A stretch of 64,000 nt of DNA. Origin: an uncultured virus (IMG/VR IMGVR_UViG_2871731064_000001) (lineage: Duplodnaviria; Heunggongvirae; Uroviricota; Caudoviricetes). The DNA is taken from the IMG/VR virus record IMGVR_UViG_2871731064_000001; one strand, written 5' to 3'. The notes under the pieces were generated by a model, which was not told the origin of the DNA, did not search any database, and saw nothing but the letters and a program-made list of their open reading frames with translations. The position numbers and the translations under genes were made by a program. Of the stretch, positions 1 through 64,000 are shown one piece after another; the first letter of the stretch is position 1; every line of letters begins with the position of its first letter.

Positions 1-439
1 ACACCGGCAGGCCGTCACCGGGCTGGTGGATGGGGTACAGTCGGTTGATGGTCTCGATCAGCAGGCAATCGCCGCGCTGCAGGATGCTATCAAGCTGGTG
101 CGCCAGGCTAAAGATAGCGGACAGGCCATACAGGAAGTACTGGCACAGCAGGGGTTGTTTGAGGAATCCAGCAAAGAGGCCGAAGCACTGGCGCTGTTTA
201 TCGTGGCAAACAACCGCAGTGCGAAACGTATCGGGGCCGCGTTTAAAAAAATGGCGCAGAAGATCAACGACGAGCTTTTACACCAGCAGCAGGCGCTGGG
301 AGACATGTTCGGGGGCGGTGAGCTGACGCTGACCGACGTTCTTACCGCTGTATCTGGGGAGATTGAAGAGGAATTTGGTGAAGGCAGGGGGATTAACTTC
401 TCTATATTTGAGAGTTCTGAATCTGAAAAACCTGAGTGA
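1..439 (+). CDS. ddrB: C-terminal part of a DdrB-like protein (P1 dar operon), truncated by the window edge
   Basis: Open frame from the window start; helical C-terminus (…NNRSAKRIG…QQALGDMFGG…) resembles the end of P1 DdrB as I recall it; P1-like context. Confidence 0.55.
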   Translation, partial: HRQAVTGLVDGVQSVDGLDQQAIAALQDAIKLVRQAKDSGQAIQEVLAQQGLFEESSKEAEALALFIVANNRSAKRIGAAFKKMAQKINDELLHQQQALGDMFGGGELTLTDVLTAVSGEIEEEFGEGRGINFSIFESSESEKPE

Positions 440-450
440 TGATTGACAAG

Positions 451-475
451 AAAGGGCTATATGAATAGCCCTTTT
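451..475. terminator. Bidirectional intrinsic terminator
   Basis: AAAGGGCTAT-ATGA-ATAGCCCTTTT hairpin between convergent genes. Confidence 0.7.
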
Positions 476-500
476 AATATGGTCAATAGCTTTTTTTACT

Positions 501-935
501 TCAGTTACGTTTCTTGCGCTTTGCTAATTTTAAATATTTTCTGGCAAAGATCCTGAAACCAAAAATTCCCGACAAAATTTCAACAACGATGTGCAAAATT
601 AAGGCTGCTGGAGGGAAATGAAAGTATGTCTCAATAAATTGACCTAGCATTTCAAAAAAGAAAAGAAAACCGACGAAAGCGAACATCCATGAAGCATGTA
701 ATCTAGGGAAGAGATATTTTACCCACAAGGTGTGACCCATCAGGAAAACCATAATGAAAACAGATAGTTTTCCTTCAAAAAAACCTTTGTATGCCTTATC
801 CGCAGCGTGAGAAGCATCATTTAGAACAATTAAAATGGTTCCTCCAAAAAAAATGATTACAAAAGCTCTCCATAAGTATTTGAAAATCTCACTACCGCTT
901 TCGACATGTGTTTCCTGCAATTTCTTATCGTCCAC
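501..935 (-). CDS. AT-rich membrane protein with about 4 TM segments, function unknown
   Basis: 144-aa ORF with four hydrophobic segments and a basic C-terminus; AAGGA RBS upstream of GTG; much lower GC than its neighbours. Confidence 0.7.
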   Translation of the reverse strand: MDDKKLQETHVESGSEIFKYLWRAFVIIFFGGTILIVLNDASHAADKAYKGFFEGKLSVFIMVFLMGHTLWVKYLFPRLHASWMFAFVGFLFFFEMLGQFIETYFHFPPAALILHIVVEILSGIFGFRIFARKYLKLAKRKKRN

Positions 936-998
936 ATTTCATCCTTACAAATGTTAGAAAACATTAAAAACGCTAACACTTATAAAATATAACGCTGG

Positions 999-1019
999 AA
1001 ATTACAAACTCCATACAGT
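999..1019 (+). promoter_or_regulatory. Putative Lpa-dependent late promoter
   Basis: AAATTACA-N7-TACAGT; the same motif and spacing occur upstream of four other late genes. Confidence 0.7.
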
Positions 1020-1053
1020 CCGGCTCTTCATCAATATAGAGAGCGGAACCACC

Positions 1054-1545
1054 ATGGACCAATCCCCGAACCGTAAAGCCTTTGGCGACATGCTGGCCTT
1101 TTCCGAAGGCACAAGCACACACCCATTAACCCGCATGAATGGCTATGACGTCATTGTGACAGGGCTGGGCGAAAAGCAGGGCGAAGTCTTTACCGACTTC
1201 AGCGATCACCCGTTTACACATCGCCGCGCAAAAGAGCTTAACAGCCATGGCTTGGCATCCACTGCAGCGGGCCGTTATCAGCAGCTTTACCGCTACTGGC
1301 CTGCCTACAAAAAACAGCTGAACCTGCCTGATTTTAGTCCTGCCTCACAAGAGCGCTTACTCGATCAGCTGCTGAAAGAGCAGGGTGCCTATGCGGACGT
1401 ACTGGCCGGACGTATCCGCACGGCAATTGGTAAAACTAACGATATCTGGGCCTCACTGACAGGATCGCCGTATGGTCAGAAAACGCATGCCATTGAGACG
1501 CTACTCAATGCCTACCAGAAAGCCGGAGGTATAATTACCGACTAA
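1054..1545 (+). CDS. Endolysin, lambda R-type lytic transglycosylase
   Basis: RKAFGDMLAFSEGT, GYDVIV, STAAGRYQ, DFSPASQ and IWASL motifs match lambda R. Confidence 0.92.
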   Translation: MDQSPNRKAFGDMLAFSEGTSTHPLTRMNGYDVIVTGLGEKQGEVFTDFSDHPFTHRRAKELNSHGLASTAAGRYQQLYRYWPAYKKQLNLPDFSPASQERLLDQLLKEQGAYADVLAGRIRTAIGKTNDIWASLTGSPYGQKTHAIETLLNAYQKAGGIITD

Positions 1546-2435
1546 CAGCCGCGCCAGCCTTCAGGGATCGCATAGTCCACGTTTGAGTAGTCGCCGCTTA
1601 ACGAGTCAACATAGCGGCGGCTTTTTGGGCTTCGATCACCAGTGGACTTAGTTTTAAAACTGGACTTTAGCAACTGATACGCTTCATGCAGTATTCCGCC
1701 TTTGCGCTGAAATTCTTCTGCGCGCCGTTCGTTCTGTGCAGCTGACGATGCGGCTGCCAATTGCTTCTGTGTATTCTGGTAAAAACCAAACTTTTTAGCA
1801 GGCGCTGACGTCTCAGGCTTGTCTGTAGTCATTTCCAGCGTGTCAGAATTTGATTGTTCCCCATTTAGTATTTTTCTTTTACTGAAGTGATCTCTTACTT
1901 CTTGTTGGTCACTTTGACCAGGGGGGGGCTGTTCATTTTGACTAGGGGTGGCGTGGAGAAAATCGTTTTTAAAGAATACTTTAGCAACAATTTTCCTTAC
2001 AATAGTTTGACGTCCTGAAGGCTCCAGATTGGCCTCTTTCAGTGCATCCAGACTTGCACGAACAAACGACAGCGCTTTGCTGGTGAATGTGTATTTACTG
2101 GGCTTGCTGACGCTATGATTTTTAACGTCTCGCTGTTCTTCATAGCTGAGGATACCCAGCTTGACGGCTAAGCGATAAGCGCGCTGAACGGTAGAGATAC
2201 TGCACCCTGCATCTTCAGCCAGATTTCTGAGTGACTTAACGATGATGAAGTCAGACGTTGAACCAGCCAGGTTGCAGGCAAATTTTAAAACGCGTGTGAG
2301 TGATTTTGGTAGTGGGGAAAGTTCAATTATATGAGTGAGATTGAAGCCTGAAATTCGGATAGATCTGTGTTCGTTATTTGAGCGATGTGCGGGAAATGTG
2401 TTGCCGGGATCGGCGCTATTAGATACTATAGGCAC
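1542..2435 (-). CDS. repL: Lytic replication initiator RepL
   Basis: ACNLAGSTS…GCSISTVQRAYRLAVKLGILS HTH region and C-terminal IPEGWRG match P1 RepL. Confidence 0.88.
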   Translation of the reverse strand: MPIVSNSADPGNTFPAHRSNNEHRSIRISGFNLTHIIELSPLPKSLTRVLKFACNLAGSTSDFIIVKSLRNLAEDAGCSISTVQRAYRLAVKLGILSYEEQRDVKNHSVSKPSKYTFTSKALSFVRASLDALKEANLEPSGRQTIVRKIVAKVFFKNDFLHATPSQNEQPPPGQSDQQEVRDHFSKRKILNGEQSNSDTLEMTTDKPETSAPAKKFGFYQNTQKQLAAASSAAQNERRAEEFQRKGGILHEAYQLLKSSFKTKSTGDRSPKSRRYVDSLSGDYSNVDYAIPEGWRGC

Positions 2436-2697
2436 GTCTTTTGTTCCTAATTGTTCGGCACAGAGACACGTCTCAGTTCCTTTTTAGGTCGGGAACTAAG
2501 GCACGTTGTCATCCACGAGACACAAGGTGCAATGCCTGCGTCACAGTGGTTTAAATGGCAACTTCCTGTCAAAGAAGCTGTTCGGCACAACGCCGGTGTG
2601 GTCCGTGAAACCACGCAAAGTTGTTGAAAATCGTCTGCGCTAACAGGCGATTTTTTTTCGTCCTCTCATTCAGTCGCTAAACTGAATTTGAGCGCGG

Positions 2698-2726
2698 ATG
2701 ATAAACGCGATCCGAAAAAGGATCAA
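2698..2726 (-). promoter_or_regulatory. Sigma70-like promoter for repL with a long leader
   Basis: TTGATC-N17-TATCAT on the minus strand, about 260 nt upstream of the repL start. Confidence 0.55.
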
Positions 2727-2803
2727 CACTCAGTTTTTTCCTAATTTTTAGTTTTGACTAAAACGTGCCCCAGTTTTTAGGGCACGGTTTTCTTCTTGCC
2801 TTA

Positions 2804-3805
2804 TTATTTTGGGTTAATCCATAGCAGTGGTGTTGAGTCCACAGCTGGCGGGCGCGTTTGTGGTAATGTGTGCTGGTGGGCTGATCCGATTGGCAGTGTT
2901 GCCGTCGCATTTGTGCCGATTGATTCCAGCATTGCAGCGACAATCTGCGCATCTTCAGGCGTATCCATACGGCATAATGCCGCCTGCTGGGCTTTACTTA
3001 AAAACAGCGGCATGTTAGCCAGCGCATCCTTCATAATCCGGCGTCGCGCCTTTGCCACGGTGCCTGCACTCTCGATCATCAGCTGCGCGCTGCGCAGACG
3101 TTCCTCCAGCTCCAGACGCTTGCCGTGCTCGATGTGGAGCGCCGATTCCAGCAGCGAAGAATCCGCAGATTCCAGCATGGCCGTCTGGCTACGCAGGGTT
3201 TCAAAGTGCTGGATAATGTCAGCCGCCTGATTTTCTGAATACCCCTTTTCCATTAGCCCCGCGTGAATGGCGTCGGCGCGTTCATTGGCCGATTCCAGCA
3301 GCAGTGCAGGGTGATCCTGGCTGATATAGTTCGGATTGGTCACGTAGTCGAAGCCGTGAAAGCTGGTCACTTTTGAAATGGCGTTATCGTCGCCGCCAGT
3401 CGCCCAAGACCAGCCACCAGCGCGGGAACGGTTCATGCCGTCAACGATGTTGCCAGGCTCGGTGTCCAGAATCTCCTGAACGTGAGTCACGATGCCGTTA
3501 TCATCCACGCTGGCCTCCAGCGTACGGTTTGATGGTACGTTTTCCAGCGTGACCGGCTTACCGTCAATCATGACGACTGCAAATTCCGGCAGGTTTAGCC
3601 GTCCGGTCTTCGCGTAATAGGCGGCGCGACGTCCGTGGCCGTAATAGCCGAACATTTCTCCCAGCTGAATGCGCTCCTGAGTTTCGGGGCTGGCGAACGT
3701 TTCGCGCACCGATCGCAGCAGGTAATTGCGGTCATTCTGTGGAGTAAAGCGGCGGATTTTATCAATCAGGGAAAAACGATCCGTTACCGTGCGGAGTGCT
3801 TCCAT
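2804..3805 (-). CDS. pro: Head-processing protease, P1 Pro-like
   Basis: GYYGHGRR, H(V)QEILDTEPG and GGWSWATGG…GFDYV..PNY motifs; GAGG RBS; near prt. Confidence 0.8.
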   Translation of the reverse strand: MEALRTVTDRFSLIDKIRRFTPQNDRNYLLRSVRETFASPETQERIQLGEMFGYYGHGRRAAYYAKTGRLNLPEFAVVMIDGKPVTLENVPSNRTLEASVDDNGIVTHVQEILDTEPGNIVDGMNRSRAGGWSWATGGDDNAISKVTSFHGFDYVTNPNYISQDHPALLLESANERADAIHAGLMEKGYSENQAADIIQHFETLRSQTAMLESADSSLLESALHIEHGKRLELEERLRSAQLMIESAGTVAKARRRIMKDALANMPLFLSKAQQAALCRMDTPEDAQIVAAMLESIGTNATATLPIGSAHQHTLPQTRPPAVDSTPLLWINPK

Positions 3806-3875
3806 AACTTCCTCTTAATTACTATGGGATGCCCCGTAAAGCGGCGGCAGTGCTGGCGGTTGCCTGCACGAAAGG

Positions 3876-3896
3876 ATGGTAGAAAGGTTGTAATTT
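3876..3896 (-). promoter_or_regulatory. Putative late promoter for pro
   Basis: AAATTACA-N7-TACCAT on the minus strand. Confidence 0.7.
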
Positions 3897-4103
3897 ATGG
3901 GGTTAGTGATTCTTTAATAATGGCTGGATCTATTGACCAGTGGATAATTTCACATAAGACATATTGAATTTATCAGCACGGTGGCTATAGTGTGCGCGCC
4001 GCTGAAGAGATCCAGCGGCCAGGCTTGGAACCCTGAAAAAGCATGAGAACTGGCACATTGTGCCTTCGGCGCTACCACGTCCGGATTACTCCGGGCGTAT
4101 CTA

Positions 4104-4181
4104 TGGTGGCGTTGGTGGGGCTACCTTCGGGTAGGCCGGTTTTCTTGTGCACCGGTAGTTCCAACCCTGTCAACGTCACCA
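4104..4181 (+). ncRNA. c4: c4-family antisense RNA (P1 c4 / P4 CI type)
   Basis: Closing stem 4104-4120/4165-4181, CTACC-TTCG-GGTAG hairpin, CCGGT-loop-ACCGG hairpin and unpaired GTTCCAA; complementary TTGGAAC and GCACAAGGA/GCATGAGAA sites lie both upstream and downstream. Confidence 0.85.
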
Positions 4182-4235
4182 CCCGGAGATTGGAACCTCC
4201 TGTAGTGACGCTTCTTTTCGCACAAGGAGCATTTC

Positions 4236-4493
4236 ATGCCTGACATCCCCGACACGCCACCCCCGGCGACACTACTGTTTGAGCGTGCTATGACCGCTAT
4301 CAGCCAGACTGAAAGCGTCATCTGCCGTCGTGCCAAATGGGGTAATACACCCGTTCACGTTTTTACTCAGAATGACGCTGACAGCCAGAAGACATTTATC
4401 GTCATGGGTGAAACGGGCGCGCTATTTTTCTATGATCCTACGCCTGAAGATATTCTATCGTCAGACTGGCAGGTCATTTCGCTGCTACACTGA
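4236..4493 (+). CDS. DUF2829/Tad2-like (Thoeris anti-defence 2-like) small protein
   Basis: F-x-x-A-M…RRAKW…YDPTPEDILSSDWQVI fits the Tad2/DUF2829 pattern; AGGAG RBS. Confidence 0.7.
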   Translation: MPDIPDTPPPATLLFERAMTAISQTESVICRRAKWGNTPVHVFTQNDADSQKTFIVMGETGALFFYDPTPEDILSSDWQVISLLH

Positions 4494-4717
4494 ATCGGCA
4501 ATTTTTCATAGTGTCGCAAATTAGAGCTGATTCAGGTTTCAGCGGTTAATTCAGTTTAAATAACTCCGCTTGCCAGATCGTCTCTTTCGGGCGTATATAT
4601 GTCAGTACCAGGCTGAATATATAGTAGTGTCTGCCCGCAATTTAAGATTAATAATAAGAATCAATATCACTATCCTTTTCCTGTATAATCAGGATCATCC
4701 TTGCTTAAGGAATTAAC

Positions 4718-5188
4718 ATGTTAAAAGCAAAGAAATACTACGTGTCTTTTCATTATGAAAGCGGCACGCTGCTGCACCGGGAAGGCTGTAACTTACTCCC
4801 GAAATCGCCTGAAAGCCGGACTTTTATCGGCACCCTCTATACGTCGCAGCAGGCAATGACAGTAGCGGTGGTACATCATCGTAATACTGAACACTGCCCG
4901 GTATGTCTCAAGAAACAGAACCCCGAACAGGCTGATGCCCGTAAAGAGCAGTTCGCAAGCCTCAGCCAGAAACGGCGCACCGTAAATACAAAGAGACCTG
5001 TGTCTAAAGCAAAACCGGAGGTAGTGATAGCGACACAGAAATGCCAGTCCGATGGGGGGGCAAAAGTTATGCCAGCAGCAGCCGTAATGAAGAGCGCAAT
5101 GGCTCAGCCGCAGCACGGCCCGCAGCAGGTTGTGAGAATTAAAAAAGGTGTTGAAGCTGTTGCTGTGCAGCACTTTGTTTACAGTTAG
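4718..5188 (+). CDS. Hypothetical protein with an N-terminal His/Cys metal-binding domain and a Lys-rich tail
   Basis: HREGC…HCPVC; AAGGA RBS; TATAAT upstream. Confidence 0.65.
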   Translation: MLKAKKYYVSFHYESGTLLHREGCNLLPKSPESRTFIGTLYTSQQAMTVAVVHHRNTEHCPVCLKKQNPEQADARKEQFASLSQKRRTVNTKRPVSKAKPEVVIATQKCQSDGGAKVMPAAAVMKSAMAQPQHGPQQVVRIKKGVEAVAVQHFVYS

Positions 5189-5872
5189 CCTGATTAGCTG
5201 CATCTGATACCACAAAAACAGTCTCCTGATAACTGGCTGTCTGTTACCGCATGAAGGCTTACCTGCGTGCGGTTTTTTTTCCTGCAATTAATACGTTAAC
5301 AAGTATTCATGTAATAACGCTTATTAATAATCAGCGTGATTTACTAAGCCAGTAATAGTCATTTTAATTATCCGGGCAAAATTACCTCTTGTTTTGTCCA
5401 TGGAAATTAGATAACACCGGGAAGTACAACCTTGTAAGGCTTAACTCTATATGGTTTTTTTGGTCTGGCATTATTCTCAAAAATTATGCTGAATTGGCTA
5501 TATATTTATGAAGTGAAAATTTAAATTCAGTCACTTACATGTTGCTGAATGGTGAGGTTTTAAACAACGCGATTAATAATTAGTGCAGGGTAAATCTATA
5601 GTTCGTTAAAAAATGTTTTTAAAAGTAAAACTAAAATGCTAAGTTTTGTTAACGCAGACGGGCTAATGTGAAAAAGGTTGTTATATAAATTTTACATACA
5701 TTCATCTGTCGCTATTACGGGTTATGGATAGCCATGAATAGTACCAATTCCGAATGATAATTTCGTTACGCACAGCACCTCTGTTTTTGTCATCCAGGTA
5801 TATCCGCATTGATAAGATTTTTATCAACCGCACACCCCCTGAAAGTGGCGTGCGGCCTTTTTTTATTGGTTG

Positions 5873-7570
5873 TCAGCTGCCGGGTGTCGTCACGTAACGC
5901 GCAAATGCCACCAGCTCTTCATGCGTCCAGCTGGCCGGATCGGAGCCGTCAGGCGCGGATTCATTCATCATTCCGCTGCCGCCTTCATCCTCCTGCGCAT
6001 CCGCTTTCTTCCTGCTCTTCTCAAATTCCGCCAGCATCTTGTCGAGCGTGCCGCCGTCCATTTTCAGCTGATCGCTGAACAGGTAGCGCATGAACGTGTC
6101 ATTTTCCGCCAGCTTGTTGTTGGCCTGTAGCGCGTCCATGACCTGCACCATAAGGGTAATGAAGTTGGCGCGGGCGTCCATTTCGCGGCTTTCTTCTTCC
6201 TGAATGGCGGTGTTCATGGAGTTAAACTGCACGACATAGGGCCGATCGTTAACCGGGTACACCTTGCCGTATTTGAACGCCAGGTGAATGTCGATCAGTC
6301 GGTAAATCATTTCCTGCGCACCCTGTCGCAGCCACTGCGCCCGGAGTGCCGCCTGAATGGCCGTCTGAATCCAGCCGCCTTCACCCAGTCCGCCAGCCAT
6401 CTGATCGGCCCAGCCCAGCATAGTTGAGTCTATACCGAGCGCGGCGCACAGCTGGCGCAGGTGAAACATCACGTCCTCAATGCCGGTAATGTCGGCGGGT
6501 ATCGACTGCGTATCAATCGTAATACCGTTTTTACCATCACCCATCACCGGGATCACATGGTTCATCACGGTTGGCATGGTGTTACCGTTCACGGCTTTTT
6601 TCTGAAGCGCTTCGCCATGGCGCTTAAGCGTCTGCGATACGGTGCGGGTATAGTTCGCGCCTACAACCGGATCGAGTGAGTTGGTAGTCAGGGCAATCAG
6701 GCGGTCAATTTTTGCGGCATTATAGCGCGTTGCCTTCAGCGCATTCAGCGCGCCGACCAGGTTCAGGAAGGGTTCATAGGCATGCGCCAGGAAGCTGGTG
6801 CCATAGTTCTGCGTCTCCGCAACCTCCTTATCTTCTTCCTCCGACAGCAGAGAGTAACCGCGATTCCCGGACGTCACAGGCTGAACGTTGCGCGTGGGCG
6901 TCCAGTACGGATTTTTCATCGGGACCAGTGACCACGGCGTAGACAGTGTGCGGGTATGGGTATCAGGTGCCAGCACGTAATCACCGCCAAAACCCACCAG
7001 CTGATCGCCTTTATAAAACTCTTGAATGAAGTAGGGCAGCGAGTAATAGCTATTTTCCAGACTGGTGATCCCCTTGCCGGTACGGGCATAGGGGCGGACA
7101 TAGGAGACGCCGAAAATCGCCATGGTCATAGCCAGCGACGGCAGATGCCGGTTAATCATCGCGCCGAGATCGTCCTGCAATTCTTTAGCCCGCGCCGTGC
7201 CTTCTGCGTCAGACGGATCAACCGGCACGATAGAGAACGCCAGACCGGTTTTTTTGTCCGGCGCGAGTGCGTGGCCAATGTGGATATTCAGTGCGGCTGA
7301 GCACGTCGGGCTGTTAGCCATTTCCTCCAGAATCGCATAGCGCTGCAGCCGGTCCAGTGGCAGCTCCGCGCCCAGGTAAAGACTGTCGCCGGCAGAGGTC
7401 ATTTCCCCCGCCTTCCCCTCGTTGTATGCCATTGCCGCCAGCCCGGAGCGAGAGACAACCACGTTTTGCCCGTTAGTCCAGGCGAGGCTTTGCGGTGCAT
7501 CTGCTGCAGCGCCCCGGAATGCCTGCCTCAGTGCGCCTAAAACAGACAATGCCTTTTTTTTAGTAGCCAA
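5873..7570 (-). CDS. prt: Portal protein
   Basis: 565 aa, divergent from darB and upstream of pro as in P1; GGLGEGG motif. Confidence 0.8.
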   Translation of the reverse strand: MATKKKALSVLGALRQAFRGAAADAPQSLAWTNGQNVVVSRSGLAAMAYNEGKAGEMTSAGDSLYLGAELPLDRLQRYAILEEMANSPTCSAALNIHIGHALAPDKKTGLAFSIVPVDPSDAEGTARAKELQDDLGAMINRHLPSLAMTMAIFGVSYVRPYARTGKGITSLENSYYSLPYFIQEFYKGDQLVGFGGDYVLAPDTHTRTLSTPWSLVPMKNPYWTPTRNVQPVTSGNRGYSLLSEEEDKEVAETQNYGTSFLAHAYEPFLNLVGALNALKATRYNAAKIDRLIALTTNSLDPVVGANYTRTVSQTLKRHGEALQKKAVNGNTMPTVMNHVIPVMGDGKNGITIDTQSIPADITGIEDVMFHLRQLCAALGIDSTMLGWADQMAGGLGEGGWIQTAIQAALRAQWLRQGAQEMIYRLIDIHLAFKYGKVYPVNDRPYVVQFNSMNTAIQEEESREMDARANFITLMVQVMDALQANNKLAENDTFMRYLFSDQLKMDGGTLDKMLAEFEKSRKKADAQEDEGGSGMMNESAPDGSDPASWTHEELVAFARYVTTPGS

Positions 7571-7649
7571 AGTTATACGCCCTATTTAATAAACCTTTAG
7601 AATCAAATAAAGCATATTCGCTTTATGCAATCTGAGGGAAAGTTACACA

Positions 7650-10600
7650 GTGGAAAATCCAGCAAACAGGGCGGTGCAGGAGGCGGGATCGGTTGAGGAA
7701 CTGATCCGGCTGGTCATGCGCTTGCACAAACAGCGGACCGTAGTCGCGTTTGGCGTGACCAAGCGTGAAGGCGTGAGTCTTCAGCGTGAGCGCCGGAGTG
7801 CAAACGACAATGCGATCGCACTGCTTAACTCACTGCCGCAGGGCTTCGACGGCAACAAACTGACTGATGAACAGCGCCGGGTACTGGCGGGCTACAGCGG
7901 TGAGGGCGGTCTGGAAGGAAGCGGCGGCAGTCAGTATGAGTACTACACACCGCCATTCATGGCCGAGGGTATATGGGATCTGTTTTCGGATTACGGTATT
8001 ACCAGCGGTCACATGCTGGAGCCGTCAGCCGGTACCGGCGTTTTTCAGGAGACAAAACCAGCTGGCGCTATGATGACGTCAGCAGAGATTTCTGACACGT
8101 CCGGACGTATCAACCAGCTGCTGCACCCGGAGGATGATGTTCGCCTGGGCGCATTTGAGAAGCTGGCGGCATCCGTGCCGGATAACAGCTATGACCACGC
8201 CGTAGGTAACGTGCCGTTTGGCGACTCGCGCACAGGCTTTGCCGAGCTCGACCCGGCTTACCGCGATGAAACCAACGTTGGCCATTACTTTGTGATGCGC
8301 ACCATCGACAAGGTGAAGTACGGCGGGCTGGTGGTGCTGGTGGTTCCTAACGGCATGACCGACGGCGGCGGCAACAACAAGAAGCTGCGCGATCGCGTCT
8401 CCCGCGTGGCGGAGTTCCTGGGCGCGCATCGCATGCCGTCCGGCACTTTTGCCGAAAGCGGCACCGCAACGGTGGTGGATGTGTGGGTACTGCGTAAGCA
8501 TACCGAGGCGCTGACTCAGCTGGTTCATGACAGCGATGATCAGTCTCTTGAGGCGGCAAGCGTGCTGTGGCCAACGTTCATCCGGGGCAAGTGGTTTGAA
8601 ACCGAAGGCCGTCGCTTTGTTCACGGTGAAACCGAGCGATCTGACTTCAATAATATTCTGGTGGTCAAAAAAGATGGCCAGCTGACTAATGAGGCCATGA
8701 AGGCCGCACTGTCACGCCGCTTTGACAGCCGCATTGACTGGGATCAGCTGGGTACCGCTGCTGCTGTCTGGCAGTCGCCGGTTGAAGGCGATAAGCGCCT
8801 CCTGGCTGGCGTCTGGCACACCTACGACGGCACCCGGTTTATCAAAGACGCCACCACGGCATCGAGTGGGATTGATGCGAACCGGTTCGGCGCGGCCACG
8901 TTTGGCGATCTCCAGACAAAAACGCGCACCATTAACGGCATGCTGTCGCTCGATAGCCGCGAACTGTACGCCGCCAGCATCGAATACCCCCAGCTGTTTG
9001 ACGATCGCACCCATGCTGCGATCCGTTTCGCCATGCAGCAGAAACCGGGCCACCGCTGGCGCGTTATGCGTGCCTCGATCATCGGTTTGCGTATCAATGA
9101 CGCGCTGAATACGCAGATGCTGGGCGGCGACGCCAGCGGCATCATTGCCGACGCTGCCCGCCTGGTGAGCGAAGAAGTGGGCCAGTACGGCACGCCGAAA
9201 GGCCTGAAACTGGCGGGGCTGTCTGACGCCAGCGCGAAAGGCTGGCTGAGTTTTCAGGCCAACGTGAGCCGTGAGGGCGATCTGTCAGCGCTGCTGAACG
9301 GCACAATTGACCGCAGCGAAGCCGTGGCAGTCGATTTCTCCAGCCCGGAGCAGGTGGTATCACACCTTTTCAGCGACGTTGATATGGTCCCGGTTGCGCT
9401 GGCCGCTTTCCGTGCCGCGTTTACCGGCCAGCTGCCGGAAGATGACGACGCGCTACTGGCGCACCTGGCGACGTTCCCGGAGATCGCCCTTGATGGCAAC
9501 GGCAACATCATGCCGCTGGCACGCGCCACCAGCGGCAACGTGCGTGGCAAAGTCTCCCGCCTGGCGGGGCTGATTGATGATGCGCCGGACGGCCCGGTAA
9601 AGGCGAACTATGTCCGCCAGCTGGAAGCCATTAACGAGAAGCGCAAGCACACGCCGGTTGAAGACATTACGGTAAACCTCAATGCCCGCTGGCTGGACCG
9701 TCGCCTGATCAAAGAGTTCCTGATCGAGCAGGGCTTTGATGACTTCAAATACTCGCAGGATCTGGAAAACGACAATGGCTATCTGACCGCAGAAGACAAC
9801 TACGCGGGCAAGGACGGCGTTTTCTCTGGCTATCAGGTTCGATCTGTCACCAGCAAAGGCGGCGTGACCGAGTTCAAGCGCGCCAGCTACAAAGACGGCT
9901 TCTACAACCAGCTGGAAAATTACCTCAACGGCGTGAAGCCACGCGGGGTAAACGCCAATGTGTACCTGAAGCGAATCAGTGAGCTGGAGTCGCATTTCAA
10001 TGACTGGCTTCGCACGCATCCGGACGTGGAAAACGTTGTCAGTGATTACAACGACGCCTTTAACGGCTACGTTCCGTTTGAGCACTCTTCTTCCTCGCTG
10101 CAGCTGCAGCAGATCAGCGGCAAACGTCTCCCGCTGAGCTATCAGAATGCCGAAGTCCGGCGCCTGTCAGAAGACGGCCGCGGCATCATGGGCTTTGGAA
10201 CAGGCCTGGGTAAAACCACGACGGCGCTGGCGCTGGAAGCCTACAACTACGAGGTAGGGCGCAGTAAGCGTACCGTTTACGTCGTGCCGAAAGCCGTCCT
10301 CCAGAACTGGTATCACGAAGCGCAGAGCTTCTACAGTGCCGAAGCCTTCCAGAACATGCTGTTTGTCGGGCTGGATGAAGTGCGCGGTGAAGATGGCCAG
10401 ACCATGCAAGCCCAGGAGCGTGACGAGAACAACGAGCCGAAACTGGACAAAGACGGCCAGCCGGTGATGCGTAATGTGGTGAAAGAGTCCGCGGCCGCCA
10501 CTGTGCTTGAGCGCATGAACATGATCCCGGTCTCCAACTACCGCGCCGTGGTAATGACTAAAGAGCAGTTTGGCGATATCCCGATGCGCCCGGAGACTAT

Positions 10601-13600
10601 TGAGGAAAACTCCAGCCAGGCAGTCTTTAACCAGATTGAGAATGGCCGCACGGACCTGATGAAGTCCACGCACCGCGCCGCCACGTCCCGTAACAAACTC
10701 CGCGACAAAGCCGCCGATACCGGCACGAAGAAAAAGAGCCAGATCCCTTACTTTGAGGATATGCACTTTGACAGCGTGATCGCAGACGAAGGGCATAACT
10801 ACCGCAACTCGCACAGCGCCGGACGCGAAGCAGGCCAGCTGGCCTACCTGCCTAATCCGTCTGTCTCCAAGATTGCCCGCGATATGGCCGTAAAAAGCCA
10901 GTACATGATGAAAAAGTACAACGGCCGCGGCGTCGTTATGCTGACCGCAACGCCGCTGGTTAACTCACCGATTGACGCCTTTAACATGCTGTCACACGTC
11001 GTGTCGCTGGATGAGTGGAAGGCGATGGGGATACTGACGCCGGATGACTTTGTGCGCGTATTCGGTGAAACCGACACTGTTACTGTCCAGAAGATTTCAG
11101 GCGAACTGGAGGACAAGCAGGGGCTGGTAGGCTTCAAAAACCTTGATGGTCTGCGCGGCATCTTCCATCGCTGGACGACGCTTAAATCTGCTGCTGACGT
11201 GAAAGACAGCGTGAAGATCCCAGGCCTCGACGAGAAAACCGTTGGCGTGCCGATGACGCGGGACCAGAAGGAGCTTTATGAAGAGCTCCGCGTGCGCGCC
11301 AGCCGTATCGGGCAGAAGGAAATCGTACAGGACAATGGTGACGGCCACATTTCCATTGTGCAGAACGACGACGATTTCATTTTCTCTGTTATCCGCGACA
11401 TGGATAAAGTGGTAATCGATCCGGACCTGTACCGCTCCGCTATCACGTTCCGCTTCCGTGAAGAGGACGTAGAACTAGCGAAACAGGTGGCGCGTGCGCT
11501 GCCGGGTGAGGCCGGTGGCCAGCTGCTTGCCGGTGATGATGAAGAGACAGCTGAGGATGTGGAAACCGGCCTTACCGATACGCGCACCAGCAAGGTAGTC
11601 AAAACCACGCTGAAGGATCGCGGGGGCGTCGTGGAGCTGGTGGTGAGCGACACGCTGGAGCAGCAGGTACTGGACGCAATCGCTGCTGCCGGTATCAGTA
11701 TGCAAAACGTCTCACACCCGGTACCGCCAAAGTATGCCGCGCTGATTGAGAACCTGAAGGCAGGCCTGCCGGACGGTAAGCAGATCATTTTCATGGATGA
11801 GAAGTCCCAGCACAACAAGCTGCGCCGCATTATCGCCAGCGCCCTGGGCCTGACAGAGCAGCAGATAGGCATTATCAACGCTACAACAGTCAGCCAGGCG
11901 TCCGGCGTGAAAGTGAAGCCCGTGAAGAAACCGGTTGAGCCGGTGGAGAAAGCGGACGGCAGTTTTAAGGACGGTGCATGGGACAAGTATTATCAGGATC
12001 TGGCGCGCTATGAGGATTATCAGGCCGCAATGAGTGACGCCTCGCTGGCCGGTATGGAAGGGATCGCCGCCGACTACAACGAAGGCCGCACGCCAATCAT
12101 CATCTGCAATAAAAAGGCCGAAGTGGGGATCAACCTGCACAAAGGCACCGCCGATACGCACCATCTGACACTCCCCTGGACGCCAGCAAGTATCGACCAG
12201 CGTAACGGACGCGGCGCCCGCGTGGGCTCTGAGCGCGACACCATGCGCGTGCATTACTACTGTGGCAAAGGGTCATTTGACGAGTTCCGCCTGGAGACGC
12301 TGCAGCGCAAGAAAAACTGGATCAACGACGTCATGAAATCTGACGTATCCAGCATCAGAAACGGTGATGTGGAGTCCAAAGAAGAGCAGAGCCTGCTGCT
12401 GGCCGCTAACCCGGAAGAGCGCCGCGCTCGCGTGGATGCACAGCTGAAAGCTAAGCGTGAAGCGGACCGCCAGCAGGCCGAGCGTGAAGCCGCTGCCGCG
12501 CTGGATATCTACCTGAAGGCAAGCGTTGCGGCTGCTACCCCCGTAGAAGTACTGGAAGACAACATTACCAAGCTGTCTGCTGCCTTTGATGCGATCAACG
12601 GCGATGTTGATGGCTTTCGCGAGGATGTCACCGAAGCTGAAGCCGCCTATAACCTTGAAGTTGAGAAGTATGGCAAACGGTCAGCGGATCAATGGCGCGG
12701 TCAGGATCGTCGCGTAGCGCGTGCTGCACTGCGTGATGGCCTGGCGAAGCAGAAGAAGCTGGAGCAGGAGCTGGGCGGCGCACGTAAGGCACTCACTCGT
12801 TCCAAAAGTGCGGCCAGCACCATCAAGCGCTCCCGCGGGGAAGTAGAGCGCGCCATTAAGTCAGGCACACTTGAAGTCGATCCGGACGTGCTGCGCGCCC
12901 CGGAGCAGTACATGAAACTGCCTGATGGCCAGCTGCTACGAATTGGCGCGACATATGAAATCTGGCTCAACGATGAACGCGAAGAAAAGGGCGTATTCCA
13001 GATTCGTAAATTCTTCCCGGAGAAAAATACGGTTGAGGTAGAGCTTATCCATAAGCCGCTGCGCTGCTATACCGGTCCGAACGTAGGCGGCTTTGCTGAA
13101 ATGCCGTCTGCGCTGGTGGGCGATCGCGTGGATATCACCAGTGACCAGGCAAAAGCGCTCCAGACAGCTGCGAAAGGCATCGAGCCGACAGACTTGGCTG
13201 ACACGCTGAGCCGTGCTGACTTCTACGCGGCCATTCACGCGGGCGTCCTGAATGTGCGCACAGACGGATGGCTGTACCGCGACAGTGACGGCAGGCTGAA
13301 ACTGGCTTACCTCAGCGGCACGATCAGCGCCAGCGAAGAGCGACCGGCTGAAACGTGGCTGTATCCGGACCACAGCGACGAGCAGCTTAAGCGCGAGCTT
13401 TATCAGTACAGCGTGGATAACAACATCTACAGCGCGCAGGGTTTCTTTAAGGCGATGTTTGGCCGCAACTACGACACGGCATTGCAGGCTTACGGGAAGC
13501 AGGCGGGCATGGCGGACGTGGTTAAAGTCTTTAAGCGGCTGGTGGCTGAGTTTGAAGCAAACGACTCCAGAAAGCGGACGATGACCGGCGCAACGGATGA

Positions 13601-14519
13601 AGAAGCGCACGCCGCTTTCCTGGGCGCAGCGCAGGATCGTTACTACTGGAGCAACGTGATCAGTGTTCGCCAGTTCCGTAACGGTATGGAAGGTTTCTCC
13701 AACCGTAACGAGTATGAGGTGATATTCGATCAGCTGCGTAACGAGATGGCCGACGGCAAGATGCAGGCAATCAGGTCACTGACAGAGCAGTATGCCGCCG
13801 CGGCGCTGCAGCAGTTCCGCCAGATGAGCGAAAGTGACAGCCAGGCAGGGGTTGCTGTGCTGCTGGTTAAGTCAAAGTTTGACGCACAATCTGACATTAC
13901 ACGACCGGCCACCATTACCGAATCGCCTGCGGCAGTTTATCTTCGTGCCGGCGTTTCACTGGGCGCGCTCGATGAAGCAGCGATCAGTGCCGAAACGTTT
14001 ACCTCATCCTCCGCCATTATGAGCCGGTTAAATGAGGTTTATGCGTGGCTGGAGCAGATCGAGAAAGGCGGATACCGGGATTACGCTGTAACGTGGGATG
14101 ACTACAAAGGGATGATTACCGGCAAGCTGTCACCTGATGCTGTGAAGGCGCGCCGCGACGAGGCTCAAAGACTAGCAGCGGCAGCGGCAACGACCGTGCG
14201 CACCGCACAGGTACAGAAGCAGTCCGATGGCTTCCAGGTCATGAAAAACGAGCAGGAGCTGGTGGCTTCGCGCAAGTGGAGGAACCGCACCTTTAAAATC
14301 GACTTCCCGGCTGGTGGTGCCTACGTGCTGACGGATACCAGCGACACGCCGGTACTCAAGCGTAAAGCAGTGCGTGACCTCATAAAGGAGAAATACGGCG
14401 CGAAATTCTGGAACTTTGAAGAAGATCCGGTAGCCGGAAACGAGTTCACACAAGCCGCCTGGCTTATCCCTTCCTCCCATGATCTCGATGCGTTACGCAG
14501 CGATATTGTAAACGCATAA
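7650..14519 (+). CDS. darB: DarB anti-restriction protein (N6-MTase plus SNF2-type helicase domains)
   Basis: LEPSAGTGVF and GNVPF methyltransferase motifs; GTGLGKT, DEGH, LTATP and QRNGRGAR helicase motifs; 2289 aa; followed by ulx. Confidence 0.93.
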   Translation: MENPANRAVQEAGSVEELIRLVMRLHKQRTVVAFGVTKREGVSLQRERRSANDNAIALLNSLPQGFDGNKLTDEQRRVLAGYSGEGGLEGSGGSQYEYYTPPFMAEGIWDLFSDYGITSGHMLEPSAGTGVFQETKPAGAMMTSAEISDTSGRINQLLHPEDDVRLGAFEKLAASVPDNSYDHAVGNVPFGDSRTGFAELDPAYRDETNVGHYFVMRTIDKVKYGGLVVLVVPNGMTDGGGNNKKLRDRVSRVAEFLGAHRMPSGTFAESGTATVVDVWVLRKHTEALTQLVHDSDDQSLEAASVLWPTFIRGKWFETEGRRFVHGETERSDFNNILVVKKDGQLTNEAMKAALSRRFDSRIDWDQLGTAAAVWQSPVEGDKRLLAGVWHTYDGTRFIKDATTASSGIDANRFGAATFGDLQTKTRTINGMLSLDSRELYAASIEYPQLFDDRTHAAIRFAMQQKPGHRWRVMRASIIGLRINDALNTQMLGGDASGIIADAARLVSEEVGQYGTPKGLKLAGLSDASAKGWLSFQANVSREGDLSALLNGTIDRSEAVAVDFSSPEQVVSHLFSDVDMVPVALAAFRAAFTGQLPEDDDALLAHLATFPEIALDGNGNIMPLARATSGNVRGKVSRLAGLIDDAPDGPVKANYVRQLEAINEKRKHTPVEDITVNLNARWLDRRLIKEFLIEQGFDDFKYSQDLENDNGYLTAEDNYAGKDGVFSGYQVRSVTSKGGVTEFKRASYKDGFYNQLENYLNGVKPRGVNANVYLKRISELESHFNDWLRTHPDVENVVSDYNDAFNGYVPFEHSSSSLQLQQISGKRLPLSYQNAEVRRLSEDGRGIMGFGTGLGKTTTALALEAYNYEVGRSKRTVYVVPKAVLQNWYHEAQSFYSAEAFQNMLFVGLDEVRGEDGQTMQAQERDENNEPKLDKDGQPVMRNVVKESAAATVLERMNMIPVSNYRAVVMTKEQFGDIPMRPETIEENSSQAVFNQIENGRTDLMKSTHRAATSRNKLRDKAADTGTKKKSQIPYFEDMHFDSVIADEGHNYRNSHSAGREAGQLAYLPNPSVSKIARDMAVKSQYMMKKYNGRGVVMLTATPLVNSPIDAFNMLSHVVSLDEWKAMGILTPDDFVRVFGETDTVTVQKISGELEDKQGLVGFKNLDGLRGIFHRWTTLKSAADVKDSVKIPGLDEKTVGVPMTRDQKELYEELRVRASRIGQKEIVQDNGDGHISIVQNDDDFIFSVIRDMDKVVIDPDLYRSAITFRFREEDVELAKQVARALPGEAGGQLLAGDDEETAEDVETGLTDTRTSKVVKTTLKDRGGVVELVVSDTLEQQVLDAIAAAGISMQNVSHPVPPKYAALIENLKAGLPDGKQIIFMDEKSQHNKLRRIIASALGLTEQQIGIINATTVSQASGVKVKPVKKPVEPVEKADGSFKDGAWDKYYQDLARYEDYQAAMSDASLAGMEGIAADYNEGRTPIIICNKKAEVGINLHKGTADTHHLTLPWTPASIDQRNGRGARVGSERDTMRVHYYCGKGSFDEFRLETLQRKKNWINDVMKSDVSSIRNGDVESKEEQSLLLAANPEERRARVDAQLKAKREADRQQAEREAAAALDIYLKASVAAATPVEVLEDNITKLSAAFDAINGDVDGFREDVTEAEAAYNLEVEKYGKRSADQWRGQDRRVARAALRDGLAKQKKLEQELGGARKALTRSKSAASTIKRSRGEVERAIKSGTLEVDPDVLRAPEQYMKLPDGQLLRIGATYEIWLNDEREEKGVFQIRKFFPEKNTVEVELIHKPLRCYTGPNVGGFAEMPSALVGDRVDITSDQAKALQTAAKGIEPTDLADTLSRADFYAAIHAGVLNVRTDGWLYRDSDGRLKLAYLSGTISASEERPAETWLYPDHSDEQLKRELYQYSVDNNIYSAQGFFKAMFGRNYDTALQAYGKQAGMADVVKVFKRLVAEFEANDSRKRTMTGATDEEAHAAFLGAAQDRYYWSNVISVRQFRNGMEGFSNRNEYEVIFDQLRNEMADGKMQAIRSLTEQYAAAALQQFRQMSESDSQAGVAVLLVKSKFDAQSDITRPATITESPAAVYLRAGVSLGALDEAAISAETFTSSSAIMSRLNEVYAWLEQIEKGGYRDYAVTWDDYKGMITGKLSPDAVKARRDEAQRLAAAAATTVRTAQVQKQSDGFQVMKNEQELVASRKWRNRTFKIDFPAGGAYVLTDTSDTPVLKRKAVRDLIKEKYGAKFWNFEEDPVAGNEFTQAAWLIPSSHDLDALRSDIVNA

Positions 14520-14549
14520 TTCAGGAGCGGCCCGCGAGGGCCGTCTAAT

Positions 14550-14978
14550 ATGACCACACTGATTGATACCATCAAGCCAACTGAGACTTACATTGAAAGC
14601 CTGCTACCACTGGCGCTGGACGGGCGTACCGAAGAAGTATTTTTAGTAAACTATCTGGAAAATTTAGTAAAGCGCGTCAGCAGTACAAGGTTTGCGTATC
14701 GGGCATTTGGCCCGTGGTGGCCTGCAGTCAAAACGTTATTGCTGGAGCGTGCTACTACTAAATTTGGGCAGGTAGTTGAAAGTGATGTAGCTGAAATATA
14801 CTCGCTTTCACGTCCTGCTCTGACGGTCATAGCTGCGCACCTGTACGCTGACGACCGGACAGAAAATGATGCCGTATTCAGCGCGGTGCATCTGCTTCCT
14901 GTAATGCCGTCGGCAGATGATACTGAACCTTACATGTACGTCAGCTATGATGAATCCATAGAGAAAAGAAGATTTTAG
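14550..14978 (+). CDS. ulx: Ulx-like protein (DarB incorporation)
   Basis: Size and position directly after darB; YRAFGPWW motif. Confidence 0.7.
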   Translation: MTTLIDTIKPTETYIESLLPLALDGRTEEVFLVNYLENLVKRVSSTRFAYRAFGPWWPAVKTLLLERATTKFGQVVESDVAEIYSLSRPALTVIAAHLYADDRTENDAVFSAVHLLPVMPSADDTEPYMYVSYDESIEKRRF

Positions 14979-14986
14979 GAGATACC

Positions 14987-15271
14987 GTGCCGCGAGAGAA
15001 TAAACACCTTAAGCTGGAGGAGCTGGAAGCCTATGCCTATGTGAATGGCGCTGAGCTGAGTTTTTACCCCCCAACTGGGGTATTTACGATGCGAGATCGC
15101 CAGAATAGTGAAACATGGGTTTGGGTTATTAATCCTTACACACAGGAGAGAGTTAAGCGGGTACGGGAACTGGATAAAAGTAGCTGGATTTTCGCACTAC
15201 AGGACGCATTAGCACGTCTGAAAAATGCCGGAGAAGCCTTGCCACAGATGAAAAGTGACGAAAAGTCGTGA
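14987..15271 (+). CDS. lxc: Lxc-like C1 co-repressor
   Basis: Position after ulx; residue pattern (L..L..YA..N..E…W..V…T…VR….W) aligns by eye with P1 Lxc. Confidence 0.6.
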   Translation: MPRENKHLKLEELEAYAYVNGAELSFYPPTGVFTMRDRQNSETWVWVINPYTQERVKRVRELDKSSWIFALQDALARLKNAGEALPQMKSDEKS

Positions 15272-15423
15272 TTTTAATTGACGGTAAATTAGAAAACCCT
15301 TAGATTGCATTAAGCAGCTAAGGCGGCGACCAAGAAAAAGCCCGACCATATGGCCGGGCTTTCACTTTTGCAGGGGTTCAGTTTGGCGACGTACACCCCT
15401 GCGCACAACAGAGAGAATATAAC

Positions 15424-15588
15424 ATGAAAAATTTTGCGCAGCGTGATTTTGTTAATGCCACCTCAAACAAGGCTATTACGGCAAAAGTCACGCCTTTTTC
15501 TAATGTGATCGGCAGATTCGTCACACTTTGCCTTAGCACAATCGGTCTTATCTATACCCTGGTGTTCATGTGGATGGCTCACCAGTAA
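15424..15588 (+). CDS. 54-aa protein with a C-terminal TM helix (absent from the ORF track)
   Basis: MKNFAQRD…IGRFVTLCLSTIGLIYTLVFMWMAHQ; GAGAGA upstream. Confidence 0.5.
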   Translation: MKNFAQRDFVNATSNKAITAKVTPFSNVIGRFVTLCLSTIGLIYTLVFMWMAHQ

Positions 15589-15724
15589 AAAGGTAACTGC
15601 CTGTAATGACTATCTTTCAAAGATGTAGATTACAGGCTTGTTTTTTCCCGTCTCAGCGTTAAAAATACCCCCCAACGCAGATCCATCTTTTAGACTAATT
15701 AATCATCGGTTGGCAAATCCGGAT

Positions 15725-16315
15725 ATGCGCTTCAGTGAAGAGTGGTTGCACTCTTATAAAAAAAATCAAAAAAACCGCACCAGAACAGCAGAAAAATCTG
15801 CTGGCGGAGCGTCGGTAAAATCCGGCAAAGCGTCTGCATGGTTGGCGGCAGTTATTGAAATATCGGTTCACGCAAAAGCGCTGGCCGCTCTCGTCAAAAA
15901 TCCCGATCTGCGCAAAGGCAGGCAAGAGCATTACGATCAGGTTCGAATCTTTGACCATTTTCACCGTCACAACAGGGTTATTTATGACCATCTGTTTGCC
16001 GTACCTAACGGAGGATTTCGCTTAAAGACGACCGCCGCAGCAATTGAGGCTGAAGGCGCAAAGCGGGGCGTTCCGGATATGTCCCTGGAAATACCGGCAG
16101 GCGTCTATCACGGAATGCGTGTAGAGCAGAAACACGGTAAGCGTATGCCTTCAGAGCATCAGGTGACGTGGATGCGTCGCCTTAAGGAGCAGGGGTATTA
16201 CGTTCTTTTATCATTTTCACCTGAAGAAACAATCAGCGTGATGGAACAGTATGCGGTTCTTAAAGCAGGTGAAGTAATGCCAGCACATGAGAACGACGGA
16301 TTCTGGAGCGAATAA
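15725..16315 (+). CDS. VRR-NUC domain nuclease
   Basis: EH..Q…FAVPNGG.R…EG.KRGVPD…EQK…S.HQ..W…L…GY; start moved to the ATG at 15725. Confidence 0.85.
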   Translation: MRFSEEWLHSYKKNQKNRTRTAEKSAGGASVKSGKASAWLAAVIEISVHAKALAALVKNPDLRKGRQEHYDQVRIFDHFHRHNRVIYDHLFAVPNGGFRLKTTAAAIEAEGAKRGVPDMSLEIPAGVYHGMRVEQKHGKRMPSEHQVTWMRRLKEQGYYVLLSFSPEETISVMEQYAVLKAGEVMPAHENDGFWSE

Positions 16316-16834
16316 GTGCTTTTTGATGCGCAATTTTTTACCGGATGCCCCACGTTCGAGCAGTATGCGCGCCGTAATAAGACGCGAAACAGCTTGGGAC
16401 GGGGGCTTTCGGTTTTTGCCGACATTGCTATGGACGTCGGCATTTTCAAAGTACCGAAGCAGGAGCTTATGACGCGCAGCGGCATGAGCAACCGCCAGCT
16501 GAATTATTTCGGCGGCGTGAGGGGGATTAGCTACATCTTGAGAAAATCATTAACAGAAGGACGCGGACGCATGACAACGGCACAGATCGAAGGTTTGAGC
16601 AAAATTGGAATCGGTGCCATTACGTGCAGCTACGACCAGGCCTTACTGAGAATGAAAGAAGATCCGGAATTGCTGATGCGTCGGGAAGCGTGGGAGGCGG
16701 GTTATTTTGTGTCGCTTGAGCAGGAGCATGAAGGCTGTGACGTGCTGATGCTGACCCGACCGGACGGCGGCGTGGAAATGCACGACCTGAGCATTAACGA
16801 TATGCGCGTAACTGACTGGGTGGAAGTCGCCTGA
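16316..16834 (+). CDS. Two-domain protein with a C-terminal DUF2829/Tad2-like domain
   Basis: YDQALLRMK…MRREAW…LSINDMRVTDWVEV. Confidence 0.55.
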   Translation: MLFDAQFFTGCPTFEQYARRNKTRNSLGRGLSVFADIAMDVGIFKVPKQELMTRSGMSNRQLNYFGGVRGISYILRKSLTEGRGRMTTAQIEGLSKIGIGAITCSYDQALLRMKEDPELLMRREAWEAGYFVSLEQEHEGCDVLMLTRPDGGVEMHDLSINDMRVTDWVEVA

Positions 16835-17130
16835 TGGGCCAGAATAAGCCATTTCACTATCATACGATTTGCTACATGGGTGATAACGGTAAGATGCGAT
16901 CCGGGGTTGTCCAGTTGGCCACACGTCAGATATCCCGTCAGGCGCTGGAGAACGTTCGGGCTACGCTGAGCTTTGACGAAAACGCAGTACTGGTCTCGCA
17001 TAGCTACCTGGGGCGGATGACGCAGGCAGAGTATGAGTCAGGCGATATCAAAGTACCCTCTGTATTGCTGAACGTATTGATGATCGTCACTGCTGCTGCC
17101 TTAGTCATAACGGCGTTGAAACTGCTGTAA
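16834..17130 (+). CDS. Hypothetical protein with a C-terminal membrane anchor
   Basis: Translationally coupled (TGATG); hydrophobic C-terminus. Confidence 0.7.
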   Translation: MGQNKPFHYHTICYMGDNGKMRSGVVQLATRQISRQALENVRATLSFDENAVLVSHSYLGRMTQAEYESGDIKVPSVLLNVLMIVTAAALVITALKLL

Positions 17131-17192
17131 TCCTTTGCTGGTGGCAGAGTCCGGAACAATGCCACCAGCTATCCCCCCTAAATCATTAATTG

Positions 17193-17213
17193 AAATCTAA
17201 GAAAACTCTTAGA
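17193..17213. promoter_or_regulatory. Putative bivalent C1 operator
   Basis: AAATCTAAGAAAACTCTTAGA, identical to 18593-18613; TCTAA-N8-TTAGA. Confidence 0.7.
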
Positions 17214-17272
17214 CAGTGGTCAATTTCGGGTTATCATCCGCCGCAAATAACACGCGGATCTGATAACACATT

Positions 17273-18562
17273 ATGACTACTCTCGCTCCACTCCAGCAGC
17301 TGCAAAATCTCCCTGAATGCAACGTTGATGACGATGTACTTCACCAGGCCTTTGTCACCGCCTACGGCCAGCTTAATTCCGTCCGTAAACGCCTGACGCT
17401 CGATGACCTGGAGCTGCGCCTTCTTGATAACTGCACTAATGCGCTGGAGCAGATCCAGATCGATATCGGTATGCGCCTCAATTATGAAGCGGATACCTAC
17501 AATCTGATGTTAGAAGCGCTGGAGCAGGTACAGCAGCAGCTGGCCGTGCAGTCCGCACTGCATAACGAAGTAACGAAAATCCGTCTCGATGCGCAGAACG
17601 CCATTGAAGAAGCCAGAGACGCGGCAAAAGAAAGCATGCTGGAAGCAGAGAACCGCGCAATCAGAGCGGAAACGAAGCTGCAGAATATGGAGTCAGCCCT
17701 GACGACCGCACAGCTGGCCCTAGCCACGCTGAATCAGGAGCACTCGCAGTATCGCCGTAAGCACCCTGAACGCCTGGCAACTGACCTGAACGAGCGGGAC
17801 AAAACCATTTCGCAAATGCGCGCTGACCGCAAAAAGGAAAGCGTTAAACGCCAGGACTTACAGAGCAAACTGAACATCGCGGATAAGGTTGTAGGCGATG
17901 AGCGCCGCCAGCGCGCTGAGACGGCTAACGATCTGCTTAAGACAACCGCGCTGTATAACCACCTGAAAGAGCGCGTCGATTTTCACGATGGCCGGGAAGA
18001 CGTGCAGCAGTTCCTGCTTCAGCTGCCGGACGGCTCCGGTGACGTGGGCTGCTATATCTACAACTTCCACTTTGGTCTGAGCGTCTTCCACGGCATCCGC
18101 GACGTCTCTATTGAGACGGCTGATTTCCATTTCCAGATCCGCACCGCGATGATGCTGGCAATGGACGTAGTGCCAGGTATATGGGGCAATCCGGTATTCC
18201 GCCTGCTGCCGGATCTTGAGCCGATGTGGGATACCGCTGTTAACGACGAGCTCCACGCACGGATCATGAAGCGCGTAGCGCAGGATTTCCCGCGTCTCCA
18301 CCAGCGCATTCTGGATGGCAAAGCCGCGCCGGTCTCTGAGCTGGCCATACCGACACGCGCCCTTAACGCACTGACTAAGGCCGGATATGAGACGGTTGCC
18401 GATGCTGGTGGCGAGCTGCCTGCTGAGCTGGCGAAAGTGAAGGGGCTAAGCGAGGCTTCTGTGATGGAGATCCGCGCTGCCGTGAACAGCTGGTGCATAA
18501 AATGGGCGAAAGCCAACGGCGATATTGAGAACATTACAAACCCGAAAGTAAAGCGCCGCTAA
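17273..18562 (+). CDS. Coiled-coil protein with a C-terminal HhH/alpha-CTD-like domain, P1 PmgS-like
   Basis: Long heptad region; ELAIPTRALNALTKAGYETVAD…LAKVKGLS pattern; N-terminus resembles P1 PmgS from memory. Confidence 0.6.
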   Translation: MTTLAPLQQLQNLPECNVDDDVLHQAFVTAYGQLNSVRKRLTLDDLELRLLDNCTNALEQIQIDIGMRLNYEADTYNLMLEALEQVQQQLAVQSALHNEVTKIRLDAQNAIEEARDAAKESMLEAENRAIRAETKLQNMESALTTAQLALATLNQEHSQYRRKHPERLATDLNERDKTISQMRADRKKESVKRQDLQSKLNIADKVVGDERRQRAETANDLLKTTALYNHLKERVDFHDGREDVQQFLLQLPDGSGDVGCYIYNFHFGLSVFHGIRDVSIETADFHFQIRTAMMLAMDVVPGIWGNPVFRLLPDLEPMWDTAVNDELHARIMKRVAQDFPRLHQRILDGKAAPVSELAIPTRALNALTKAGYETVADAGGELPAELAKVKGLSEASVMEIRAAVNSWCIKWAKANGDIENITNPKVKRR

Positions 18563-18592
18563 CTCTCATACACCTCTCTACATTCGCTTTGA

Positions 18593-18648
18593 AAATCTAA
18601 GAAAACTCTTAGATTTTCATTGCTTCATAACTCCGTTTTGTGTACATT
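18593..18648 (+). promoter_or_regulatory. Putative C1 operator with adjacent sigma70 promoter
   Basis: GAAAATCTAAGAAAACTCTTAGATTTTC inverted repeat, then TTGCTT-N17-TACATT. Confidence 0.65.
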
Positions 18649-18794
18649 TCTCCCCGCTGACAAGGGCATCACGACTCTATACAAAATCATGGTAGGCATT
18701 TGGCGGGTTAGGCATAACTGTCTGTTTAATCCGCGTTTTTTCACATATCAAAGTCTATTCCAGAGTAGGCTTTGCTGTGTGTGTAGGATTTTAT

Positions 18795-18819
18795 GCCCGG
18801 TAGTTTCCGGGCTTTTTTT
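18795..18819 (+). terminator. Intrinsic terminator
   Basis: GCCCGG-TAGTTT-CCGGGC-TTTTTTT. Confidence 0.75.
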
Positions 18820-18995
18820 CAGGTTCAGCCGTGAGCGCATCAAGGTGTGCTGACGGCTGAAACGGGGAAACGCTTCGGCAGCGAGGCAAACGCAATGCAA
18901 ATCTGGCAGGTGCCTCCACACCTATTTGTTACGCAAGCGGGCAGGTTGACCAGATACCTAAGTGTCCGCGCCGGGTATGCACCGGCAATTATTCA

Positions 18996-19068
18996 GCATG
19001 GGTAGCGAAGAGGCCGAACGCAGAAGTTGTTAAGTCCGCCGCCGGTTCAAATCCGGCCCCATGCACCA
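18996..19068 (+). tRNA. tRNA-like gene with intact acceptor, D and T arms and encoded CCA, but a defective anticodon arm
   Basis: GCATGGG/CCCATGC-A-CCA; GCCGG-TTCAAAT-CCGGC; GCG…CGC D arm; only 18 nt with no stem between the D and T arms. Confidence 0.7.
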
Positions 19069-19240
19069 GTTCGTAACGGGCCGCCCCCGGTTATTAGCTT
19101 TTTCCGGGTGTGTTATGAGTAGGGTGAACGGCAAGTAGCCCCTCCTGTCATGGCAGTGAACGCGGTTGATGGACTAATCCCGCGCATAGAACGCCCCATG
19201 AGGCTTAAACATGTTCCCGCCTGATCCTCGTAAGGGATCA

Positions 19241-19435
19241 CCATTTGTGAGCGCGCTGGTGCTTCTGTCGTTTTACTGGCGTTTGGCGAAAGATTACCTC
19301 TGTCAGCGCGCTCACAAATGGGGGAATGCGGCTATGCGCACGCGGGACGGAACAGTTACCTGACGTTTTGCAAATTCCTTTACATGACCCGTCCGTAGAT
19401 TCCGTATCGGACAGCTGGTGGCACCAGCCCCCCAT
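19241..19435 (+). ncRNA. Structured RNA module A (18-bp hairpin plus tRNA-like fold)
   Basis: Perfect inverted repeat 19241-19258/19304-19321; ATGGGGG/CCCCCAT stem stacked on GCTGG-TGGCA-CCAGC. Confidence 0.55.
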
Positions 19436-19546
19436 GCATTACACGTCAACACCAGGCGATGCCCTGTTTACTGGCTAATTTGGCTGGTGGCGGGGCAGGG
19501 TATCGGCAGACCTCAACACGCCGTGACTGCTGGTAAAGTCCAGCCC

Positions 19547-19781
19547 ATAACGGCGAGGACACTGGCAGGTGACTGAAAATAACACCTGGCGCGTGGTTGC
19601 TCAGTGTTCTCGACCGTTGTGGTGATCGCTTAAACACACCGTAGGAGTTGTGGATCTGGAATCCACGGGGCGAAAGCCTTGTCTGTGAATCAACACAGGT
19701 GGTCAGCGATGGGCTGCGAAAGCAAAGCGGGTTTAAGTCCTGCCTCATTGAACAATCGCGCTAACGGAAAACGGTCACAAC
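19547..19781 (+). ncRNA. Structured RNA module B
   Basis: ATAACGGCGAGGACACTG…CAGTGTTCTCGACCGTTGT hairpin; several short hairpins with GAAA-containing loops; GTTGTGG…TCACAAC closing pairing. Confidence 0.5.
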
Positions 19782-19811
19782 AACCCTTTTTAAACCTCAC
19801 CGGGGAACGCT

Positions 19812-20246
19812 ATGTTTGGCAAAATTTTTGGCAAGAAAGCAGCAGCAGCACGTCAGGAACTGAAGAAGATTGAAAACCGCGACCTGATGGAAGCGATCGT
19901 TGGCGGTTGCCTGCTTGTGGCTGCAGCTGATGGGTCTATCGATCAGTCGGAGCTGGACAAGCTGGATAAGCTGCTTCGTTCGAACGCCAACCTGTCGCAT
20001 TTTGGTCCTGAAATTACGCAGAGCATTACCCGCTTTAAAGAGCAGCTTGAAGCCGGTTTTCGCGTAGGAAAGAACAAAATCTTAGAAGAAATTCAGGACA
20101 TTAAAAACGACCAGAAAGAGGCGGTTGAAGTGTTCGTGAACATGATCACTCTGGCTGAGGCTGATGGTGATATCGCGCCGGAAGAAAAGAAAGTTATCGA
20201 AGAAGTTGGCCGTGTGCTGGGCCTGCGTTACGACGATTACGTGTAA
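19812..20246 (+). CDS. tciA: TerB-family protein, P1 TciA-like
   Basis: ENRDLMEAIVGGCLLVAAADG…AEADG.I..EE. Confidence 0.88.
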   Translation: MFGKIFGKKAAAARQELKKIENRDLMEAIVGGCLLVAAADGSIDQSELDKLDKLLRSNANLSHFGPEITQSITRFKEQLEAGFRVGKNKILEEIQDIKNDQKEAVEVFVNMITLAEADGDIAPEEKKVIEEVGRVLGLRYDDYV

Positions 20247-20410
20247 TGAAACTCCGTCTTTTCTTTGCCGCGCTGCTGCTTCTGCTGGCCATACTGGTGG
20301 ACTTCACCAGTAGGATCCTATCGGTAGGAGCTGATTTGGCATTAATCGGCCTGGCTATTTACGTCGCCATGCCTTTTTTAAAGTTCGCATTTAAGGCAGC
20401 AAAGAAATAA
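20246..20410 (+). CDS. tciB: Small hydrophobic TciB-like protein (54 aa, absent from the ORF track)
   Basis: Coupled to tciA (TAATG); MKLRLFFAALLLLLAILVDFTSRILSVGAD…. Confidence 0.75.
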   Translation: MKLRLFFAALLLLLAILVDFTSRILSVGADLALIGLAIYVAMPFLKFAFKAAKK

Positions 20411-20630
20411 ACGGCCAGTAACGATATGCCAGAGATCCCTGCTGGTGGCCGAAAGTGGGACATGTGGGTGCGGAGTCTGGCGTTTAAATGGGTTTCAACG
20501 CAACTGGGTTATCCGGTCAACACAGAATGTCATCCAGCCAGCGGACAAGTTGCTGCCATTACAGGTTGAGCGCCTGGGCGGTTAGTTCTGACAGCTGGAA
20601 TAGACAGCATTCCTCTACGAAGGACGCATT

Positions 20631-20759
20631 ATGTCGTTATCAGAATTTGCTGCAGAGCACCCGTTTCTCACCGTGATCTACGCGCTGGTGACCATCTATG
20701 CCATCGAGACGTTCATTAAGGCAGCAAGAGGCGGCAGGAAGAGGCAGCGCCGCAAATAA
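20631..20759 (+). CDS. 42-aa single-TM protein with a basic tail (absent from the ORF track)
   Basis: GAAGGA RBS; MSLSEFAAEHPFLTVIYALVTIYAIETFIKAARGGRKRQRRK. Confidence 0.6.
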   Translation: MSLSEFAAEHPFLTVIYALVTIYAIETFIKAARGGRKRQRRK

Positions 20760-20766
20760 GGTACAC

Positions 20767-20980
20767 CAACAGGAAAGAGCATTGATGCTTTGCGCAAAGC
20801 GCCATTGGACTAGGAATGGTCAGTGCTCTATCCGTTGTGGTGCATTCGTAGTTGCTGCTGCGATCGCAAGACTGGCCCCCGCTTCTTCAGTCGCGTACAC
20901 AGGGGTTAAAGCCGCCAGTAACCAGGTTGACCAGTCACTTGAGAGGTTATTTGCCGGGTATGGCACCGGCCACCACCAAC
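20767..20980 (+). ncRNA. Structured RNA module C (hairpin plus tRNA-like fold)
   Basis: CAACAGGAAAGAGCATTGA…TCAGTGCTCTATCCGTTG; TGGTG/CACCA stem on GCCGG-GTATGGCA-CCGGC; internal GACTGG/CCAGTC stem. Confidence 0.55.
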
Positions 20981-21004
20981 GTCACCAATTACTACAGGCA
21001 GAAT

Positions 21005-21400
21005 ATGAATCCGATTAAGCAGATTATTGTCGCACATGCTGTACCAGTCGCCGTCAGTCGCGTTATGACGAGCATTGATGAATATAAATTCCTTATTGAG
21101 GGCAGTCAGTCACAGGAACAGGTGATGCTTTCAGAAGCCGAACTTATGGCTAAGTATCTGCCGGTCGGTGATATCAGTCATTTGCCTGAATTTCTCCAGC
21201 GCGTCCATATTGAGCGCGCCCAGCTTGCGCACAGAGTCAGCAAACTAACTGCTTACATCAGCACGGCTGGTTTTCTGGAGCTGCACGACAATGACCGTCA
21301 CCTTCTGGAGCACCAATTAGATGCTATGAGTGCTTACCGCCGTATCCTGGATGAACGGATCGATAATCACGCAGGAAAGCTGCTGGAAAAGTTAGCTTAG
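21005..21400 (+). CDS. Protein with a C-terminal crAss001_48-like helical domain
   Basis: FLQRVHIERAQL..RVSKL..YI….F.EL…D..LL..QL.AM..Y..IL.ERI; start moved to the ATG at 21005. Confidence 0.65.
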   Translation: MNPIKQIIVAHAVPVAVSRVMTSIDEYKFLIEGSQSQEQVMLSEAELMAKYLPVGDISHLPEFLQRVHIERAQLAHRVSKLTAYISTAGFLELHDNDRHLLEHQLDAMSAYRRILDERIDNHAGKLLEKLA

Positions 21401-21611
21401 AATTAATTGAGCTGGTGGCCATTAGGGTAATTCGGGCAAAATTCATGACACCTGGCAGCCAGCTTATTTGGACACAAAGCGCATGAGTGACAGCACCTAC
21501 ACAAAGACCATCAGAGCTATGCAGTTTGCCATGTTTCACGGCCTGCTGAATGCCGGACTGTTTGCCGGTCATAAATGGCTTGTCGCGCAGCTGGTGGCGG
21601 GCTGATACAGG

Positions 21612-21747
21612 ACAACAGGTAAGAGCGCCTGCAACGTGCTTTTACCGTTGTGCTGTCGCTTAAGGGGAGTAGCCGCCGTTCCATTGAATAGCCGTAAGGC
21701 CTGATGGGGACAGACGGACGGTAGCCGGTTCGAATCCGGGCAGCACA
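21612..21747 (+). ncRNA. Structured RNA module D (hairpin plus tRNA-like fold with a canonical T-loop)
   Basis: ACAACAGGTAAGAGC…GCTTTTACCGTTGT; TGTGCTGT/GCAGCACA acceptor-like stem; CCGG-TTCGAAT-CCGG. Confidence 0.6.
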
Positions 21748-21887
21748 ATGTCATTACAGCCAACTGGCCACGCGCCGGCGCAGGCTTCAAATTATCGCCG
21801 TGCGTATCCCACGCCGGACTTAACCAGGTGAACTTTAATCACCGGCACCTGCCGGGGATTCTGCACGCCTACAGGAAGAGAAAACGC

Positions 21888-22136
21888 ATGAAAAAGATCG
21901 CACTGATGGGCGCATTGATGGGAAGTCTCAGCTGGGTAGCCCGCCGTCCGCCAACCGTTCCCGTGCCGCAGGTAAGAACATTGCTGGTGGGCGATACCCG
22001 GCCACCGGCGCAGGAAGAGATCGAACAGGGAATACGTCGTTTGGCCACAAGCATTGCAGAAGCACAGCAGCACTGGGCCGCAGAGAAGAGACGCAGACAT
22101 ACAGCGCAGAAGCGCAAACAAAAACGAGGCTACTGA
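21888..22136 (+). CDS. Hypothetical basic protein
   Basis: AGGAAGAG upstream of ATG; abuts the next gene. Confidence 0.5.
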   Translation: MKKIALMGALMGSLSWVARRPPTVPVPQVRTLLVGDTRPPAQEEIEQGIRRLATSIAEAQQHWAAEKRRRHTAQKRKQKRGY

Positions 22137-22138
22137 TA

Positions 22139-22723
22139 ATGATGACCGCTCAACAATTAAATGCCACGATCGCTATGTTCGCAGACGCCGAAGCTGACTA
22201 CGCAGGCGACTATATGGCACTTCTGGCGGTCATTGCCCGTCTTGGATACACCATTACAGAGACGTCCGAGACCAAAAACACCGGATATGCCGCCGTTATC
22301 AGCAAAAGTGGCCTGACAATGACCGGTTATGGCGAAACCCTGAACCACGCCGCCTGTGTCGCGCTGATTAAGTTGAACGATCTCATACTGCGTAATGAAG
22401 CGATGATTGAGACGGGCGAACTGAATTTCAGGCAGGAGCATGCACCGCTGGCCGTGGCACAGCTATGGCTATCTGAAGGCTGTAAGGTGGCACGGGAAAC
22501 ATGGGGGAAGGGAGTTTATCTCCGACTCAACAGAGGCGCGATGCGCGCCGCGCTGAAGGGAACAGACATGTACGGCGTACCGGCCCGTTACTTTGACTGC
22601 AGCCCGGAGACTACTGTCACGCAGATGCCTCAGCTTTTACTTATTGATGCCGAAAGGCTGACTGTCTCCGACTGGTCGCCTGCTTCTACCGATCTTCTCG
22701 CATGCGACTGGAAGCTGGTCTAA
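22139..22723 (+). CDS. Two-domain protein with a C-terminal DUF2829/Tad2-like domain
   Basis: LSEGCKVARETWG…WSPASTDLLACDWKLV. Confidence 0.72.
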   Translation: MMTAQQLNATIAMFADAEADYAGDYMALLAVIARLGYTITETSETKNTGYAAVISKSGLTMTGYGETLNHAACVALIKLNDLILRNEAMIETGELNFRQEHAPLAVAQLWLSEGCKVARETWGKGVYLRLNRGAMRAALKGTDMYGVPARYFDCSPETTVTQMPQLLLIDAERLTVSDWSPASTDLLACDWKLV

Positions 22724-23141
22724 TAGCGGCAATGATAATCAGTAGTCTGGACGTGACAGAGTAACTTTATGATTCAGAGTAGTTAGCCACCACCTGATAC
22801 ACGATCGCCGGGTGAATACCCTCATCCGGCACCCGGAAAACATTGCGCATCGTTCAAACTCTAAGTAACACATCCGGTTTATCCGTGATAATACAGCCCG
22901 GAACTATAACTTATTATGGCCCTACTGAAGGCCATTAAGAGTGCTGGAGTACACTGCCAGTACTGCGATCTTCACATCCTTATAAAGCCCACCAGCCAGT
23001 TTAGCCTTACGCCTGTCATAGCCAGAATCATCCTGAAAACCCATTCATACCTGCTAATAATGGCGATATTTACATCGTTCGCACTTGCTCGGATTACACA
23101 ATCCTTAGAATTGCTTGTAGTCAATTCAAGCGGAGCAGTAC

Positions 23142-23549
23142 ATGGAACAAAAGGTGAGCAGTATAGAGGTAGCCGATCTGTTAATACGCAGACGGGACTA
23201 CATGACTGTGGCCGAAGTCACTAAGCTGGTGGAAACTGAATACCCGCACTTAGTGGTGAATACCGGCATTATCTCCAATATCCTGCGCTCCTTTGTTCGT
23301 TCGCCGTTCGCACAATGCCGTGTACATCCCGACGCGTATCCCCGCCAGTATCGGCTGGAGGCCATGAACGGCTATATCTTCAAGGTACGCGGAAGAAAGG
23401 ATCTCAATTACGGTTCGCTGTGTGTGGAAAGCGCCACGAAGCAGGTTCTACAGAAAAAGGAAATGGAGCAAATGTCGGTGTGCGCAATGGCAAGGGAACT
23501 GATGGATATGTGCAGAAGGGGGAGAATAGAGAATGCCCCGCTCATGTGA
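23142..23549 (+). CDS. lpa: Late promoter activator Lpa
   Basis: EVADLLI…YPHL…ISNILRSFVRSP; upstream of pacA as in P1; operator-like CCTTAGAATTGC upstream. Confidence 0.7.
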   Translation: MEQKVSSIEVADLLIRRRDYMTVAEVTKLVETEYPHLVVNTGIISNILRSFVRSPFAQCRVHPDAYPRQYRLEAMNGYIFKVRGRKDLNYGSLCVESATKQVLQKKEMEQMSVCAMARELMDMCRRGRIENAPLM

Positions 23550-23570
23550 ACGGGGCTGGGATAATCAGGA

Positions 23571-24131
23571 CTATCCGGCGTTCTTTTTGCTAGCCTGAAG
23601 CAGGTTACGTGCTTTACCTGCTTTGGCCATTGACGGACTGCCCCATGCCTGTGGCTTATCATCTTCGTCCGAAGACTCCGATGTACTCCGGGCAGGAGCC
23701 GCGACAGGCTGCTCAGGCTCACTGGCAGTAGCTACCGGATCAGCAGGCAGGGCTTCTGCTGCTGGTGGCACTACTGACTCTGGCATAGCCTGTTCCGCCG
23801 CTGGTGGCGCTGACTGTACGGCTGCTGGCGCTGACGGAGCAGCAGCAACCGGCACGCCAGCGCTTTCACCCAGCAGAGCGCTGATCATGGTAAGCAGACG
23901 CTGCAGGCGCTCACGCTCAGACATTTTCAGGAACTTCTTTCCGTCCGTTGTCTGCAACAGTTCGATGACGGGACTTAAGCCCATTTCATCCAGCGCGTAG
24001 CCACTGCGTACCAGACGCACCAGGTAGCTACGCTTCGCCGCGTTGGTCTGTAACCGGTTATATTCATTCAGAGCAGCGCCGGTAAGTAACCCGTCGTCCT
24101 CCAGCCCACTTAATCTTAATACCTGACTCAT
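23571..24131 (-). CDS. ParR/StbB-like partition adaptor
   Basis: Directly downstream of parM; RHH-like N-terminus and Pro/Ala-rich disordered tail. Confidence 0.6.
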   Translation of the reverse strand: MSQVLRLSGLEDDGLLTGAALNEYNRLQTNAAKRSYLVRLVRSGYALDEMGLSPVIELLQTTDGKKFLKMSERERLQRLLTMISALLGESAGVPVAAAPSAPAAVQSAPPAAEQAMPESVVPPAAEALPADPVATASEPEQPVAAPARSTSESSDEDDKPQAWGSPSMAKAGKARNLLQASKKNAG

Positions 24132-24133
24132 AG

Positions 24134-25258
24134 TTAACCTTTATCGCTGGCGCGGCTTTTAATGTCGCTTACGGTCGCCGTTTCTTTGATCGTGTCACGT
24201 AGCTCTTCTTCTGATGACATAAGCGCCATGAATACGCCACGCGCAATGGAAAGCTCTGGCTGTGCCGGGATGATGACCATATCGTGCCAGTCAGCTGTAT
24301 GGTCGCTCAGGCCTGCCTGACGGCCTGCCAGATAGTTAGCACCGCCACCGACAACCAGAACAGCGTCAAGGGCGATTACGTTGCGCAGCAGAGAGCGTAC
24401 GTCACGCCAGATTTCAGACGCCAGCTCACCCGCTGCCTGATCGATAACGCTGGTTACGTCGATACGCTTGTCTTTGGCTGCTTCCATACGGGAGCCGATG
24501 TAACCCTGACGGATAATGTCGTCCACGATACCAACCGGGATTTCTTCTGCGTTGAATGAGCGGCCAGAACTCTTTTCGAACTCCTGCAGCAGCACCAGAA
24601 CGCGGTTAATCATCTTCTGAATGCCATGCTCAAAGCTGGCCTTTTTAATTGGCACCAGCTCTTCATCCACGATAGCGATATCACAGGTGAATCTGCCGAT
24701 ATCAATCACCAGAATGGTCTGAGCCTGCTCCAGGTCAGGAAATTCGGACTGCGCGGCCAGAATCGCCGGTACAGCTTCCGGGAAGACCGCAACGTGTTTG
24801 ATGCGCGCCGGAGCAACGTCGCCGCTGTAGTTGCGCACAGGCTTTTTCAGGCTTTCAACTTTGCGGTTGATGCGGTCCTGATTGATAACGCCGGTGCCGC
24901 TGTAGAATTGTCCGATTGGTAGGGTTTCACCCAGGATGACGTCACAATCCACGATGCCAGCACGTTTCAGGCATTCATGAACCAGCACGCGGTGTGGAGC
25001 GGAAATCTGGTAGTCCGGGTCGCAGGTGTCGTACAGGTCAGTAAAGCCCTTTTTCACGACGGTATAGGCTGCTTCATTGCCGTTACCGTTTTCGGTAAAC
25101 CAGGTAGATGACGCATTGTTTGAATAGGACTGCTGGTGGCCTTCATGAACCAGCGACGGGGTGATAAGGGAAAGCCATTGGCCTTTTTCCTCATAGGCAA
25201 TCGTTACATTGCCTGAACCCGCATCTACAGCTACTAAAACAGCTTTCTTATTAGTCAT
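24134..25258 (-). CDS. parM: ParM/StbA actin-like partition ATPase
   Basis: VAVDAGSG, FPEA, VIDIGRFTCD and VVGGGA actin-fold motifs. Confidence 0.9.
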   Translation of the reverse strand: MTNKKAVLVAVDAGSGNVTIAYEEKGQWLSLITPSLVHEGHQQSYSNNASSTWFTENGNGNEAAYTVVKKGFTDLYDTCDPDYQISAPHRVLVHECLKRAGIVDCDVILGETLPIGQFYSGTGVINQDRINRKVESLKKPVRNYSGDVAPARIKHVAVFPEAVPAILAAQSEFPDLEQAQTILVIDIGRFTCDIAIVDEELVPIKKASFEHGIQKMINRVLVLLQEFEKSSGRSFNAEEIPVGIVDDIIRQGYIGSRMEAAKDKRIDVTSVIDQAAGELASEIWRDVRSLLRNVIALDAVLVVGGGANYLAGRQAGLSDHTADWHDMVIIPAQPELSIARGVFMALMSSEEELRDTIKETATVSDIKSRASDKG

Positions 25259-25389
25259 TTAAATTATCCAGTGGTTTATTTCGTACTTTGATTGAGATTC
25301 AAAAGTACCACTAATTTTAAAAAAATGACACTTAAACGGTAACTTTCCAGCTCGTTTGTGTAGTCCCTGATCATTATTGTGATCACTGC

Positions 25390-25410
25390 AAATTACAGAC
25401 TCCATACCAT
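25390..25410 (+). promoter_or_regulatory. Putative late promoter for pacA
   Basis: AAATTACA-N7-TACCAT. Confidence 0.7.
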
Positions 25411-25443
25411 CCCGGTTTATTGGCCTTTTTTGAACGATAAACC

Positions 25444-26718
25444 ATGTCCAAAGTTAACTGGGATGACCACAGAAAAGCCTTCATCGAGCAGAAGGCGCAG
25501 AGCGGGATAACCGTCAAAGAGTACTGTGAGCACTACGGTCTGCCGTTTAACACCGCACGCCGGGAGCTGAACGGCAAGGCGCTGGCCGCAATGAGTGATC
25601 AGGCTGGTGATCACAATCATGATCATTCGAGTGATCACGCTTCTGATCATCAAAATGATCACACCAGAAAAGAAGACCTGATCATCCGCCGAAAAGGGCG
25701 AAAAGTCAGGCACAGCGAGGCTTTAGAGGGTGTGCTGGAACCACGCGCTGACACAGCAGCGCAGCCTGGCGCGAAGAAAAAGCCCAATGCTTCACATGCC
25801 AAAAAGATCATAAATGCCGGTGATCAGGATTCCGGGCGCCCGAAGCACATCCCTAAGCCCCGTGGGGAAGGTAAACCCTTTGAGGAAGGGCATGAAACTA
25901 AGCTGGTGGCCAACCGGCGCGGCTACCCGCGGCCGGAAGATTATGAAGCGGCTTTAGAGGTGCTGGGCGAGGGCGTGGAGGCCAGCGCCATGACGGTGCT
26001 GTTTGACTCGCTGGCCCACATGGACCTGCTGAAGCGCACCACGGCGCGGGCGGTAGAGCTGTTTGAGCTCGAAGCCGACAACCTGGAGAGCGGTGGCAAA
26101 AAGGGTGATGACGAGGGCGGCGGCGGGCCTCACCCTATCCTGAAAATGACCAAGCTGATGATTGAAGTCGGCTATCTGGTTAATGACCACGCTACGCGGG
26201 TGGCGGCGATCGCCAGCGGTACTGATAAGAACCGGCGCGACAATGAGAAGCATGCGCTGACGCATAACGCCGGTGAGGTGATCAGCCGTGCCTACCAGCT
26301 GCGCGAGGAAAAGGACTGGGACTTACTCCAGACGGCAGAGTACATCGAGCGGCACGGTATCAAGCTGCCGGAGTCGCTATCCCGACGCCTTGAGAACGAG
26401 CTCAAGAACGCCGAGCCGCCAGTTGATGAAACCGGGGCGGTTACTGAAGACCAGCTGGATCGGGATGCGAGGAAGTTCCGCGAACAGCAGGCCACCAGCG
26501 CAGCCTTTGTAGAGGAACGGCGTGCAGCAGTCGCGGCGCTGGTGGATGGTGGTGGATTTGGTGACGTTCAGGCGGACGGAGAGAACCGCGCCGGCGAAAC
26601 GGCGGGCGAGGGTAATCTGAATGGCAACTTTGACTATATGGCCACGGCGGAGCTGTATGGCGATGACGACGATATACCGCCTGAGATAGACGTCATTCCG
26701 GGCGAGGATGAAGCCTGA
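25444..26718 (+). CDS. pacA: Pacase small subunit
   Basis: N-terminal HTH (W..H…T.KEYCE.YGL.FNTARR); contains the pac array; coupled to pacB. Confidence 0.88.
   Translation: MSKVNWDDHRKAFIEQKAQSGITVKEYCEHYGLPFNTARRELNGKALAAMSDQAGDHNHDHSSDHASDHQNDHTRKEDLIIRRKGRKVRHSEALEGVLEPRADTAAQPGAKKKPNASHAKKIINAGDQDSGRPKHIPKPRGEGKPFEEGHETKLVANRRGYPRPEDYEAALEVLGEGVEASAMTVLFDSLAHMDLLKRTTARAVELFELEADNLESGGKKGDDEGGGGPHPILKMTKLMIEVGYLVNDHATRVAAIASGTDKNRRDNEKHALTHNAGEVISRAYQLREEKDWDLLQTAEYIERHGIKLPESLSRRLENELKNAEPPVDETGAVTEDQLDRDARKFREQQATSAAFVEERRAAVAALVDGGGFGDVQADGENRAGETAGEGNLNGNFDYMATAELYGDDDDIPPEIDVIPGEDEA
25596..25826. repeat. pac site, TGATCA (Dam site) array
   Basis: TGATCA at 25596, 25608, 25620, 25632, 25644, 25656, 25679 and 25821, inside pacA as in P1. 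Confidence 0.85.
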
Positions 26719-28229
26719 TGGGTGGCCAGAAGCGAATTAAGAGCGTCACCACGGACCCGCGCTGGCGCGATATGGTTATCCGGTACCGCTATAATTGGGC
26801 GCTGGCCGTCGTTGAGCTGTTTGGCATGATCCCCACCTGGCAACAGGAAGAGATCATGAACTCCGTCCAGGAGACCGGGAGCCAGACTACCGTAACGTCC
26901 GGACACGGTACCGGTAAATCATCACTGACGGCCATGATGCTGCTTATCTACATGATCATGTATCCGGATGCCCGCGTAATCATCGTGGCCAACAAAATCG
27001 GGCAGGTTAAGACCGGCGTATTCAAGTATGTGAAAACCTACTGGGCGAACGCCGCCAGACGTCACCCGTGGCTTCAGAACTACTTCACCCTGACCGATAC
27101 CATGTTTTATGAGAAGTCGCGTAAGGGCATCTGGGAGGTGCTCTGTAAGGGCTATCGTCTGGGTAATGAGGAAGCGCTGGCGGGTGAGCACGCCGCACAC
27201 ATACTGCTGATCCTTGATGAGGCGTCGGGTATCTCTGACAAAGCGATCGCCATCATGCGTGGTGCGCTGACAGAAGACGATAACCGCATGCTGATGATGT
27301 CACAGCCCACTCGCCCCAGTGGTTACTTCTACGACTCGCACCATTCGTTAGCCAGACACCCGGATAACCCTAACGGCTTCTGGAATGCCATTGTGCTCAA
27401 CTCCGAAGAAGCGCCGCACGTAACCCTGAAATTCATCCGGGAGAAGCTGGTGGAGTACGGCGGGCGCGATTCACTGGAATACATGGTGAAGGTGCTGGGC
27501 CGCTTCCCGCGCAACGTCAGCGGCTATCTGCTGGGGCGTGACGAGTGCGATCGCGCAGCACGCCGGAAAGTGTTTCTTGAGAAGGGCTGGGGCTGGGTTG
27601 CTACCGCTGACGTCGGTAACGGGCGTGATAAGTCGATACTCAACATCTGTAAGGTATCCGGGTATGGTGATGCGCGCCGCGTCGTGTCGTTTAAGCTGGT
27701 GGAAATGCCAGGCACAATGGACCCGATCTCATTCGGTGACTACATCGCCAATGAATGCACTCAAGAGCGCTATCCGGGCATTACGATTGCGGTGGATGGT
27801 GACGGCGTGGGATCGGGTACGCTTAAGCAGCTGGAGCGCCGGGGTGTGAATGCAGTCAGTATCCGCTGGGGCCAGCCGCCATTCAGTAAGAAGGTGAGGG
27901 AGCGCTTTAAGAATCAGCGCGCCTGGTCGAACATTATGGCCGCTGACGCGATCCGGTCGGGCCGTATGCGCATTGATATCTCGCAGCACACGGCAGAGCA
28001 GGCTTCAAAGATTCCGTACTTTATGGATGAAATGGGCCGTATCATGATGGTACCTAAGCCGCAGATGCGCCAGAAACTTAACATCAAGTCGCCTGACCGC
28101 TGGGATACCTACTGCTTCATCTTCCTGATTGGCTACCGTCCGGCAGAGGCCGAACTGAGCGAAGATATGGCTGACTTCACACAGAGTAAGCTGGATGAAC
28201 TGTCGGAACTGGATGCACTGCTGACATGA
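26718..28229 (+). CDS. pacB: Pacase / terminase large subunit
   Basis: SGHGTGKS Walker A, LILDEAS Walker B, ADVG and SPDRWD nuclease motifs. Confidence 0.93.
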   Translation: MGGQKRIKSVTTDPRWRDMVIRYRYNWALAVVELFGMIPTWQQEEIMNSVQETGSQTTVTSGHGTGKSSLTAMMLLIYMIMYPDARVIIVANKIGQVKTGVFKYVKTYWANAARRHPWLQNYFTLTDTMFYEKSRKGIWEVLCKGYRLGNEEALAGEHAAHILLILDEASGISDKAIAIMRGALTEDDNRMLMMSQPTRPSGYFYDSHHSLARHPDNPNGFWNAIVLNSEEAPHVTLKFIREKLVEYGGRDSLEYMVKVLGRFPRNVSGYLLGRDECDRAARRKVFLEKGWGWVATADVGNGRDKSILNICKVSGYGDARRVVSFKLVEMPGTMDPISFGDYIANECTQERYPGITIAVDGDGVGSGTLKQLERRGVNAVSIRWGQPPFSKKVRERFKNQRAWSNIMAADAIRSGRMRIDISQHTAEQASKIPYFMDEMGRIMMVPKPQMRQKLNIKSPDRWDTYCFIFLIGYRPAEAELSEDMADFTQSKLDELSELDALLT

Positions 28230-28298
28230 CCACCAGCGGGCAACCACTATAGTCAGTAACTGCTTAACAACCAGGCGAAGCGGCAGATTGACGGCAAT

Positions 28299-28323
28299 AA
28301 AAAAGGGCGCATAAGCGCCCTTC
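28299..28323. terminator. Intrinsic terminator between pacB and c1
   Basis: AAAAAGGGCGC-ATAA-GCGCCCTT. Confidence 0.7.
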
Positions 28324-28352
28324 TGTTTTCATTGCTGGTGGCACGATACTGA

Positions 28353-29435
28353 TTATTCTTGGCCCTGCTTTTTCTGATTACTTTCTAACTCACGCAGCAA
28401 AGTGTACATATTGCGCATGTTTTTACCGGCGCGAGGCTCTTCACCACCGTAACGCTTACGAATTTCCGGCATAGTCAGCTGTTCTGTATCGCCAGCTGCC
28501 ACTTTCTTATCAAGAAGGCTCCAGTCATAGGCCTCCAGCTTTTCCAGCAGGTCGCGGTTTTCGTCGATTTCAGCCTTAAACAGACGCGCTTCCTGTGCGT
28601 CTTTTGCCTTCGCAATCTTAGCCTTTGCCCGGTTTTCAAACTGAGCGCGGCGCGTATTGACGGTGTAGGCAACTGAGGACCGCTGCGCCGCCAGGGTTTT
28701 GCTGTATTCTACGTCTTCCATCGTGTACAGCTTGGCATTAGGCAGCACTGAGCATGTGACTGGAGAGATCGCATCATAAGCGGACGTGTAACCGCCGTTG
28801 CTGTTAACGTTTAGCTTAATGTCGCGCTCTTTATTCAGGTTGTCGCCGTAGATAAGCATGCCGTGCGCGCCATACCGGAACGATTCACCTTCGTCTTTCT
28901 TGTCGTCGGTGTAACGCGCCGTTATCTGAATGTCAGAGTAGTTGCTGGTGCGTGCGCGGTACATTGCGCCAGGCGCGGCCTCTTCAAATACCTTTTTCTC
29001 ATCCTCCAGCGACATGATGGCACCGGCAGCAAACGGAACCTTGCGCAGCTTGCCGATCTGCTTCTCATAACGTCTGAGGATATCTTCGCGTGTGTGGTTC
29101 GCGGTCGCAGTGGCGCGGAAGCGGTTAATGGTGACGTGCTTAGGATTAACTATCAGGGTCGGAACTGGCAGATAGAGGTTCGTGGTGATAGCGATAGAAC
29201 GCGCTTTACGTTTCTCTTCTGCCAGGTCAGCAAAACTCTGCCAATCGGCCAGCAGGTGCTCGGCGCGCTGGAAGGCTTTCTTGTCAGTGATAAACCCGAT
29301 TGGACGGCATTCTTCACCCAAGGCGTTTTTATCAATGAAAATCTGGTGGTCCGTAATGAGAGTTAGCCACTCGGATTGTACCTGTAGAAAATGTTTATAA
29401 CGCTTCTCAAATTCTACATCGCTGAAGTTAGGCAT
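28353..29435 (-). CDS. c1: C1-like primary repressor
   Basis: PVPTLI and YDAISPVTC…PNAKLY.MEDVE match P1 C1 segments; lies between pacB and lox; start moved to the ATG at 29435. Confidence 0.8.
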   Translation of the reverse strand: MPNFSDVEFEKRYKHFLQVQSEWLTLITDHQIFIDKNALGEECRPIGFITDKKAFQRAEHLLADWQSFADLAEEKRKARSIAITTNLYLPVPTLIVNPKHVTINRFRATATANHTREDILRRYEKQIGKLRKVPFAAGAIMSLEDEKKVFEEAAPGAMYRARTSNYSDIQITARYTDDKKDEGESFRYGAHGMLIYGDNLNKERDIKLNVNSNGGYTSAYDAISPVTCSVLPNAKLYTMEDVEYSKTLAAQRSSVAYTVNTRRAQFENRAKAKIAKAKDAQEARLFKAEIDENRDLLEKLEAYDWSLLDKKVAAGDTEQLTMPEIRKRYGGEEPRAGKNMRNMYTLLRELESNQKKQGQE

Positions 29436-29821
29436 AATGTATTCCAAAAATATTAATGAGCGGTACAAGTCTCTCTGGACTTAATGCAGGCGAATATAGA
29501 CAGAATCAGTAGCCATGTAAAATTAACTCTCCTTAGAATTGCAATAATAAGAATAGTCTGCATTGTGCATCTGTCAGATATTTCCGCTGTACACGCTTAT
29601 CAATGAAACTGTGTGTTCAGGGTTATGTGACTACGACCAGGCGCAGCGCGCCCAAGGCAATAGCCTCAACTGATAATAGTAACTACTTGCAATCAAATTG
29701 AATGCCAAATGATCATATATGAAGGCATGCTTGCGATCACGAACAATAGCGTAACGAATTTGCAAATTTTTCGATTTAGTTACTCCTTAAGCCAGCATTC
29801 ACCCGATTAGTTCCAAAAAAT

Positions 29822-29855
29822 GAAACTTTAAATAATAAGCCTTATATAAAGTTTC
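29822..29855. other. lox-type recombination site (pox-like)
   Basis: GAAACTTTAAATA-ATAAGCCT-TATATAAAGTTTC, 13-8-13 layout, upstream of the recombinase. Confidence 0.9.
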
Positions 29856-30045
29856 CCCTGTTTCATGTATGCTTGATCAGTGGTTGATGATCAAATGATC
29901 AGATTGGAGGAGCCGCTGGCAATCTGCGCACTTTGTGAGCGGTTTTGAATCAGGCGTCGCTACGTGAAATCTGGCGTATCACACCCCTGCTGTTTTTGTA
30001 GATTTCGCGTAGCGTTGTCTCTCTGATTTGGGATGAAATATATAA

Positions 30046-31077
30046 ATGAAACATCTGGCTCAAATAAAGACCGGCACTCTCCCGGCTGAATTAACGCATT
30101 TAACTCCGGAGGACATTGCTAATAACCTGCGGAGATTCATCGCAGATAAGGCCGCTTATTCCGAGAATACTTTCCGCGACCTTTTATCTGTCATCCGTCG
30201 CTGGGCCTTCTGGTGTAGCGAGCGTGACGTTGGCTATCTGCCGATCGACCCTGAGCTGGCGCGGGAATACTTTCTGGATATGGCAGAAAGCGGCCTGGCA
30301 TCGAGCACGATCGACAAGCACTATGCCATGATGAACATGCTATGCCGGGAAAGCGGCCTGCCAGATCTCCGGGGAAGCGTGGACCTGAAACGCTCAATGA
30401 AACGCATCCGCCGCGAGGCCGTTCTGCAGGGTGAGCGTACCGGCCAGGCTGTGCCATTTCGCCTGCCGGACCTGCAGCTGCTGTCGCACCTCATGGGCCG
30501 CTCCGAACGGCTGACCGATCAGCGCAACTTGGCATTCCTGTTTGTCGCCTATAACACCCTCTGCCGAATGTCCGAGCTCAGCCGCATCCGGGTGCGCGAT
30601 CTGGATATCAGCGACAGTGGCCATGTGGTGATTAATCTGTCACATACCAAAACTATGGTGACGGCCGCGGGCGTGATAAAGCACCTCAGCCGTGCCGCTG
30701 CCGGTCATCTGTTGCACTGGCTGGACCTTTCCGGAATGATCCACCATCCGAATGCGATGGTTTTCGGGCCGGTCCGCCATAACAATACGGCTGGCGTGTC
30801 TGAAAAACCTATGTCGGCACCGGCTACCGAGAAGATTTTCAAAGACGCATGGGATCTGCTGGGTAAAGACCCGGTGCAGGATAACAAAGGGCGTTATACA
30901 AAATGGTCCGGTCACAGCGCCCGTGTTGGTGCGGCGATGGACATGGCCGAACGCGACGCAACGATTACCCAAATCATGCAGGAAGGCACCTGGCAGGATC
31001 CGAAAACCGTTATGCGCTATCTGCGCCGCTCTGAAAGTCAAAAAGGTAAAATGTCGGGGATACTGGACGGAGAATAG
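30046..31077 (+). CDS. cre: Cre-family tyrosine recombinase (Dre/Panto-like)
   Basis: AYNTLCRMSELSRIRV, TKT, WSGHSARVGAA.DMA, W….VMRY; 343 aa. Confidence 0.93.
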   Translation: MKHLAQIKTGTLPAELTHLTPEDIANNLRRFIADKAAYSENTFRDLLSVIRRWAFWCSERDVGYLPIDPELAREYFLDMAESGLASSTIDKHYAMMNMLCRESGLPDLRGSVDLKRSMKRIRREAVLQGERTGQAVPFRLPDLQLLSHLMGRSERLTDQRNLAFLFVAYNTLCRMSELSRIRVRDLDISDSGHVVINLSHTKTMVTAAGVIKHLSRAAAGHLLHWLDLSGMIHHPNAMVFGPVRHNNTAGVSEKPMSAPATEKIFKDAWDLLGKDPVQDNKGRYTKWSGHSARVGAAMDMAERDATITQIMQEGTWQDPKTVMRYLRRSESQKGKMSGILDGE

Positions 31078-31170
31078 AGAATTAAGTTTATCGAAATCTA
31101 AAGAAATAATAATTGTAACGGTAATAATTATCCCCCACAATTCAGGCCGTCCCGCACCCTGCGATTACCG

Positions 31171-31503
31171 ATGGCCAGAGAAAAAATCTTACTGACACGA
31201 ACGTTTACCGTTGAGGCCCACCAGCTGAACTTCACCGCCATCGAGCGCGGCGGAGTTGTGCTGGTGGAGTTCAGCGTTAATACCCTCTCTGAAGCCGTTC
31301 CGCTGCTGACCCTCGATAAACCCTGGCGCGACCGACACAGCGCCTGCTATTACGTGGAAAACATCACCGACCGCGCCGCAAATAAACTACTGGAGTATTA
31401 CAGAAGTGAATTTGCCGCGTTTGTTGGGCTGGTGGACGATGCTTTCACCCGGCAGGAAACCAACACCTTAAGCAGCCGGGAACGGCTCTTTGCGGGGAAA
31501 TAA
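31171..31503 (+). CDS. Hypothetical phage protein
   Basis: First gene of a coupled operon; operator half-site GAAATCTAA upstream. Confidence 0.65.
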   Translation: MAREKILLTRTFTVEAHQLNFTAIERGGVVLVEFSVNTLSEAVPLLTLDKPWRDRHSACYYVENITDRAANKLLEYYRSEFAAFVGLVDDAFTRQETNTLSSRERLFAGK

Positions 31504-31961
31504 TGTCTGTTACCGGCAACGTCGTTAACTTCTTTGTCGCAGTGGCTATGGCTCACGACGTCTCTAACCCTATCGGCACTTATTCCAGCGGCTCCTACGT
31601 CGATTCCTGCACCGGCCAGTACTGGGGCGAGGAAATATTCCGGCATCCCAAAACCGTCGCATCCCTCGTTAAATCCGGCGCGATCGAGTACGCACGCGAT
31701 CCGGATCAGGGCGAAATTATTCGCTTTGAAGACCGGCGTGAAGTGCTCAGCGAGTTTGCGCGTGGCTATGCCGATGCAGAAGACGGCCAGTGTACGGAGG
31801 AAGGGGCGATTGATTCCGGCGTGCCGCATGCCTACCTGTCAGGCGCGCAATTCTATCGCAGGCGCAACCGGCTGGGCGGCATGGCTTTCAGGCTCGATCA
31901 AGGGCGTATGTGTCACGGCGTGGTGTGCGTGGATACGGGCGAGAAATGGACTCAGGACTAA
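31503..31961 (+). CDS. Hypothetical phage protein
   Basis: TAATG coupling to the previous gene. Confidence 0.65.
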   Translation: MSVTGNVVNFFVAVAMAHDVSNPIGTYSSGSYVDSCTGQYWGEEIFRHPKTVASLVKSGAIEYARDPDQGEIIRFEDRREVLSEFARGYADAEDGQCTEEGAIDSGVPHAYLSGAQFYRRRNRLGGMAFRLDQGRMCHGVVCVDTGEKWTQD

Positions 31962-32072
31962 AGAAAAAGGGAACCATCACTGGCTCCCTTATTCCGTTCA
32001 ATCAATCAGGTTCAAACGTTAACCACTGGATGTAGGTATCCGAAATAAACCATTGGCAAGGATAACAGAACT

Positions 32073-32564
32073 TTGAAGCGCCTTTTACCAAAACTTAAAA
32101 TTTTTCGCGCCCGCTATCCGGAGACAGCCTCAGCTGTGCTGCTGCTGCTGAAAGATGAGCGTATCGCCACGCGCCGCCGCTTTACACGCGCCCTGCCTGA
32201 CACGTCTACGCACGTCATCCGGGGAACGCTGCTGGACCTGCAGAAGAATGGGCTAATCACGCGGTCTATTGACAACGAGTACACCCTGGCAGTGTCTGCC
32301 GCGTATGCCACCAGCCTGATGCCCCTGAAGATGGGGAAGATTGAAGAATACATTCTGATGCTGCTCAACCAGCACCGGTACATCACCGCCAGAAACGTGC
32401 GTCAGGAATTTGATGTAAGTCACTCCCTCTTCCTGCAGTCAGTTAAGAAACTCATTGCCCGTGGGCTGGTGGAATACACAGACGTTCCCCTTTATGAAAA
32501 CTCTGTCCGCAAGCGCCGCCATTACACCTTTAAATCACCGGAGAAAAGCCATGCCACAAGTTAA
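32073..32564 (+). CDS. Protein with tandem winged-HTH domains
   Basis: Two L..L…GL(I/V) wHTH-like repeats; AAGGA RBS. Confidence 0.6.
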   Translation: MKRLLPKLKIFRARYPETASAVLLLLKDERIATRRRFTRALPDTSTHVIRGTLLDLQKNGLITRSIDNEYTLAVSAAYATSLMPLKMGKIEEYILMLLNQHRYITARNVRQEFDVSHSLFLQSVKKLIARGLVEYTDVPLYENSVRKRRHYTFKSPEKSHATS

Positions 32565-33147
32565 GATCAAACGCCTCACCCCTGATGCAGTACTGCCGTT
32601 CCGAGGTTCAGACGGCGCTGCTGCGTGGGATATCACCGCGCTGGACGTGAAACTCAACGTTGTACAGACGCCAGGCGCGGCACGCCAGCCGCGTGCATGG
32701 TGGATCACAACCGGGCTGGCCGTGGAGATTCCGGCAGGCTACTGCATGAAGATTTATCCCCGCTCCGGGCTGGCGGCGAATAACTTCCTGCGCCTGGCAA
32801 ACAACGTGGCCATCATCGACAGCGATTACCGTGGCGAGATCAAACTGCGCATGATTGCCGATGAAGGTGGCGAGTTCATTGAGCCAAAAGCCGGAATGGT
32901 AATTGCGCAGGCAATGATCGAGAAAGTCGAGCCTGTCACCTGGAAAGAAGTCGATGAGCTGTCAGAAACCGTCCGGGGCGATAACGGCTTTGGCTCCTCT
33001 ACATCGGTTCAGGCCGATCCGACGCCGACAGAGGACCATACGGCCACTACCTCGGCAGAGTTGCAGGAGACAGCAGCAACTGAAGAGCCAGCAGCGACCG
33101 ATACCACCAGCAGCACCTCCACCAGCAAAAAGACCACAACCAAATAA
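32551..33147 (+). CDS. dut: Trimeric dUTPase with a low-complexity C-terminal tail
   Basis: AAAWD, PRSGLA, IIDSDYRGEI, IAQ and RGDNGFGSS motifs; GGAG RBS before the ATG at 32551. Confidence 0.92.
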   Translation: MPQVKIKRLTPDAVLPFRGSDGAAAWDITALDVKLNVVQTPGAARQPRAWWITTGLAVEIPAGYCMKIYPRSGLAANNFLRLANNVAIIDSDYRGEIKLRMIADEGGEFIEPKAGMVIAQAMIEKVEPVTWKEVDELSETVRGDNGFGSSTSVQADPTPTEDHTATTSAELQETAATEEPAATDTTSSTSTSKKTTTK

Positions 33148-33156
33148 GGCCCGATC

Positions 33157-33951
33157 ATGACCAGATACATTATCAATAAAGAAACCGCGATTGAGCTGAA
33201 CGATAAGGGCGAGATCCTTCCGCAAGATGTGGAGATTGCGCTGTTGGGCGCGCTGGGTTTTGAGCCGCAGAACGTTGAAGGCGTGACAGTGTGGGTTAAC
33301 AAAAACGATCGCTTCTGGCTGTTACACCAACAAGAACTGCCGGAAGATGCCGCCAGCCGCCAGGATGCTGTGAACTCTATCAACGAAAAAACCGGCGCAT
33401 TGCCCCTCGCGCCGACGCTTGATAACAGCTTTGCGCAACTACTCATGCGTCAGATCGCTATGAATGCAACTGGCGAGGCATTTGTGGACGGTTCGCTGGC
33501 GGGCTCATGGCGCGTGGAGACAATCAGCCGTTTCAGGCCATATGACGTAAAACTACACGGCTTGCTGGCCGGTAAGCTACAGCCAATGAGCGTGTCACAT
33601 CCCTCACTGCCTCTGGCAGTTTGCCTCCTGTTCCTTCAGGCAATCGGCGTTGGCCAGCGTGCTTATGTGTACATCCCGGACGGCGCAGAAGCAGAGCCGC
33701 AACTGCTCTACATTACCCCGGAGAATGAAATTGGCCTGAAGCAGCTGGTGTCTGAAACGAACCTGTTCCGTGTTGAAGGCCTCGATAAATACGCGGTTAT
33801 CGGGCTGGATGAAGACATGGTGAAAGAGGCTACCGAAAAGGCGCAATTACAGCGCACTATTCTGCTGGCAAAGATGAAAGCCGACGTCCCACAGCCTGAG
33901 CCGGAGCTGGTGGCCGCAGCGGCAACGGCAGAACCGCAGAAAGCGGAATAA
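33157..33951 (+). CDS. Hypothetical phage protein
   Basis: 264-aa ORF in operon with dut. Confidence 0.7.
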   Translation: MTRYIINKETAIELNDKGEILPQDVEIALLGALGFEPQNVEGVTVWVNKNDRFWLLHQQELPEDAASRQDAVNSINEKTGALPLAPTLDNSFAQLLMRQIAMNATGEAFVDGSLAGSWRVETISRFRPYDVKLHGLLAGKLQPMSVSHPSLPLAVCLLFLQAIGVGQRAYVYIPDGAEAEPQLLYITPENEIGLKQLVSETNLFRVEGLDKYAVIGLDEDMVKEATEKAQLQRTILLAKMKADVPQPEPELVAAAATAEPQKAE

Positions 33952-34088
33952 AAGGCGTTAATACCTGCCAGAATTAGCGGGTTAAAGTGTTTCAGGCTGG
34001 CGCTGAAATAGCTTGTATAAATCTAAGGGTTTGGTAATTTACATACCGGATGTTTCTTGCTTGATGTTGCCATTAGCCTTTGCTCTCC

Positions 34089-34114
34089 AAAGCCCCTTAA
34101 CCGGGGCTTTTTTT
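34089..34114 (+). terminator. Intrinsic terminator
   Basis: AAAGCCCC-TTAACC-GGGGCTTTTTTT. Confidence 0.75.
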
Positions 34115-34204
34115 ATGCCTGTTGATACGCGGCAGGCATAACGTCTGTTGCGTCTTATACTCATGTCAGGAGCTATATAGCGCAGATGAGAATGGAGCAT
34201 TGCA

Positions 34205-34582
34205 ATGGCCTTTCAGAGCCCCGCCCAGAACTACACTGAAACGCGCCTGAACCTGGGCGATTTGGTATATCTTTCCCCCTACTCAACCTATCTGATGCGC
34301 AGCGAGTCCGACTGCCCTGGCACCGGGATCGTCAAAGGGTCCGTGCTGGCCATCGATCGCGCCCTGACGCCGGCACACGGCCAGCTTATCGTGGCGGAGT
34401 TTGACGGCGAGCTGACGCTAAGGCGGTTACTGCTCAATCCGGTTCCCGCTCTACAAGCGCTGGATGCGGACGAGACTGTAACGCTGCTCGATGTGAGCCA
34501 GGCGCTTCCTGTGTGGGGTGTAGTGGCTTATGCCTTAACGGATGTGGCCGGGATCGGCTTTAACGGACCCGCTGGAGAGTAA
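34205..34582 (+). CDS. humD: HumD / UmuD'-like Pol V accessory subunit (pre-cleaved form)
   Basis: Starts at MAFQSPA, the cleavage-site position; S24 fold lacking the catalytic Lys (LTLRRL). Confidence 0.8.
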   Translation: MAFQSPAQNYTETRLNLGDLVYLSPYSTYLMRSESDCPGTGIVKGSVLAIDRALTPAHGQLIVAEFDGELTLRRLLLNPVPALQALDADETVTLLDVSQALPVWGVVAYALTDVAGIGFNGPAGE

Positions 34583-34584
34583 GC

Positions 34585-35847
34585 ATGTTCGCGCTGGCCG
34601 ATGCCAATAACTTTTATGCCTCCTGTGAAACCGTGTTCAGGCCCGATCTGCGCGGTAAGCCCATTGTCGTCGTTTCGAACAATGACGGCTGTGTGATCGC
34701 ACGTTCGGCGGAGGCAAAGCGCCTGGGGATCAAGATGGCGGCGCCGCTGTTTCTGAATGAGCGTTTTTTCAGACAGAATGGCGTGCATGTGTTCAGTTCC
34801 AATTACGAGCTGTACGGCGATTTATCTGCACGCATGATGGCCATCCTGGGAGAGATGGCGGCTGGACAGGAGGTTTACTCCATAGATGAGTCATTTCTGG
34901 ACGTCACCGGCATTAGCAATGTGATCCCCCTTGAGACGTTCGGACAGCAGATGCGTGAGCGCGTCCGGCGTGAAACCGGGCTGATTATCGGCGTAGGATT
35001 TGGCCCAACGAAGACGCTGGCCAAATTAGCCAACAATGCTGCGAAGAAATGGACGCAAACAAAAGGCGTGGTTGATCTGTCGAGCCGAACCCGGCAGCGA
35101 AAACTACTGCACCTGACCGACGTCAGCGATATATGGGGTATCGGCCCGCGCATTACCAAGCGCATGTATCAGCTGGGTATCAATACGGCTTTACAGCTTG
35201 CTGACAGCAACATCAGCATGATCCGGAAAAACTTTGACGTCATCGTTGAGCGCACTACCCGCGAGCTCAATGGTGAATCCTGCATTGCACTGGAAGACGC
35301 CCCGCCGCCAAAGCAGAATATTTTAAACTCCAGGTCATTTGGCGAGAGGATCACAGAGCTGGAGGACATGAAGCAGGCCGTCACACTGTATGCCACCCGT
35401 GCAGCAGAAAAGCTGAGAGAGCAACACTCACGTTGCCGTCATATTGGCGTGTCGATCGCCACCGCCAGGCACGGGGATGATCCGCAGTATTCGAATACGG
35501 CTTCCTGTATCTGTGATTACCCCACCAGCGATACACGGGACATTATTGAATCCGCCCTGCGTGGGCTGAGCACCATCTGGCGGGACGGCTACCGGTACGC
35601 CAAAGCTGGCGTAATGCTGGGTGATTTTTATCAATCTGGTGTGGCGCAGTTCGACATGTTCAGTGAGCAGCAGCCGCGGGCAAACGCAGATGCGCTGATG
35701 GCCGCGCTGGATGCTATAAATCGCTCCGGGAAGGGGAAGGTATTCTTCGCAGGACAGGGAGAGCAAGACAGCGCGTGGCAGATGAAGCGTGAAATGCTCT
35801 CGCCTCGATACACCACACGATTAAAAGATATCCCAGCTATAAAGTAG
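34585..35847 (+). CDS. umuC: Y-family DNA polymerase V subunit UmuC
   Basis: DANNFYASCE, SNNDGC, YSIDE, LSPRYTT. Confidence 0.95.
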   Translation: MFALADANNFYASCETVFRPDLRGKPIVVVSNNDGCVIARSAEAKRLGIKMAAPLFLNERFFRQNGVHVFSSNYELYGDLSARMMAILGEMAAGQEVYSIDESFLDVTGISNVIPLETFGQQMRERVRRETGLIIGVGFGPTKTLAKLANNAAKKWTQTKGVVDLSSRTRQRKLLHLTDVSDIWGIGPRITKRMYQLGINTALQLADSNISMIRKNFDVIVERTTRELNGESCIALEDAPPPKQNILNSRSFGERITELEDMKQAVTLYATRAAEKLREQHSRCRHIGVSIATARHGDDPQYSNTASCICDYPTSDTRDIIESALRGLSTIWRDGYRYAKAGVMLGDFYQSGVAQFDMFSEQQPRANADALMAALDAINRSGKGKVFFAGQGEQDSAWQMKREMLSPRYTTRLKDIPAIK

Positions 35848-36122
35848 TGTGATTTTTGGTCGTTATTACGGCAATGAAGCCCTCTTCATCAGATCTTTTC
35901 TTTCTGTTAGTGGTCAACCAATGACCAACTTTAGCAGCGACTTGCAACAGTCCGAAAACGGTATTTTCCCAGTGTTTAAAGGGGATTTAGCACTTTTAGC
36001 TTTGCCAAATCTACTACTGTTACGTAGATTTAGTGGACCGTTGACGAATGTCGTCAACCGACTTGATTGGCTCACATAAACGAGCTGCCTGGTGATACAT
36101 GTATCCCGGCTAAGGTGGAAAA

Positions 36123-36536
36123 ATGTTACATAGCGAAGCAAGAGCGAAAAGCGAACGTTCAATTCACACGATTATGGATAATACCAGTGTGATTGACACG
36201 ATTAAGCCGCGTTCACTGTCCCCTGACACTGTTGAAGTGCGCAGGATGCTTAGCCGTACCCACAATGACAGTCAGCACTTCATCGTAACTTTGGTGAGTG
36301 ACATTCTGCGCGCTAAGGATACAGAGGTCGTTAAACCTTTGGCTGAATTAGCGATACGCAATAATAAAGTGCGCTTTACTGTTAAGCCTAAAAAACAGTA
36401 TCCGGATTTACGCGTTAACGAAGATATTCTTCATTCCATCGAAGATTCTATTGCTTCCTTCATGCATGAGTATTTCAACATGGATGTTGCCGTTAGCGAT
36501 AATATCAGAAATGATAAGAGACCCAGGATGGCATAA
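36123..36536 (+). CDS. Hypothetical AT-rich protein
   Basis: ORF ends 3 nt before the next gene; start may be 36174. Confidence 0.65.
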   Translation: MLHSEARAKSERSIHTIMDNTSVIDTIKPRSLSPDTVEVRRMLSRTHNDSQHFIVTLVSDILRAKDTEVVKPLAELAIRNNKVRFTVKPKKQYPDLRVNEDILHSIEDSIASFMHEYFNMDVAVSDNIRNDKRPRMA

Positions 36537-36539
36537 GGA

Positions 36540-37274
36540 ATGGCACCAACGTTAAATGGTGGAAATTACACTAAAGATTTATCAGTTGCCCCGTCTTTAT
36601 CAGGCGGGGTTTCTATTTTAAGAACTCACGACTTCTTAGTCCCAGACGATGTAGTTGTATACCGTATTGTTGAGGTAGGCTTCAAATTATCTGAATTTGA
36701 TTACTATGCTGAAGTTTACAGGCTAGAGTTTCATTCGCCTGATTTTATTGAAGAGTCTATAGAAAACCTACGTAATGACGGTTTGAGTGATGAAGAAGTT
36801 GCTAAAGAGATCGCGAAGTTCAGAATGGAGGATGACGACAACTTTGTCCTTGTTGCGCGATTTGCTTATGACCATATCACGATTTTAAATCGTAACAATG
36901 CTCCTGTATCAGCTAAGCAGATTCGTGGGGCTTATGTAGATCCTCAGCAGTCTGGAGTAGGCCTTGCTGGCCAAATTTATCGCCAATTTGTTTTAATGCA
37001 CGATTATTTAGTATGCGATAACATACAGACGGAGTTTGGCGCTGCTTTATGGGCTGGAACCATACGAAATGTTGTTGGTCGGGTATACATTTATGATTGT
37101 GCTAACAATAGGTATATTCAGGAACTAGGTGAAAAAGGTATCGGCGTCGGCGGATTTGTACCGTGGGACTTAAACGCTCCGGAACCTTATACTTTTCAGC
37201 TAGGAAGATGGGTGTTATATCCCTTCGAAATAAAAAGCTGTTTACACATAGTACTGGTAGTTTCACGATATTAA
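36540..37274 (+). CDS. Putative GNAT-fold protein
   Basis: QIRGAYVDPQQSGVGLAGQIY resembles acetyl-CoA-binding motif A; D..QT.FGAALW resembles motif B. Confidence 0.55.
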   Translation: MAPTLNGGNYTKDLSVAPSLSGGVSILRTHDFLVPDDVVVYRIVEVGFKLSEFDYYAEVYRLEFHSPDFIEESIENLRNDGLSDEEVAKEIAKFRMEDDDNFVLVARFAYDHITILNRNNAPVSAKQIRGAYVDPQQSGVGLAGQIYRQFVLMHDYLVCDNIQTEFGAALWAGTIRNVVGRVYIYDCANNRYIQELGEKGIGVGGFVPWDLNAPEPYTFQLGRWVLYPFEIKSCLHIVLVVSRY

Positions 37275-37340
37275 ACCCGCCTCGGCGGGTTTATTTTCGT
37301 CTGTTCACAATTACAACTTCTACTGACTACAGTGAACGTT

Positions 37341-37760
37341 TTAACCTATTTGTAGCTGTTCAATCTCTGTCCGCAGCGCGTCGCGTTCCTTCTCTGCGTC
37401 CACCAGCCGCTGTGAGAGCATCATCAGACCATTGTGGTGTGAGTACGCCGTCAGTTGGGCTTCTGCTTCCTCCAGCTGCGCCTGCTGCGCGATCCACTGC
37501 TCCGCGTGCTTTCTTGTCAGCGCCTCGATAAACATTTCCGCTGCAGCGTCGGGGTCGCCTTCAAACGTCACCCCGCCCTTATTCACTGTAAGCTGCGCCC
37601 GCGTGCCGCCTGTTGCGCAGAACGTTAACACCAGCGGCGCCGGGGCGATCGGCAGAGAAAATGCTGCGCCGGCGATTAACGTTAATTTGCCGGCGTTGAA
37701 TGTGTCGGGCAATGCGGCCGCATCGTTGGAAGTGCTGTTTAAGTCGGTTGGTGTGGTCAT
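37341..37760 (-). CDS. Hypothetical phage protein with a coiled-coil C-terminus
   Basis: GAGG RBS before the ATG at 37760. Confidence 0.6.
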   Translation of the reverse strand: MTTPTDLNSTSNDAAALPDTFNAGKLTLIAGAAFSLPIAPAPLVLTFCATGGTRAQLTVNKGGVTFEGDPDAAAEMFIEALTRKHAEQWIAQQAQLEEAEAQLTAYSHHNGLMMLSQRLVDAEKERDALRTEIEQLQIG

Positions 37761-38178
37761 GCTGGTGGCCTCTGAGTCAGTGTGACGGCCAGGATAAGCG
37801 GTTTGTGATATGCGTAACGGTGTGATTTGTCCTCTGCCCTGTAAGCTGCTATCAGCAGACAGGCATGCACCTTTCTGCATATCAGATGGACTTCCCTGCG
37901 ATACGATTTGCCTGCCCTGTGCAGGCTTTTTTATGTCTGTTTATGTGAGGTGGCGAGAAAATTAGCTTTCTGAAGCTGGTTTGTCGGGCTGACACAGCTA
38001 CAGTTAATCCCGTTCTACAGAGAACCCCATAACCCACACGTTATGAGAAACCTCAATCAATCTCTTTGAGTCCGTTAGCCTGCCATGCGCAGGCTTTTTT
38101 TTGCATAGCGCGATGTGCCGGATAAGGGGTAGTAAGGCATTAAAAAGCCCGCGTGATGCGGGCTGTTAGTATTGCGGG

Positions 38179-39255
38179 CTATGCGTCGTTGCCTGCGGTA
38201 CGGAGCGCTTTTTCTCTGCGCCGCCTCGCAATCTTCTGTCCGATTGGCTCAATATAACGGTAGCTAAGCCAGCCCAGCAGCAGCGCCAGCAGGACGTTAC
38301 ACACGAAGAACGTCATACCCTGATCCGTGAACGCCTTTGCTAACCGGGCTTTGGTCACAATGTGGATCAGGTATACAGAGAAAGAAATATCCCCCAGGAA
38401 TACCAGCCAGCGCGGCGTGATGCGCCCTAACCAGCTGTCGTTGAACGCCACAGCGGCCAGCAGCAGTGCCAGTACGGTACCGGAAGCCATCAGGCCATGC
38501 CCTATATTCTGGTAGCTGAAAATGTGTTGCACAAACAGGGCAACTGCAGCCAGCAGGAACGGCACCCGCATGGCAACCGGCAGGCGCGCCATGTGCGGGT
38601 AAACCAGACCAATCAGAACGCCTGCAGCGAACTGCCAGATAATCGGGTTCGTCATCAGGTTCAGGTAGGCGTAGCCCATGTCATAACCTTCCACCAGCAG
38701 CGTCGGCTGGTGGCCTGCTGCCATCGGTACTGCCACCAGCACCGCGCCCAGCATTGCGGCCAGCGCCACCCAGCGTGCGCGGACCAGCAGGCAGACGGCC
38801 ATCATCAGGTAAAACAGAAACTCATAGTTGAGCGTCCAGCGCACGCCCATAAACCCGTTGTCGTCCACGTAAAACGGCGCGTGCTGTGGCAGGTAAACAG
38901 ATAGCGTCGCCGCGCTAATCACCGCCTGCGTCTTATCAGCATAGTGAAATGTCGCCATTCCTCCGCTTAAGAAAAAGTTGATCAGCAGCAGAATGAAGTA
39001 GGCGGGCAGCAGGCGCAGCGCACGGCGCTTCAGGAAGTCGCCTGCTGCAGCAAATCCGGTACCCATGCGCGATACAGAGAGTGTGATAACAAAGCCACTG
39101 AGGATGAAAAACAGATCCACACCAACAATGCCGGTTGAAAGCAGTTTGGTTAATGCCGGGTACTGCTCCTGTATCTGGTAGCGGAAATGGAAGGTAACGA
39201 CGGCGAGGCAGGCAAGCCCGCGCAGCGCCTGAATAGATTTGAGTTGTTGTGTCAT
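38179..39255 (-). CDS. Acyltransferase-3 family (OafA/Oac-like) membrane protein
   Basis: IQALRGLA.L.V..FH, GVDLFFILSGF, RRALRL.P, WTL.YE..FY and GDISFSVYL.H motifs. Confidence 0.92.
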   Translation of the reverse strand: MTQQLKSIQALRGLACLAVVTFHFRYQIQEQYPALTKLLSTGIVGVDLFFILSGFVITLSVSRMGTGFAAAGDFLKRRALRLLPAYFILLLINFFLSGGMATFHYADKTQAVISAATLSVYLPQHAPFYVDDNGFMGVRWTLNYEFLFYLMMAVCLLVRARWVALAAMLGAVLVAVPMAAGHQPTLLVEGYDMGYAYLNLMTNPIIWQFAAGVLIGLVYPHMARLPVAMRVPFLLAAVALFVQHIFSYQNIGHGLMASGTVLALLLAAVAFNDSWLGRITPRWLVFLGDISFSVYLIHIVTKARLAKAFTDQGMTFFVCNVLLALLLGWLSYRYIEPIGQKIARRRREKALRTAGNDA

Positions 39256-39435
39256 AAGTCCGTTTGAAAATCGTCTGTATAGCGTAAAGAAGGGCGCATT
39301 CTAGGGATGCTGGCGGCTTAGGGCAACCGCCAGGCAGGCGCGTGGAACGCCTGTTTTAAGTGGATCTTTTATTCCTGCGGGCTGGTGGTGCCGGTACTGC
39401 AAGTAATTGACCGCTTATCCACGAGCCGCGTCAGA

Positions 39436-39879
39436 TCATGCGCTGGCTACGTCATCGCGTAAAAACGTGTCGCTGCATTTACTGCAATACCACTGCCTGT
39501 TGTAGTTCTCACGCGCCCTGCGCCGGTTATGCCGGTTGAGGTGCGCCACCAGCGCGGTTATCAGCAATGCGATGATTAAACCTGCTATTACCGAACCTGC
39601 GACTGTGGTTGCCGGTATATCAAGTATCAGCCAGGCAGACAGGAGGAACGAGCCGACAAACGTAAGCACCTCCAGCTTTCCGCCAGCTGGTGCATTACGC
39701 GAAGCAGCAACCGACTGACGCGTTGATCTGCCCTGTCGCCTGCTTCCACCCGATCCGCGATTCGATATCCACCCTGTGTGGCTGACACTGCGCGTGTTGG
39801 AGGTTCCCTGCTCATAGACCGCCCTGCTGCTCTTAACGCTTGCTGAGCCGCAGTGCGGACATTTAATCCTGATTTCCAT
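39436..39879 (-). CDS. 2-TM protein with a split zinc ribbon
   Basis: CPHCGS at the N-terminus and WYCSKC at the C-terminus, with two TM helices between. Confidence 0.7.
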   Translation of the reverse strand: MEIRIKCPHCGSASVKSSRAVYEQGTSNTRSVSHTGWISNRGSGGSRRQGRSTRQSVAASRNAPAGGKLEVLTFVGSFLLSAWLILDIPATTVAGSVIAGLIIALLITALVAHLNRHNRRRARENYNRQWYCSKCSDTFLRDDVASA

Positions 39880-39931
39880 TTTCTGCCGTTCTGATTTGCT
39901 TAAATTGATAACCGGCCACCAGCCGGATAAA

Positions 39932-40762
39932 TTAATAATGGTAAACATCACCAACTAACGGAGGCCCCTGCACAGTAACCTTATTCCTAGACTCCCTCGG
40001 CTCAAATATTGACCCTCCGAATATTGCATCAAACTTGGCTTTAGTATCCGCCAGATATTCCAAAATAATTTCCAGCAACTCCCTAAAGGTGTTACAGCGG
40101 TAATCAATGCCTGGTGCTATCTGCGTGAGTACTTTCGCTTTAAACTCTTCAAGGTTATTTGGAATATCTCCCTGATCTCTCATGAACGGACTATATGATG
40201 GAGCATTCATCATAGCCAGGACCATAACTAACATGCCTCGTTCTCGGTCTAGTTGATTAAATTCCTCTTGAGCTTGAGGGCTAAGTTTGGCGTATTCTTG
40301 GTCCCGCTTACCGTTCATCGGTTCTACGTATTGAAGAGGCTCATCCGCTGCATCGCCAATACGCGGACAAAAGTACCTTCTCCACCAAGCCTCAAAATAT
40401 CTTTGCTGAAACTCCAGATAGGTCATCCCGATAATATTGGTATTTTTGGTGTATCGCTTTGCTCCCTGCTGAAGGCCGTGCTTTGAAATAATAAACCCAA
40501 CATTAGCGCCGGTTTCGTGCATTACTGTAGTGAACGAATGAACCACCGACTGAGGAATGTTATTGCTCCAATTTTTGCACTCCACGATATATGTAATTTT
40601 ATCTAAGCTACGAATATCTGTCGCAAGTACATCCACATTGACCGAACCTCGTGGGGTTTCTAAATCAACTTCTACCTCTGCATTCAAACCGAGGTTTCGA
40701 AAAATACGTTGAACACCGAACTGAAGGTCTTGCCAGCTTGCTGGTAGCGGATCATCGATCAC
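39932..40762 (-). CDS. Mrr-like PD-(D/E)XK restriction endonuclease domain protein
   Basis: VDVLA…IVECKNW…V…G.IIS..G.Q.GA. Confidence 0.8.
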   Translation of the reverse strand: MIDDPLPASWQDLQFGVQRIFRNLGLNAEVEVDLETPRGSVNVDVLATDIRSLDKITYIVECKNWSNNIPQSVVHSFTTVMHETGANVGFIISKHGLQQGAKRYTKNTNIIGMTYLEFQQRYFEAWWRRYFCPRIGDAADEPLQYVEPMNGKRDQEYAKLSPQAQEEFNQLDRERGMLVMVLAMMNAPSYSPFMRDQGDIPNNLEEFKAKVLTQIAPGIDYRCNTFRELLEIILEYLADTKAKFDAIFGGSIFEPRESRNKVTVQGPPLVGDVYHY

Positions 40763-40996
40763 TTTTTACATTCCTAAGCACTCATCCTAATCAGTTAAAA
40801 ATACTGGAGAATATGAAAGACGTCCATTGAGAGCGAATGGCTAAGGTGCGTATCAGCCGTAGAACATTAGTTCAGCTGCCATCCGGCAATTTGCGAGCGT
40901 GGATAATGCCGCATTTAGTGGCGAGATAGTCATGAACTTCACTGTCCGGCCAGCCCTCAAAAGATAGCCAGCCGTACTTACTTAGCCGGTCGTCCA

Positions 40997-41431
40997 TCAG
41001 CGCCCGGATGCCGGATTTTTGCTGGTGGCCAGCGCGGAGGTTTTCGACGGCTTACGCATGATATAAGTCGGAAATTCTATGCTTGCCGCCTTATCGTGAA
41101 ACAGCGCCATCGTGTGCGCCTCTGCGCCACCACCAGCGGCGATCTCGACATTCCCTGCCGGTTGTCCGTAAATATCGCTGAACTGCTCTGCAAGCGCCTG
41201 AGCGACGCTGTAGCAGGCAGAGTTTAAATCGGTACTGCCATCAGGCTGCTGCTCCATTTTGAAGCCGTGCGCCAGAAACAGCGCCCTGATTTCCTGTTTA
41301 ATCACTGGTGTTCTTATCCTGTTGCTGACACACGGGCTAACTATTCCACTCGTTACGAAAGCGTATCTCTTCCCTGGTAGGTGTATAGGGAATAGCTTCC
41401 TCATAAATCTGGATAGCCATCTGCGCACCAA
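40997..41431 (-). CDS. Hypothetical phage protein (start uncertain)
   Basis: IRALFLAHGFK….PDG..DL. Confidence 0.5.
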   Translation of the reverse strand: MVRRWLSRFMRKLFPIHLPGKRYAFVTSGIVSPCVSNRIRTPVIKQEIRALFLAHGFKMEQQPDGSTDLNSACYSVAQALAEQFSDIYGQPAGNVEIAAGGGAEAHTMALFHDKAASIEFPTYIMRKPSKTSALATSKNPASGR

Positions 41432-41810
41432 GTTTCTCTAAGTGCTTAATTTCATCAGCCCAAAAAAAACCGGCTTGAGACTCTTCGGTTGTATAGAGCG
41501 GATCCATAATGCCGAACCTTCCCGTGCTACGTTCTTGCGTCCGCCACGTCTTATCCCGATGGTTGTATACCCGGAAAAATGTATTCTTCACCGCTATATT
41601 TTCAGACAGCTGCGCGTGTTCATCTGCCGACTGGCAAACATCATTTAGATGATGCTGAATCCATTCTGACAGTTTCATCCCTTCCCGCTGCGCCTGCGCG
41701 ACGTACCGGTTCTTAACTTCGGGAATGACGCGCATCTGAATCTGAGCCGTCGCAGGGGCGGCTCCTTTAACTGAATTTAAAGCCCGTGGGTCGCGTGCTT
41801 TATCGGTCAT
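41337..41810 (-). CDS. Protein with an N-terminal RHH-like DNA-binding domain
   Basis: IQMRV.PE.K.RY…AQREGMKLSEWI…LN. Confidence 0.65.
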   Translation of the reverse strand: MTDKARDPRALNSVKGAAPATAQIQMRVIPEVKNRYVAQAQREGMKLSEWIQHHLNDVCQSADEHAQLSENIAVKNTFFRVYNHRDKTWRTQERSTGRFGIMDPLYTTEESQAGFFWADEIKHLEKLGAQMAIQIYEEAIPYTPTREEIRFRNEWNS

Positions 41811-41812
41811 AA

Positions 41813-42493
41813 TTAGCCTCGGTTAACTGCCCCTTCTGCCGGGGCATATTTGTCGTAAACATCGGTGAAATACTCATTACAGAATCCCAGCGCGCAATCC
41901 ATTTCCTGTAACGCCGTCAGCGCATCAAGCGGGCTGCCGTCATATTCAAACAGTGAGAACTCATACGGCAGGTCAAACCGCGCTGCTGTGATGTACACCA
42001 TAAACGGCAGGTTATATTCCTCGGCCTTTTCACCCATGATCATGGTCCACTCAAACGCGAACTGATATTCGCCTTCCGTGTCTGTCATGGTGGCCGTACC
42101 GGTGACGGTATCCGCAGTGTGTGAAGTCACTACGATCTGCTGAGGGTCCCACCAGTCCAGCTCAAACATATTGCTGAGCGTCATTCTGTGCGCCGGTGCA
42201 GTACCCGGACGCCAGCCTGATTTGAGGATGAAGTCGATGTGATCGCGGTAGCCCAGGTTGATCTCTTCAAAAGTGTGCTCATCGCCACTGTAGCCAAAGC
42301 AGAGGTGATTACGCAGCCAGACAACGGTCGCCAGGTCTGTGCAGTTGGTAGCCACCAGCTCGTAATTGGTTTTGATATCCGCGTAGGCTTCTGCCGCGAT
42401 AAAGCCAGGCTGCTGGCTCTGCTTAATTGCGCCGGTCAGGGTGTAAGACATGTGCTGGAGCGCAGCGGTGGCAGTCATTGGAGAGATATTCAT
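41813..42493 (-). CDS. Hypothetical phage protein
   Basis: 226-aa ORF; AAGGA RBS. Confidence 0.65.
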   Translation of the reverse strand: MNISPMTATAALQHMSYTLTGAIKQSQQPGFIAAEAYADIKTNYELVATNCTDLATVVWLRNHLCFGYSGDEHTFEEINLGYRDHIDFILKSGWRPGTAPAHRMTLSNMFELDWWDPQQIVVTSHTADTVTGTATMTDTEGEYQFAFEWTMIMGEKAEEYNLPFMVYITAARFDLPYEFSLFEYDGSPLDALTALQEMDCALGFCNEYFTDVYDKYAPAEGAVNRG

Positions 42494-42662
42494 AACAGTA
42501 TTCCTTAGTGCCTGGATCCGCCAGGGCGGTGGCGCTAAAGCAACGCCATGACGTGCAAGATACAGATCATGATTTTGATTGTCAATACAATCAAAATGAG
42601 TTACTCTTCTTTTCGTTGACGAGCGTCAACACGGAGAGTAAAATTAAAATTGTCGGAGGCGA

Positions 42663-42887
42663 ATGAAGAAACATCCGAACAAGCATATTCAAGCAGCCAT
42701 TGAATATGCGCTGGAGAGAGGCTGGGTTTGGGTTCCACCGGGCGATTCAGCCCACTGCTTTTGTAAGCTGCGGTGCGGGAATCCAGAAGATGAGCACCGG
42801 GATCATCAAATGAGTGTGTGGTCTACTCCGAAAAACCCGGAGAATCACGCCAAGCAAATTAAGCGGAAGGTAGGTCACTGCCCTTGA
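42663..42887 (+). CDS. HicA-like small protein, putative toxin
   Basis: A…GW……SAH…L.C…SVWSTP; GGAGG RBS; TTGACG…TAAAAT promoter. Confidence 0.55.
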   Translation: MKKHPNKHIQAAIEYALERGWVWVPPGDSAHCFCKLRCGNPEDEHRDHQMSVWSTPKNPENHAKQIKRKVGHCP

Positions 42888-42958
42888 TTTTGCCCGGTAA
42901 AGAGTGGTTAACGCCACTCTTTACCGAGTCACAAAACTAACGAAAATGAAGAGGTATT

Positions 42959-43516
42959 ATGGCGCTTTATAACTTCACTCTGACACTCTCAGGCGTAACG
43001 TATGAGACAGAAGGACTGGAAGATGCGCTGTTTGAAAGCGGCTGTGACGATGCGATGATTTGCGCGTATGGCCGTTCTGTTTATCTGGAATTTGATCGTG
43101 AAGCGGACTCGCTGGACGTTGCGATTGCATCAGCAATTGATAACGTGGAGTCTGCCGGTATTGGCGCTACAGTGACGTCTGTGGATTCTGCGCTAGTCGG
43201 CTTAAGCGACATTGCGGAAATTACCGAAATGTCCCGCCAGGCAATTGCTATGCTCAAAGACGGCACACGCGGCACTGGCGATTTCCCCTGCCCGATTCAG
43301 CGCATAAAAGGCCAGTCACCGCTTTGGGATTGGGCCGACGTTGCACAATGGCTGGCAGAGAATGGGCGAATTAAAGCAGGCAGTGAACTGGCGGCTAACG
43401 CCCGTACACTCAGTAAGTGGAACCTGGCGCTAAGAGCCAGCGCCTCAAAGGACTTTGCAGAAGTGGAGTCTATCGCCAACAAATTAATCGAACGTCGAAA
43501 CGCTGCTCACGCCTGA
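42959..43516 (+). CDS. HTH (AlpA-like) DNA-binding protein, putative antitoxin
   Basis: LVGLSDIAE…SRQAI…FP.P…LW.W.DV..W; acidic N-terminal domain. Confidence 0.6.
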   Translation: MALYNFTLTLSGVTYETEGLEDALFESGCDDAMICAYGRSVYLEFDREADSLDVAIASAIDNVESAGIGATVTSVDSALVGLSDIAEITEMSRQAIAMLKDGTRGTGDFPCPIQRIKGQSPLWDWADVAQWLAENGRIKAGSELAANARTLSKWNLALRASASKDFAEVESIANKLIERRNAAHA

Positions 43517-43574
43517 ATACTCAATTGTCGCTGGTGGCGCACCATGTGAGCGCGCACGTCAGCGATAATGATGA

Positions 43575-43868
43575 TCACCGGGTGCCGGTCAGCACCAACT
43601 GTTTCACCTCATAAATTGCCTCTTCGGCCCAGTCACGGTCAAAACCCGGCATAGTGTCAAATGCGTCAGCGATATCAGCCGGGATCGCGTCGATATACTC
43701 AAGCCCTGCCTTTGCCACTTCCACAAGCTCCAAACCGGAACGGCGTAACGCCAGCAGCTCTCTGGCCATCATCTGCGTCAGCGCATGATTAGGCGCAAAT
43801 GCCAGGTTGTTCTGCGGTTCAGCGGCGAACATTTCCAGCTCTTTATCAGTGAGACGATCGTTGATCAT
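43575..43868 (-). CDS. Hypothetical protein with an Ead/Eaa-like motif
   Basis: MARELLALR motif. Confidence 0.6.
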   Translation of the reverse strand: MINDRLTDKELEMFAAEPQNNLAFAPNHALTQMMARELLALRRSGLELVEVAKAGLEYIDAIPADIADAFDTMPGFDRDWAEEAIYEVKQLVLTGTR

Positions 43869-43878
43869 GGCGGCTTCC

Positions 43879-44232
43879 TCAGCTCTCTGTGGCGATCAAT
43901 TTTATTGCTGGCTCGAAGTCAGCAGGCATTGTATGACCCTCAATGAACGCCAGGCGCATAGCGATGTTATGACGGCCGCGGGATAGCAAAAATGCCACGG
44001 CGCCGGCGCAGTGCGCTTCTTTCCCGGACGGGCTGTAAATCTCGCCGTGTTCGTCCTCTTCTTCGCCAGTGCGGTGCGTAGTTTTATGGCAATAGAATGA
44101 TGAGTAGTCATCTCGCAACAGGTGCGCTTTGATGCCCTCAAGGCGTCCGGGATTCAGCTCGATGCCACCAACTTTCAGGAACGGGCAGTTCGCGCAGGGC
44201 GCTTTGAGTCGGAAGAACTTGCGCAGGTTCAT
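43879..44232 (-). CDS. Hypothetical Cys-rich phage protein
   Basis: PC.NCPF, F.CHKT, HCAGA. Confidence 0.7.
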   Translation of the reverse strand: MNLRKFFRLKAPCANCPFLKVGGIELNPGRLEGIKAHLLRDDYSSFYCHKTTHRTGEEEDEHGEIYSPSGKEAHCAGAVAFLLSRGRHNIAMRLAFIEGHTMPADFEPAIKLIATES

Positions 44233-44708
44233 TACTGCTCTCCGTCTTTGATGAAGGTAAACCAGTGCGTTAAACCACGCTTCCCGCTGATGTGGCCAAA
44301 CAGGGGTTTCTGGTCAGTCAGTGCCAGAATGTCCCGCGCCAGGATCTGCGTTTCATTCCATTTAAAAATCAGCAGGCCGTTCGGGCGCAGCACGCGGAAG
44401 GCCTCAGCAAATCCGGCGCGCAGATCGTTGCGCCAGGTTCCGCGATTGAGCACTCCATATTTAAGGCGTTGCCAGCCCTTTTCGCCTGCCCGCTCCAGAT
44501 GCGGCGGGTCAAAGGCAATCACATAAAATGAGTTATCCGGGAACGGTAAAGATCGGAAGTCGGCAATCACGTCCGGGCTGATAACCAGCTTACGGTCGGG
44601 CAGCTGGTGGGTTTCTTCCCGGATATCGGAATACAGTACGCGGGGATCGGCTTTATCGAACCACATCATGCGCGGACCACAGCACATATCTAATACGGCC
44701 TTATCCAT
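44232..44708 (-). CDS. Small class I SAM-dependent (probably DNA N6/N4) methyltransferase
   Basis: LDMCCG.RM.WFDK, FDPPHL, FRVL.P.G.LIFKW. Confidence 0.85.
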   Translation of the reverse strand: MDKAVLDMCCGPRMMWFDKADPRVLYSDIREETHQLPDRKLVISPDVIADFRSLPFPDNSFYVIAFDPPHLERAGEKGWQRLKYGVLNRGTWRNDLRAGFAEAFRVLRPNGLLIFKWNETQILARDILALTDQKPLFGHISGKRGLTHWFTFIKDGEQ

Positions 44709-45348
44709 GCGCACGCGCCCCTTCACACTGCCAGTCGGCGCAGCCTTCAAAATCATACGGATTGAGTTGCCAGTGAATGCGGCCGCATCCAGGGCAGTTG
44801 AAACGAATCTTTCCAGTACCGGGTTTGCGGCGGCGGGCGCGGCTGATGTGTGCCGGTACTCGCAGGCCAGCATCCTGCACCATGCGACGATGATCCAGCA
44901 TGGCGATGGGGAACGTGCGGCGTTTAGCAGCATCAGCCGTGGCGAACGGTAGCCAGACAAGTCCAGCAGTGTCTCCAGGCCTATCGAAAGTGGCCGCTTG
45001 TGTGAAGTCGGTCGTCGGCAGTCCGCCGTCGCGCAGCCAGTAAAGATCATTGCCGTCCCAGCGCCCTTTCTGAAAGGCAACATACTGGCTGCAGCCAGGG
45101 GTAATGATCGACTCGCCGGGTACATGCTGGTGGTCAACGTGAACAACGGCCAGTGCATCCACGCTGTCAGCGCAAACGGGTTGATCGATATCCCGGCCTG
45201 TATTCCACCGGCTCTGTGCTTCCGCCAGGGTAAAAACGTGCGCTTTGTCGATATTGGTGTGATAGCCATGACCATTCTGGCACCAGAAAGAGGCATTACT
45301 GCCTACCGTATCCCTGGTGCAGATCATGTAAAAACGGTCAGTCATCAC
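44701..45348 (-). CDS. Hypothetical phage protein with a C-terminal Cys cluster
   Basis: RD.VG.N..FW…G.GY.T.ID.AH; NCPGCG. Confidence 0.7.
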   Translation of the reverse strand: MMTDRFYMICTRDTVGSNASFWCQNGHGYHTNIDKAHVFTLAEAQSRWNTGRDIDQPVCADSVDALAVVHVDHQHVPGESIITPGCSQYVAFQKGRWDGNDLYWLRDGGLPTTDFTQAATFDRPGDTAGLVWLPFATADAAKRRTFPIAMLDHRRMVQDAGLRVPAHISRARRRKPGTGKIRFNCPGCGRIHWQLNPYDFEGCADWQCEGARAHG

Positions 45349-45548
45349 GCATCACCGCTATCACGATTGAAGGCAATAACTACACGGTTAGCCGCATCCA
45401 CAATGGCAGCGAACTGTACGTTATTCGCTTTGGCATGAGGTGATTGTCTTGCGATTTCAGCGATTAAAGCGCTGATAAGAAACGGCTGGCTCAAATTGAG
45501 GGATTTAGTAGTGCCGGTCATGTGTAATATTCCAGTGGTTAATTCCAC
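45345..45548 (-). CDS. Hypothetical protein (start uncertain)
   Basis: Overlaps the next start; operator-like ATTCTAA upstream. Confidence 0.45.
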   Translation of the reverse strand: MELTTGILHMTGTTKSLNLSQPFLISALIAEIARQSPHAKANNVQFAAIVDAANRVVIAFNRDSGDA

Positions 45549-46021
45549 GCTGGAGTTTATTACATTCTAAAATTTATTTAAATTTAATCTTATGCTCACT
45601 TTGAGCGGTGGCAAATGAAGCCTGCTGGCTCAGAGAGCAGCCAGCAGGTCATCAGGCAGGTAGAAACTTAAAGCGAATGCAGGTTAATTGAGTGAGTCTG
45701 ATTTAGTTATGCAGGCATCAAATGCGCGCAACATCGCAGGCAATCTGTACAATGTAGTGACAGTTACCAGCGCCAGTACTGCAAAGAAAAGTGTCATTAA
45801 AACAAAAGCGAAGTTTGCTGTGTCAGTCATATCCGTACAACTCCAAGCCAGAAAAATATTAACGCATTTCATGAATTTATGCGTTTTCGGTTTTTTCTGA
45901 TTGTATGCACACTCTAAGAGTCGATCAAGAAGTGATCAGCGCCACTACTAAAAGTAGTGGTACTAATCCTGCTTAAATCACACTTAAGCTAAATTACTGA
46001 TATTTTTTAACTTATCGCAAG

Positions 46022-47287
46022 TTATTTCATCTTTACGACGGGTAGCTCTTCCCAGCGCGTCAGATAGCGCGGAGAGAGCATTTCCCGCTTCATCTGGTAG
46101 GCCGGATTAACGCCCTGACCGGCAATAAACAGCGTGCCGCGCTGATAGCTGTTCAGCTTGTCCATCACGGCCATCAGTTTATCGCTGCCGGGTCGCGGCG
46201 GAGCCTCGTCAAACAGGTTCAGCTGCTGCTCTGAACCGCAGAACTCCCCCAGCATCACTCCGGCCTTCGCATACTCATAGCCGTCGCGCCAGATAGCTCT
46301 GAGGCCGCGCACGGCGGCATCAATCAGATCGCGGGTATCCTGTGTGGCCGTCGTAAATGAATGGCTGGCACCGCGTGAGTAATACGGGCGGCGCGGGTCG
46401 TGTTTGCTGGTCTGAATGAATACGGTGATATTCCGGCAGTACTGCTTTTCACGCCGCAGCTTTTCACCGGCGCTGGTGGCAAAGAAGCAAACCGCGTTAC
46501 TCACTTCATCCAGGCTGGTGAGGCGCTTGCCGAACGAACGGCTCACCACCAGCTGCTGCTTAGTCGGCGGGTTCTCTTCGAGCTCGAAACAGCGTTCGCC
46601 GCGCAGCTCCCGCACGGTGCGCTCCAGCATCACGTTGAAGTTTTTGCGGATCATGGTTGTGTCAGCACGGGCAAGGTCGAGCATCGTTTTGATGTTCATC
46701 AGCTGCAGCCTGGCCCCTATCTTTCTGCCGACGCCCCACGTTTCGGAGACGTCGAGCAACGATAGCAGCTTGTCGCGCCGTTTCGGGTCGGTCAGCACCA
46801 CCACGCCGCCTGTTTTAGGCCAGGTCTTTGCTGCGTGCGTGGCTACCTTACAGAGCGTCTTTGTCTCTGCTATCCCTATGCCGCATTTCATCGTGGTGTG
46901 CTGGATTACGGTGCGCCTGATCTCTTCCCCGAAGGTCTGGAAGTCCACCAGCTTTTCCATGCCGTCCAGAGAGCCGAAAACCTCGTCAATCGAGTACGCT
47001 TCCAGGTTCGGAACGTATTCACCCACTATCGTATGGAAACGCTTGCTGAATGCGTCATACAGCGTGTAGTTGCTGCTGAACACCACCACGCCGTAGCGCC
47101 GAATGGTATCGCGGATTTTAAACAGCGGATCGCCCCGCTTAAGGCCCACATTCTTTGCTTCGCGGTTCAGCGCCGCGATACAGCCGTCGTTGTTCGTCGC
47201 CACCACGACAGGACGCCCGTGCAGGTCCGGCCTGAATGCCAGCTCCGCCGACACGTAGAATGCGTTAACGTCACTGTGCAGGAACAT
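46022..47287 (-). CDS. umuC: Second UmuC (Pol V)
   Basis: DVNAFY, NNDGC, YSIDE, LSPRYLT. Confidence 0.95.
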   Translation of the reverse strand: MFLHSDVNAFYVSAELAFRPDLHGRPVVVATNNDGCIAALNREAKNVGLKRGDPLFKIRDTIRRYGVVVFSSNYTLYDAFSKRFHTIVGEYVPNLEAYSIDEVFGSLDGMEKLVDFQTFGEEIRRTVIQHTTMKCGIGIAETKTLCKVATHAAKTWPKTGGVVVLTDPKRRDKLLSLLDVSETWGVGRKIGARLQLMNIKTMLDLARADTTMIRKNFNVMLERTVRELRGERCFELEENPPTKQQLVVSRSFGKRLTSLDEVSNAVCFFATSAGEKLRREKQYCRNITVFIQTSKHDPRRPYYSRGASHSFTTATQDTRDLIDAAVRGLRAIWRDGYEYAKAGVMLGEFCGSEQQLNLFDEAPPRPGSDKLMAVMDKLNSYQRGTLFIAGQGVNPAYQMKREMLSPRYLTRWEELPVVKMK

Positions 47288-47711
47288 TGTCAGTACGGTG
47301 GATGACGTATGTCACCACCCCCCATATTTCCAGACCATCAGGCTCGACAGGGATCGGCTTATAGCGCGGGTTCATAGCCAGCAGCATCGGCACCGGCCTC
47401 AGCTGCAGCTTTTTTACCGTAAACTCCCCGTCCACAGAGGCAATCACGATCTGGCCGTCTGCCGCCGCCTTCGATTTATCCACCACCAGCAGATCGCCGT
47501 CAAAAATACCGGCCCCGATCATCGACTCACCCTCACAGCGGACGAAGTAAGTCGCTGTCTTTGCCCTCACACAATACTCGTTTAGGTCCAGTGGTGTGTC
47601 TTCATATCCAATGGCCGGAGACGGGAACCCCGCCGCCACTGTTTCAAGAAATTGCCTGAAAGCCTGACGCGGCGCGGCTTCATCTGGTATTGCTATTATT
47701 TTTAAGCGCAT
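47271..47711 (-). CDS. umuD: Full-length UmuD
   Basis: VAAGFPSPA cleavage site; GESM catalytic Ser and FTVKKL catalytic Lys. Confidence 0.95.
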   Translation of the reverse strand: MRLKIIAIPDEAAPRQAFRQFLETVAAGFPSPAIGYEDTPLDLNEYCVRAKTATYFVRCEGESMIGAGIFDGDLLVVDKSKAAADGQIVIASVDGEFTVKKLQLRPVPMLLAMNPRYKPIPVEPDGLEIWGVVTYVIHRTDNVPAQ

Positions 47712-47729
47712 AATGACCCCTCCTTTTCA

Positions 47730-47745
47730 CTGTATAAAAATACAG
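47730..47745. promoter_or_regulatory. LexA (SOS) box
   Basis: CTGTATAAAAATACAG directly upstream of umuD. Confidence 0.85.
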
Positions 47746-47829
47746 TATAAGATTAGGAGTATGGAATTGACCAGTGGGTGATTTCATATCAGAATAGGTC
47801 CACTCTAAAATTTTAAGAATTTCCCCATT

Positions 47830-48045
47830 ATGAATTTAGGTTTGAAGCAGATCGAACTGGATAAGATGCGCGGCATCTGGAAGGCAAAAGGGTTTGTGGA
47901 AGCAGGCAGGACTGAACCGCTGCGCATCAACCGCACCGACTGCTACATTACATTTCAGCGCAAAAACTGGGTGTGCAAAGACCTGAAAGGAAACACCATC
48001 GACAGCAGAGCAATGCTTTATGCTTTACTAAAAAATAATATTTGA
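47830..48045 (+). CDS. Hypothetical protein
   Basis: 71-aa ORF followed by a terminator at about 48090-48117. Confidence 0.5.
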   Translation: MNLGLKQIELDKMRGIWKAKGFVEAGRTEPLRINRTDCYITFQRKNWVCKDLKGNTIDSRAMLYALLKNNI

Positions 48046-48182
48046 TCGACTAAAGTACGGCTTAAATAAACCACTTTCCTTTTCATTTGAACAGCCCCTT
48101 GAGGGCTGTTTTTTTTATGGATCTCACTGAAGAACTGATTAATATTACCGATATAAAATTACGCTCACTATCGGGATAAAAA

Positions 48183-48893
48183 ATGGACTTCTTGGATAAA
48201 GAGTTGCTTGAACCTCTTGGGCTTGAGGTCAAGGATGCTGTTAAGGACGTACTTTATAACCACCTGACTAAAGACAAAAAACCTGTAGAAAATCTTGCCA
48301 TTTTATTTATGGCAGGCTCTCCGGCTGCTGGTAAAACAGAACTCATTAATAACACTATTAAGAGCACCAGCATGGCTAATTTTGTCAGAATTGATGCTGA
48401 TGATTTTCGCTGGTGGTTTCCATACTACAACGAGAAAAACTCAGTCTGCTTCCAAAAACCTGCTTCAAAGCTAGTGGACGTCATTTTTAAAAAATCGCTC
48501 AAAGATCGTTATCAGGTCATTATGGATTCGACGTTCGCCAGTAAGGGCATTGCGGAGCAAAACTTTGATGCTGCGTTGAAAGCTAACTACGCAATTGTCT
48601 TAAATTATGTCTACCTTGATCCTGCAGTAGCATGGGTATATGCACAAGAAAGGACTCGCGTAGTGCCACTTGATGTACTCAAAAGAAACTTTATCGCTGG
48701 TAGAGAGGTTATTGAGCATGTGCTTGAAAAGTATGAAGGACGGTTCACGCTGAATGTATTCCTTCGGCAGGTGGACTCTAACTCTCCTTCAGGCTTCACA
48801 GTGACGCAAATAAAGAATGTGACTAAAGCAACATGGTCTACATCTCATAGCTGTCCGTATAAGAGCATTGAAGACTTGGCGCACCTAAGTTGA
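48183..48893 (+). CDS. Zeta-toxin family P-loop kinase
   Basis: FMAGSPAAGKTE, RIDADDFR, IMDSTFA. Confidence 0.8.
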   Translation: MDFLDKELLEPLGLEVKDAVKDVLYNHLTKDKKPVENLAILFMAGSPAAGKTELINNTIKSTSMANFVRIDADDFRWWFPYYNEKNSVCFQKPASKLVDVIFKKSLKDRYQVIMDSTFASKGIAEQNFDAALKANYAIVLNYVYLDPAVAWVYAQERTRVVPLDVLKRNFIAGREVIEHVLEKYEGRFTLNVFLRQVDSNSPSGFTVTQIKNVTKATWSTSHSCPYKSIEDLAHLS

Positions 48894-48943
48894 ACGCCCG
48901 CCATACATAGGCGTATAATTAGTAGCCAGCAATAGGAGTTTAT

Positions 48944-49696
48944 ATGTCATTTGAATCTGCAGCCCCTGCCACCGATGAATTTTCAATCCTGGACCTTTTC
49001 GGACCGGAGGCCTCACCGCAGGCGCAGCTCCTCGTTCAGGAAGCAGCTGATCGTTCAATGGATGAAATGGCAGAAGTGATTAATGCAGCTAAGGCACGAG
49101 ACGGCTCTCAGGATTCAGGTGTAAAGGCTTTATTAGCTGAACAGATTGATTTTGTCCCATATCACACTATCGGCCATGCTAATCCGTTAGTATCTAGCAT
49201 GCTTCAGAACGCTCAGGACCTTCAGGAAGAAATAGATAATCTACTTAATCCGACGAGGGACGGTTATAAGGCTGGTTTTGGCTTTATAAAGCCTCCGTAT
49301 CCGGTGTTTCCATTTTCGCCAGAAATAACTCGACGTGGCGTTCATGTTAATGAAGAAGCGAACGTAACTGCCAGAGTAATTGGCCGATTAAGTCCTGAAG
49401 TTTTTGCACAATTCGTTAGAATGCGGGACTCAACAGGATCCTTATCCACAAGGCTCGATATTGCAGCTAAAGAGTCTTTACTTTCGCAGTTAGCGCATCA
49501 GCTTACGCTTGCTATGGCCGAAGGTGTGAATCTTAGTAATGCCAGCATTGTGTTGAATAAGCAAAATCCTACAACTAAGCGTATTGAATCAGTGACTATT
49601 CATGCTGAGGGGGATGATAACGACCGCCCGGATGAAAGTGAACGCCATGATTTAGAATGGATGTTGCGTCGTGCGTACGCGCCTCGACATGAATAA
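48944..49696 (+). CDS. Hypothetical protein downstream of the zeta gene
   Basis: AGGAG RBS; own TTGAAC-N18-TATAAT promoter. Confidence 0.75.
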   Translation: MSFESAAPATDEFSILDLFGPEASPQAQLLVQEAADRSMDEMAEVINAAKARDGSQDSGVKALLAEQIDFVPYHTIGHANPLVSSMLQNAQDLQEEIDNLLNPTRDGYKAGFGFIKPPYPVFPFSPEITRRGVHVNEEANVTARVIGRLSPEVFAQFVRMRDSTGSLSTRLDIAAKESLLSQLAHQLTLAMAEGVNLSNASIVLNKQNPTTKRIESVTIHAEGDDNDRPDESERHDLEWMLRRAYAPRHE

Positions 49697-49749
49697 CATC
49701 AAGAAGTAATAACACTAAAAAAGCCGCTGATTAGCGGCTTTTTTAATGT

Positions 49750-49973
49750 GTTAGTCTACTCATGGTGCGCGTTAGTCTATTCATGGCGTTCAGTGCCTGA
49801 AAACATCCAGCGTTAGTCTATTCATGGTGTAATGCGTTTTTGACCTGCTGAGTGCCGACAAATCACTCAATTTCCGTGAAATTGCCATGAATAGACTAAC
49901 GCCACCCATGAATCACCTAACGTTAGGCCTGCGCTACCGGTTTTCACCTAACGTTCACCATGAATCACCTAAC
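49750..49973. repeat. incA-like copy-control iterons
   Basis: CCATGAATAGACTAAC-type repeats in both orientations downstream of repA. Confidence 0.85.
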
Positions 49974-49974
49974 G

Positions 49975-50859
49975 TCATTCGACAGGTAACAGCTCTGGGC
50001 GACGCGAATGGATCTGGAAGTACACTACCCCATCTTTCTTCACTTCTGAGTAGGTCAGATAGCCTATCTTCTGTAGCTCCTTCATAGCGTTTCTTACCGC
50101 TAAATTTTGAGCACTAACGCTGGACGTCAGATTAAGTCGCTCCCGCAATCGCTCCAGTGATATCTGTATGAATCCGTTAGGCATACTCTCAATATATACA
50201 TAGAGCGCCTGGGCTGATTCCTTGCGTGGTAGTGCCTGTATAGCTTTTAGCTGCAATAAGACTTTATGATCGAATGCGTACAGCTCCCATAGCCTGGAGT
50301 CGCCCTCAAGCGAGATAATGTCTTTCTCAATGTCGAACGTTGCGCTTTGAAGCAAGTGGGTGATTGTAGCTTTACTGCCATCTTTGTTTTTGAAGGAAAC
50401 AACAATGGATGCGATGCGATTAAGTGACGCAAAAAAACGATCGCGTGAACGCTGGTTGATATCGTCTACGGCAATCCCGGTAAGTTTGGCAAATTCAGTG
50501 AAAGGCAACTCTATCCTGTTGGAGTGATCGCCATACTTAGAGAACGCCCGGATAGCGCCTATCCAAGTCTTGAAATCCGTACTCATATCGAGGCGACTGC
50601 CACGAATAGTAATATTTGTGTAACCCTCTGCTTTTGCTATCTCTAACTCGCGCAAGTCTTCTGAAGCATCAATAGTAGAGTTACCACGTCCTGTAGTGGG
50701 CTTATTTTTGGCGGATGGAACAAAGACTCCCAAGCGCATCAAGGCTATTGGCTGGACGGTTCTGTTAGCCGTTGGTGTCAGTGTATAAGTCTTCCCTTCT
50801 TCACCACCAACAAATGACAAGGCATCACTTATTGTCTTGATTTGATTACCATTTTCCAT
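49975..50859 (-). CDS. repA: Plasmid replication initiator, P1 RepA family
   Basis: TVQPIALMRLGVFVP, RLDMSTDFKTW, KESAQALY. Confidence 0.93.
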   Translation of the reverse strand: MENGNQIKTISDALSFVGGEEGKTYTLTPTANRTVQPIALMRLGVFVPSAKNKPTTGRGNSTIDASEDLRELEIAKAEGYTNITIRGSRLDMSTDFKTWIGAIRAFSKYGDHSNRIELPFTEFAKLTGIAVDDINQRSRDRFFASLNRIASIVVSFKNKDGSKATITHLLQSATFDIEKDIISLEGDSRLWELYAFDHKVLLQLKAIQALPRKESAQALYVYIESMPNGFIQISLERLRERLNLTSSVSAQNLAVRNAMKELQKIGYLTYSEVKKDGVVYFQIHSRRPELLPVE

Positions 50860-50902
50860 TGATATCGCCTGAACGTAGTAATGTGAATATTTATGACCGC
50901 CA

Positions 50903-51122
50903 CCATGAATAGACTAACACCCTACCATGAATAAACTAACAATTACCATGAACAGACTAACACTCAACATGAATAGACTAACTTCTACCATGAATAGACT
51001 AATGTAAAACCCACTTTTTACTATTTAATTCAGCAAGTTGAAAGCAAGGTGATCTCTTAGGATCTATTTATGATCTCTATATGATCGATTTATATGATCT
51101 ATCCAGTGGATAAGTGGATAAC
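50903..51122. repeat. Plasmid origin oriR: five iterons, GATC cluster and two DnaA boxes
   Basis: CATGAATAGACTAAC-type repeats at 50904, 50926, 50947, 50968 and 50989; five GATC at 51051-51099; GTGGATAAGTGGATAA. Confidence 0.9.
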
Positions 51123-51231
51123 CTGCCGTGATGATTAACTAAGTGCCATAACCAGTGGACAATTACGGATTGCTTTACAGATTCCGCGAGGTGATCAACA
51201 ATCTAAAAAATATTTTAGAATTGGTTAAATC

Positions 51232-51891
51232 ATGGAAAGCACAGATTTTCAGGCCGCACGGGAAAAACAGGCAAGAGCACAGCAGCGCCAGCGAGAAAAA
51301 CACGCAGCAAAACTGGCAGACCCGGAGTTTCGGCAGCAGCAGTACGCAAAGCAGAAAGCCAACAATAGCAGGATGCTTGCCAGGCAGATTGAAAAACGTA
51401 ATTCCCCTAACTGGATTGCAGAGCAAAAAGCTAAAGCAGTAAAACGCGCTGTAAGCGTCTCTGAGCGCCTGAAAGACAAAAAGCCAGCACCAGTGGCAGC
51501 GAAGCGGCAAACACGCGCCAGCGCGTCCGGAAGAGGCCTTAAAGGGCGCACACCGACTGCAGCCGAACGCGTTGTTATGGATGCACTGGGGAAACTGCCC
51601 TGCATTGCTTGCATGCAACACGGTAAAGAATCGTTACTAATCAGCCTGCATCACATCGAGGGCCGGACTAAACCCGGCGCACATCTGCTGCAACTTCCCC
51701 TTTGCGATCCGCACCACCAGCACGCTGCACCGGCAAAGATTCGCGCAGAGTTCCCCTGGCTGGTACCGGTACATGCGGACGGCATTACGGGCGGCAAGGC
51801 TGAGTTCTCCCGGCATAACGGCACTGAACAGGAATTGATGATCAAAGCCTATGCGCTTGCGGGCATAACGCACTTACTACCAACCCTGTAA
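51232..51891 (+). CDS. ref: Ref recombination-enhancement HNH nuclease
   Basis: GLKGRTPTA.ER, LPCIAC, SLHHI.GRT.PGAH, LPLC..HHQ; TCTAA-N8-TTAGA upstream. Confidence 0.9.
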   Translation: MESTDFQAAREKQARAQQRQREKHAAKLADPEFRQQQYAKQKANNSRMLARQIEKRNSPNWIAEQKAKAVKRAVSVSERLKDKKPAPVAAKRQTRASASGRGLKGRTPTAAERVVMDALGKLPCIACMQHGKESLLISLHHIEGRTKPGAHLLQLPLCDPHHQHAAPAKIRAEFPWLVPVHADGITGGKAEFSRHNGTEQELMIKAYALAGITHLLPTL

Positions 51892-51926
51892 TTTATTTTT
51901 ATTTTTCGCTTGACCCGTAACTATGC

Positions 51927-51947
51927 AAATTACAAACCGCTTACAGT
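51927..51947 (+). promoter_or_regulatory. Putative late promoter for the mat/tail operon
   Basis: AAATTACA-N7-TACAGT. Confidence 0.7.
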
Positions 51948-52076
51948 CGCCCCAAGCTGTTAGCGGTTCCCTGATGGAATTTTTGACAACTTACCTAATC
52001 TGCAACGCGCGGTTGGGAACGTTAAAAGCCAGAGAGGCCGCTATATGCGGCCTTTCGCCTTTTCAGGGGTACAGAT

Positions 52077-52730
52077 GTGAAACAGAAAATCGCAGTAATC
52101 AGCCTTTCAACCAATCTGCCGATGGCGATCACCGCCATTTACGAAGAGCACACGCTCGTTATGTCAAAGCCGCAGACGCTGCCAAAGGGCATGCGAAAGC
52201 AACTGGCCAAACTCGCCCCTTACGTTGAAGCACTGCGCAAACAGGGCTTTAAGGTGCTGGTGGATGAAGCCACCGGCAAAGTGGCCAACGAAGTCGGCGG
52301 CAACCATATCTCACTCAAAACGCGGGGAAGCGACGGGCGCGCAGCGGTGCTAATTGGCATCGAGCGTTATAACGAGCTCCTGCTACAGGACAACATTGCG
52401 CTGCCAGCAGAGAACAAAGGCGCATTTGAGATTCCTGACTCCATCGTTGAGATGGAATACAACGCCAGCGGTGAAGAAGTCTACCGAATCAACTGGCGCG
52501 AGATTCGCCCGGAGCAGGTGCTGACCATCCTTTGCTGCTTCGCCGTGGGCTACAACAACGTGGCATCGGCGGATTATATCAACGCCATGACCGCCGCAAC
52601 CGCAGAGCCAGAGCCGTCTCTAATGGACTCGCTTAAACGCATCATCGGCTATGAAAAAATCAAAGCCGCTGAAGCCGTACCGGAGTCGCTGACCGGCAAG
52701 CGAATCAGTGACGAGGAACGTATCCTGTGA
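52077..52730 (+). CDS. Probable particle maturation protein, P1 Mat-like
   Basis: Follows ref as mat does in P1; late promoter motif upstream. Confidence 0.5.
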   Translation: MKQKIAVISLSTNLPMAITAIYEEHTLVMSKPQTLPKGMRKQLAKLAPYVEALRKQGFKVLVDEATGKVANEVGGNHISLKTRGSDGRAAVLIGIERYNELLLQDNIALPAENKGAFEIPDSIVEMEYNASGEEVYRINWREIRPEQVLTILCCFAVGYNNVASADYINAMTAATAEPEPSLMDSLKRIIGYEKIKAAEAVPESLTGKRISDEERIL

Positions 52731-53059
52731 GTTATAACCGCCTCGACGATCGCTCAATCAGTGACGTGGTGCTACGCAGCCTCTTCCATCAGGAAGTGAT
52801 CAAGCGATCCGCCTCCTTCCACGAAGACAACCGCGACTACACCATCCGTCTTGACGAGATATTCCGCGCTGACCTGGCGGCATACCGCGCCTATGAAGGT
52901 AATGACGATCTGCGCTGGGTATTCCGTCTGTTATGCGGGATAGAGTCAGAAATGGAGCCGCTGCCAGCAGGCCAGACGCTTTCTCTGCCCGATATGGCGT
53001 GGCTGCGCGGGCGCATACGCGACTTTGCTGGTGGCAAGCCGGAGCTAATCAGTGGCTGA
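52727..53059 (+). CDS. Baseplate protein, P1 gp26-like
   Basis: RADLAAYRAY…LRW LysM-like pattern; synteny. Confidence 0.65.
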   Translation: MSYNRLDDRSISDVVLRSLFHQEVIKRSASFHEDNRDYTIRLDEIFRADLAAYRAYEGNDDLRWVFRLLCGIESEMEPLPAGQTLSLPDMAWLRGRIRDFAGGKPELISG

Positions 53060-54269
53060 TACTCCGTTTGCCCGCACACGGTCCGGGCGCTACGACACGG
53101 CAGGGCTTTCCTCCAAAGAGTTCTCCCGCGTCTTTGACCAGATTGATAAAGACCGCCGTAAATCCCGGCGCATAGCGCGGCGCACGCTCAACCCGCTGAC
53201 CCTGAAGAACAAGGCGCTGGACGACATTATCGCCCTGGGCAAAAAGAAGTCCGGCACGTTCTTCACGAAAGAGGATCTGAAAGGGTTCGAAGCAAATCGC
53301 GCCGGCGCCCGCCAGCAGTTCAATTCTTCACAGGCCGGTATCACGTATGCACAGCTGGTGGCCGGTAGTCAGCAGATCGACATTAAGCGCGCCAACAACC
53401 GGGTAGACGACGGATCCGGCATTAAGCGCGCCACGCCCACGACGCTTAAACATAACGTCCTGACTGTCAGCGTGGAGGCGTCCGCCGCCTCGCTCGATAA
53501 GCATCACCGCGTGAAATTCCGCTTTGAAGAGTGGGATCAGCTGCTAGAGGAAATCACCGATGCCAAAGACAGCGCAGCCAAAATTGCCAAGCGACTCTGC
53601 GCTGGCCGCGTCTCTTTTGATTGCGATTGTGGCCGTCACCAGTACTGGTATCGCTACATCGCCACGGCAGGCAACTTCGCCCTTGCCCCGCCAAAAGAGT
53701 ATGCCTACCCCAAAGAGAAAAACCCGAACCTGAAAGGCGTCGCCTGTAAGCACGTCATTCACGCTTTCACCCGTCTGCAATCCGCCTCATGGCAGGTGCG
53801 CATCGGCCAGGCACTGCATAAAAGCGCCGGTAACAACGCCTATGGCGATGATCCGCGCAAAACCACTGAGCACTTCACTGACGCCGACAAAGCGAAGTTC
53901 AACCGCAACCGTAGTTCGCAGACGAACGTCGCCGCTGTTAAGCGTGAGCATGAGAAGTATCAGAAGCGCATGGGCGCGCTGGCGAAGCGCCTGGACAACG
54001 ACGATGGGCGGATCGACAAACTGCGCGGCCAGCTGACCCGTGCCAAGAAGCTGACCGCAGCGCAGCGCACCCGCGCCGCGAAGAAGCAGGCGGAGCTGGC
54101 GGACGAAAAGGCCAAAAACGCCCTTCTGCGTCAGCAGCTGGCAGACCAGGCGAAGATCCAGCGCCAGACGTTCATTGACGCCCTGGTGCTGAGCGGCACG
54201 CCCCGCGCCCAGGCCGAGAAGATGTTTATTGAATACGCAAAAAACCAGACAAAAGCAGGTAATCAGTAA
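53052..54269 (+). CDS. P1 gp25-like tail protein with a SWIM-like Cys/His motif
   Basis: FDCDCGRHQYWYRY…ACKH; synteny. Confidence 0.65.
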   Translation: MADTPFARTRSGRYDTAGLSSKEFSRVFDQIDKDRRKSRRIARRTLNPLTLKNKALDDIIALGKKKSGTFFTKEDLKGFEANRAGARQQFNSSQAGITYAQLVAGSQQIDIKRANNRVDDGSGIKRATPTTLKHNVLTVSVEASAASLDKHHRVKFRFEEWDQLLEEITDAKDSAAKIAKRLCAGRVSFDCDCGRHQYWYRYIATAGNFALAPPKEYAYPKEKNPNLKGVACKHVIHAFTRLQSASWQVRIGQALHKSAGNNAYGDDPRKTTEHFTDADKAKFNRNRSSQTNVAAVKREHEKYQKRMGALAKRLDNDDGRIDKLRGQLTRAKKLTAAQRTRAAKKQAELADEKAKNALLRQQLADQAKIQRQTFIDALVLSGTPRAQAEKMFIEYAKNQTKAGNQ

Positions 54270-55054
54270 TGGGACGGTACGACGAATTTTTGGCCGACAA
54301 TCCACCGACGATCAAAGAGGCCACCAGCAGTGAAACAGAGCAACCCTCTTCCGCCGTCGATACGCCGAATAGCAGCAGCGCTGTTATCGATCTGGACGCC
54401 GCCGCGCCAACCGCCGCCACGTCACCCGATGGCGATACCGCTGGCGGTCCTGATGACGCTAACAGCAATAGCAGTGAGGATCATGACCCGCTGAGCGCCC
54501 CGCTCCCAGACACCCTCGCGGCACGCGAACAGAGCACGGCGCTAAAGCCGCGCTACAAGGGTCACGCCTCGTTTAACAACATGGTCCGCCGCGACTGGAT
54601 TAAAGCGATTGAGAGCGATTACAGCGCGTTTCAGGCGCTGCTATACCTGCCGGACATGCGCGACGTTGGCGAGGTGGACGATGAAACGGGCTTTGAACAG
54701 CCGTCGTTTACCGAGCTCAACAACAACCAGCGTCACCTGAGCTATGAAGATGCTGATCCGGTCATTGTCACGGTGCTGGATTGTCCGGACGAGCGCGAAA
54801 GTTTCCAGGTGCTCGATGCCGATGGCGAACAGGACGGATTGACTGACGACGTGCTGATCCTGCGCATTGCCGCTGAAGGTGTGCCGGTTGGCTCAATTCT
54901 TGAGTGGAATGAAGAGATGGCCAGCGGCAACCTGGCGCGCCGCTGGTGGTACGTTCACCGCATTTACGGCTTCGGTACGCAGAATGTCGGATCGCTTTAC
55001 TACTGCATTCCTGCCCGCAATTTTGACACCACCAGCAACGGACGGATCGAATGA
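54269..55054 (+). CDS. P1 gp7-like tail protein
   Basis: Synteny and size; coupled operon. Confidence 0.55.
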   Translation: MGRYDEFLADNPPTIKEATSSETEQPSSAVDTPNSSSAVIDLDAAAPTAATSPDGDTAGGPDDANSNSSEDHDPLSAPLPDTLAAREQSTALKPRYKGHASFNNMVRRDWIKAIESDYSAFQALLYLPDMRDVGEVDDETGFEQPSFTELNNNQRHLSYEDADPVIVTVLDCPDERESFQVLDADGEQDGLTDDVLILRIAAEGVPVGSILEWNEEMASGNLARRWWYVHRIYGFGTQNVGSLYYCIPARNFDTTSNGRIE

Positions 55055-55821
55055 ATCAGCTGCTTTCCCGCACCCGTGAATGGGTGACTACACGCACTGG
55101 AAAAGTGGAGAGTACCGGTTTTACTGCCGCCGACGCCGCCGTAGCGAAGGCGCTGAATGACGTATTCAGCAGCGCCGTCATAACCAAGCCGCGGGAGCAT
55201 GAGCAGCGCTATAGCTCATTTCTGGCGCGAAAGCCGGAAGATCGTGTATTCGTCGGCAAGTTTGATGACGTCATGGATTTTCTGCGCGCCGTGCGCCAGG
55301 CGGGCGCCGGACGCCGCAGCGTGAAGGCGTCGGACATGCCAGACCTGAACCGTGACGCCCTGCCGCTGATCAACCTGTCTCGCGGGTTTGATATCACCTA
55401 TGACAACAACGACCAGGAGATAGACCGCAACCTGGGCCAGTTTACCGACCCGTCACAAGGCGATATGCCGCTGGCCCAGATTGAGGCTACACAGGCCTCG
55501 CTCAATTACTCCATCACGCTGATTGCCAGTGACAAAGATACGCTGTCACTGATGTGCAACACGCTGGCCGCTAACTTCCGCTCCCGGCTCACCACTAACT
55601 TCACGGCGCAGGAAAAGCTGGTCCACTGGCCCGTTGAGATCAACTGCAGCATTCAGGACGCCAAAACCATCATGTTCAGCGATATGTCGCCGCCGTTCAC
55701 CCAGGATCGGATTTACGCCTGCCAGGCGTCGCTGATTGTCATGGTGGATGTGCTGACCGCGCATGAAGTTGATGCCCGGAGCGTCCGCTATGACACCCAG
55801 CTGGCACCGGGAGGCAACTGA
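55051..55821 (+). CDS. P1 gp24-like tail/baseplate protein
   Basis: Synteny and size. Confidence 0.55.
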   Translation: MNQLLSRTREWVTTRTGKVESTGFTAADAAVAKALNDVFSSAVITKPREHEQRYSSFLARKPEDRVFVGKFDDVMDFLRAVRQAGAGRRSVKASDMPDLNRDALPLINLSRGFDITYDNNDQEIDRNLGQFTDPSQGDMPLAQIEATQASLNYSITLIASDKDTLSLMCNTLAANFRSRLTTNFTAQEKLVHWPVEINCSIQDAKTIMFSDMSPPFTQDRIYACQASLIVMVDVLTAHEVDARSVRYDTQLAPGGN

Positions 55822-56810
55822 TGGCTGATCAGCAAAACAAGCCTATGCAGTACTTCCTGCAGTCGGTCCTGCTTAATGGCGCGGAAATGCCGCGCAGCTG
55901 GATAACGTCCGTGATTTACATCGAGAAGACGTCGCTGACTGCGCCGCTGCTGGTACTGGAGACGCACGATCCAGCCGGAAAGCTGGTGGACGAAATGGGC
56001 GCCCGGTATGGCGCTGAGCTGGTGGCAGAGCTGGGCGACCCGACCGGGCAGCGCGGCGCGTACACAGAGACGTTTTTCGTGACGTCCGCGCCCGCCAGCG
56101 GTGACGTGGTGCGGATCATCGCCGTGTCAGCGGATTTGAAGCGTCTCAAAACCCCGTCTGCTCGCGTGCGACTGTATGCCGACCGCCAGCCGGGTGACGT
56201 CATGGCTGAGTTCGCTGGCAAAATGACGATTGAGGCTGATGCATTCCGCAAAGCGATGACCTATCACCTGAATATGGGTGAGAAACCGTCCAGCGTGCTG
56301 CGCCAGATAGCTGACGATCATGGCGCGCTGGTGTGGTGCGCCCGCGGTAAGTTCTGCATGAAGGACATGGCAAAGCTAATCGGCACAAAGGCAGCATTTG
56401 TCTATGAGGCTAACAACCCCCAGGCGGCTTACACGATCAGCAAGCTGAGCAACATCAATCAGGATGCCGCCGCCACCAGCAGCCGGGACTATCAGTATGT
56501 CGGCTATTCCATGACAGAGGGCTACGTAGCCGTGGGCGATAAGACGAAGCCGGTCAAATACATTTCTGACGCCGACGTGGCAACGCTGACAAACATGGCG
56601 CGGGTGATCGTTCCCAAACTGGATATTGAGGTCAGCGGCAACGCGGACGTCACCGCAGGCATGGTTATTGGCGTGCAGATCCACCGCTATGACGCGGAAA
56701 ACCAAGTAGACGAAACGTTACCCAAAAACTTTATCGCCATTGCGGTCATTCACCATGAGGATCGGATTGGCTACACCACGCGCATGATTTTAGGAGTACC
56801 CAATCAGTGA
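55821..56810 (+). CDS. P1 gp6-like baseplate hub protein
   Basis: Hub-like layout; precedes the spike gene. Confidence 0.6.
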   Translation: MADQQNKPMQYFLQSVLLNGAEMPRSWITSVIYIEKTSLTAPLLVLETHDPAGKLVDEMGARYGAELVAELGDPTGQRGAYTETFFVTSAPASGDVVRIIAVSADLKRLKTPSARVRLYADRQPGDVMAEFAGKMTIEADAFRKAMTYHLNMGEKPSSVLRQIADDHGALVWCARGKFCMKDMAKLIGTKAAFVYEANNPQAAYTISKLSNINQDAAATSSRDYQYVGYSMTEGYVAVGDKTKPVKYISDADVATLTNMARVIVPKLDIEVSGNADVTAGMVIGVQIHRYDAENQVDETLPKNFIAIAVIHHEDRIGYTTRMILGVPNQ

Positions 56811-57415
56811 GTAAGCAGCGTGCCATTATCACGGCGACTAAAGACCCGTTGGGCCATATGCGGGCGCAGATCCGCCTTACTCCGCAGTGGGCTGATGTGG
56901 ACGCGGATACCCTGCCCTGGGCTGAATATCAGCTTCCGATCGGCAACACGTTTGTACCCTGTATCGTTGGCGATCAGGTATGGGTGGAGTTCCCTTACAA
57001 AGACGGCCGCGGCAATCCGGATACCCGGCGCCCGCTAATCACCGGCGCGGCGCAGTCTGCACCGGGCGGCGTGCCAAGCGTCGCGCCTGAAGCCTCCGGA
57101 CAGGGTGGCGGGTATAAGCCGCCAGCTGTGGACGGTGCGCCAGCGCGTCCTTCCCTGAATCCGACTACGGATTTTGTGTCGCACCGCAATAACCTATTGG
57201 AGATCCGATCTGCTGGTGGCGGGTATGAGATTGCCAATACGGCCAGCGGTTCGCGGATCGGGATGAATGAGGGCGGGGATATTTACCTGCTGGGACCGGG
57301 CAATCTGGTAATCGACGTCGGCGGCAATCTGACTATTAAGATAGGCGGGAAAATCGTGTTCCAGTCTGGCGGAGTGTTCAGCGCAACCGCGGCGCAATTC
57401 GAGTTCAGTCAGTAA
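56807..57415 (+). CDS. Baseplate spike (gpV / P1 gp5-like)
   Basis: DP….RAQIR…LPWA…GDQVWVEF..G….P OB-fold and beta-helix C-terminus. Confidence 0.8.
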   Translation: MSKQRAIITATKDPLGHMRAQIRLTPQWADVDADTLPWAEYQLPIGNTFVPCIVGDQVWVEFPYKDGRGNPDTRRPLITGAAQSAPGGVPSVAPEASGQGGGYKPPAVDGAPARPSLNPTTDFVSHRNNLLEIRSAGGGYEIANTASGSRIGMNEGGDIYLLGPGNLVIDVGGNLTIKIGGKIVFQSGGVFSATAAQFEFSQ

Positions 57416-57479
57416 GGGTTATCTTAAATCTAAAAATTTATTTAGAATGTATTAACTATTTTAGTTGAGACATTTCTGA

Positions 57480-58388
57480 ATGAAATCCCCCTTCTTTAAA
57501 AACGTCATGGTCTACAGCCTGAACCGGGACATTCCGCTCGATGCGGAGGAACTGGAGCAGCAGCTGCAGACTATGGCGTTTTCTCCCTGTGCTGCGCAGG
57601 ACATGGCTAAATCAGGCTGGATCAATGTGACGTCTGACAGCATGTTACTGGCTGAGAACGGTCAGTACCTGCTGTGCTGTCAGCATGAAACCAAAATCAT
57701 GCCAGTCGCAACGCTCAATGATTACGTTGCCGAGAAAGTGGAGAAAATTGAGCGTGAGCAGGCGCGCAAGGTGCGCCGCAGTGAAAGAGTCAGCCTGAGA
57801 GACGAGGCGCTGTGTGTGCTTCTGCCGCGTGCTTTTTCACGGCGCTCTGAGTCGTACATCTGGATCGACAGCGTTAACAGCCGCATCTACGTTGACGCGG
57901 CCAGCGCTAAATCTGCTGAAGACATGCTGGCGCTACTGCGCAAAACCATCGGCTCACTGCCGGTTATTCCGATGATGGCCGCTGATCCTATTGAGCTGAC
58001 GCTGACTGAATGGCTGCGCGCCGCAGAACTGCCTGCCGGTTTTGCGCTGGGCGACGAGGCTGAGCTGGCGGCAATACTGGAAGATGGCGGCAAAATCCGC
58101 TGCAAAAAACAGGATTTGCTGAGCGACGAAGTGCGTACACACATTGAGGCCGGAAAGCTGGTCACGCAGCTTAGCCTGGACTGGCAGGAGCGCATTTTCT
58201 GCCGCGTATCCGATGACCTGAGTATTAAGGGCATTAAGTACGCTGACATGCTCACCCAGCAGAATGATGATATCGACCGCGAGGATCAGCGCGCACGCAT
58301 GCTGGCTGATTTTCTGCTCTTTACGTCTGAGTTTTCCAGCTTCTTCTCCGGGCTGGTGGAAGCGCTGGGCGGCGAGGCGAAGCGATGA
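57480..58388 (+). CDS. hrdC: RdgC homologue
   Basis: FFKN..VY, LLPRAFS, LLRKTIGSLP, GKLVT.L.LDW; operator upstream. Confidence 0.92.
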   Translation: MKSPFFKNVMVYSLNRDIPLDAEELEQQLQTMAFSPCAAQDMAKSGWINVTSDSMLLAENGQYLLCCQHETKIMPVATLNDYVAEKVEKIEREQARKVRRSERVSLRDEALCVLLPRAFSRRSESYIWIDSVNSRIYVDAASAKSAEDMLALLRKTIGSLPVIPMMAADPIELTLTEWLRAAELPAGFALGDEAELAAILEDGGKIRCKKQDLLSDEVRTHIEAGKLVTQLSLDWQERIFCRVSDDLSIKGIKYADMLTQQNDDIDREDQRARMLADFLLFTSEFSSFFSGLVEALGGEAKR

Positions 58389-61102
58389 TCACCTATGGTT
58401 CCGTTTGCTCCGGCATTGAAGCGGCCAGCGTGGCGTGGGACGGGCTGGGATGGAAAGCGGCATGGTTCGCGGAGATTGAAAAGTTTCCCGCGGCCGTGCT
58501 GGCACACCACTATCCCGACGTCCCTAACCTGGGCGACATGACCAAAATTGCCGCTGGCGTTCGCGCTGGCTCTATCCTTGCCCCCGCTGTGATGGTTGGC
58601 GGCACCCCGTGCCAGGCGTTCTCTATCGCCGGACTCCGTAAAAGCCTTGACGACCCTCGCGGTCAACTCACCCTTGCCTATGTAGATTTAGCGAATGCCA
58701 TTGATGAAAAACGAGTCTCAAACGGCGAACCACCAGCCGTCCACCTGTGGGAAAACGTGCCGGGAAGCCTCAGCACCGACGACAACGCCTTTGGATACTT
58801 CCTTGCCGGAATGGCTGGAGAAGATGAAGCGTTTGAACCAGGCCCACGACCTGAGCAAGGGAAAAACGGCCCTGGCTGGCGATGGAAAAAAAGCGACGGC
58901 AAGCATGTGGCGAAGTGGCCAAAGTCTGGTTGTGTTATTGGACGACAGCGCAAACTCGCCTGGCGACTGCTCGATGCCCAATACTTCGGAGTGGCCCAAC
59001 GCCGCCGCCGTGTGTTCGTTGTCTCAAGTGCTCGAAACGACGTTGATCCCGCAGAAGTACTTCTTGAGTTCGACGGCGTGCGCCGGGATTCTCCGCCGCG
59101 CAGAGAAACGGGGCAGGCAGTTGCCCCCCTTACTGCTAACGGCTCTGGAGTCGGTGGCCCTGACTTCTCCCACGCCGCAGCCGGTCACTTAATTTCAGCA
59201 TTTGGCGGCGGTAACTGCTCAGGTGCGCTTAACGTAGCCGCGTGCCTGACCGCAAAAGGCCAGCGCAATGATTTTGACGTAGAGACGTTTGCAGTGCAGA
59301 GCGCTACTGGCGAGGTAAGCCACACCCTTACAGCAGAAGGTCATGATGCGTCAGAAGATGGTACTGGGCGTGGTACGCCTGTCGTGGCTTTCTCTTCTAA
59401 TGGACATGGCTCATTTGCTGAAGGGATTTCAGCATTAAGGGCTAAATCTGGCGCTGACCATGAAAGTATTGCAGTGCGCGTTATTCACGGCACACAGGAT
59501 CCAAACCTACTAAATAACTTGGCTCATACCATCGGATGCAATCAAGGGCAGGAGAATGTCATATTGGCGTTCTCTTCCAAAGACTACGGGCAGGATGCGG
59601 TAGAGGGCATATCTCCAACTTTACGGGCAGGCGGGCATGCTGAAAGCCATGCTAATGCTGGCGCGCCACCAGCAGTGGCTTACGGCTTCCAGACTCGCAT
59701 AGCGCGTAATGGCCGCGGCAACATGGCTGATGTTTGCCATACGCTTAGCGCTGAATCCGGGGAAACGGGCAAAGGCGATGCAGCGCCCTGTGTGGCCCGC
59801 TGCGTAGAGCATGCTGCGTTTGCTGAAAACACCCGTGGCGAGCTCCGGTTGTTCAATGGTGATGGCCAGATCACCGGCGCACTGTCAGCTGGTGGAGGTA
59901 AACCCGGACAGGGCTTCCCGTCTGTAGTCAGTCACTGCGAAGTTCGCCGTCTTACTCCAAAGGAGTGTGAGCGTCTGCAGGGCTTCCCGGATGGCTGGAC
60001 CCTGATCCCGGAAAAGAAGCGCAATATACTTGCCGCTGATGAACTGGCATACCTACGCCTGATGCACCCTGATATGCCGGAAGAAGAGGCGCACCGGCTG
60101 GCGGCTGATGGTCCGCGCTATAAAGCGATCGGTAACTCTATGCCCGTGCCGGTCATGCGCTGGATTGGCAATCGCATTGCTAATCAAATCATGTTGGTGA
60201 CTGGCGAAATTGAGACTCAGCCAGCGGCCTTCCCCGCTCCGCCTGCCGCAAAGAAAAAGCGTGCGCCGGCGCGCAAGATTGCGGACGACAAATATCCCCG
60301 TTCATTCCTGAAATGGGCGGGCGGTAAATACTCTGTACTGGATGAAGTGCTGGCAATGCTTCCTGCTGGCGACCGTCTCATTGAGCCCTTCGTCGGCAGT
60401 GGTACGGTCTTTATCAACGCAGGATTTAAGCGCAACCTGTTGGGTGATGTTAACCCGGACCTGATTAACCTGTTCAATCAGTTGCAGGGCAATCCTGATG
60501 CCGTAATTAAGACGGCCTACCAGCTGGAGCGAGGCTGCATATCCGGTAAGGCACATGATGCAATCCGGACCGAGTTTAACGGGCGCGAGGCACACGCTGT
60601 ACGCCACGCAGCGCTTTTCCTCGCGCTAATGCGCACCAGCTACAACGGTTTGTGCCGGTACAATCAAAAAGGCCTGTTTAACGTGGGCTGGAATAAAAAA
60701 GGTGAAGCGAACTACTTCCCGATGGATGAACTGGCGCACTTCACCGGCATGCAGAAAGAAATGACGTTCATGTGTGCCGGATTTGAGGATGTGATCGCGC
60801 AGGCGGGTGAAGGTGATGTAGTGTTTTGTGATCCACCTTATGAGCCTCTGCCGGACGAAGCCGGGTTTACGGCCTACAGCGGCACCTCATTCACGTTTGC
60901 AGATCAGGTGCGGCTGGTGGAGAGCCTTGTCGTAGCGAGGGACCGTGGGGCTAAGGTGGTTATCACAAACAGCAGCGCACCTGCCATTCTGCATCTGTAC
61001 ATCAGCAACGGCTTCAGAATCGCCCCGCTGGCCACACGCCGCTCCGTATCTTGCAAAAGTGAGACGCGCAAAACGGTCAACGACATAATTGCCGCTCTCT
61101 AA
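58385..61102 (+). CDS. dmt: Fused C5-cytosine and Dam-type adenine DNA methyltransferase
   Basis: SVCSGIEA, GTPCQ, WENV, AQRRRR, RLQGFPD and GNS motifs, then KWAGGK, EPFVGSG and DPPY. Confidence 0.92.
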   Translation: MITYGSVCSGIEAASVAWDGLGWKAAWFAEIEKFPAAVLAHHYPDVPNLGDMTKIAAGVRAGSILAPAVMVGGTPCQAFSIAGLRKSLDDPRGQLTLAYVDLANAIDEKRVSNGEPPAVHLWENVPGSLSTDDNAFGYFLAGMAGEDEAFEPGPRPEQGKNGPGWRWKKSDGKHVAKWPKSGCVIGRQRKLAWRLLDAQYFGVAQRRRRVFVVSSARNDVDPAEVLLEFDGVRRDSPPRRETGQAVAPLTANGSGVGGPDFSHAAAGHLISAFGGGNCSGALNVAACLTAKGQRNDFDVETFAVQSATGEVSHTLTAEGHDASEDGTGRGTPVVAFSSNGHGSFAEGISALRAKSGADHESIAVRVIHGTQDPNLLNNLAHTIGCNQGQENVILAFSSKDYGQDAVEGISPTLRAGGHAESHANAGAPPAVAYGFQTRIARNGRGNMADVCHTLSAESGETGKGDAAPCVARCVEHAAFAENTRGELRLFNGDGQITGALSAGGGKPGQGFPSVVSHCEVRRLTPKECERLQGFPDGWTLIPEKKRNILAADELAYLRLMHPDMPEEEAHRLAADGPRYKAIGNSMPVPVMRWIGNRIANQIMLVTGEIETQPAAFPAPPAAKKKRAPARKIADDKYPRSFLKWAGGKYSVLDEVLAMLPAGDRLIEPFVGSGTVFINAGFKRNLLGDVNPDLINLFNQLQGNPDAVIKTAYQLERGCISGKAHDAIRTEFNGREAHAVRHAALFLALMRTSYNGLCRYNQKGLFNVGWNKKGEANYFPMDELAHFTGMQKEMTFMCAGFEDVIAQAGEGDVVFCDPPYEPLPDEAGFTAYSGTSFTFADQVRLVESLVVARDRGAKVVITNSSAPAILHLYISNGFRIAPLATRRSVSCKSETRKTVNDIIAAL

Positions 61103-61109
61103 AACGAAC

Positions 61110-61135
61110 GAAACCCGCTTTATGCGGGTTTTTTG
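61110..61135 (+). terminator. Intrinsic terminator
   Basis: AAACCCGC-TTTAT-GCGGGTTTTTT. Confidence 0.75.
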
Positions 61136-61279
61136 TCTTTGCTGGACTATCAGCAGAGCACGTATTTTTGATGCCAATTTTTATTGGAGTGTCATTGATG
61201 ATCAATGGAACGGTCTGCCACTGTTTACAGCCAGTAATCAGCGAGTATTATTGATGATGTAATGTACAGGGAGATAAAA

Positions 61280-62092
61280 ATGGACGCAGCCTTGCTTGAA
61301 ATGATGCGCTCAGGTGGAAGGAATAAAGCCTGGGCTGAAACAATGGTCAACCTTGAAGCCAGAAAGCTGATTAATACAGCTAACAGGCTGTCAGCCTTAC
61401 ATCTTAACGATGGGCTTACCCGGATGCAGTTTGTCCAGGAAATAAAATCGGTTGTTGATAAGCAGTTTGCCGCCGCCCGACAAGCAAAATCTGATGAAGA
61501 ATGTCTGGAGTGCGTTAAACAGCTTAGATCTGAAACAGAAAACCTTGAAGAGCAAGGAAGATTACTGCTCACAAAGGCAGCACAACTCTATGCCAAAGTG
61601 GAGTTTGTTCGCGAAAACAACAAAATTGTGGGTTACATGATTTCCGCTGTTCATGTCGCGCTTTCAAGTTTTTCTGTTGTCGGCGGTGCTTTGATGATCG
61701 CGACAATGACACCTGTTGGCATACTGGCTGGTGCCGTTCTCGTTGTTGACGGGGCTAATGGCGTGACCAAAGAATTTATTACCAACCTGTCTGACGTACA
61801 AACAGAAGGAATTATTGCCGATGGTGCAATGCAGGCTGCAAAATTCATGGGATTTAAACCAGAGTCAGGACTGGCTTTCTACAATACGCTAACACTCTCA
61901 GCCAGTGTTTACAGCGTTTGGGGGCTGGCGAGAAAGCCTGCCGCATGGCGGCTTTTCAAATGGATGCCTCGCGATTACTTCCGTAAGATTGACACCATGA
62001 GCCGTCCAAAGCTGACCATGAAAATAATCGGATGGGGTGTAACGGCTAAGGTGACATTCGATTTACTCAGCGTAAGTGATCAATCACGCTAA
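61280..62092 (+). CDS. DUF4225-like protein with a Gly-rich hydrophobic hairpin
   Basis: GAVLVVDGAN, A.FMGF, LFKW…DY; GGAG RBS. Confidence 0.65.
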   Translation: MDAALLEMMRSGGRNKAWAETMVNLEARKLINTANRLSALHLNDGLTRMQFVQEIKSVVDKQFAAARQAKSDEECLECVKQLRSETENLEEQGRLLLTKAAQLYAKVEFVRENNKIVGYMISAVHVALSSFSVVGGALMIATMTPVGILAGAVLVVDGANGVTKEFITNLSDVQTEGIIADGAMQAAKFMGFKPESGLAFYNTLTLSASVYSVWGLARKPAAWRLFKWMPRDYFRKIDTMSRPKLTMKIIGWGVTAKVTFDLLSVSDQSR

Positions 62093-62404
62093 GCCTTTTT
62101 TCGACCGCCAGTAGCGCCATGATTTCCAGGCCAGCACTGGCGGTTGAATAAACGTCACAATGACTGCACAGAACAGCAGAGATAAGCCTCCCCCTAAAAT
62201 GTATGGTTTAGTCGAGAAACAAAGAAGAAATACAAAGACTAGCGTGAAGGCTGAAACGATCCATAACAGGACTCTAAATCTGTTGCTTAACTCCACTACT
62301 GCTTCGTGCAGCGTTCCACCATAGCTTTCAATATTATTTTTGATTATTTTCAAATCAGCATCAGTAAAACCGGACTTCAATAACTCTGATTCATTAACTG
62401 TCAT
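62084..62404 (-). CDS. Small 2-TM protein
   Basis: Convergent with and overlapping the DUF4225-like gene; two TM helices. Confidence 0.7.
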   Translation of the reverse strand: MTVNESELLKSGFTDADLKIIKNNIESYGGTLHEAVVELSNRFRVLLWIVSAFTLVFVFLLCFSTKPYILGGGLSLLFCAVIVTFIQPPVLAWKSWRYWRSKKGLA

Positions 62405-62541
62405 GGTGCTTTACCTTTCATCCTTAAAACGTTAAGTCATTCTAACGCAATTATATACGTGCATGACTCTCATACATCAACTTCCTTTGGCACTATAAAG
62501 GACTTCCGGACCATGTAAATGTGTTAAGAAACCGCCAAATC

Positions 62542-62949
62542 TTAGGTTAGCTTCATCCCGGTATCCCAGAAGGCTGGTAGTGATTCTGCCGGAATGCCTC
62601 GCGGTGTTTTTAGCAACTGCAGCGCCTGATCCATCGTGATGTGCTCACAGGCATACTCACGGAAAAGATAGCCAATAAGCCCTGCCGCCTTTGCTTCTCT
62701 GGCTCTTACGTTGTAAGCAGCCTGACATTCAGCACTCACACGGCTGGTTTCTTTGAAATAGTAGTCTCTCGCTCTCGCGTAATCATCTGTGCAGGCCACC
62801 AGCACATTTCCTGCGATCACTTCATAGCGCCCCTGGCAGTCTTCTCCGCAGTCCAGTAGCTGCACGCCCGTTCTTTCAGAAGATGCCAGTACGGTTTTCT
62901 GAACAGGCAAATTAGCATCGGTGATCATTCGTCCGTAAACATCATTCAT
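62542..62949 (-). CDS. Hypothetical protein
   Basis: AAGGA RBS; 135 aa. Confidence 0.65.
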   Translation of the reverse strand: MNDVYGRMITDANLPVQKTVLASSERTGVQLLDCGEDCQGRYEVIAGNVLVACTDDYARARDYYFKETSRVSAECQAAYNVRAREAKAAGLIGYLFREYACEHITMDQALQLLKTPRGIPAESLPAFWDTGMKLT

Positions 62950-63091
62950 TTCGCATTCCTTTTCTTCAGTAAGTGATGGCGCAACCTGCCGCGAAGCCAG
63001 ACTATACGGGAAAAGTGGCGAAAACTTAAAGTTATTTTTATGAAAATTTTATACTTTAAAATCTAATGCAAATACTGCAGCTCACCCTTCT

Positions 63092-63112
63092 AAATTACAA
63101 ACCCTCTATTCT
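63092..63112 (+). promoter_or_regulatory. Putative late promoter
   Basis: AAATTACA-N7-TATTCT. Confidence 0.6.
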
Positions 63113-63142
63113 CCTCGCTCGTTTAACCAGATCGGATGGATT

Positions 63143-63721
63143 ATGAGCAACCGTAAGCCCACGCATTTTGAACTATTCCACAACCTGAACATGGCGTTGC
63201 GCGAAGATCCGCAGTTTCAGTATGAGTACAACTACTCGCGTGAAACGCGGACGCTGATTGAAACGCCATACTGGCGTCTCACCCCCTCACAGCGCACCAC
63301 TCGTAACACAATGATTGAGCAGACGATGGCGAACGCCACAGCGGAGGATACCCGCGTGCGCATGATGGCCATGCGTCCGGAACATCGCTACATGTTGATC
63401 CCTGCCTACATCTGCCAGGCTGCGACAGAGTTCTATATGGACATGAAAGATTCACTGTCCGACGAGCCAGAAACCATCGAGCTTATGCCGGTAATGTGGT
63501 CTGCGATCTACGCGCTTAATTTGGGACGCGATATGTCTACTGACGCCTGGAGCGAAATGTCTCCGGCAGATCAACAGACGCAGGCCAAGTGGGTTGAAAA
63601 GGTACTGAGTACCGTCAAGCTGTCGCGTTATATCACTGATGCAAGCCGCGCCGTCTGGCTGGCCTTGTTCGTGACATTCAGTGATATCCCTGATGACTTC
63701 TATGAACTGATGGAGTCGTGA
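63143..63721 (+). CDS. Hypothetical late protein
   Basis: 192-aa ORF behind the late-promoter motif. Confidence 0.7.
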   Translation: MSNRKPTHFELFHNLNMALREDPQFQYEYNYSRETRTLIETPYWRLTPSQRTTRNTMIEQTMANATAEDTRVRMMAMRPEHRYMLIPAYICQAATEFYMDMKDSLSDEPETIELMPVMWSAIYALNLGRDMSTDAWSEMSPADQQTQAKWVEKVLSTVKLSRYITDASRAVWLALFVTFSDIPDDFYELMES

Positions 63722-63758
63722 TGACCAGTAAGGCGCGCTCCGGCGCCGGGGTGGGCTG

Positions 63759-64000
63759 ATGCCTGCTGCCGGTACGCTGGATTCCGTTTGCTCCGGACAC
63801 GGTGCCTTTCCTCCGCGACAGACTGCAGAGGCTGACGCGGGGCTGACAATCAACGGTAAGGCCGTGCTGGTGGACGGTAAGCTGTTTAAGGACCACACAG
63901 ACGGTAAAAGCACCCATAACGGCAAGGCGGTCTCTGGCCGTCCGTGGTTCACCATCAATGGCAAAGGCATTGTGTGCGTTGACGATCAGGTTTCATGCGG
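63759..64000 (+). CDS. PAAR spike-tip protein, truncated by the window end
   Basis: MPAAG…CSGHG.FPP…INGK…H…H.G…INGKGIV..DD.VSC. Confidence 0.85.
   Translation, partial: MPAAGTLDSVCSGHGAFPPRQTAEADAGLTINGKAVLVDGKLFKDHTDGKSTHNGKAVSGRPWFTINGKGIVCVDDQVSC

Follow-up and report, generated by a model that had tools for sequence, protein, structure and literature searches.

The c4 antisense RNA of phage P1, about 77 nt long, is cut by RNase P from a longer precursor, and the heteroimmunity between P1 and P7 works through the immI region. Tad2 sponges are homotetrameric proteins that bind gcADPR or another immune signal in pockets at the protomer interfaces. The locus described here raises the question of whether a switch of the first kind can be wired to a protein of the second. 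Within the window (the whole 64-kb stretch of DNA that was analysed), the first-pass annotation had proposed that a c4-type antisense module controls a Tad2-like gene instead of icd/ant, producing a burst of anti-defence protein upon entry into a naive cell and shutting it off in the lysogen.

Setting and architecture of the cassette

The window represents most of a P1/D6-like phage-plasmid of Pantoea. PHROG scans of its 68 ORFs identified darB, ulx, pmgS, lpa, pacA/pacB and ref, together with tail and baseplate genes. Plasmid pEuc3 of P. eucalypti is 99.6% identical to the window across 3900-5300 and is the only plasmid record of 144 matching with at least 80% query coverage. Genome G001, which has 48% of the window's sampled words in common and bears the same cassette on its plasmid contig C4, was used as a stand-in genome. 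In four RNA-labelled runs examined (of five), a 98,191-bp element appears as a single contig of flat depth, a pattern uninformative on transcription or RNA ends.

The cassette and its surroundings are listed in Table 1. It is followed by a low-GC insert (approximately 4500-5870) with a GC content of 30-45%, compared with 55-58% in the flanks. The 156-aa ORF inside this insert has no Pfam, PHROG or NCBIfam match; it is present in related loci L040-L047 and missing from locus L002, where 54 bp separate the stop codon of the Tad2-like gene from the portal gene. In a terminator scan, the hairpin behind the 85-aa ORF was listed solely as a minus-strand terminator-like site, its plus-strand T-run being poor.

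Table 1. Elements of the c4 cassette and neighbouring genes, in window coordinates
Feature	Position	Strand	Remarks
pro (head-processing)	2804-3805	-	one flank of the cassette
candidate operator ACCAGTGGATAATTT	3936-3950	+	14 nt upstream of the -35 hexamer; putative C1-like repressor site
sigma-70-like promoter	3964-3991	+	TTGAAT 3964-3969, 16-nt spacer, TATAGT 3986-3991
leader with upstream target copies a1 and b1	3985-4049	+	below-cut-off Rfam c4-a1b1 match, fold, co-variation
a1 TTGGAAC	4025-4031	+	in a hairpin loop
b1 GCATGAGAA	4041-4049	+	upstream b target
C4 antisense RNA	4099-4186	+	Rfam RF01695
a2 TTGGAAC	4190-4196	+	complementary to a'; invariant in all aligned relatives
b2 GCACAAGGAG	4220-4229	+	complementary to the b' loop; includes Shine-Dalgarno AGGAG 4225-4229
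85-aa acidic soluble DUF2829/Tad2-like protein	4236-4493	+	Pfam PF11195; c4-linked sub-type with predicted Tad2 fold, motifs ICRRAKWG and PEDILSSDW
hairpin 3' of the 85-aa ORF	4526-4543		possible, weak candidate for the end of the c4 transcription unit
156-aa ORF	4718-5188	+	variable downstream cargo, inside the low-GC insert
portal gene	5873-7570	-	other flank of the cassette

The proposal of a c4-type RNA was borne out by a covariance search, in which RF01695 matched along its full length (model positions 1-87 of 87) with 84.2 bits against a gathering cut-off of 45 (E 4e-15), the sole Rfam match above cut-off in the whole window. Two segments are exposed in the Rfam consensus structure, namely b', a 12-nt hairpin loop with the sequence TTTTCTTGTGCA (4140-4151), and a', the unpaired stretch GTTCCAA (4158-4164). 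The b' loop can form ten contiguous pairs with b2, two of them G-U, and a 6-nt spacer separates the AGGAG within b2 from the start codon ATG at 4236. The duplex between the loop and the translation start has a predicted energy of -13.8 kcal/mol; among 9139 windows of 28 nt on the plus strand of the 64-kb stretch, just 16 pair with the loop at least as well.

Upstream of the RNA, the Rfam family c4-a1b1 (RF03163) matches 3985-4039 over its full length at a score of 39 bits, short of the cut-off at 46.7, with E 1.6e-8 in a permissive 401-nt search; this leader is at best a diverged member of that family. In the minimum free energy fold of 3998-4245, a' and b' of c4 pair with a1 and b1 (z = -5.2). 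Rfam isrK also matches weakly at 3998-4061 (23.4 bits, cut-off 50). IsrK, which in the Gifsy-1 prophage gates a downstream regulator according to the available text of PMC4825925, is a related leader RNA, but the cassette lies far below its cut-off and the cargo differs. The promoter agrees with the consensus at 9 of 12 positions; as the scan returned 4 such sites in the region, where 4.7 would be expected by chance, the match alone is not significant. Both hexamers are unchanged in a three-way alignment of relatives.

The promoter, a1/b1, c4, a2/b2 and the ORF lie exactly where the first-pass annotation had placed them. By its arrangement, a1/b1 followed by c4 and then by a2/b2 over the ribosome-binding site, the cassette is a true c4-type module of the P1 kind, and c4 very probably represses the 85-aa ORF.

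A second layer of control likely operates at the promoter. The 15-nt motif ACCAsTGGrTrATTT occurs at four sites in the window against 0.5 expected, a number reached in 0 of 100 shuffles. The remaining sites are intergenic, at 25261 (-), at 47770 (+) and, in front of a ref-like gene, at 51151 (+). At the cassette, all seven related loci examined have an unaltered copy 163 nt ahead of c4, as in the window. The copy at 3936-3950 is a likely candidate for the operator of the C1-like repressor encoded at 28356-29468, which is 29% identical to D6 C1. In P1, the c4-icd-ant operon is also repressed by C1 and its full silencing requires c4, as described in the available portion of PMC8198154. The consensus of the P1 C1 operator does not occur in the window, even with three mismatches allowed, and the motif found is a different one.

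Co-variation, linkage and rarity of the pairing

Whether the predicted pairing matters to the phage can be judged from its relatives. Eight loci were compared (the window, L002, L003, L046, L047, L048, L049 and L050), among which four types of b' loop occur: UUUUCUUGUGCA in the window, L003, L046 and L047, UCUCCUCGUACG in L002 (P. agglomerans pPA-MXU-90), UUCCCUUGUACG in L048, and UUUCCUCGUACG in L049 and L050. With each type, b1 and b2 alter to match the loop, and compensatory b2 changes are found in L002, L048, L049 and L050. In L002, b1 and b2 are both GUACGAGGAG, a perfect 10-nt complement of its loop. Five of the eight differences between the c4 RNAs (88 nt) of the window and L002 fall inside the 12-nt loop. 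The RNAs of the window and L003 differ at a single position in 88 nt, although the ORF has reached saturation at its synonymous positions (dS 1.4-2.1). Cognate loop-site duplexes have predicted energies of -13.5 to -18.2 kcal/mol, while the loops of L002, L049 and L050 reach only -5.7 to -8.6 kcal/mol on a window-type site. Loop specificity is asymmetric, since the U-rich loop of the window can use G-U pairs on targets of the other types and there still reaches -10.7 to -11.5 kcal/mol (-7.7 on the L049 site). Taken as a whole, this co-variation constitutes strong comparative evidence that the pairing of RNA and target is in use and under selection.

The association between c4 and the protein was assessed with single proteins and a 4-sequence alignment as queries. 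Full-length relatives are encoded by 13 loci (eight on viral contigs, three on metagenome contigs and two on plasmids), and every one of these, even where the cargo allele is only 31-38% identical to the window protein, has a co-oriented C4 RNA immediately upstream; of six loci with partial weak matches only, none has one. By this comparison of loci, the linkage between c4 and the protein sub-family proves to be strict. The alternative that c4 and the ORF are mere neighbours, with c4 acting elsewhere and the overlap of b2 and ribosome-binding site being an inherited remnant, is extremely improbable: it is at odds with the linkage itself, with the tracking of the loop by b2 across all four loop types, with the single C4 copy in G001, and with the organization of L002, in which the Tad2-like gene is the sole ORF separating c4 from the convergently oriented portal gene. 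The direct and exclusive wiring of a c4 switch to a gene with a predicted Tad2 fold is, as judged by these comparisons, real and conserved.

The sub-family concerned has few members: 1.84 billion cluster representatives yielded 25 matches, several of which, being long and multi-stretch, were read as repeat proteins, and among 401 genomes of the order there were two matches to the 85-aa protein, that in G001 alone being convincing. C4 modules as such are common, with matches in 67 of 151 genomes of the family. A census of the first ORF after C4 covered the best 30 of about 196 C4 matches, with icd-like genes being called by length and N-terminal motif, as icd has no Pfam family. Among these 30 best-scoring loci, the first ORF was icd-like (63-66 aa) in 15, unassigned (130-155 aa) in 5, Rha in 3, Bro-N in 2, HTH_35 in 2, and broken or not called in 2; a Tad2-like ORF was found in one, that of G001, a near twin of the window. 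Tad2-like cargo is thus rare among C4 modules.

Neither of the usual partners was found with the cassette. BLASTP of the 85-aa ORF against P1-like Icd gave no alignment at E <= 100, and there is no gene of the ANT/KilAC, Bro-N or Rha type at the locus. ANT, Bro-N and Rha domains are lacking on plasmid contig C4 of G001, the matches in that genome sitting on contig C2, and no antirepressor label occurs among the 68 window ORFs (PHROG) or the 29 annotated features in the remaining 31 kb of pEuc3. The claim that the Tad2-like gene stands instead of icd/ant thus holds for this lineage, but c4-controlled DUF2829 modules also exist outside it, as in phage D6.

The c4-gated protein and its counterparts in known systems

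The substitution pattern identifies the 85-aa ORF as a real gene constrained by purifying selection: four alleles, compared in six pairs, give dN/dS values of 0.09-0.41. Its product passes the cut-off of PF11195 (Tad2-like, formerly DUF2829) with 30.2 bits against 25, over profile positions 3-73 of 73, as do the alleles of L002 (29.3 bits) and L003 (29.4 bits). A 19-sequence profile (A4) matches solved Tad2 chains, including SPO1 gp34.65 (8wje, 8sme; E 1.5e-5), ModTad2 (9eib), 8v3e and HgmTad2/AcrIIA7 (8kbi). Narrower queries were less productive: no Tad2 was found by a single-sequence search of PDB chains or with a 10-sequence profile, and there was no match in an NCBIfam scan of the ORF, in a tblastn search of a phage collection, or with the single-protein queries P0015 and P0018 against viral contigs.

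An AlphaFold (AF2) model with a pLDDT of 82 displays the topology of Tad2, in which an N-terminal helix accompanies an antiparallel sheet of five strands (H10-24, E28-32, E41-46, E52-57, E63-65, H70-73, E78-82). Foldseek places Tad2 entries at ranks 1-21 among the matches listed, with TM scores of 0.62-0.78 (8smg_B: TM 0.66/0.73, rmsd 2.1 A), at a sequence identity to solved Tad2 chains of only 13-18%. The protein is a Pfam Tad2-like member with a predicted Tad2 fold, and the notion that it might lack that fold, named by the first-pass annotation as what would overturn its reading, fails.

Ligand contacts of SPO1 Tad2 (W25, N26, W73, S76, T78 and D79, from the available text of preprint 10.1101/2023.05.01.538930) were mapped onto the protein via HMMER alignments. 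W35 (equivalent to W25) and D72 (D79) are kept and vary little or not at all among the 19 aligned sequences; W73 is replaced by Y66 (Y/F, aromatic throughout) and S76 by T69 (S/T throughout); and N26 and T78 are altered to G36 and E71, respectively. The better-scoring plasmid paralogue at 22139-22723 also has G after the W. The beta2-beta3 loop of the model lacks helix alpha2, which forms a dimer contact in SPO1 Tad2 according to the accessible part of the same preprint. In comparison with the Tad2 sponges (SPO1 gp34.65, ModTad2, SptTad2 and HgmTad2/AcrIIA7), the window protein matches in family, predicted fold and size and has the same W...(aromatic)xPS/TxxDxLxxDW signature, but is without an equivalent of N26 and without the helix in the beta2-beta3 loop.

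Existing labels of the protein and its homologues differ. The PHROG match is to a family labelled 'transcriptional regulator' (E 0.002), the PGAP name of the pEuc3 protein is 'MW1434 family type I TA system toxin', and newer NCBI names of homologues read 'Thoeris anti-defense Tad2 family protein'. The PGAP name, the position of the ORF in the icd slot as the first gene after b2, and the arrangement of a small ORF whose ribosome-binding site is covered by an antisense RNA, as in type I toxin-antitoxin loci, would all fit an Icd-like or toxin-like module, in which a harmful protein (e.g., one that blocks division) is held in check by c4 as RNA antidote, serving plasmid addiction or a pause in infection. 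Such a role is nevertheless highly improbable, given that the protein has no detectable similarity to Icd by BLASTP, that, in contrast to membrane-active type I toxins, it is acidic (pI 4.5) and lacks a hydrophobic stretch, its Kyte-Doolittle mean over 19 residues peaking at 0.68, and that newer names point to Tad2. In addition, the MW1434 label derives from a bioinformatic list in which, according to the available text of PMC6266405, only Fst, TxpA and a holin were tested.

Among known systems, the closest in organization is the immI region of P1 and P7. It has in common with the cassette the RNA family, the order of elements, a b2 site over the Shine-Dalgarno sequence of the first ORF, a loop-target specificity that varies between relatives and, probably, a repressor operator at the promoter. 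In a P1-like IncY plasmid, a1/b1, c4, a2 and b2 over the icd ribosome-binding site are followed by ant, kilA and a repL-like gene. The cassette differs in being without icd, ant and kilA, with a protein of predicted Tad2 fold as its sole coupled ORF, and in lying between head-protease and portal genes, whereas P1/P7 immI is located next to sim/kilA/repL. The biology of P1 immI is reportedly that set out by Citron and Schuster in 1990.

Phage D6 (MF356679), which shares with the window a neighbourhood of repL-like, pro, prt, darB and lysozyme genes, provides an intermediate case. It carries two c4-icd-ant modules (orf19-orf18-orf17 and orf83-orf82), whose C4 and c4-a1b1 RNAs exceed the Rfam cut-offs. 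The last gene of the c4-icd-orf18 operon is orf17 (65 aa), and the C-terminal 65 residues of orf82, a Rha-type antirepressor candidate, form a fused DUF2829-like module. Both orf17 and the orf82 tail have the CRRxxW and DW motifs of the window protein, and hhalign against profile A4 gives probabilities of 52% and 64% (E 1.5e-4 and 6.5e-5), respectively. The D6 module is 65 aa long and scores 15.2 bits (below the Pfam cut-off); it either closes the operon, behind icd and a Rha-type gene, or forms part of the Rha-type protein itself. In contrast, the window module has 85 aa, scores above that cut-off, and is the sole coupled ORF, with its start immediately behind b2. In the D6 record, orf17 is annotated merely as a hypothetical protein.

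Possible roles of the protein and their significance

A mechanism can be proposed from these elements. The promoter, probably also under the C1-like repressor, would give a single transcript comprising the a1/b1 leader, c4 and the mRNA of the 85-aa protein. Mature c4 would be excised from this transcript and would pair through a' and the b' loop with a2 and b2. With b2 over the Shine-Dalgarno sequence, translation of the 85-aa ORF would cease once c4 had accumulated and would stay off in the lysogen, while a genome entering a cell without cognate c4 would produce the protein for a brief period. The account as a whole, namely an immI-type cassette of a P1/D6-like Pantoea phage-plasmid with one cargo gene and the mechanism just described, has in our estimation an even chance of being correct. 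Its logic resembles that of anti-CRISPR/Aca circuits, in which an early burst of anti-defence protein is followed by automatic shut-off from the same operon. The Aca repressor is an HTH protein that acts on transcription, whereas the proposed repressor here would be a processed antisense RNA that acts on translation.

As to the protein itself, the reading that it is a Tad2-kind anti-defence sponge for a host immune signalling nucleotide, made early and then silenced, is the favoured one, although it is tentative and falls just short of even odds. It is suggested by the predicted fold and the conserved pocket-like positions, by the rapid divergence of the cargo on constant backbones, which is reminiscent of an arms race, and by the diverse ligand specificities of Tad2 homologues, as reported in the available text of Hadary et al. 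(10.1101/2025.08.24.671296). Silencing of such a sponge would allow the lysogen to keep the host's defences. An AcrIIA7-like anti-CRISPR role, considered as a separate candidate, was merged into the anti-defence reading, as it concerns the same family and is indistinguishable by sequence.

Several observations argue against a sponge. The changes of N26 to G and of T78 to E, together with the missing helix alpha2, affect positions that matter in SPO1 Tad2, and the PHROG label would suggest a regulator. The window contains two further Tad2-like domains, at 22139-22723 (43.7 bits, above the c4-gated copy) and at 16316-16834 (24.1 bits), and with the better-scoring one on the same plasmid, a sponge role would not have to fall to the c4-gated copy. 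As context, the domains ThsB_TIR (a TIR domain of the Thoeris type) and SMODS (the cyclase of CBASS) are each found in only 5 of 75 genomes of the genus, and neither occurs in the lysogen G001. For a free sponge, moreover, the D6 arrangement, in which the sub-type comes last in a c4-icd-ant operon or is fused to a Rha-type candidate, would be odd.

A further argument comes from the relationship between c4 and the repressor. The L002 plasmid encodes a C1 that is 98.9% identical yet carries another loop type, with a cargo of 69% identity, and PSNIH1 has a C1 of 45% identity yet the same loop type. These combinations indicate that c4 specificity and C1 assort independently, a pattern resembling the heteroimmunity of P1 and P7 that speaks against the sponge. 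The same pattern favours the alternative that the protein is the output of an immunity switch, i.e. a minimal antirepressor or a module that counters the C1-like repressor or another lysogenic control, so that the cassette would be a stripped-down immI. The absence of ANT, Bro-N and Rha domains and of antirepressor labels from the plasmid (contig C4 of G001, the window and pEuc3) is in keeping with this alternative, as are the D6 counterparts with the same motifs inside c4-icd-ant operons. The small P1 protein Coi and Ant both bind C1, according to the accessible text of PMC8198154, which offers a precedent. Against it stands the divergence of the cargo, which would be unexpected for a C1 partner: identity is 69% beside a C1 at 98.9%, and in L048-L050 it falls to 31-38% while Pro remains 96-99% identical. 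Furthermore, the predicted fold and the W, aromatic and D positions correspond to a ligand pocket, the hhalign links to D6 are weak, and the antirepressor role of the D6 Rha-type protein is merely annotated. We consider this alternative unlikely.

A broader version extends to the whole c4-linked DUF2829 clade (the stand-alone protein, the D6 terminal gene and the D6 Rha fusion), which may act as an immI effector or sensor that inactivates a C1-type repressor or couples an immune messenger to the lysis-lysogeny decision; to this, too, we assign a low probability. If it were true, the plasmid-prophage could flee a cell in which an abortive-infection alarm has been triggered, and the Pantoea cassette would represent the most reduced version of such a device in nature.

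The c4 antisense switch has been known with icd/ant, and what is new here is a c4 RNA directed at the ribosome-binding site of a gene with a predicted Tad2 fold. In the literature searched, supplements excluded, no paper linking c4 with Tad2 or DUF2829 was found, in agreement with the earlier impression that the pairing had not been described, and antisense-RNA control goes unmentioned in the available text of the Tad2 preprints 10.1101/2023.05.01.538930 and 10.1101/2025.08.24.671296. The timing and limiting of phage anti-defence proteins are known mainly from anti-CRISPRs with protein repressors. The present system occupies about 530 bp, and its natural variants of RNA and target specificity on near-identical backbones represent ready-made compensatory controls. 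The cassette bears on whether c4 modules gate cargo beyond icd/ant, and on whether the c4-linked DUF2829 branch serves as an immune-signal sponge, an antirepressor or a sensor. If the sponge reading is true, the c4 RNA of a resident prophage would also disarm incoming relatives, which would amount to a new kind of superinfection immunity.

Mosaicism around the c4 cassette

When the window was compared with the 98,191-bp relative, a single contig assembled in four RNA-labelled runs, 40 differences were listed, with 6 further ones beyond the list. All but one of the listed differences (39/40) cluster at 3332-3873, while none falls within 3874-4419, so a mosaic boundary lies immediately ahead of the candidate operator and the promoter. 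It seems that the c4 cassette moves as one unit. Downstream lies an insert of low GC content (~4500-5870; 30-45% versus 55-58%), which is missing in pPA-MXU-90, the Pantoea agglomerans plasmid with a related c4 cassette, and occurs in a shorter, diverged version in pPSP-26e (48% over 77 aa).

Candidate operator, Tad2-like domains and replication

The 15-nt motif ACCAsTGGrTrATTT, a putative operator for the C1-like repressor, has four copies in the window, all intergenic; the P1 operator consensus is absent from the window.

Features of the window
Feature	Position	Strand	Remarks
HTH_36 protein, 297 aa	1542-2435	-	phrog_2418; weak replication-initiator-like matches
Motif copy	3936-3950		before c4
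ORF, 156 aa	4718-5188		within low-GC insert; no known family
Protein, 172 aa	16316-16834	+	C-terminal Tad2-like domain, 24.1 bits, just under cut-off
Protein, 194 aa	22139-22723	+	C-terminal Tad2-like domain, residues 110-194, 43.7 bits
Motif copy	25261-25275	-	between par-like and pacA genes
umuD/umuC-like (PolV-type) pairs	34205-35847; 46022-47711		on opposite strands
Motif copy	47770-47784		before 71-aa ORF
Motif copy	51151-51165		before ref-like gene

Among the two further Tad2-like proteins, the 194-aa one carries the canonical W...WSPASTDLLACDW, and the 172-aa one has an RRxxW motif resembling the c4-linked type; in both, an N-terminal part of ~100 residues is unexplained. The HTH_36 gene takes the place of the 'repL-like' gene of phage D6. 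Since it lies on the strand opposite c4, this phage-plasmid, unlike P1, does not have lytic replication downstream of c4. Both umuD/umuC-like pairs reside on a single phage-plasmid.

Variety of C4 cargo

In two loci (L016 and L022, genomes G079 and G097), the first ORF after C4 encodes a 96-aa HTH_35 (Ner-like) DNA-binding protein, and in five other genomes the C4-gated ORF encodes a protein of 130-155 aa with no identity assigned. The variety of C4 cargo exceeds icd/ant.

Follow-up and report, generated by a model that had tools for sequence, protein, structure and literature searches.

The window, a stretch of 64,000 nucleotides of the viral record IMGVR_UViG_2871731064_000001, comes from a Pantoea P1-like phage-plasmid, and a gene-poor stretch of it encodes a chain of folded small RNAs, each headed by a long hairpin. 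The units of this chain (the first unit and units A to D) are interspersed with small open reading frames and cargo genes. The features found were the following:

18593..18616, no strand assigned: palindromic operator-like site AAATCTAAGAAAACTCTTAGATTT, preceding the RNA array
18824..18862, + strand: long hairpin of the first unit (−27.3 kcal/mol, z −6.98, 0/200 shuffles)
18863..18995, + strand: body of the first unit, with a hairpin carrying a conserved 22-nt loop and the hairpin GCCGG-GTATGCA-CCGGC
18996..19068, + strand: tRNA-derived RNA T1 (Rfam tRNA 40.9 bits, cut-off 29), missed by the sequence-only reading
19069..19240, + strand: structured spacer X, conserved and likewise absent from that reading
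19241..19321, + strand: long hairpin of unit A (z −6.49), base conserved, apex variable or deleted in relatives
19317..19437, + strand: module of unit A, a cloverleaf of the STnc100/PasD type (covariance model R1)
19441..19546, + strand: hairpins between units A and B, including GCTGG-TAAAGT-CCAGC, weakly supported by one compensatory pair
about 19546-19622, + strand: long hairpin of unit B (z −5.10)
19622..19785, + strand: module of unit B, closed by GTGATCG/CGGTCAC, with five inner hairpins
19812..20410, + strand: cargo genes tciA (TerB) and tciB (DUF3927) (Pfam 3.6e−15 and 1.8e−10)
20411..20607, + strand: non-coding tail after tciB, occurring alone in relatives without tciAB
20631..20759, + strand: small ORF for a hydrophobic 42-aa product that has a basic tail, stopping 8 nt ahead of the unit C hairpin
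20768..20838, + strand: long hairpin of unit C (z −3.75, 0/200 shuffles), apex variable
20834..20982, + strand: module of unit C, with closing stem GTTGTGGTG/CACCACCAAC and hairpin GCCGG-GTATGGCA-CCGGC
21005..21400, + strand: crAss001_48-related cargo gene (Pfam 8.8e−18)
21468..21605, + strand: small ORF of 45 aa, stopping 6 nt ahead of the unit D hairpin (a 40-aa ORF is annotated in relatives)
21612..21652, + strand: long hairpin of unit D, ACAACAGGTAAGAGCG..CGTGCTTTTACCGTTGT (z −5.18)
21649..21748, + strand: tRNA-derived module of unit D (Rfam tRNA 23.9 bits, under the cut-off of 29)
22139..22723, + strand: Tad2-like gene (Pfam Tad2-like 4.2e−11), downstream of unit D

All five long hairpins proposed by the sequence-only reading were present at their positions, and none of the 200 shuffles made for each folded as well. 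The related arms CAAC(A)GG..AGAGC / GCTCT..CCGTTGTG(G/C)TG proved real and recur in the P1, Leclercia and Enterobacter relatives, where ..GTGCTCTnTCCGTTGTGGTGA.. is the conserved junction of hairpin and module, and the combination of a closing stem with a 3′ hairpin was found in units A, C and D as described. The modules folded weakly better than shuffles (z −0.8 to −2.7). Covariation exceeded the controls in units B and D, examined across 19-20 relatives, with two-sided changes in 10/73 and 6/42 pairs, respectively (reached by 0/500 and 1/500 shuffles); among 16-19 distinct homologues, a script without controls found compensatory change in 8/48 pairs in the first unit, only 2/43 in unit A and 0/43 in unit C. 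Moreover, G-U pairs were frequent in the helices of the unit B and D alignments, which indicates that the + strand is the folded one, since such pairs would become A-C mismatches on the other strand. The minus-strand ORFs over units A and B were not maintained, one of 100 aa shrinking to 4-11 aa in 5 of 15 loci.

The units are not one family; the covariance model of the unit A module matched no other unit (positions 17000-24000, filters off). Similarly, a tRNA-like nature was upheld by statistical test for two elements, T1 and the unit D module, but not for the remaining ones; a CCA end is encoded by T1 and by no other module, and the 3′ hairpin loops of the modules other than T1 are not T loops. 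ARAGORN called no tRNA in the array, T1 included, as had been expected, while the expectation that Infernal would find none failed at 18996-19065, where T1 clears the Rfam tRNA cut-off; the unit D module was also matched, below that cut-off.

The 22-nt loop of the first unit, AGGTTGACCA-N4-CCTAAGTG (18943-18964), lies next to the GCCGG-GTATGCA-CCGGC hairpin (18970-18986) and was found exactly in 33 of 168 loci, all 33 being P1-like and including P1 (L004, L164) and P7 (L163), against a chance expectation of 0 matches. In P1 and P7 it falls within the annotated ‘dicF-like region’. Pantoea phages, P1 and P7 share this loop unaltered on a stem with compensatory changes, although the body as a whole folded no better than shuffles (z −0.8); the long hairpin had three compensatory pairs among 19 distinct homologues (script without controls). 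A second copy of the AGGTTGACCAG loop, with 3 mismatches to the first-unit motif, occurs in unit C (20924-20945), so that by sequence comparison both units share the loop of the P1/P7 ‘dicF-like region’.

In T1, the acceptor stem spans 7 bp, GG is present in the D arm and TTCAAAT in the T arm, and the ACCA end is encoded, but the anticodon stem cannot form, as only 18 nt are available versus the normal 21-22 (10 nt versus 13 model positions for the anticodon arm in the Rfam alignment). No close host tRNA was found, the match being limited to 21 nt of the T arm. Between identical flanks, this 73-nt form alternates among relatives with one of 64 nt wholly without the anticodon arm, and Leclercia and Enterobacter relatives have a fuller form of 84-86 nt. 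T1 was no more conserved than its flanks, and variants with a weakened D-loop G or T-stem pair occur in L022, L030, L033 and L034. The adjoining spacer X (171 nt) is the best-conserved part of the region, its identity being 88-100% in the relatives from Pantoea and 79-84% in plasmids of Leclercia and Enterobacter, and with five compensatory pairs (script without controls).

The unit A module has a 7-bp closing stem, a hairpin TGCG..CGCA, a stem with a 41-nt variable loop, a hairpin GTCCG..CGGAC and a 3′ hairpin GCTGG-TGGCA-CCAGC stacked on the closing stem. The lambdoid prophage small RNAs STnc100 (Rfam RF02076) and PasD have the same cloverleaf: a closing stem of 7-8 bp, GAAU, four inner hairpins and, stacked on the closing stem, a final hairpin with an (A/U)GGCA loop. 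Model R1, built solely from unit A's own lineage, matched the P1 module at 56.5-59.3 bits, the Enterobacter one at 46 and the Leclercia one at 41 bits, and it matched genuine lambdoid STnc100 in 10/10 loci at 21-28 bits (filters off). In the opposite direction, the Rfam STnc100 model scored 33.9 bits on P1 and 36.4 bits on Leclercia (E about 5e−5 to 8e−5), under its cut-off of 47, and gave no match at E up to 10 on the window's own copy. From lineage to lineage, covariation is seen in the closing stem and in the 3′ hairpin. As judged from these structure and model comparisons, the unit A module is a member of the STnc100/PasD prophage small-RNA family. Furthermore, the proposal of interchangeable inserts was supported, scaffolds being kept and one internal loop exchanged among relatives; unit A has three loop variants, its scaffold being maintained from Pantoea to E. 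coli phages, and the inner loop also differs between STnc100/PasD copies, which occur in tandem (n=3) in the lambdoid contig L045. In L003 the apex of the unit A long hairpin has a different sequence and in L005 it is missing; one C-G pair has become U-A. Each lambdoid copy comes with an AT-rich upstream region and a terminator of its own; P1-type copies have neither, standing behind a long hairpin inside an operon, and would therefore need processing for their release. PasD was found by Hfq RIL-seq, is described in a preprint as related to STnc100 and has predicted seed sequences; binding to Hfq and targets are described there for PasD alone (bioRxiv 10.64898/2026.05.13.724894).

Unit B is unclassified and matches no known family, its module having no Rfam match at E up to 10. 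Among its inner hairpins, two have GAAA loops and one is T-arm-like (GCGGG-TTTAAGT-CCTGC); 98.4% of the cells were paired versus 37-57% in slid controls, and 8 of the 10 two-sided-change pairs of the unit sit in the helices of its long hairpin. The unit C module was 90-99% conserved, with a folding z of −1.13 and no compensatory pair, and a cargo of 1.2 kb occupies the unit C hairpin in L003/L007 and L038. Near-identical arms of the unit D hairpin occur in P1 (L004, 2630-2710). The unit D module retains an acceptor stem, a D arm and a T arm with TTCGAAT, without an encoded CCA, and its anticodon arm is extended by a 39-nt insert forming a long stem, in which all six two-sided-change pairs lie; its homologue in L003/L007 reached 45.9 bits with the Rfam tRNA model.

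The tciAB (TerB, DUF3927), crAss001_48 and Tad2-like genes named by the sequence-only reading were verified by Pfam, and the tciAB and crAss001_48 cargo was present or absent at fixed points beside the units. At the tciAB point, among 27 loci with both anchors, tciAB (845-851 nt) was found in nine, 24-25 nt in ten, 147 nt (a tRNA) in three, 232-236 nt in five and 323 nt in one. Behind unit C, where 26 loci had both anchors, 488 nt were found in two (the window and L020), other cargo of 434-450 nt in six and 8-73 nt in 18. The tail after tciB, which had no Rfam match, occurs without tciAB in L032 and L034 and behind tRNA-Gln in L021, and the 42-aa ORF is annotated as a hypothetical protein in relatives and has no Pfam family. 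Moreover, in L024 the unit B hairpin is fused directly to the unit D module at CCGTTGTG.

A second copy of the operator-like palindrome lies at 17193-17216, ahead of a pmgS-like gene, and these two matches at ≤3 mismatches compare with 0 expected (100 shuffles). The copy at 18593-18616 is positioned as the divalent C1 operator Obanab is in P1, and a repressor may bind there. The P1 annotation treats the homologous region as a single C1-controlled operon, ban, which comprises Obanab, P1ban/P2ban, the dicF-like region, tRNAs, tciABC, trnI and ban. Of the claim of one operator-controlled transcript, the layout stood, with co-oriented units in a gene-poor stretch behind the palindrome, while co-transcription itself is putative. 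Neither a sigma-70-like promoter nor a terminator was found inside 18820-22000; two strong terminator-like hairpins (18703-18734 and 18795-18812) separate the operator-like site from the array, so that read-through must be assumed. Cargo start codons follow module ends by ∼25-30 nt. In one seed metatranscriptome run, contigs covered 19202-19436, and 19767-20981 joined to 21456-21639, which is weak evidence of expression, since contigs attest presence alone and the library may contain DNA; three ‘RNA’ runs from one organism gave a 98-kb whole-plasmid contig, uninformative on expression.

The closest counterpart is the leader of the P1/P7 ban operon, annotated in NC_005856 and AF503408 with Obanab, P1ban/P2ban, the dicF-like region, trnA, trnT, tciABC, trnI and ban. 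Both phages have, besides the exact first-unit loop, a palindromic operator in front, long hairpins whose arms read ACAACAGGTAAGrGC and which lead into GGTGAATGC.. modules, and tciA and tciB flanked on both sides by tRNA or tRNA-like genes; in P1 this hairpin-plus-module build lies between the ban operator and tciA. In contrast, the window has a Tad2-like gene and lpa instead of ban after the array, a pmgS-like gene instead of dmt upstream, and crippled tRNAs where those of P1 are intact (65-73 bits). The units are unannotated in the P1 record, which has the predicted ORFs plp and upl over them on the opposite strand. In view of this shared build and of the family membership of unit A, calling the array an undescribed system was too strong.

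The C4 antisense RNA of P1/P7 (Rfam RF01695), which is encoded in the same window (4099-4186, 84.2 bits), provides a precedent for a processed phage small RNA. P1 C4 is a product of RNase P. Like the RNAs predicted for the array, it is a phage small RNA with a 5′/3′ closing stem cut from a longer transcript, and it has a hairpin ending in ..TGCA-CCGG, as in the first unit and unit C; however, no unit fits the C4 model, and C4 is a cis-antisense RNA within immI. For the array RNAs, by contrast, the suggestion of antisense loops found no support: within the window no antisense target longer than 13 nt was found, and the nearest host genome gave none at ≤3 mismatches. DicF, from the E. coli dicBF operon of the Qin prophage, arises when RNase III and RNase E cut a polycistronic prophage transcript, an origin analogous to the one considered here, and the P1 annotators named the matching region after it. 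Membership in the DicF family was not supported, as neither the window nor the P1 leader gave an Rfam DicF match at E up to 10. RNAs scaffolded on or linked to tRNAs include the tRNA-like domain of tmRNA, mascRNA, the herpesvirus MHV68 tRNA-miRNA units and the stable RNAs of the phage T4 tRNA cluster. They likewise keep an acceptor/T-arm core that serves processing enzymes, while the anticodon arm is absent or has given way to other RNA, and some form arrays beside hairpins; they differ in being unrelated in sequence, only two window units qualify, and processing is predicted here.

The best reading, to which about an even chance is given, is that the stretch would be the structured-RNA leader and intercistronic spacers of a repressor-controlled accessory operon, counterpart of the P1 ban leader, whose polycistronic transcript would yield stable small RNAs and separate mRNAs. 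All the units, in which a closed multi-helix module comes after each long hairpin, would be carried by a single long transcript. Host RNase III would cleave at the long hairpins, of which some (first unit, unit D) have a stem of only ∼16 bp, short for this enzyme, and RNase P would act on both tRNA-derived modules at their 5′ ends, and perhaps on the acceptor-like closing stems as well, releasing the small RNAs and the mRNAs of the cargo genes behind the units. The unit A module would act as a base-pairing small RNA of the STnc100/PasD type with its specificity in the variable loop, and the first unit and unit C would supply the conserved loop of the P1 ‘dicF-like region’. As the two tRNA-derived RNAs keep the parts read by enzymes (acceptor stem, T arm and D/T elbow) and have lost decoding, they would serve mainly as processing or stability signals.

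An unlikely alternative is a cis-acting switch, in which translation of the small ORFs would choose between two folds, the hairpin 3′ strand (..GTTGTG..) pairing either with its own 5′ strand (..ACAAC..) or with the module 3′ end (..CACAAC..), and so set the processing, stability or translation of the cargo. Overlapping pairings of this kind exist in units C and D, whose hairpins closely follow the stops of small ORFs (6-8 nt), module ends closely precede cargo start codons, and in Leclercia the 3′ strand of one module doubles as the 5′ strand of the next hairpin. However, the unit B consensus has its hairpin and closing stem side by side without competition, no small ORF precedes units A and B, units are unchanged where the downstream point is empty, and the STnc100 relatives are free-standing genes. 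Decay of a P1-like tRNA cluster into pseudogenes, with the rest being neutral spacer kept by linkage and recent descent, is quite unlikely. It would account for the three intact tRNAs at matching places in P1, the intact tRNA-Met(CAT) and the fuller T1 of Leclercia and Enterobacter relatives, the unremarkable conservation and lost pairs of T1, and the closeness of the relatives (mostly 80-97% identical), but not for covariation above controls in units B and D, the exact first-unit loop on a compensating stem, the unit A scaffold kept despite loop swaps or the conservation of spacer X.

tRNA-mimic decoys, put first by the sequence-only reading, by which anticodon-less or insert-bearing RNAs would soak up tRNA-attacking defence enzymes or replace the targets of these enzymes, hence the anti-defence neighbours, are likewise quite unlikely. 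T1 does keep its acceptor stem, elbow residues and ACCA end without an anticodon stem, two unrelated sequences (73 and 64 nt) without a working anticodon arm occupy the same place, each showing one compensatory change, the 64-nt form in its acceptor stem (L002 versus L003) and the 73-nt form in its T stem (L036), and the Tad2-like and crAss001_48 genes adjoin. On the other hand, known anticodon nucleases require the anticodon loop that these RNAs do not have, a stoichiometric decoy would need very high expression, no more than two elements proved tRNA-like when tested, changes that weaken T1 occur in several of its variants, and a literature search judged by title found nothing on phage tRNA decoys without an anticodon arm. 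Finally, that the inverted repeats are binding or recombination sites in double- or single-stranded DNA, their RNA folds being incidental, is very unlikely: cargo boundaries and the L024 deletion joint do coincide with unit ends and the conserved junction, and the TGCTCT of the hairpin arms is also the core of the P1 C1 operator ATTGCTCTAATAAATTT, but the frequent G-U pairs are strand-specific, the arms covary instead of holding one consensus, the spacer between them varies from about 7 to 45 nt, and plain homology accounts for the joint.

Under the preferred reading of a processed operon leader, the conserved hairpin-module junctions would also be joints at which homologous recombination exchanges cargo and modules. 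The array is a local version of the little-studied P1 ban operon leader, not a wholly new system.

The array lies in a P1-like phage-plasmid, since the window was 82-96% identical to 87-95-kb Pantoea plasmids with genes of the P1 type (lpa, pacA and a pmgS-like gene whose product has an alpha-CTD domain of RNA polymerase) and its tciA shared 67.6% DNA identity with the tciA of P1 and P7. About 30 related loci were gathered from plasmids, IMG/VR and genome contigs, and every unit of the array was found by BLAST in 23-31 of them. When the phage collection was searched with 18600-22000, megablast gave no match, and the distant search mode returned tciA as the sole match.

Five units, each made of a long hairpin followed by a module, were considered: the first unit (18824-18995) and units A (19241-19437), B (19546-19785), C (20768-20982) and D (21612-21748). 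The five long hairpins seen in the sequence-only reading were confirmed in place, with folding z-scores of −6.98, −6.49, −5.10, −3.75 and −5.18, respectively, none of 200 shuffles being as stable for any of them. The modules folded slightly better than their shuffles (z from −0.8 to −2.7). Covariation, which that reading had named as a check, was found with controls in two units. In unit D (19 distinct sequences), 98.2% of the cells were paired, compared with 36-53% for slid partners, and both sides had changed in 6 of 42 pairs, a number reached by one of 500 shuffles; all six compensatory pairs were within the extended anticodon arm. For unit B (20 sequences), the corresponding values were 98.4% of cells and 10 of 73 pairs, reached by none of 500 shuffles. 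Counted by the author's script without controls, compensatory pairs numbered eight in the first unit, two in unit A, none in unit C and five in the spacer 19069-19240. This spacer (172 nt) was the best-conserved non-coding piece of the region, with 88-100% identity in Pantoea relatives and around 80% in Leclercia and Enterobacter, and had no Rfam match. Moreover, the helices of units B and D contained many G-U pairs, which identifies the folded strand as the + strand, that of the genes. A coding alternative was rejected, as the two minus-strand ORFs that overlap units A and B (65 and 100 aa) are disrupted in relatives. Taken together, the covariation, the + strand folding and the broken ORFs indicate a non-coding, structured stretch, and the structure of the array is real and conserved.

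The tRNA-like gene T1 and the modules of units A and D are as follows:

18996-19068, + strand: T1, with an acceptor stem of 7 bp, a GG-containing D arm, the T loop TTCAAAT and an encoded ACCA
19317-19437, + strand: module of unit A, a cloverleaf of four inner hairpins closed by a 7-bp stem
21649-21748, + strand: module of unit D, a tRNA with a 39-nt anticodon-arm insert

T1 was absent from the list of the sequence-only reading, which had expected no canonical tRNA hits; this expectation held for ARAGORN, which made zero tRNA calls in the window, T1 included, but not for the Rfam tRNA model (RF00005), which matched 18996-19065 with 40.9 bits, above its gathering cut-off of 29. An acceptor stem, GG in the D loop, a TTCRAAT-type T loop and a 3′ CCA are all present in T1. 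Its anticodon arm is reduced to 10 nt versus 13 model positions, the stem cannot form, and the anticodon arm plus variable loop are replaced by 18 nt. With the same model, the module of unit D scored 23.9 bits, below the cut-off, and its homologue in the related loci L003 and L007 reached 45.9 bits; it has the acceptor stem, the GG D loop and the T loop, and no encoded CCA. In both T1 and unit D, the standard anticodon arm (5-bp stem, 7-nt loop presenting the anticodon) is missing, and the Rfam tRNA model at E up to 10 gave no match in the other units.

At the place of T1, relatives carried, between identical flanks, either the 73-nt form or a different tRNA-like sequence of 64 nt, in which the D arm is canonical and the anticodon arm wholly missing. 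Using regular expressions on 33 loci, the 73-nt form was found in 12 (window included) and the 64-nt form in 9, the remaining 12 fitting neither, and the Leclercia plasmids had a fuller T1 version of 84-86 nt. Support for constraint on T1 was mixed, as each form showed one compensatory change, while four variants weakened a pair or the G of the D loop. A host tRNA was rejected as its origin, the match being limited to 21 nt of the T arm. Overall, the tRNA-derived elements retain the features recognised by processing enzymes and no longer decode, a pattern consistent with processing and stability signals. The anticodon-less, CCA-ended tRNA-like RNAs are the most intriguing and least explained part of the array.

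The module of unit A was compared with the STnc100 family of small RNAs. Its scaffold was nearly invariant in relatives, with one loop occurring in three versions. The Rfam STnc100 model (RF02076) gave no match in the window at E up to 10, and scored the Leclercia and P1 homologues with 36.4 bits (E = 8e−5) and 33.9 bits (E = 5e−5), respectively, both below the cut-off of 47. A covariance model (R1), for which ten sequences of unit A were used, all from the window's lineage, scored 56.5-59.3 bits in P1, 46 bits in Enterobacter, 41 bits in Leclercia and 26 bits in second copies. With filters off, R1 matched the STnc100 copy in all ten lambdoid phage loci retrieved via a published STnc100 primer (21.5-28.4 bits, E from 7e−7 to 7e−5); with default filters, two of eight lambdoid STnc100 loci were matched at E up to 0.01. 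Furthermore, in modules of the unit A type, covariation across three lineages was seen in both the closing stem and the last hairpin. Judged by the R1 matches and this between-lineage covariation, unit A is, on the evidence of sequence comparison, a distant member of the STnc100 family, with a shared cloverleaf and homology, below the Rfam cut-off. In a preprint (bioRxiv 10.64898/2026.05.13.724894), STnc100 is related to PasD, a base-pairing sRNA reported to bind Hfq, which came from Hfq RIL-seq and has predicted seed sequences.

A broader model of 17 unit-A-type sequences (R2), run with filters off on 17000-24000, found unit A alone, the score of T1 (4.7 bits, E = 1.6) being noise. Thus, STnc100-type membership was not detected for the first unit, B or C, and R2 did not connect STnc100-type modules statistically with tRNA or with the remaining units; the description of the units as similarly built holds for their common build, but they are not one family. 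In the nearest genome and the virus record, the only matches of the STnc100 model were below threshold and at other chromosomal positions (22 and 19 bits). When 151 genomes sampled from the order were searched with R2 under strict filters, two had a match at E up to 0.001, so the module is uncommon in species-representative genomes. These only two matches were a related plasmid and a chromosomal site in another genus of the same family (G072:C1:300828-300958, locus L171; 62.3 bits). Weak Rfam matches to RyhB, anti-hemB, BjrC1505, mir-875, IRES_Bip and ybhL were discarded as being at chance level (E of 1-8). Tandem copies were also observed: the lambdoid contig L045 had three STnc100-type modules about 250 nt apart on the minus strand (237-360, 495-621 and 751-852), with differing inner loops and an AT-rich region upstream of each, and L063 and L097 had two copies each. 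Five Chi sequences (GCTGGTGG) lie on the + strand in one orientation within 2.2 kb (19414, 19483, 20441, 21411 and 21590), one of them forming the 3′ hairpin of unit A, where relatives carry GCTGGAGG instead.

The first unit and unit C have in common a hairpin loop (AGGTTGACCAG..) and the hairpin GCCGGGTATG(G)CACCGGC. The loop of the first unit, AGGTTGACCA-N4-CCTAAGTG, was exact in every Pantoea relative, in P1 and in P7 (33 of 168 loci), with 0 chance matches expected in the window. The P1 copy of this loop is part of the annotated 'dicF-like region', and the enclosing stem differs between the window and P1 by three compensatory pairs. The Rfam DicF model at E up to 10 had no match in the window or the P1 leader, and unit B matched no known family. 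Moreover, P1 has two long hairpins between trnT and tciA, each followed by a GGTGAATGC.. module, and a third, with near-identical ACAACAGGTAAGrGCG arms, upstream of trnA; the junction ..GTGCTCTnTCCGTTGTGGTGA.. is common to P1, Leclercia, Enterobacter and Pantoea. Two P1 records (OP279344 and NC_005856) differ by about 210 bp in length between trnT and tciA, approximately the size of one hairpin-plus-module unit.

The P1 region is annotated as part of the C1-controlled ban operon, and the ORFs plp and upl predicted in NC_005856 are antisense to the RNA modules. The P1 ban leader and the window share the order of the 'dicF-like region', tRNA or tRNA-like genes and tciAB, such genes being found both before and after tciAB. 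In contrast, the P1 operon ends in ban, encoding a DnaB-like helicase, while an 82-aa ORF, the Tad2-like gene and lpa are directly downstream in the window. An operator-like palindrome occurs at 18593-18616 and 17193-17216, positioned like Obanab of P1; the −10 near it is weak, and the promoter scan yielded none above threshold. The C4 RNA model (RF01695) had no match in 17000-24000, its sole match in the window being 4099-4186. At its 3′ end (4171-4181), this C4 RNA has the 11-mer CAACGTCACCA, which recurs at 20977-20987, spanning the boundary between unit C and the crAss001_48-related cargo (20981/20982), with around 0.03 matches expected by chance by the author's arithmetic. Nothing on these units was found in the literature on the P1 ban operon and dicF, the P1 transcriptome or noncoding RNA, and phage tRNA decoys. 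Rather than the undescribed system that had been proposed, the array is a variant of the P1 ban-operon leader, STnc100/PasD sRNAs and phage tRNA clusters.

No promoter-like or terminator-like sites were found inside 18820-22000, and the start codons of the cargo genes are about 25-30 nt past the module ends, so the units are probably parts of a single transcript. Read-through must be assumed, as two terminator-like hairpins (18703-18734 and 18795-18812) lie between the operator-like site and the array. The former, with T6, is directly behind the operator-like site (region 18620-18745); P1 similarly has a terminator that closes its 'dicF-like region', some 190 nt past P1ban. A short sRNA-like gene at 18752-18820 ends in a strong terminator (GCCCGG..CCGGGC and T7), and its single-stranded part, TTGCTGTGTGTGTAG, resembles the conserved RprA core. 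The Enterobacter relative L009 (3894-3996) scored 63.4 bits with Rfam RprA, below the cut-off of 70, and 18752-18820 itself gave just chance-level RyhB-type matches on the terminator; it may be a phage-borne RprA mimic.

The lambdoid STnc100 copies have their own upstream region and terminator (a GC hairpin and a T run), whereas the P1-type copies lack both and have a long hairpin in front instead, with no promoter-like or terminator-like site flanking 19241-19437. This difference points to release by endonucleases, in which RNase P would act on the 5′ ends of the tRNA-like elements and RNase III on the long hairpins. The C4 RNA of P1 is made by such cleavage, and a C4 RNA is also encoded in the window. 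In the public RNA runs X1, X3 and X4, one contig of 98,191 nt each corresponded to a relative's whole plasmid and was thus uninformative on transcripts. One seed metatranscriptome had contigs over 19202-19436 and over 19767-20981, the latter joined to 21456-21639, indicating presence at most; parts of the stretch left uncovered in run X10 do not mean silence, nor are contig ends RNA ends. Antisense targets of the loops and inserts were searched in the whole window, with nothing over 13 nt and E above 0.07, and the complement of the first-unit loop, allowing up to three mismatches in the nearest host genome, matched only the plasmid's own copy.

In relatives, blocks were present or absent at fixed points. 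Among the 27 loci with both anchors of the point after unit B, nine had tciAB (845-851 nt), ten had 24-25 nt, three had a tRNA and five had only the 197-nt non-coding tail that follows tciB. Three loci had a 1.2-kb cargo within or next to the unit C hairpin, and the point after unit C (26 loci) held the crAss001_48 gene in two, other cargo in six and 8-73 nt in 18. The tRNA at the tciAB point in L003 and L007 (2486-2569) and L039 (7512-7595) is 84 nt long and was called by ARAGORN as an ochre suppressor (anticodon TTA), and a homologous tRNA-Gln (TTG) is found in L021 (7458-7539). Furthermore, a natural recombinant (L024, 7288-7448) has the hairpin of unit B fused to the module of unit D at CCGTTGTG, with the stretch between deleted, showing that recombination can use the conserved junction as a joint.

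Several other explanations were weighed. A cis-acting switch for the neighbouring genes would agree with the alternative pairings, which really overlap in units C and D, but it leaves unexplained both the persistence of units beside empty points and the free-standing STnc100 relatives, and is considered unlikely. Pure decay of a tRNA cluster is contradicted by the covariation and by the exact conservation of loop and scaffold out to P1, which makes it quite unlikely. Action of the tRNA-like RNAs as decoys would account for two unrelated sequences at the same locus both lacking an anticodon arm, and for the anti-defence genes nearby, but such a role is regarded as decidedly unlikely. Sites acting at the DNA level are weakened by the strand-specific G-U pairs and appear extremely improbable.

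A wider reading, held to be very unlikely, is that the tRNA genes of P1-family phages became general RNA scaffolds, that STnc100/PasD descended from such a tRNA and that the CCA-ended, anticodon-less forms are sponges for defence enzymes. The core of acceptor, T arm and elbow would be retained for host processing and protection, the anticodon arm would be deleted or swapped for exchangeable inserts, and the sponged host enzymes would be those modifying or cutting the acceptor end of tRNA. The STnc100/PasD termini (GCAUGGUG..CACCAUGCA) do resemble those of T1 (GCAUGGG..CCCAUGCA). If true, this would represent an RNA-based class of counter-defence in an early operon.

P1 is a workhorse of bacterial genetics, yet for about 1-2 kb of its early ban operon the annotation is limited to tRNAs, a 'dicF-like region' and, on the other strand, two doubtful ORFs. 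In P1 and a family of phage-plasmids of around 90 kb, this region is a chain of conserved folded RNAs, one of which is tied to the STnc100/PasD sRNAs of Shiga-toxin-type prophages. If these RNAs were simple processing signals, the value would be mainly as annotation. The exact coordinates allow testing whether regulatory RNAs are freed from a phage operon by tRNA-style processing, what purpose tRNAs without an anticodon arm may have, and whether the units mark a hot spot for the exchange of accessory and anti-defence genes.
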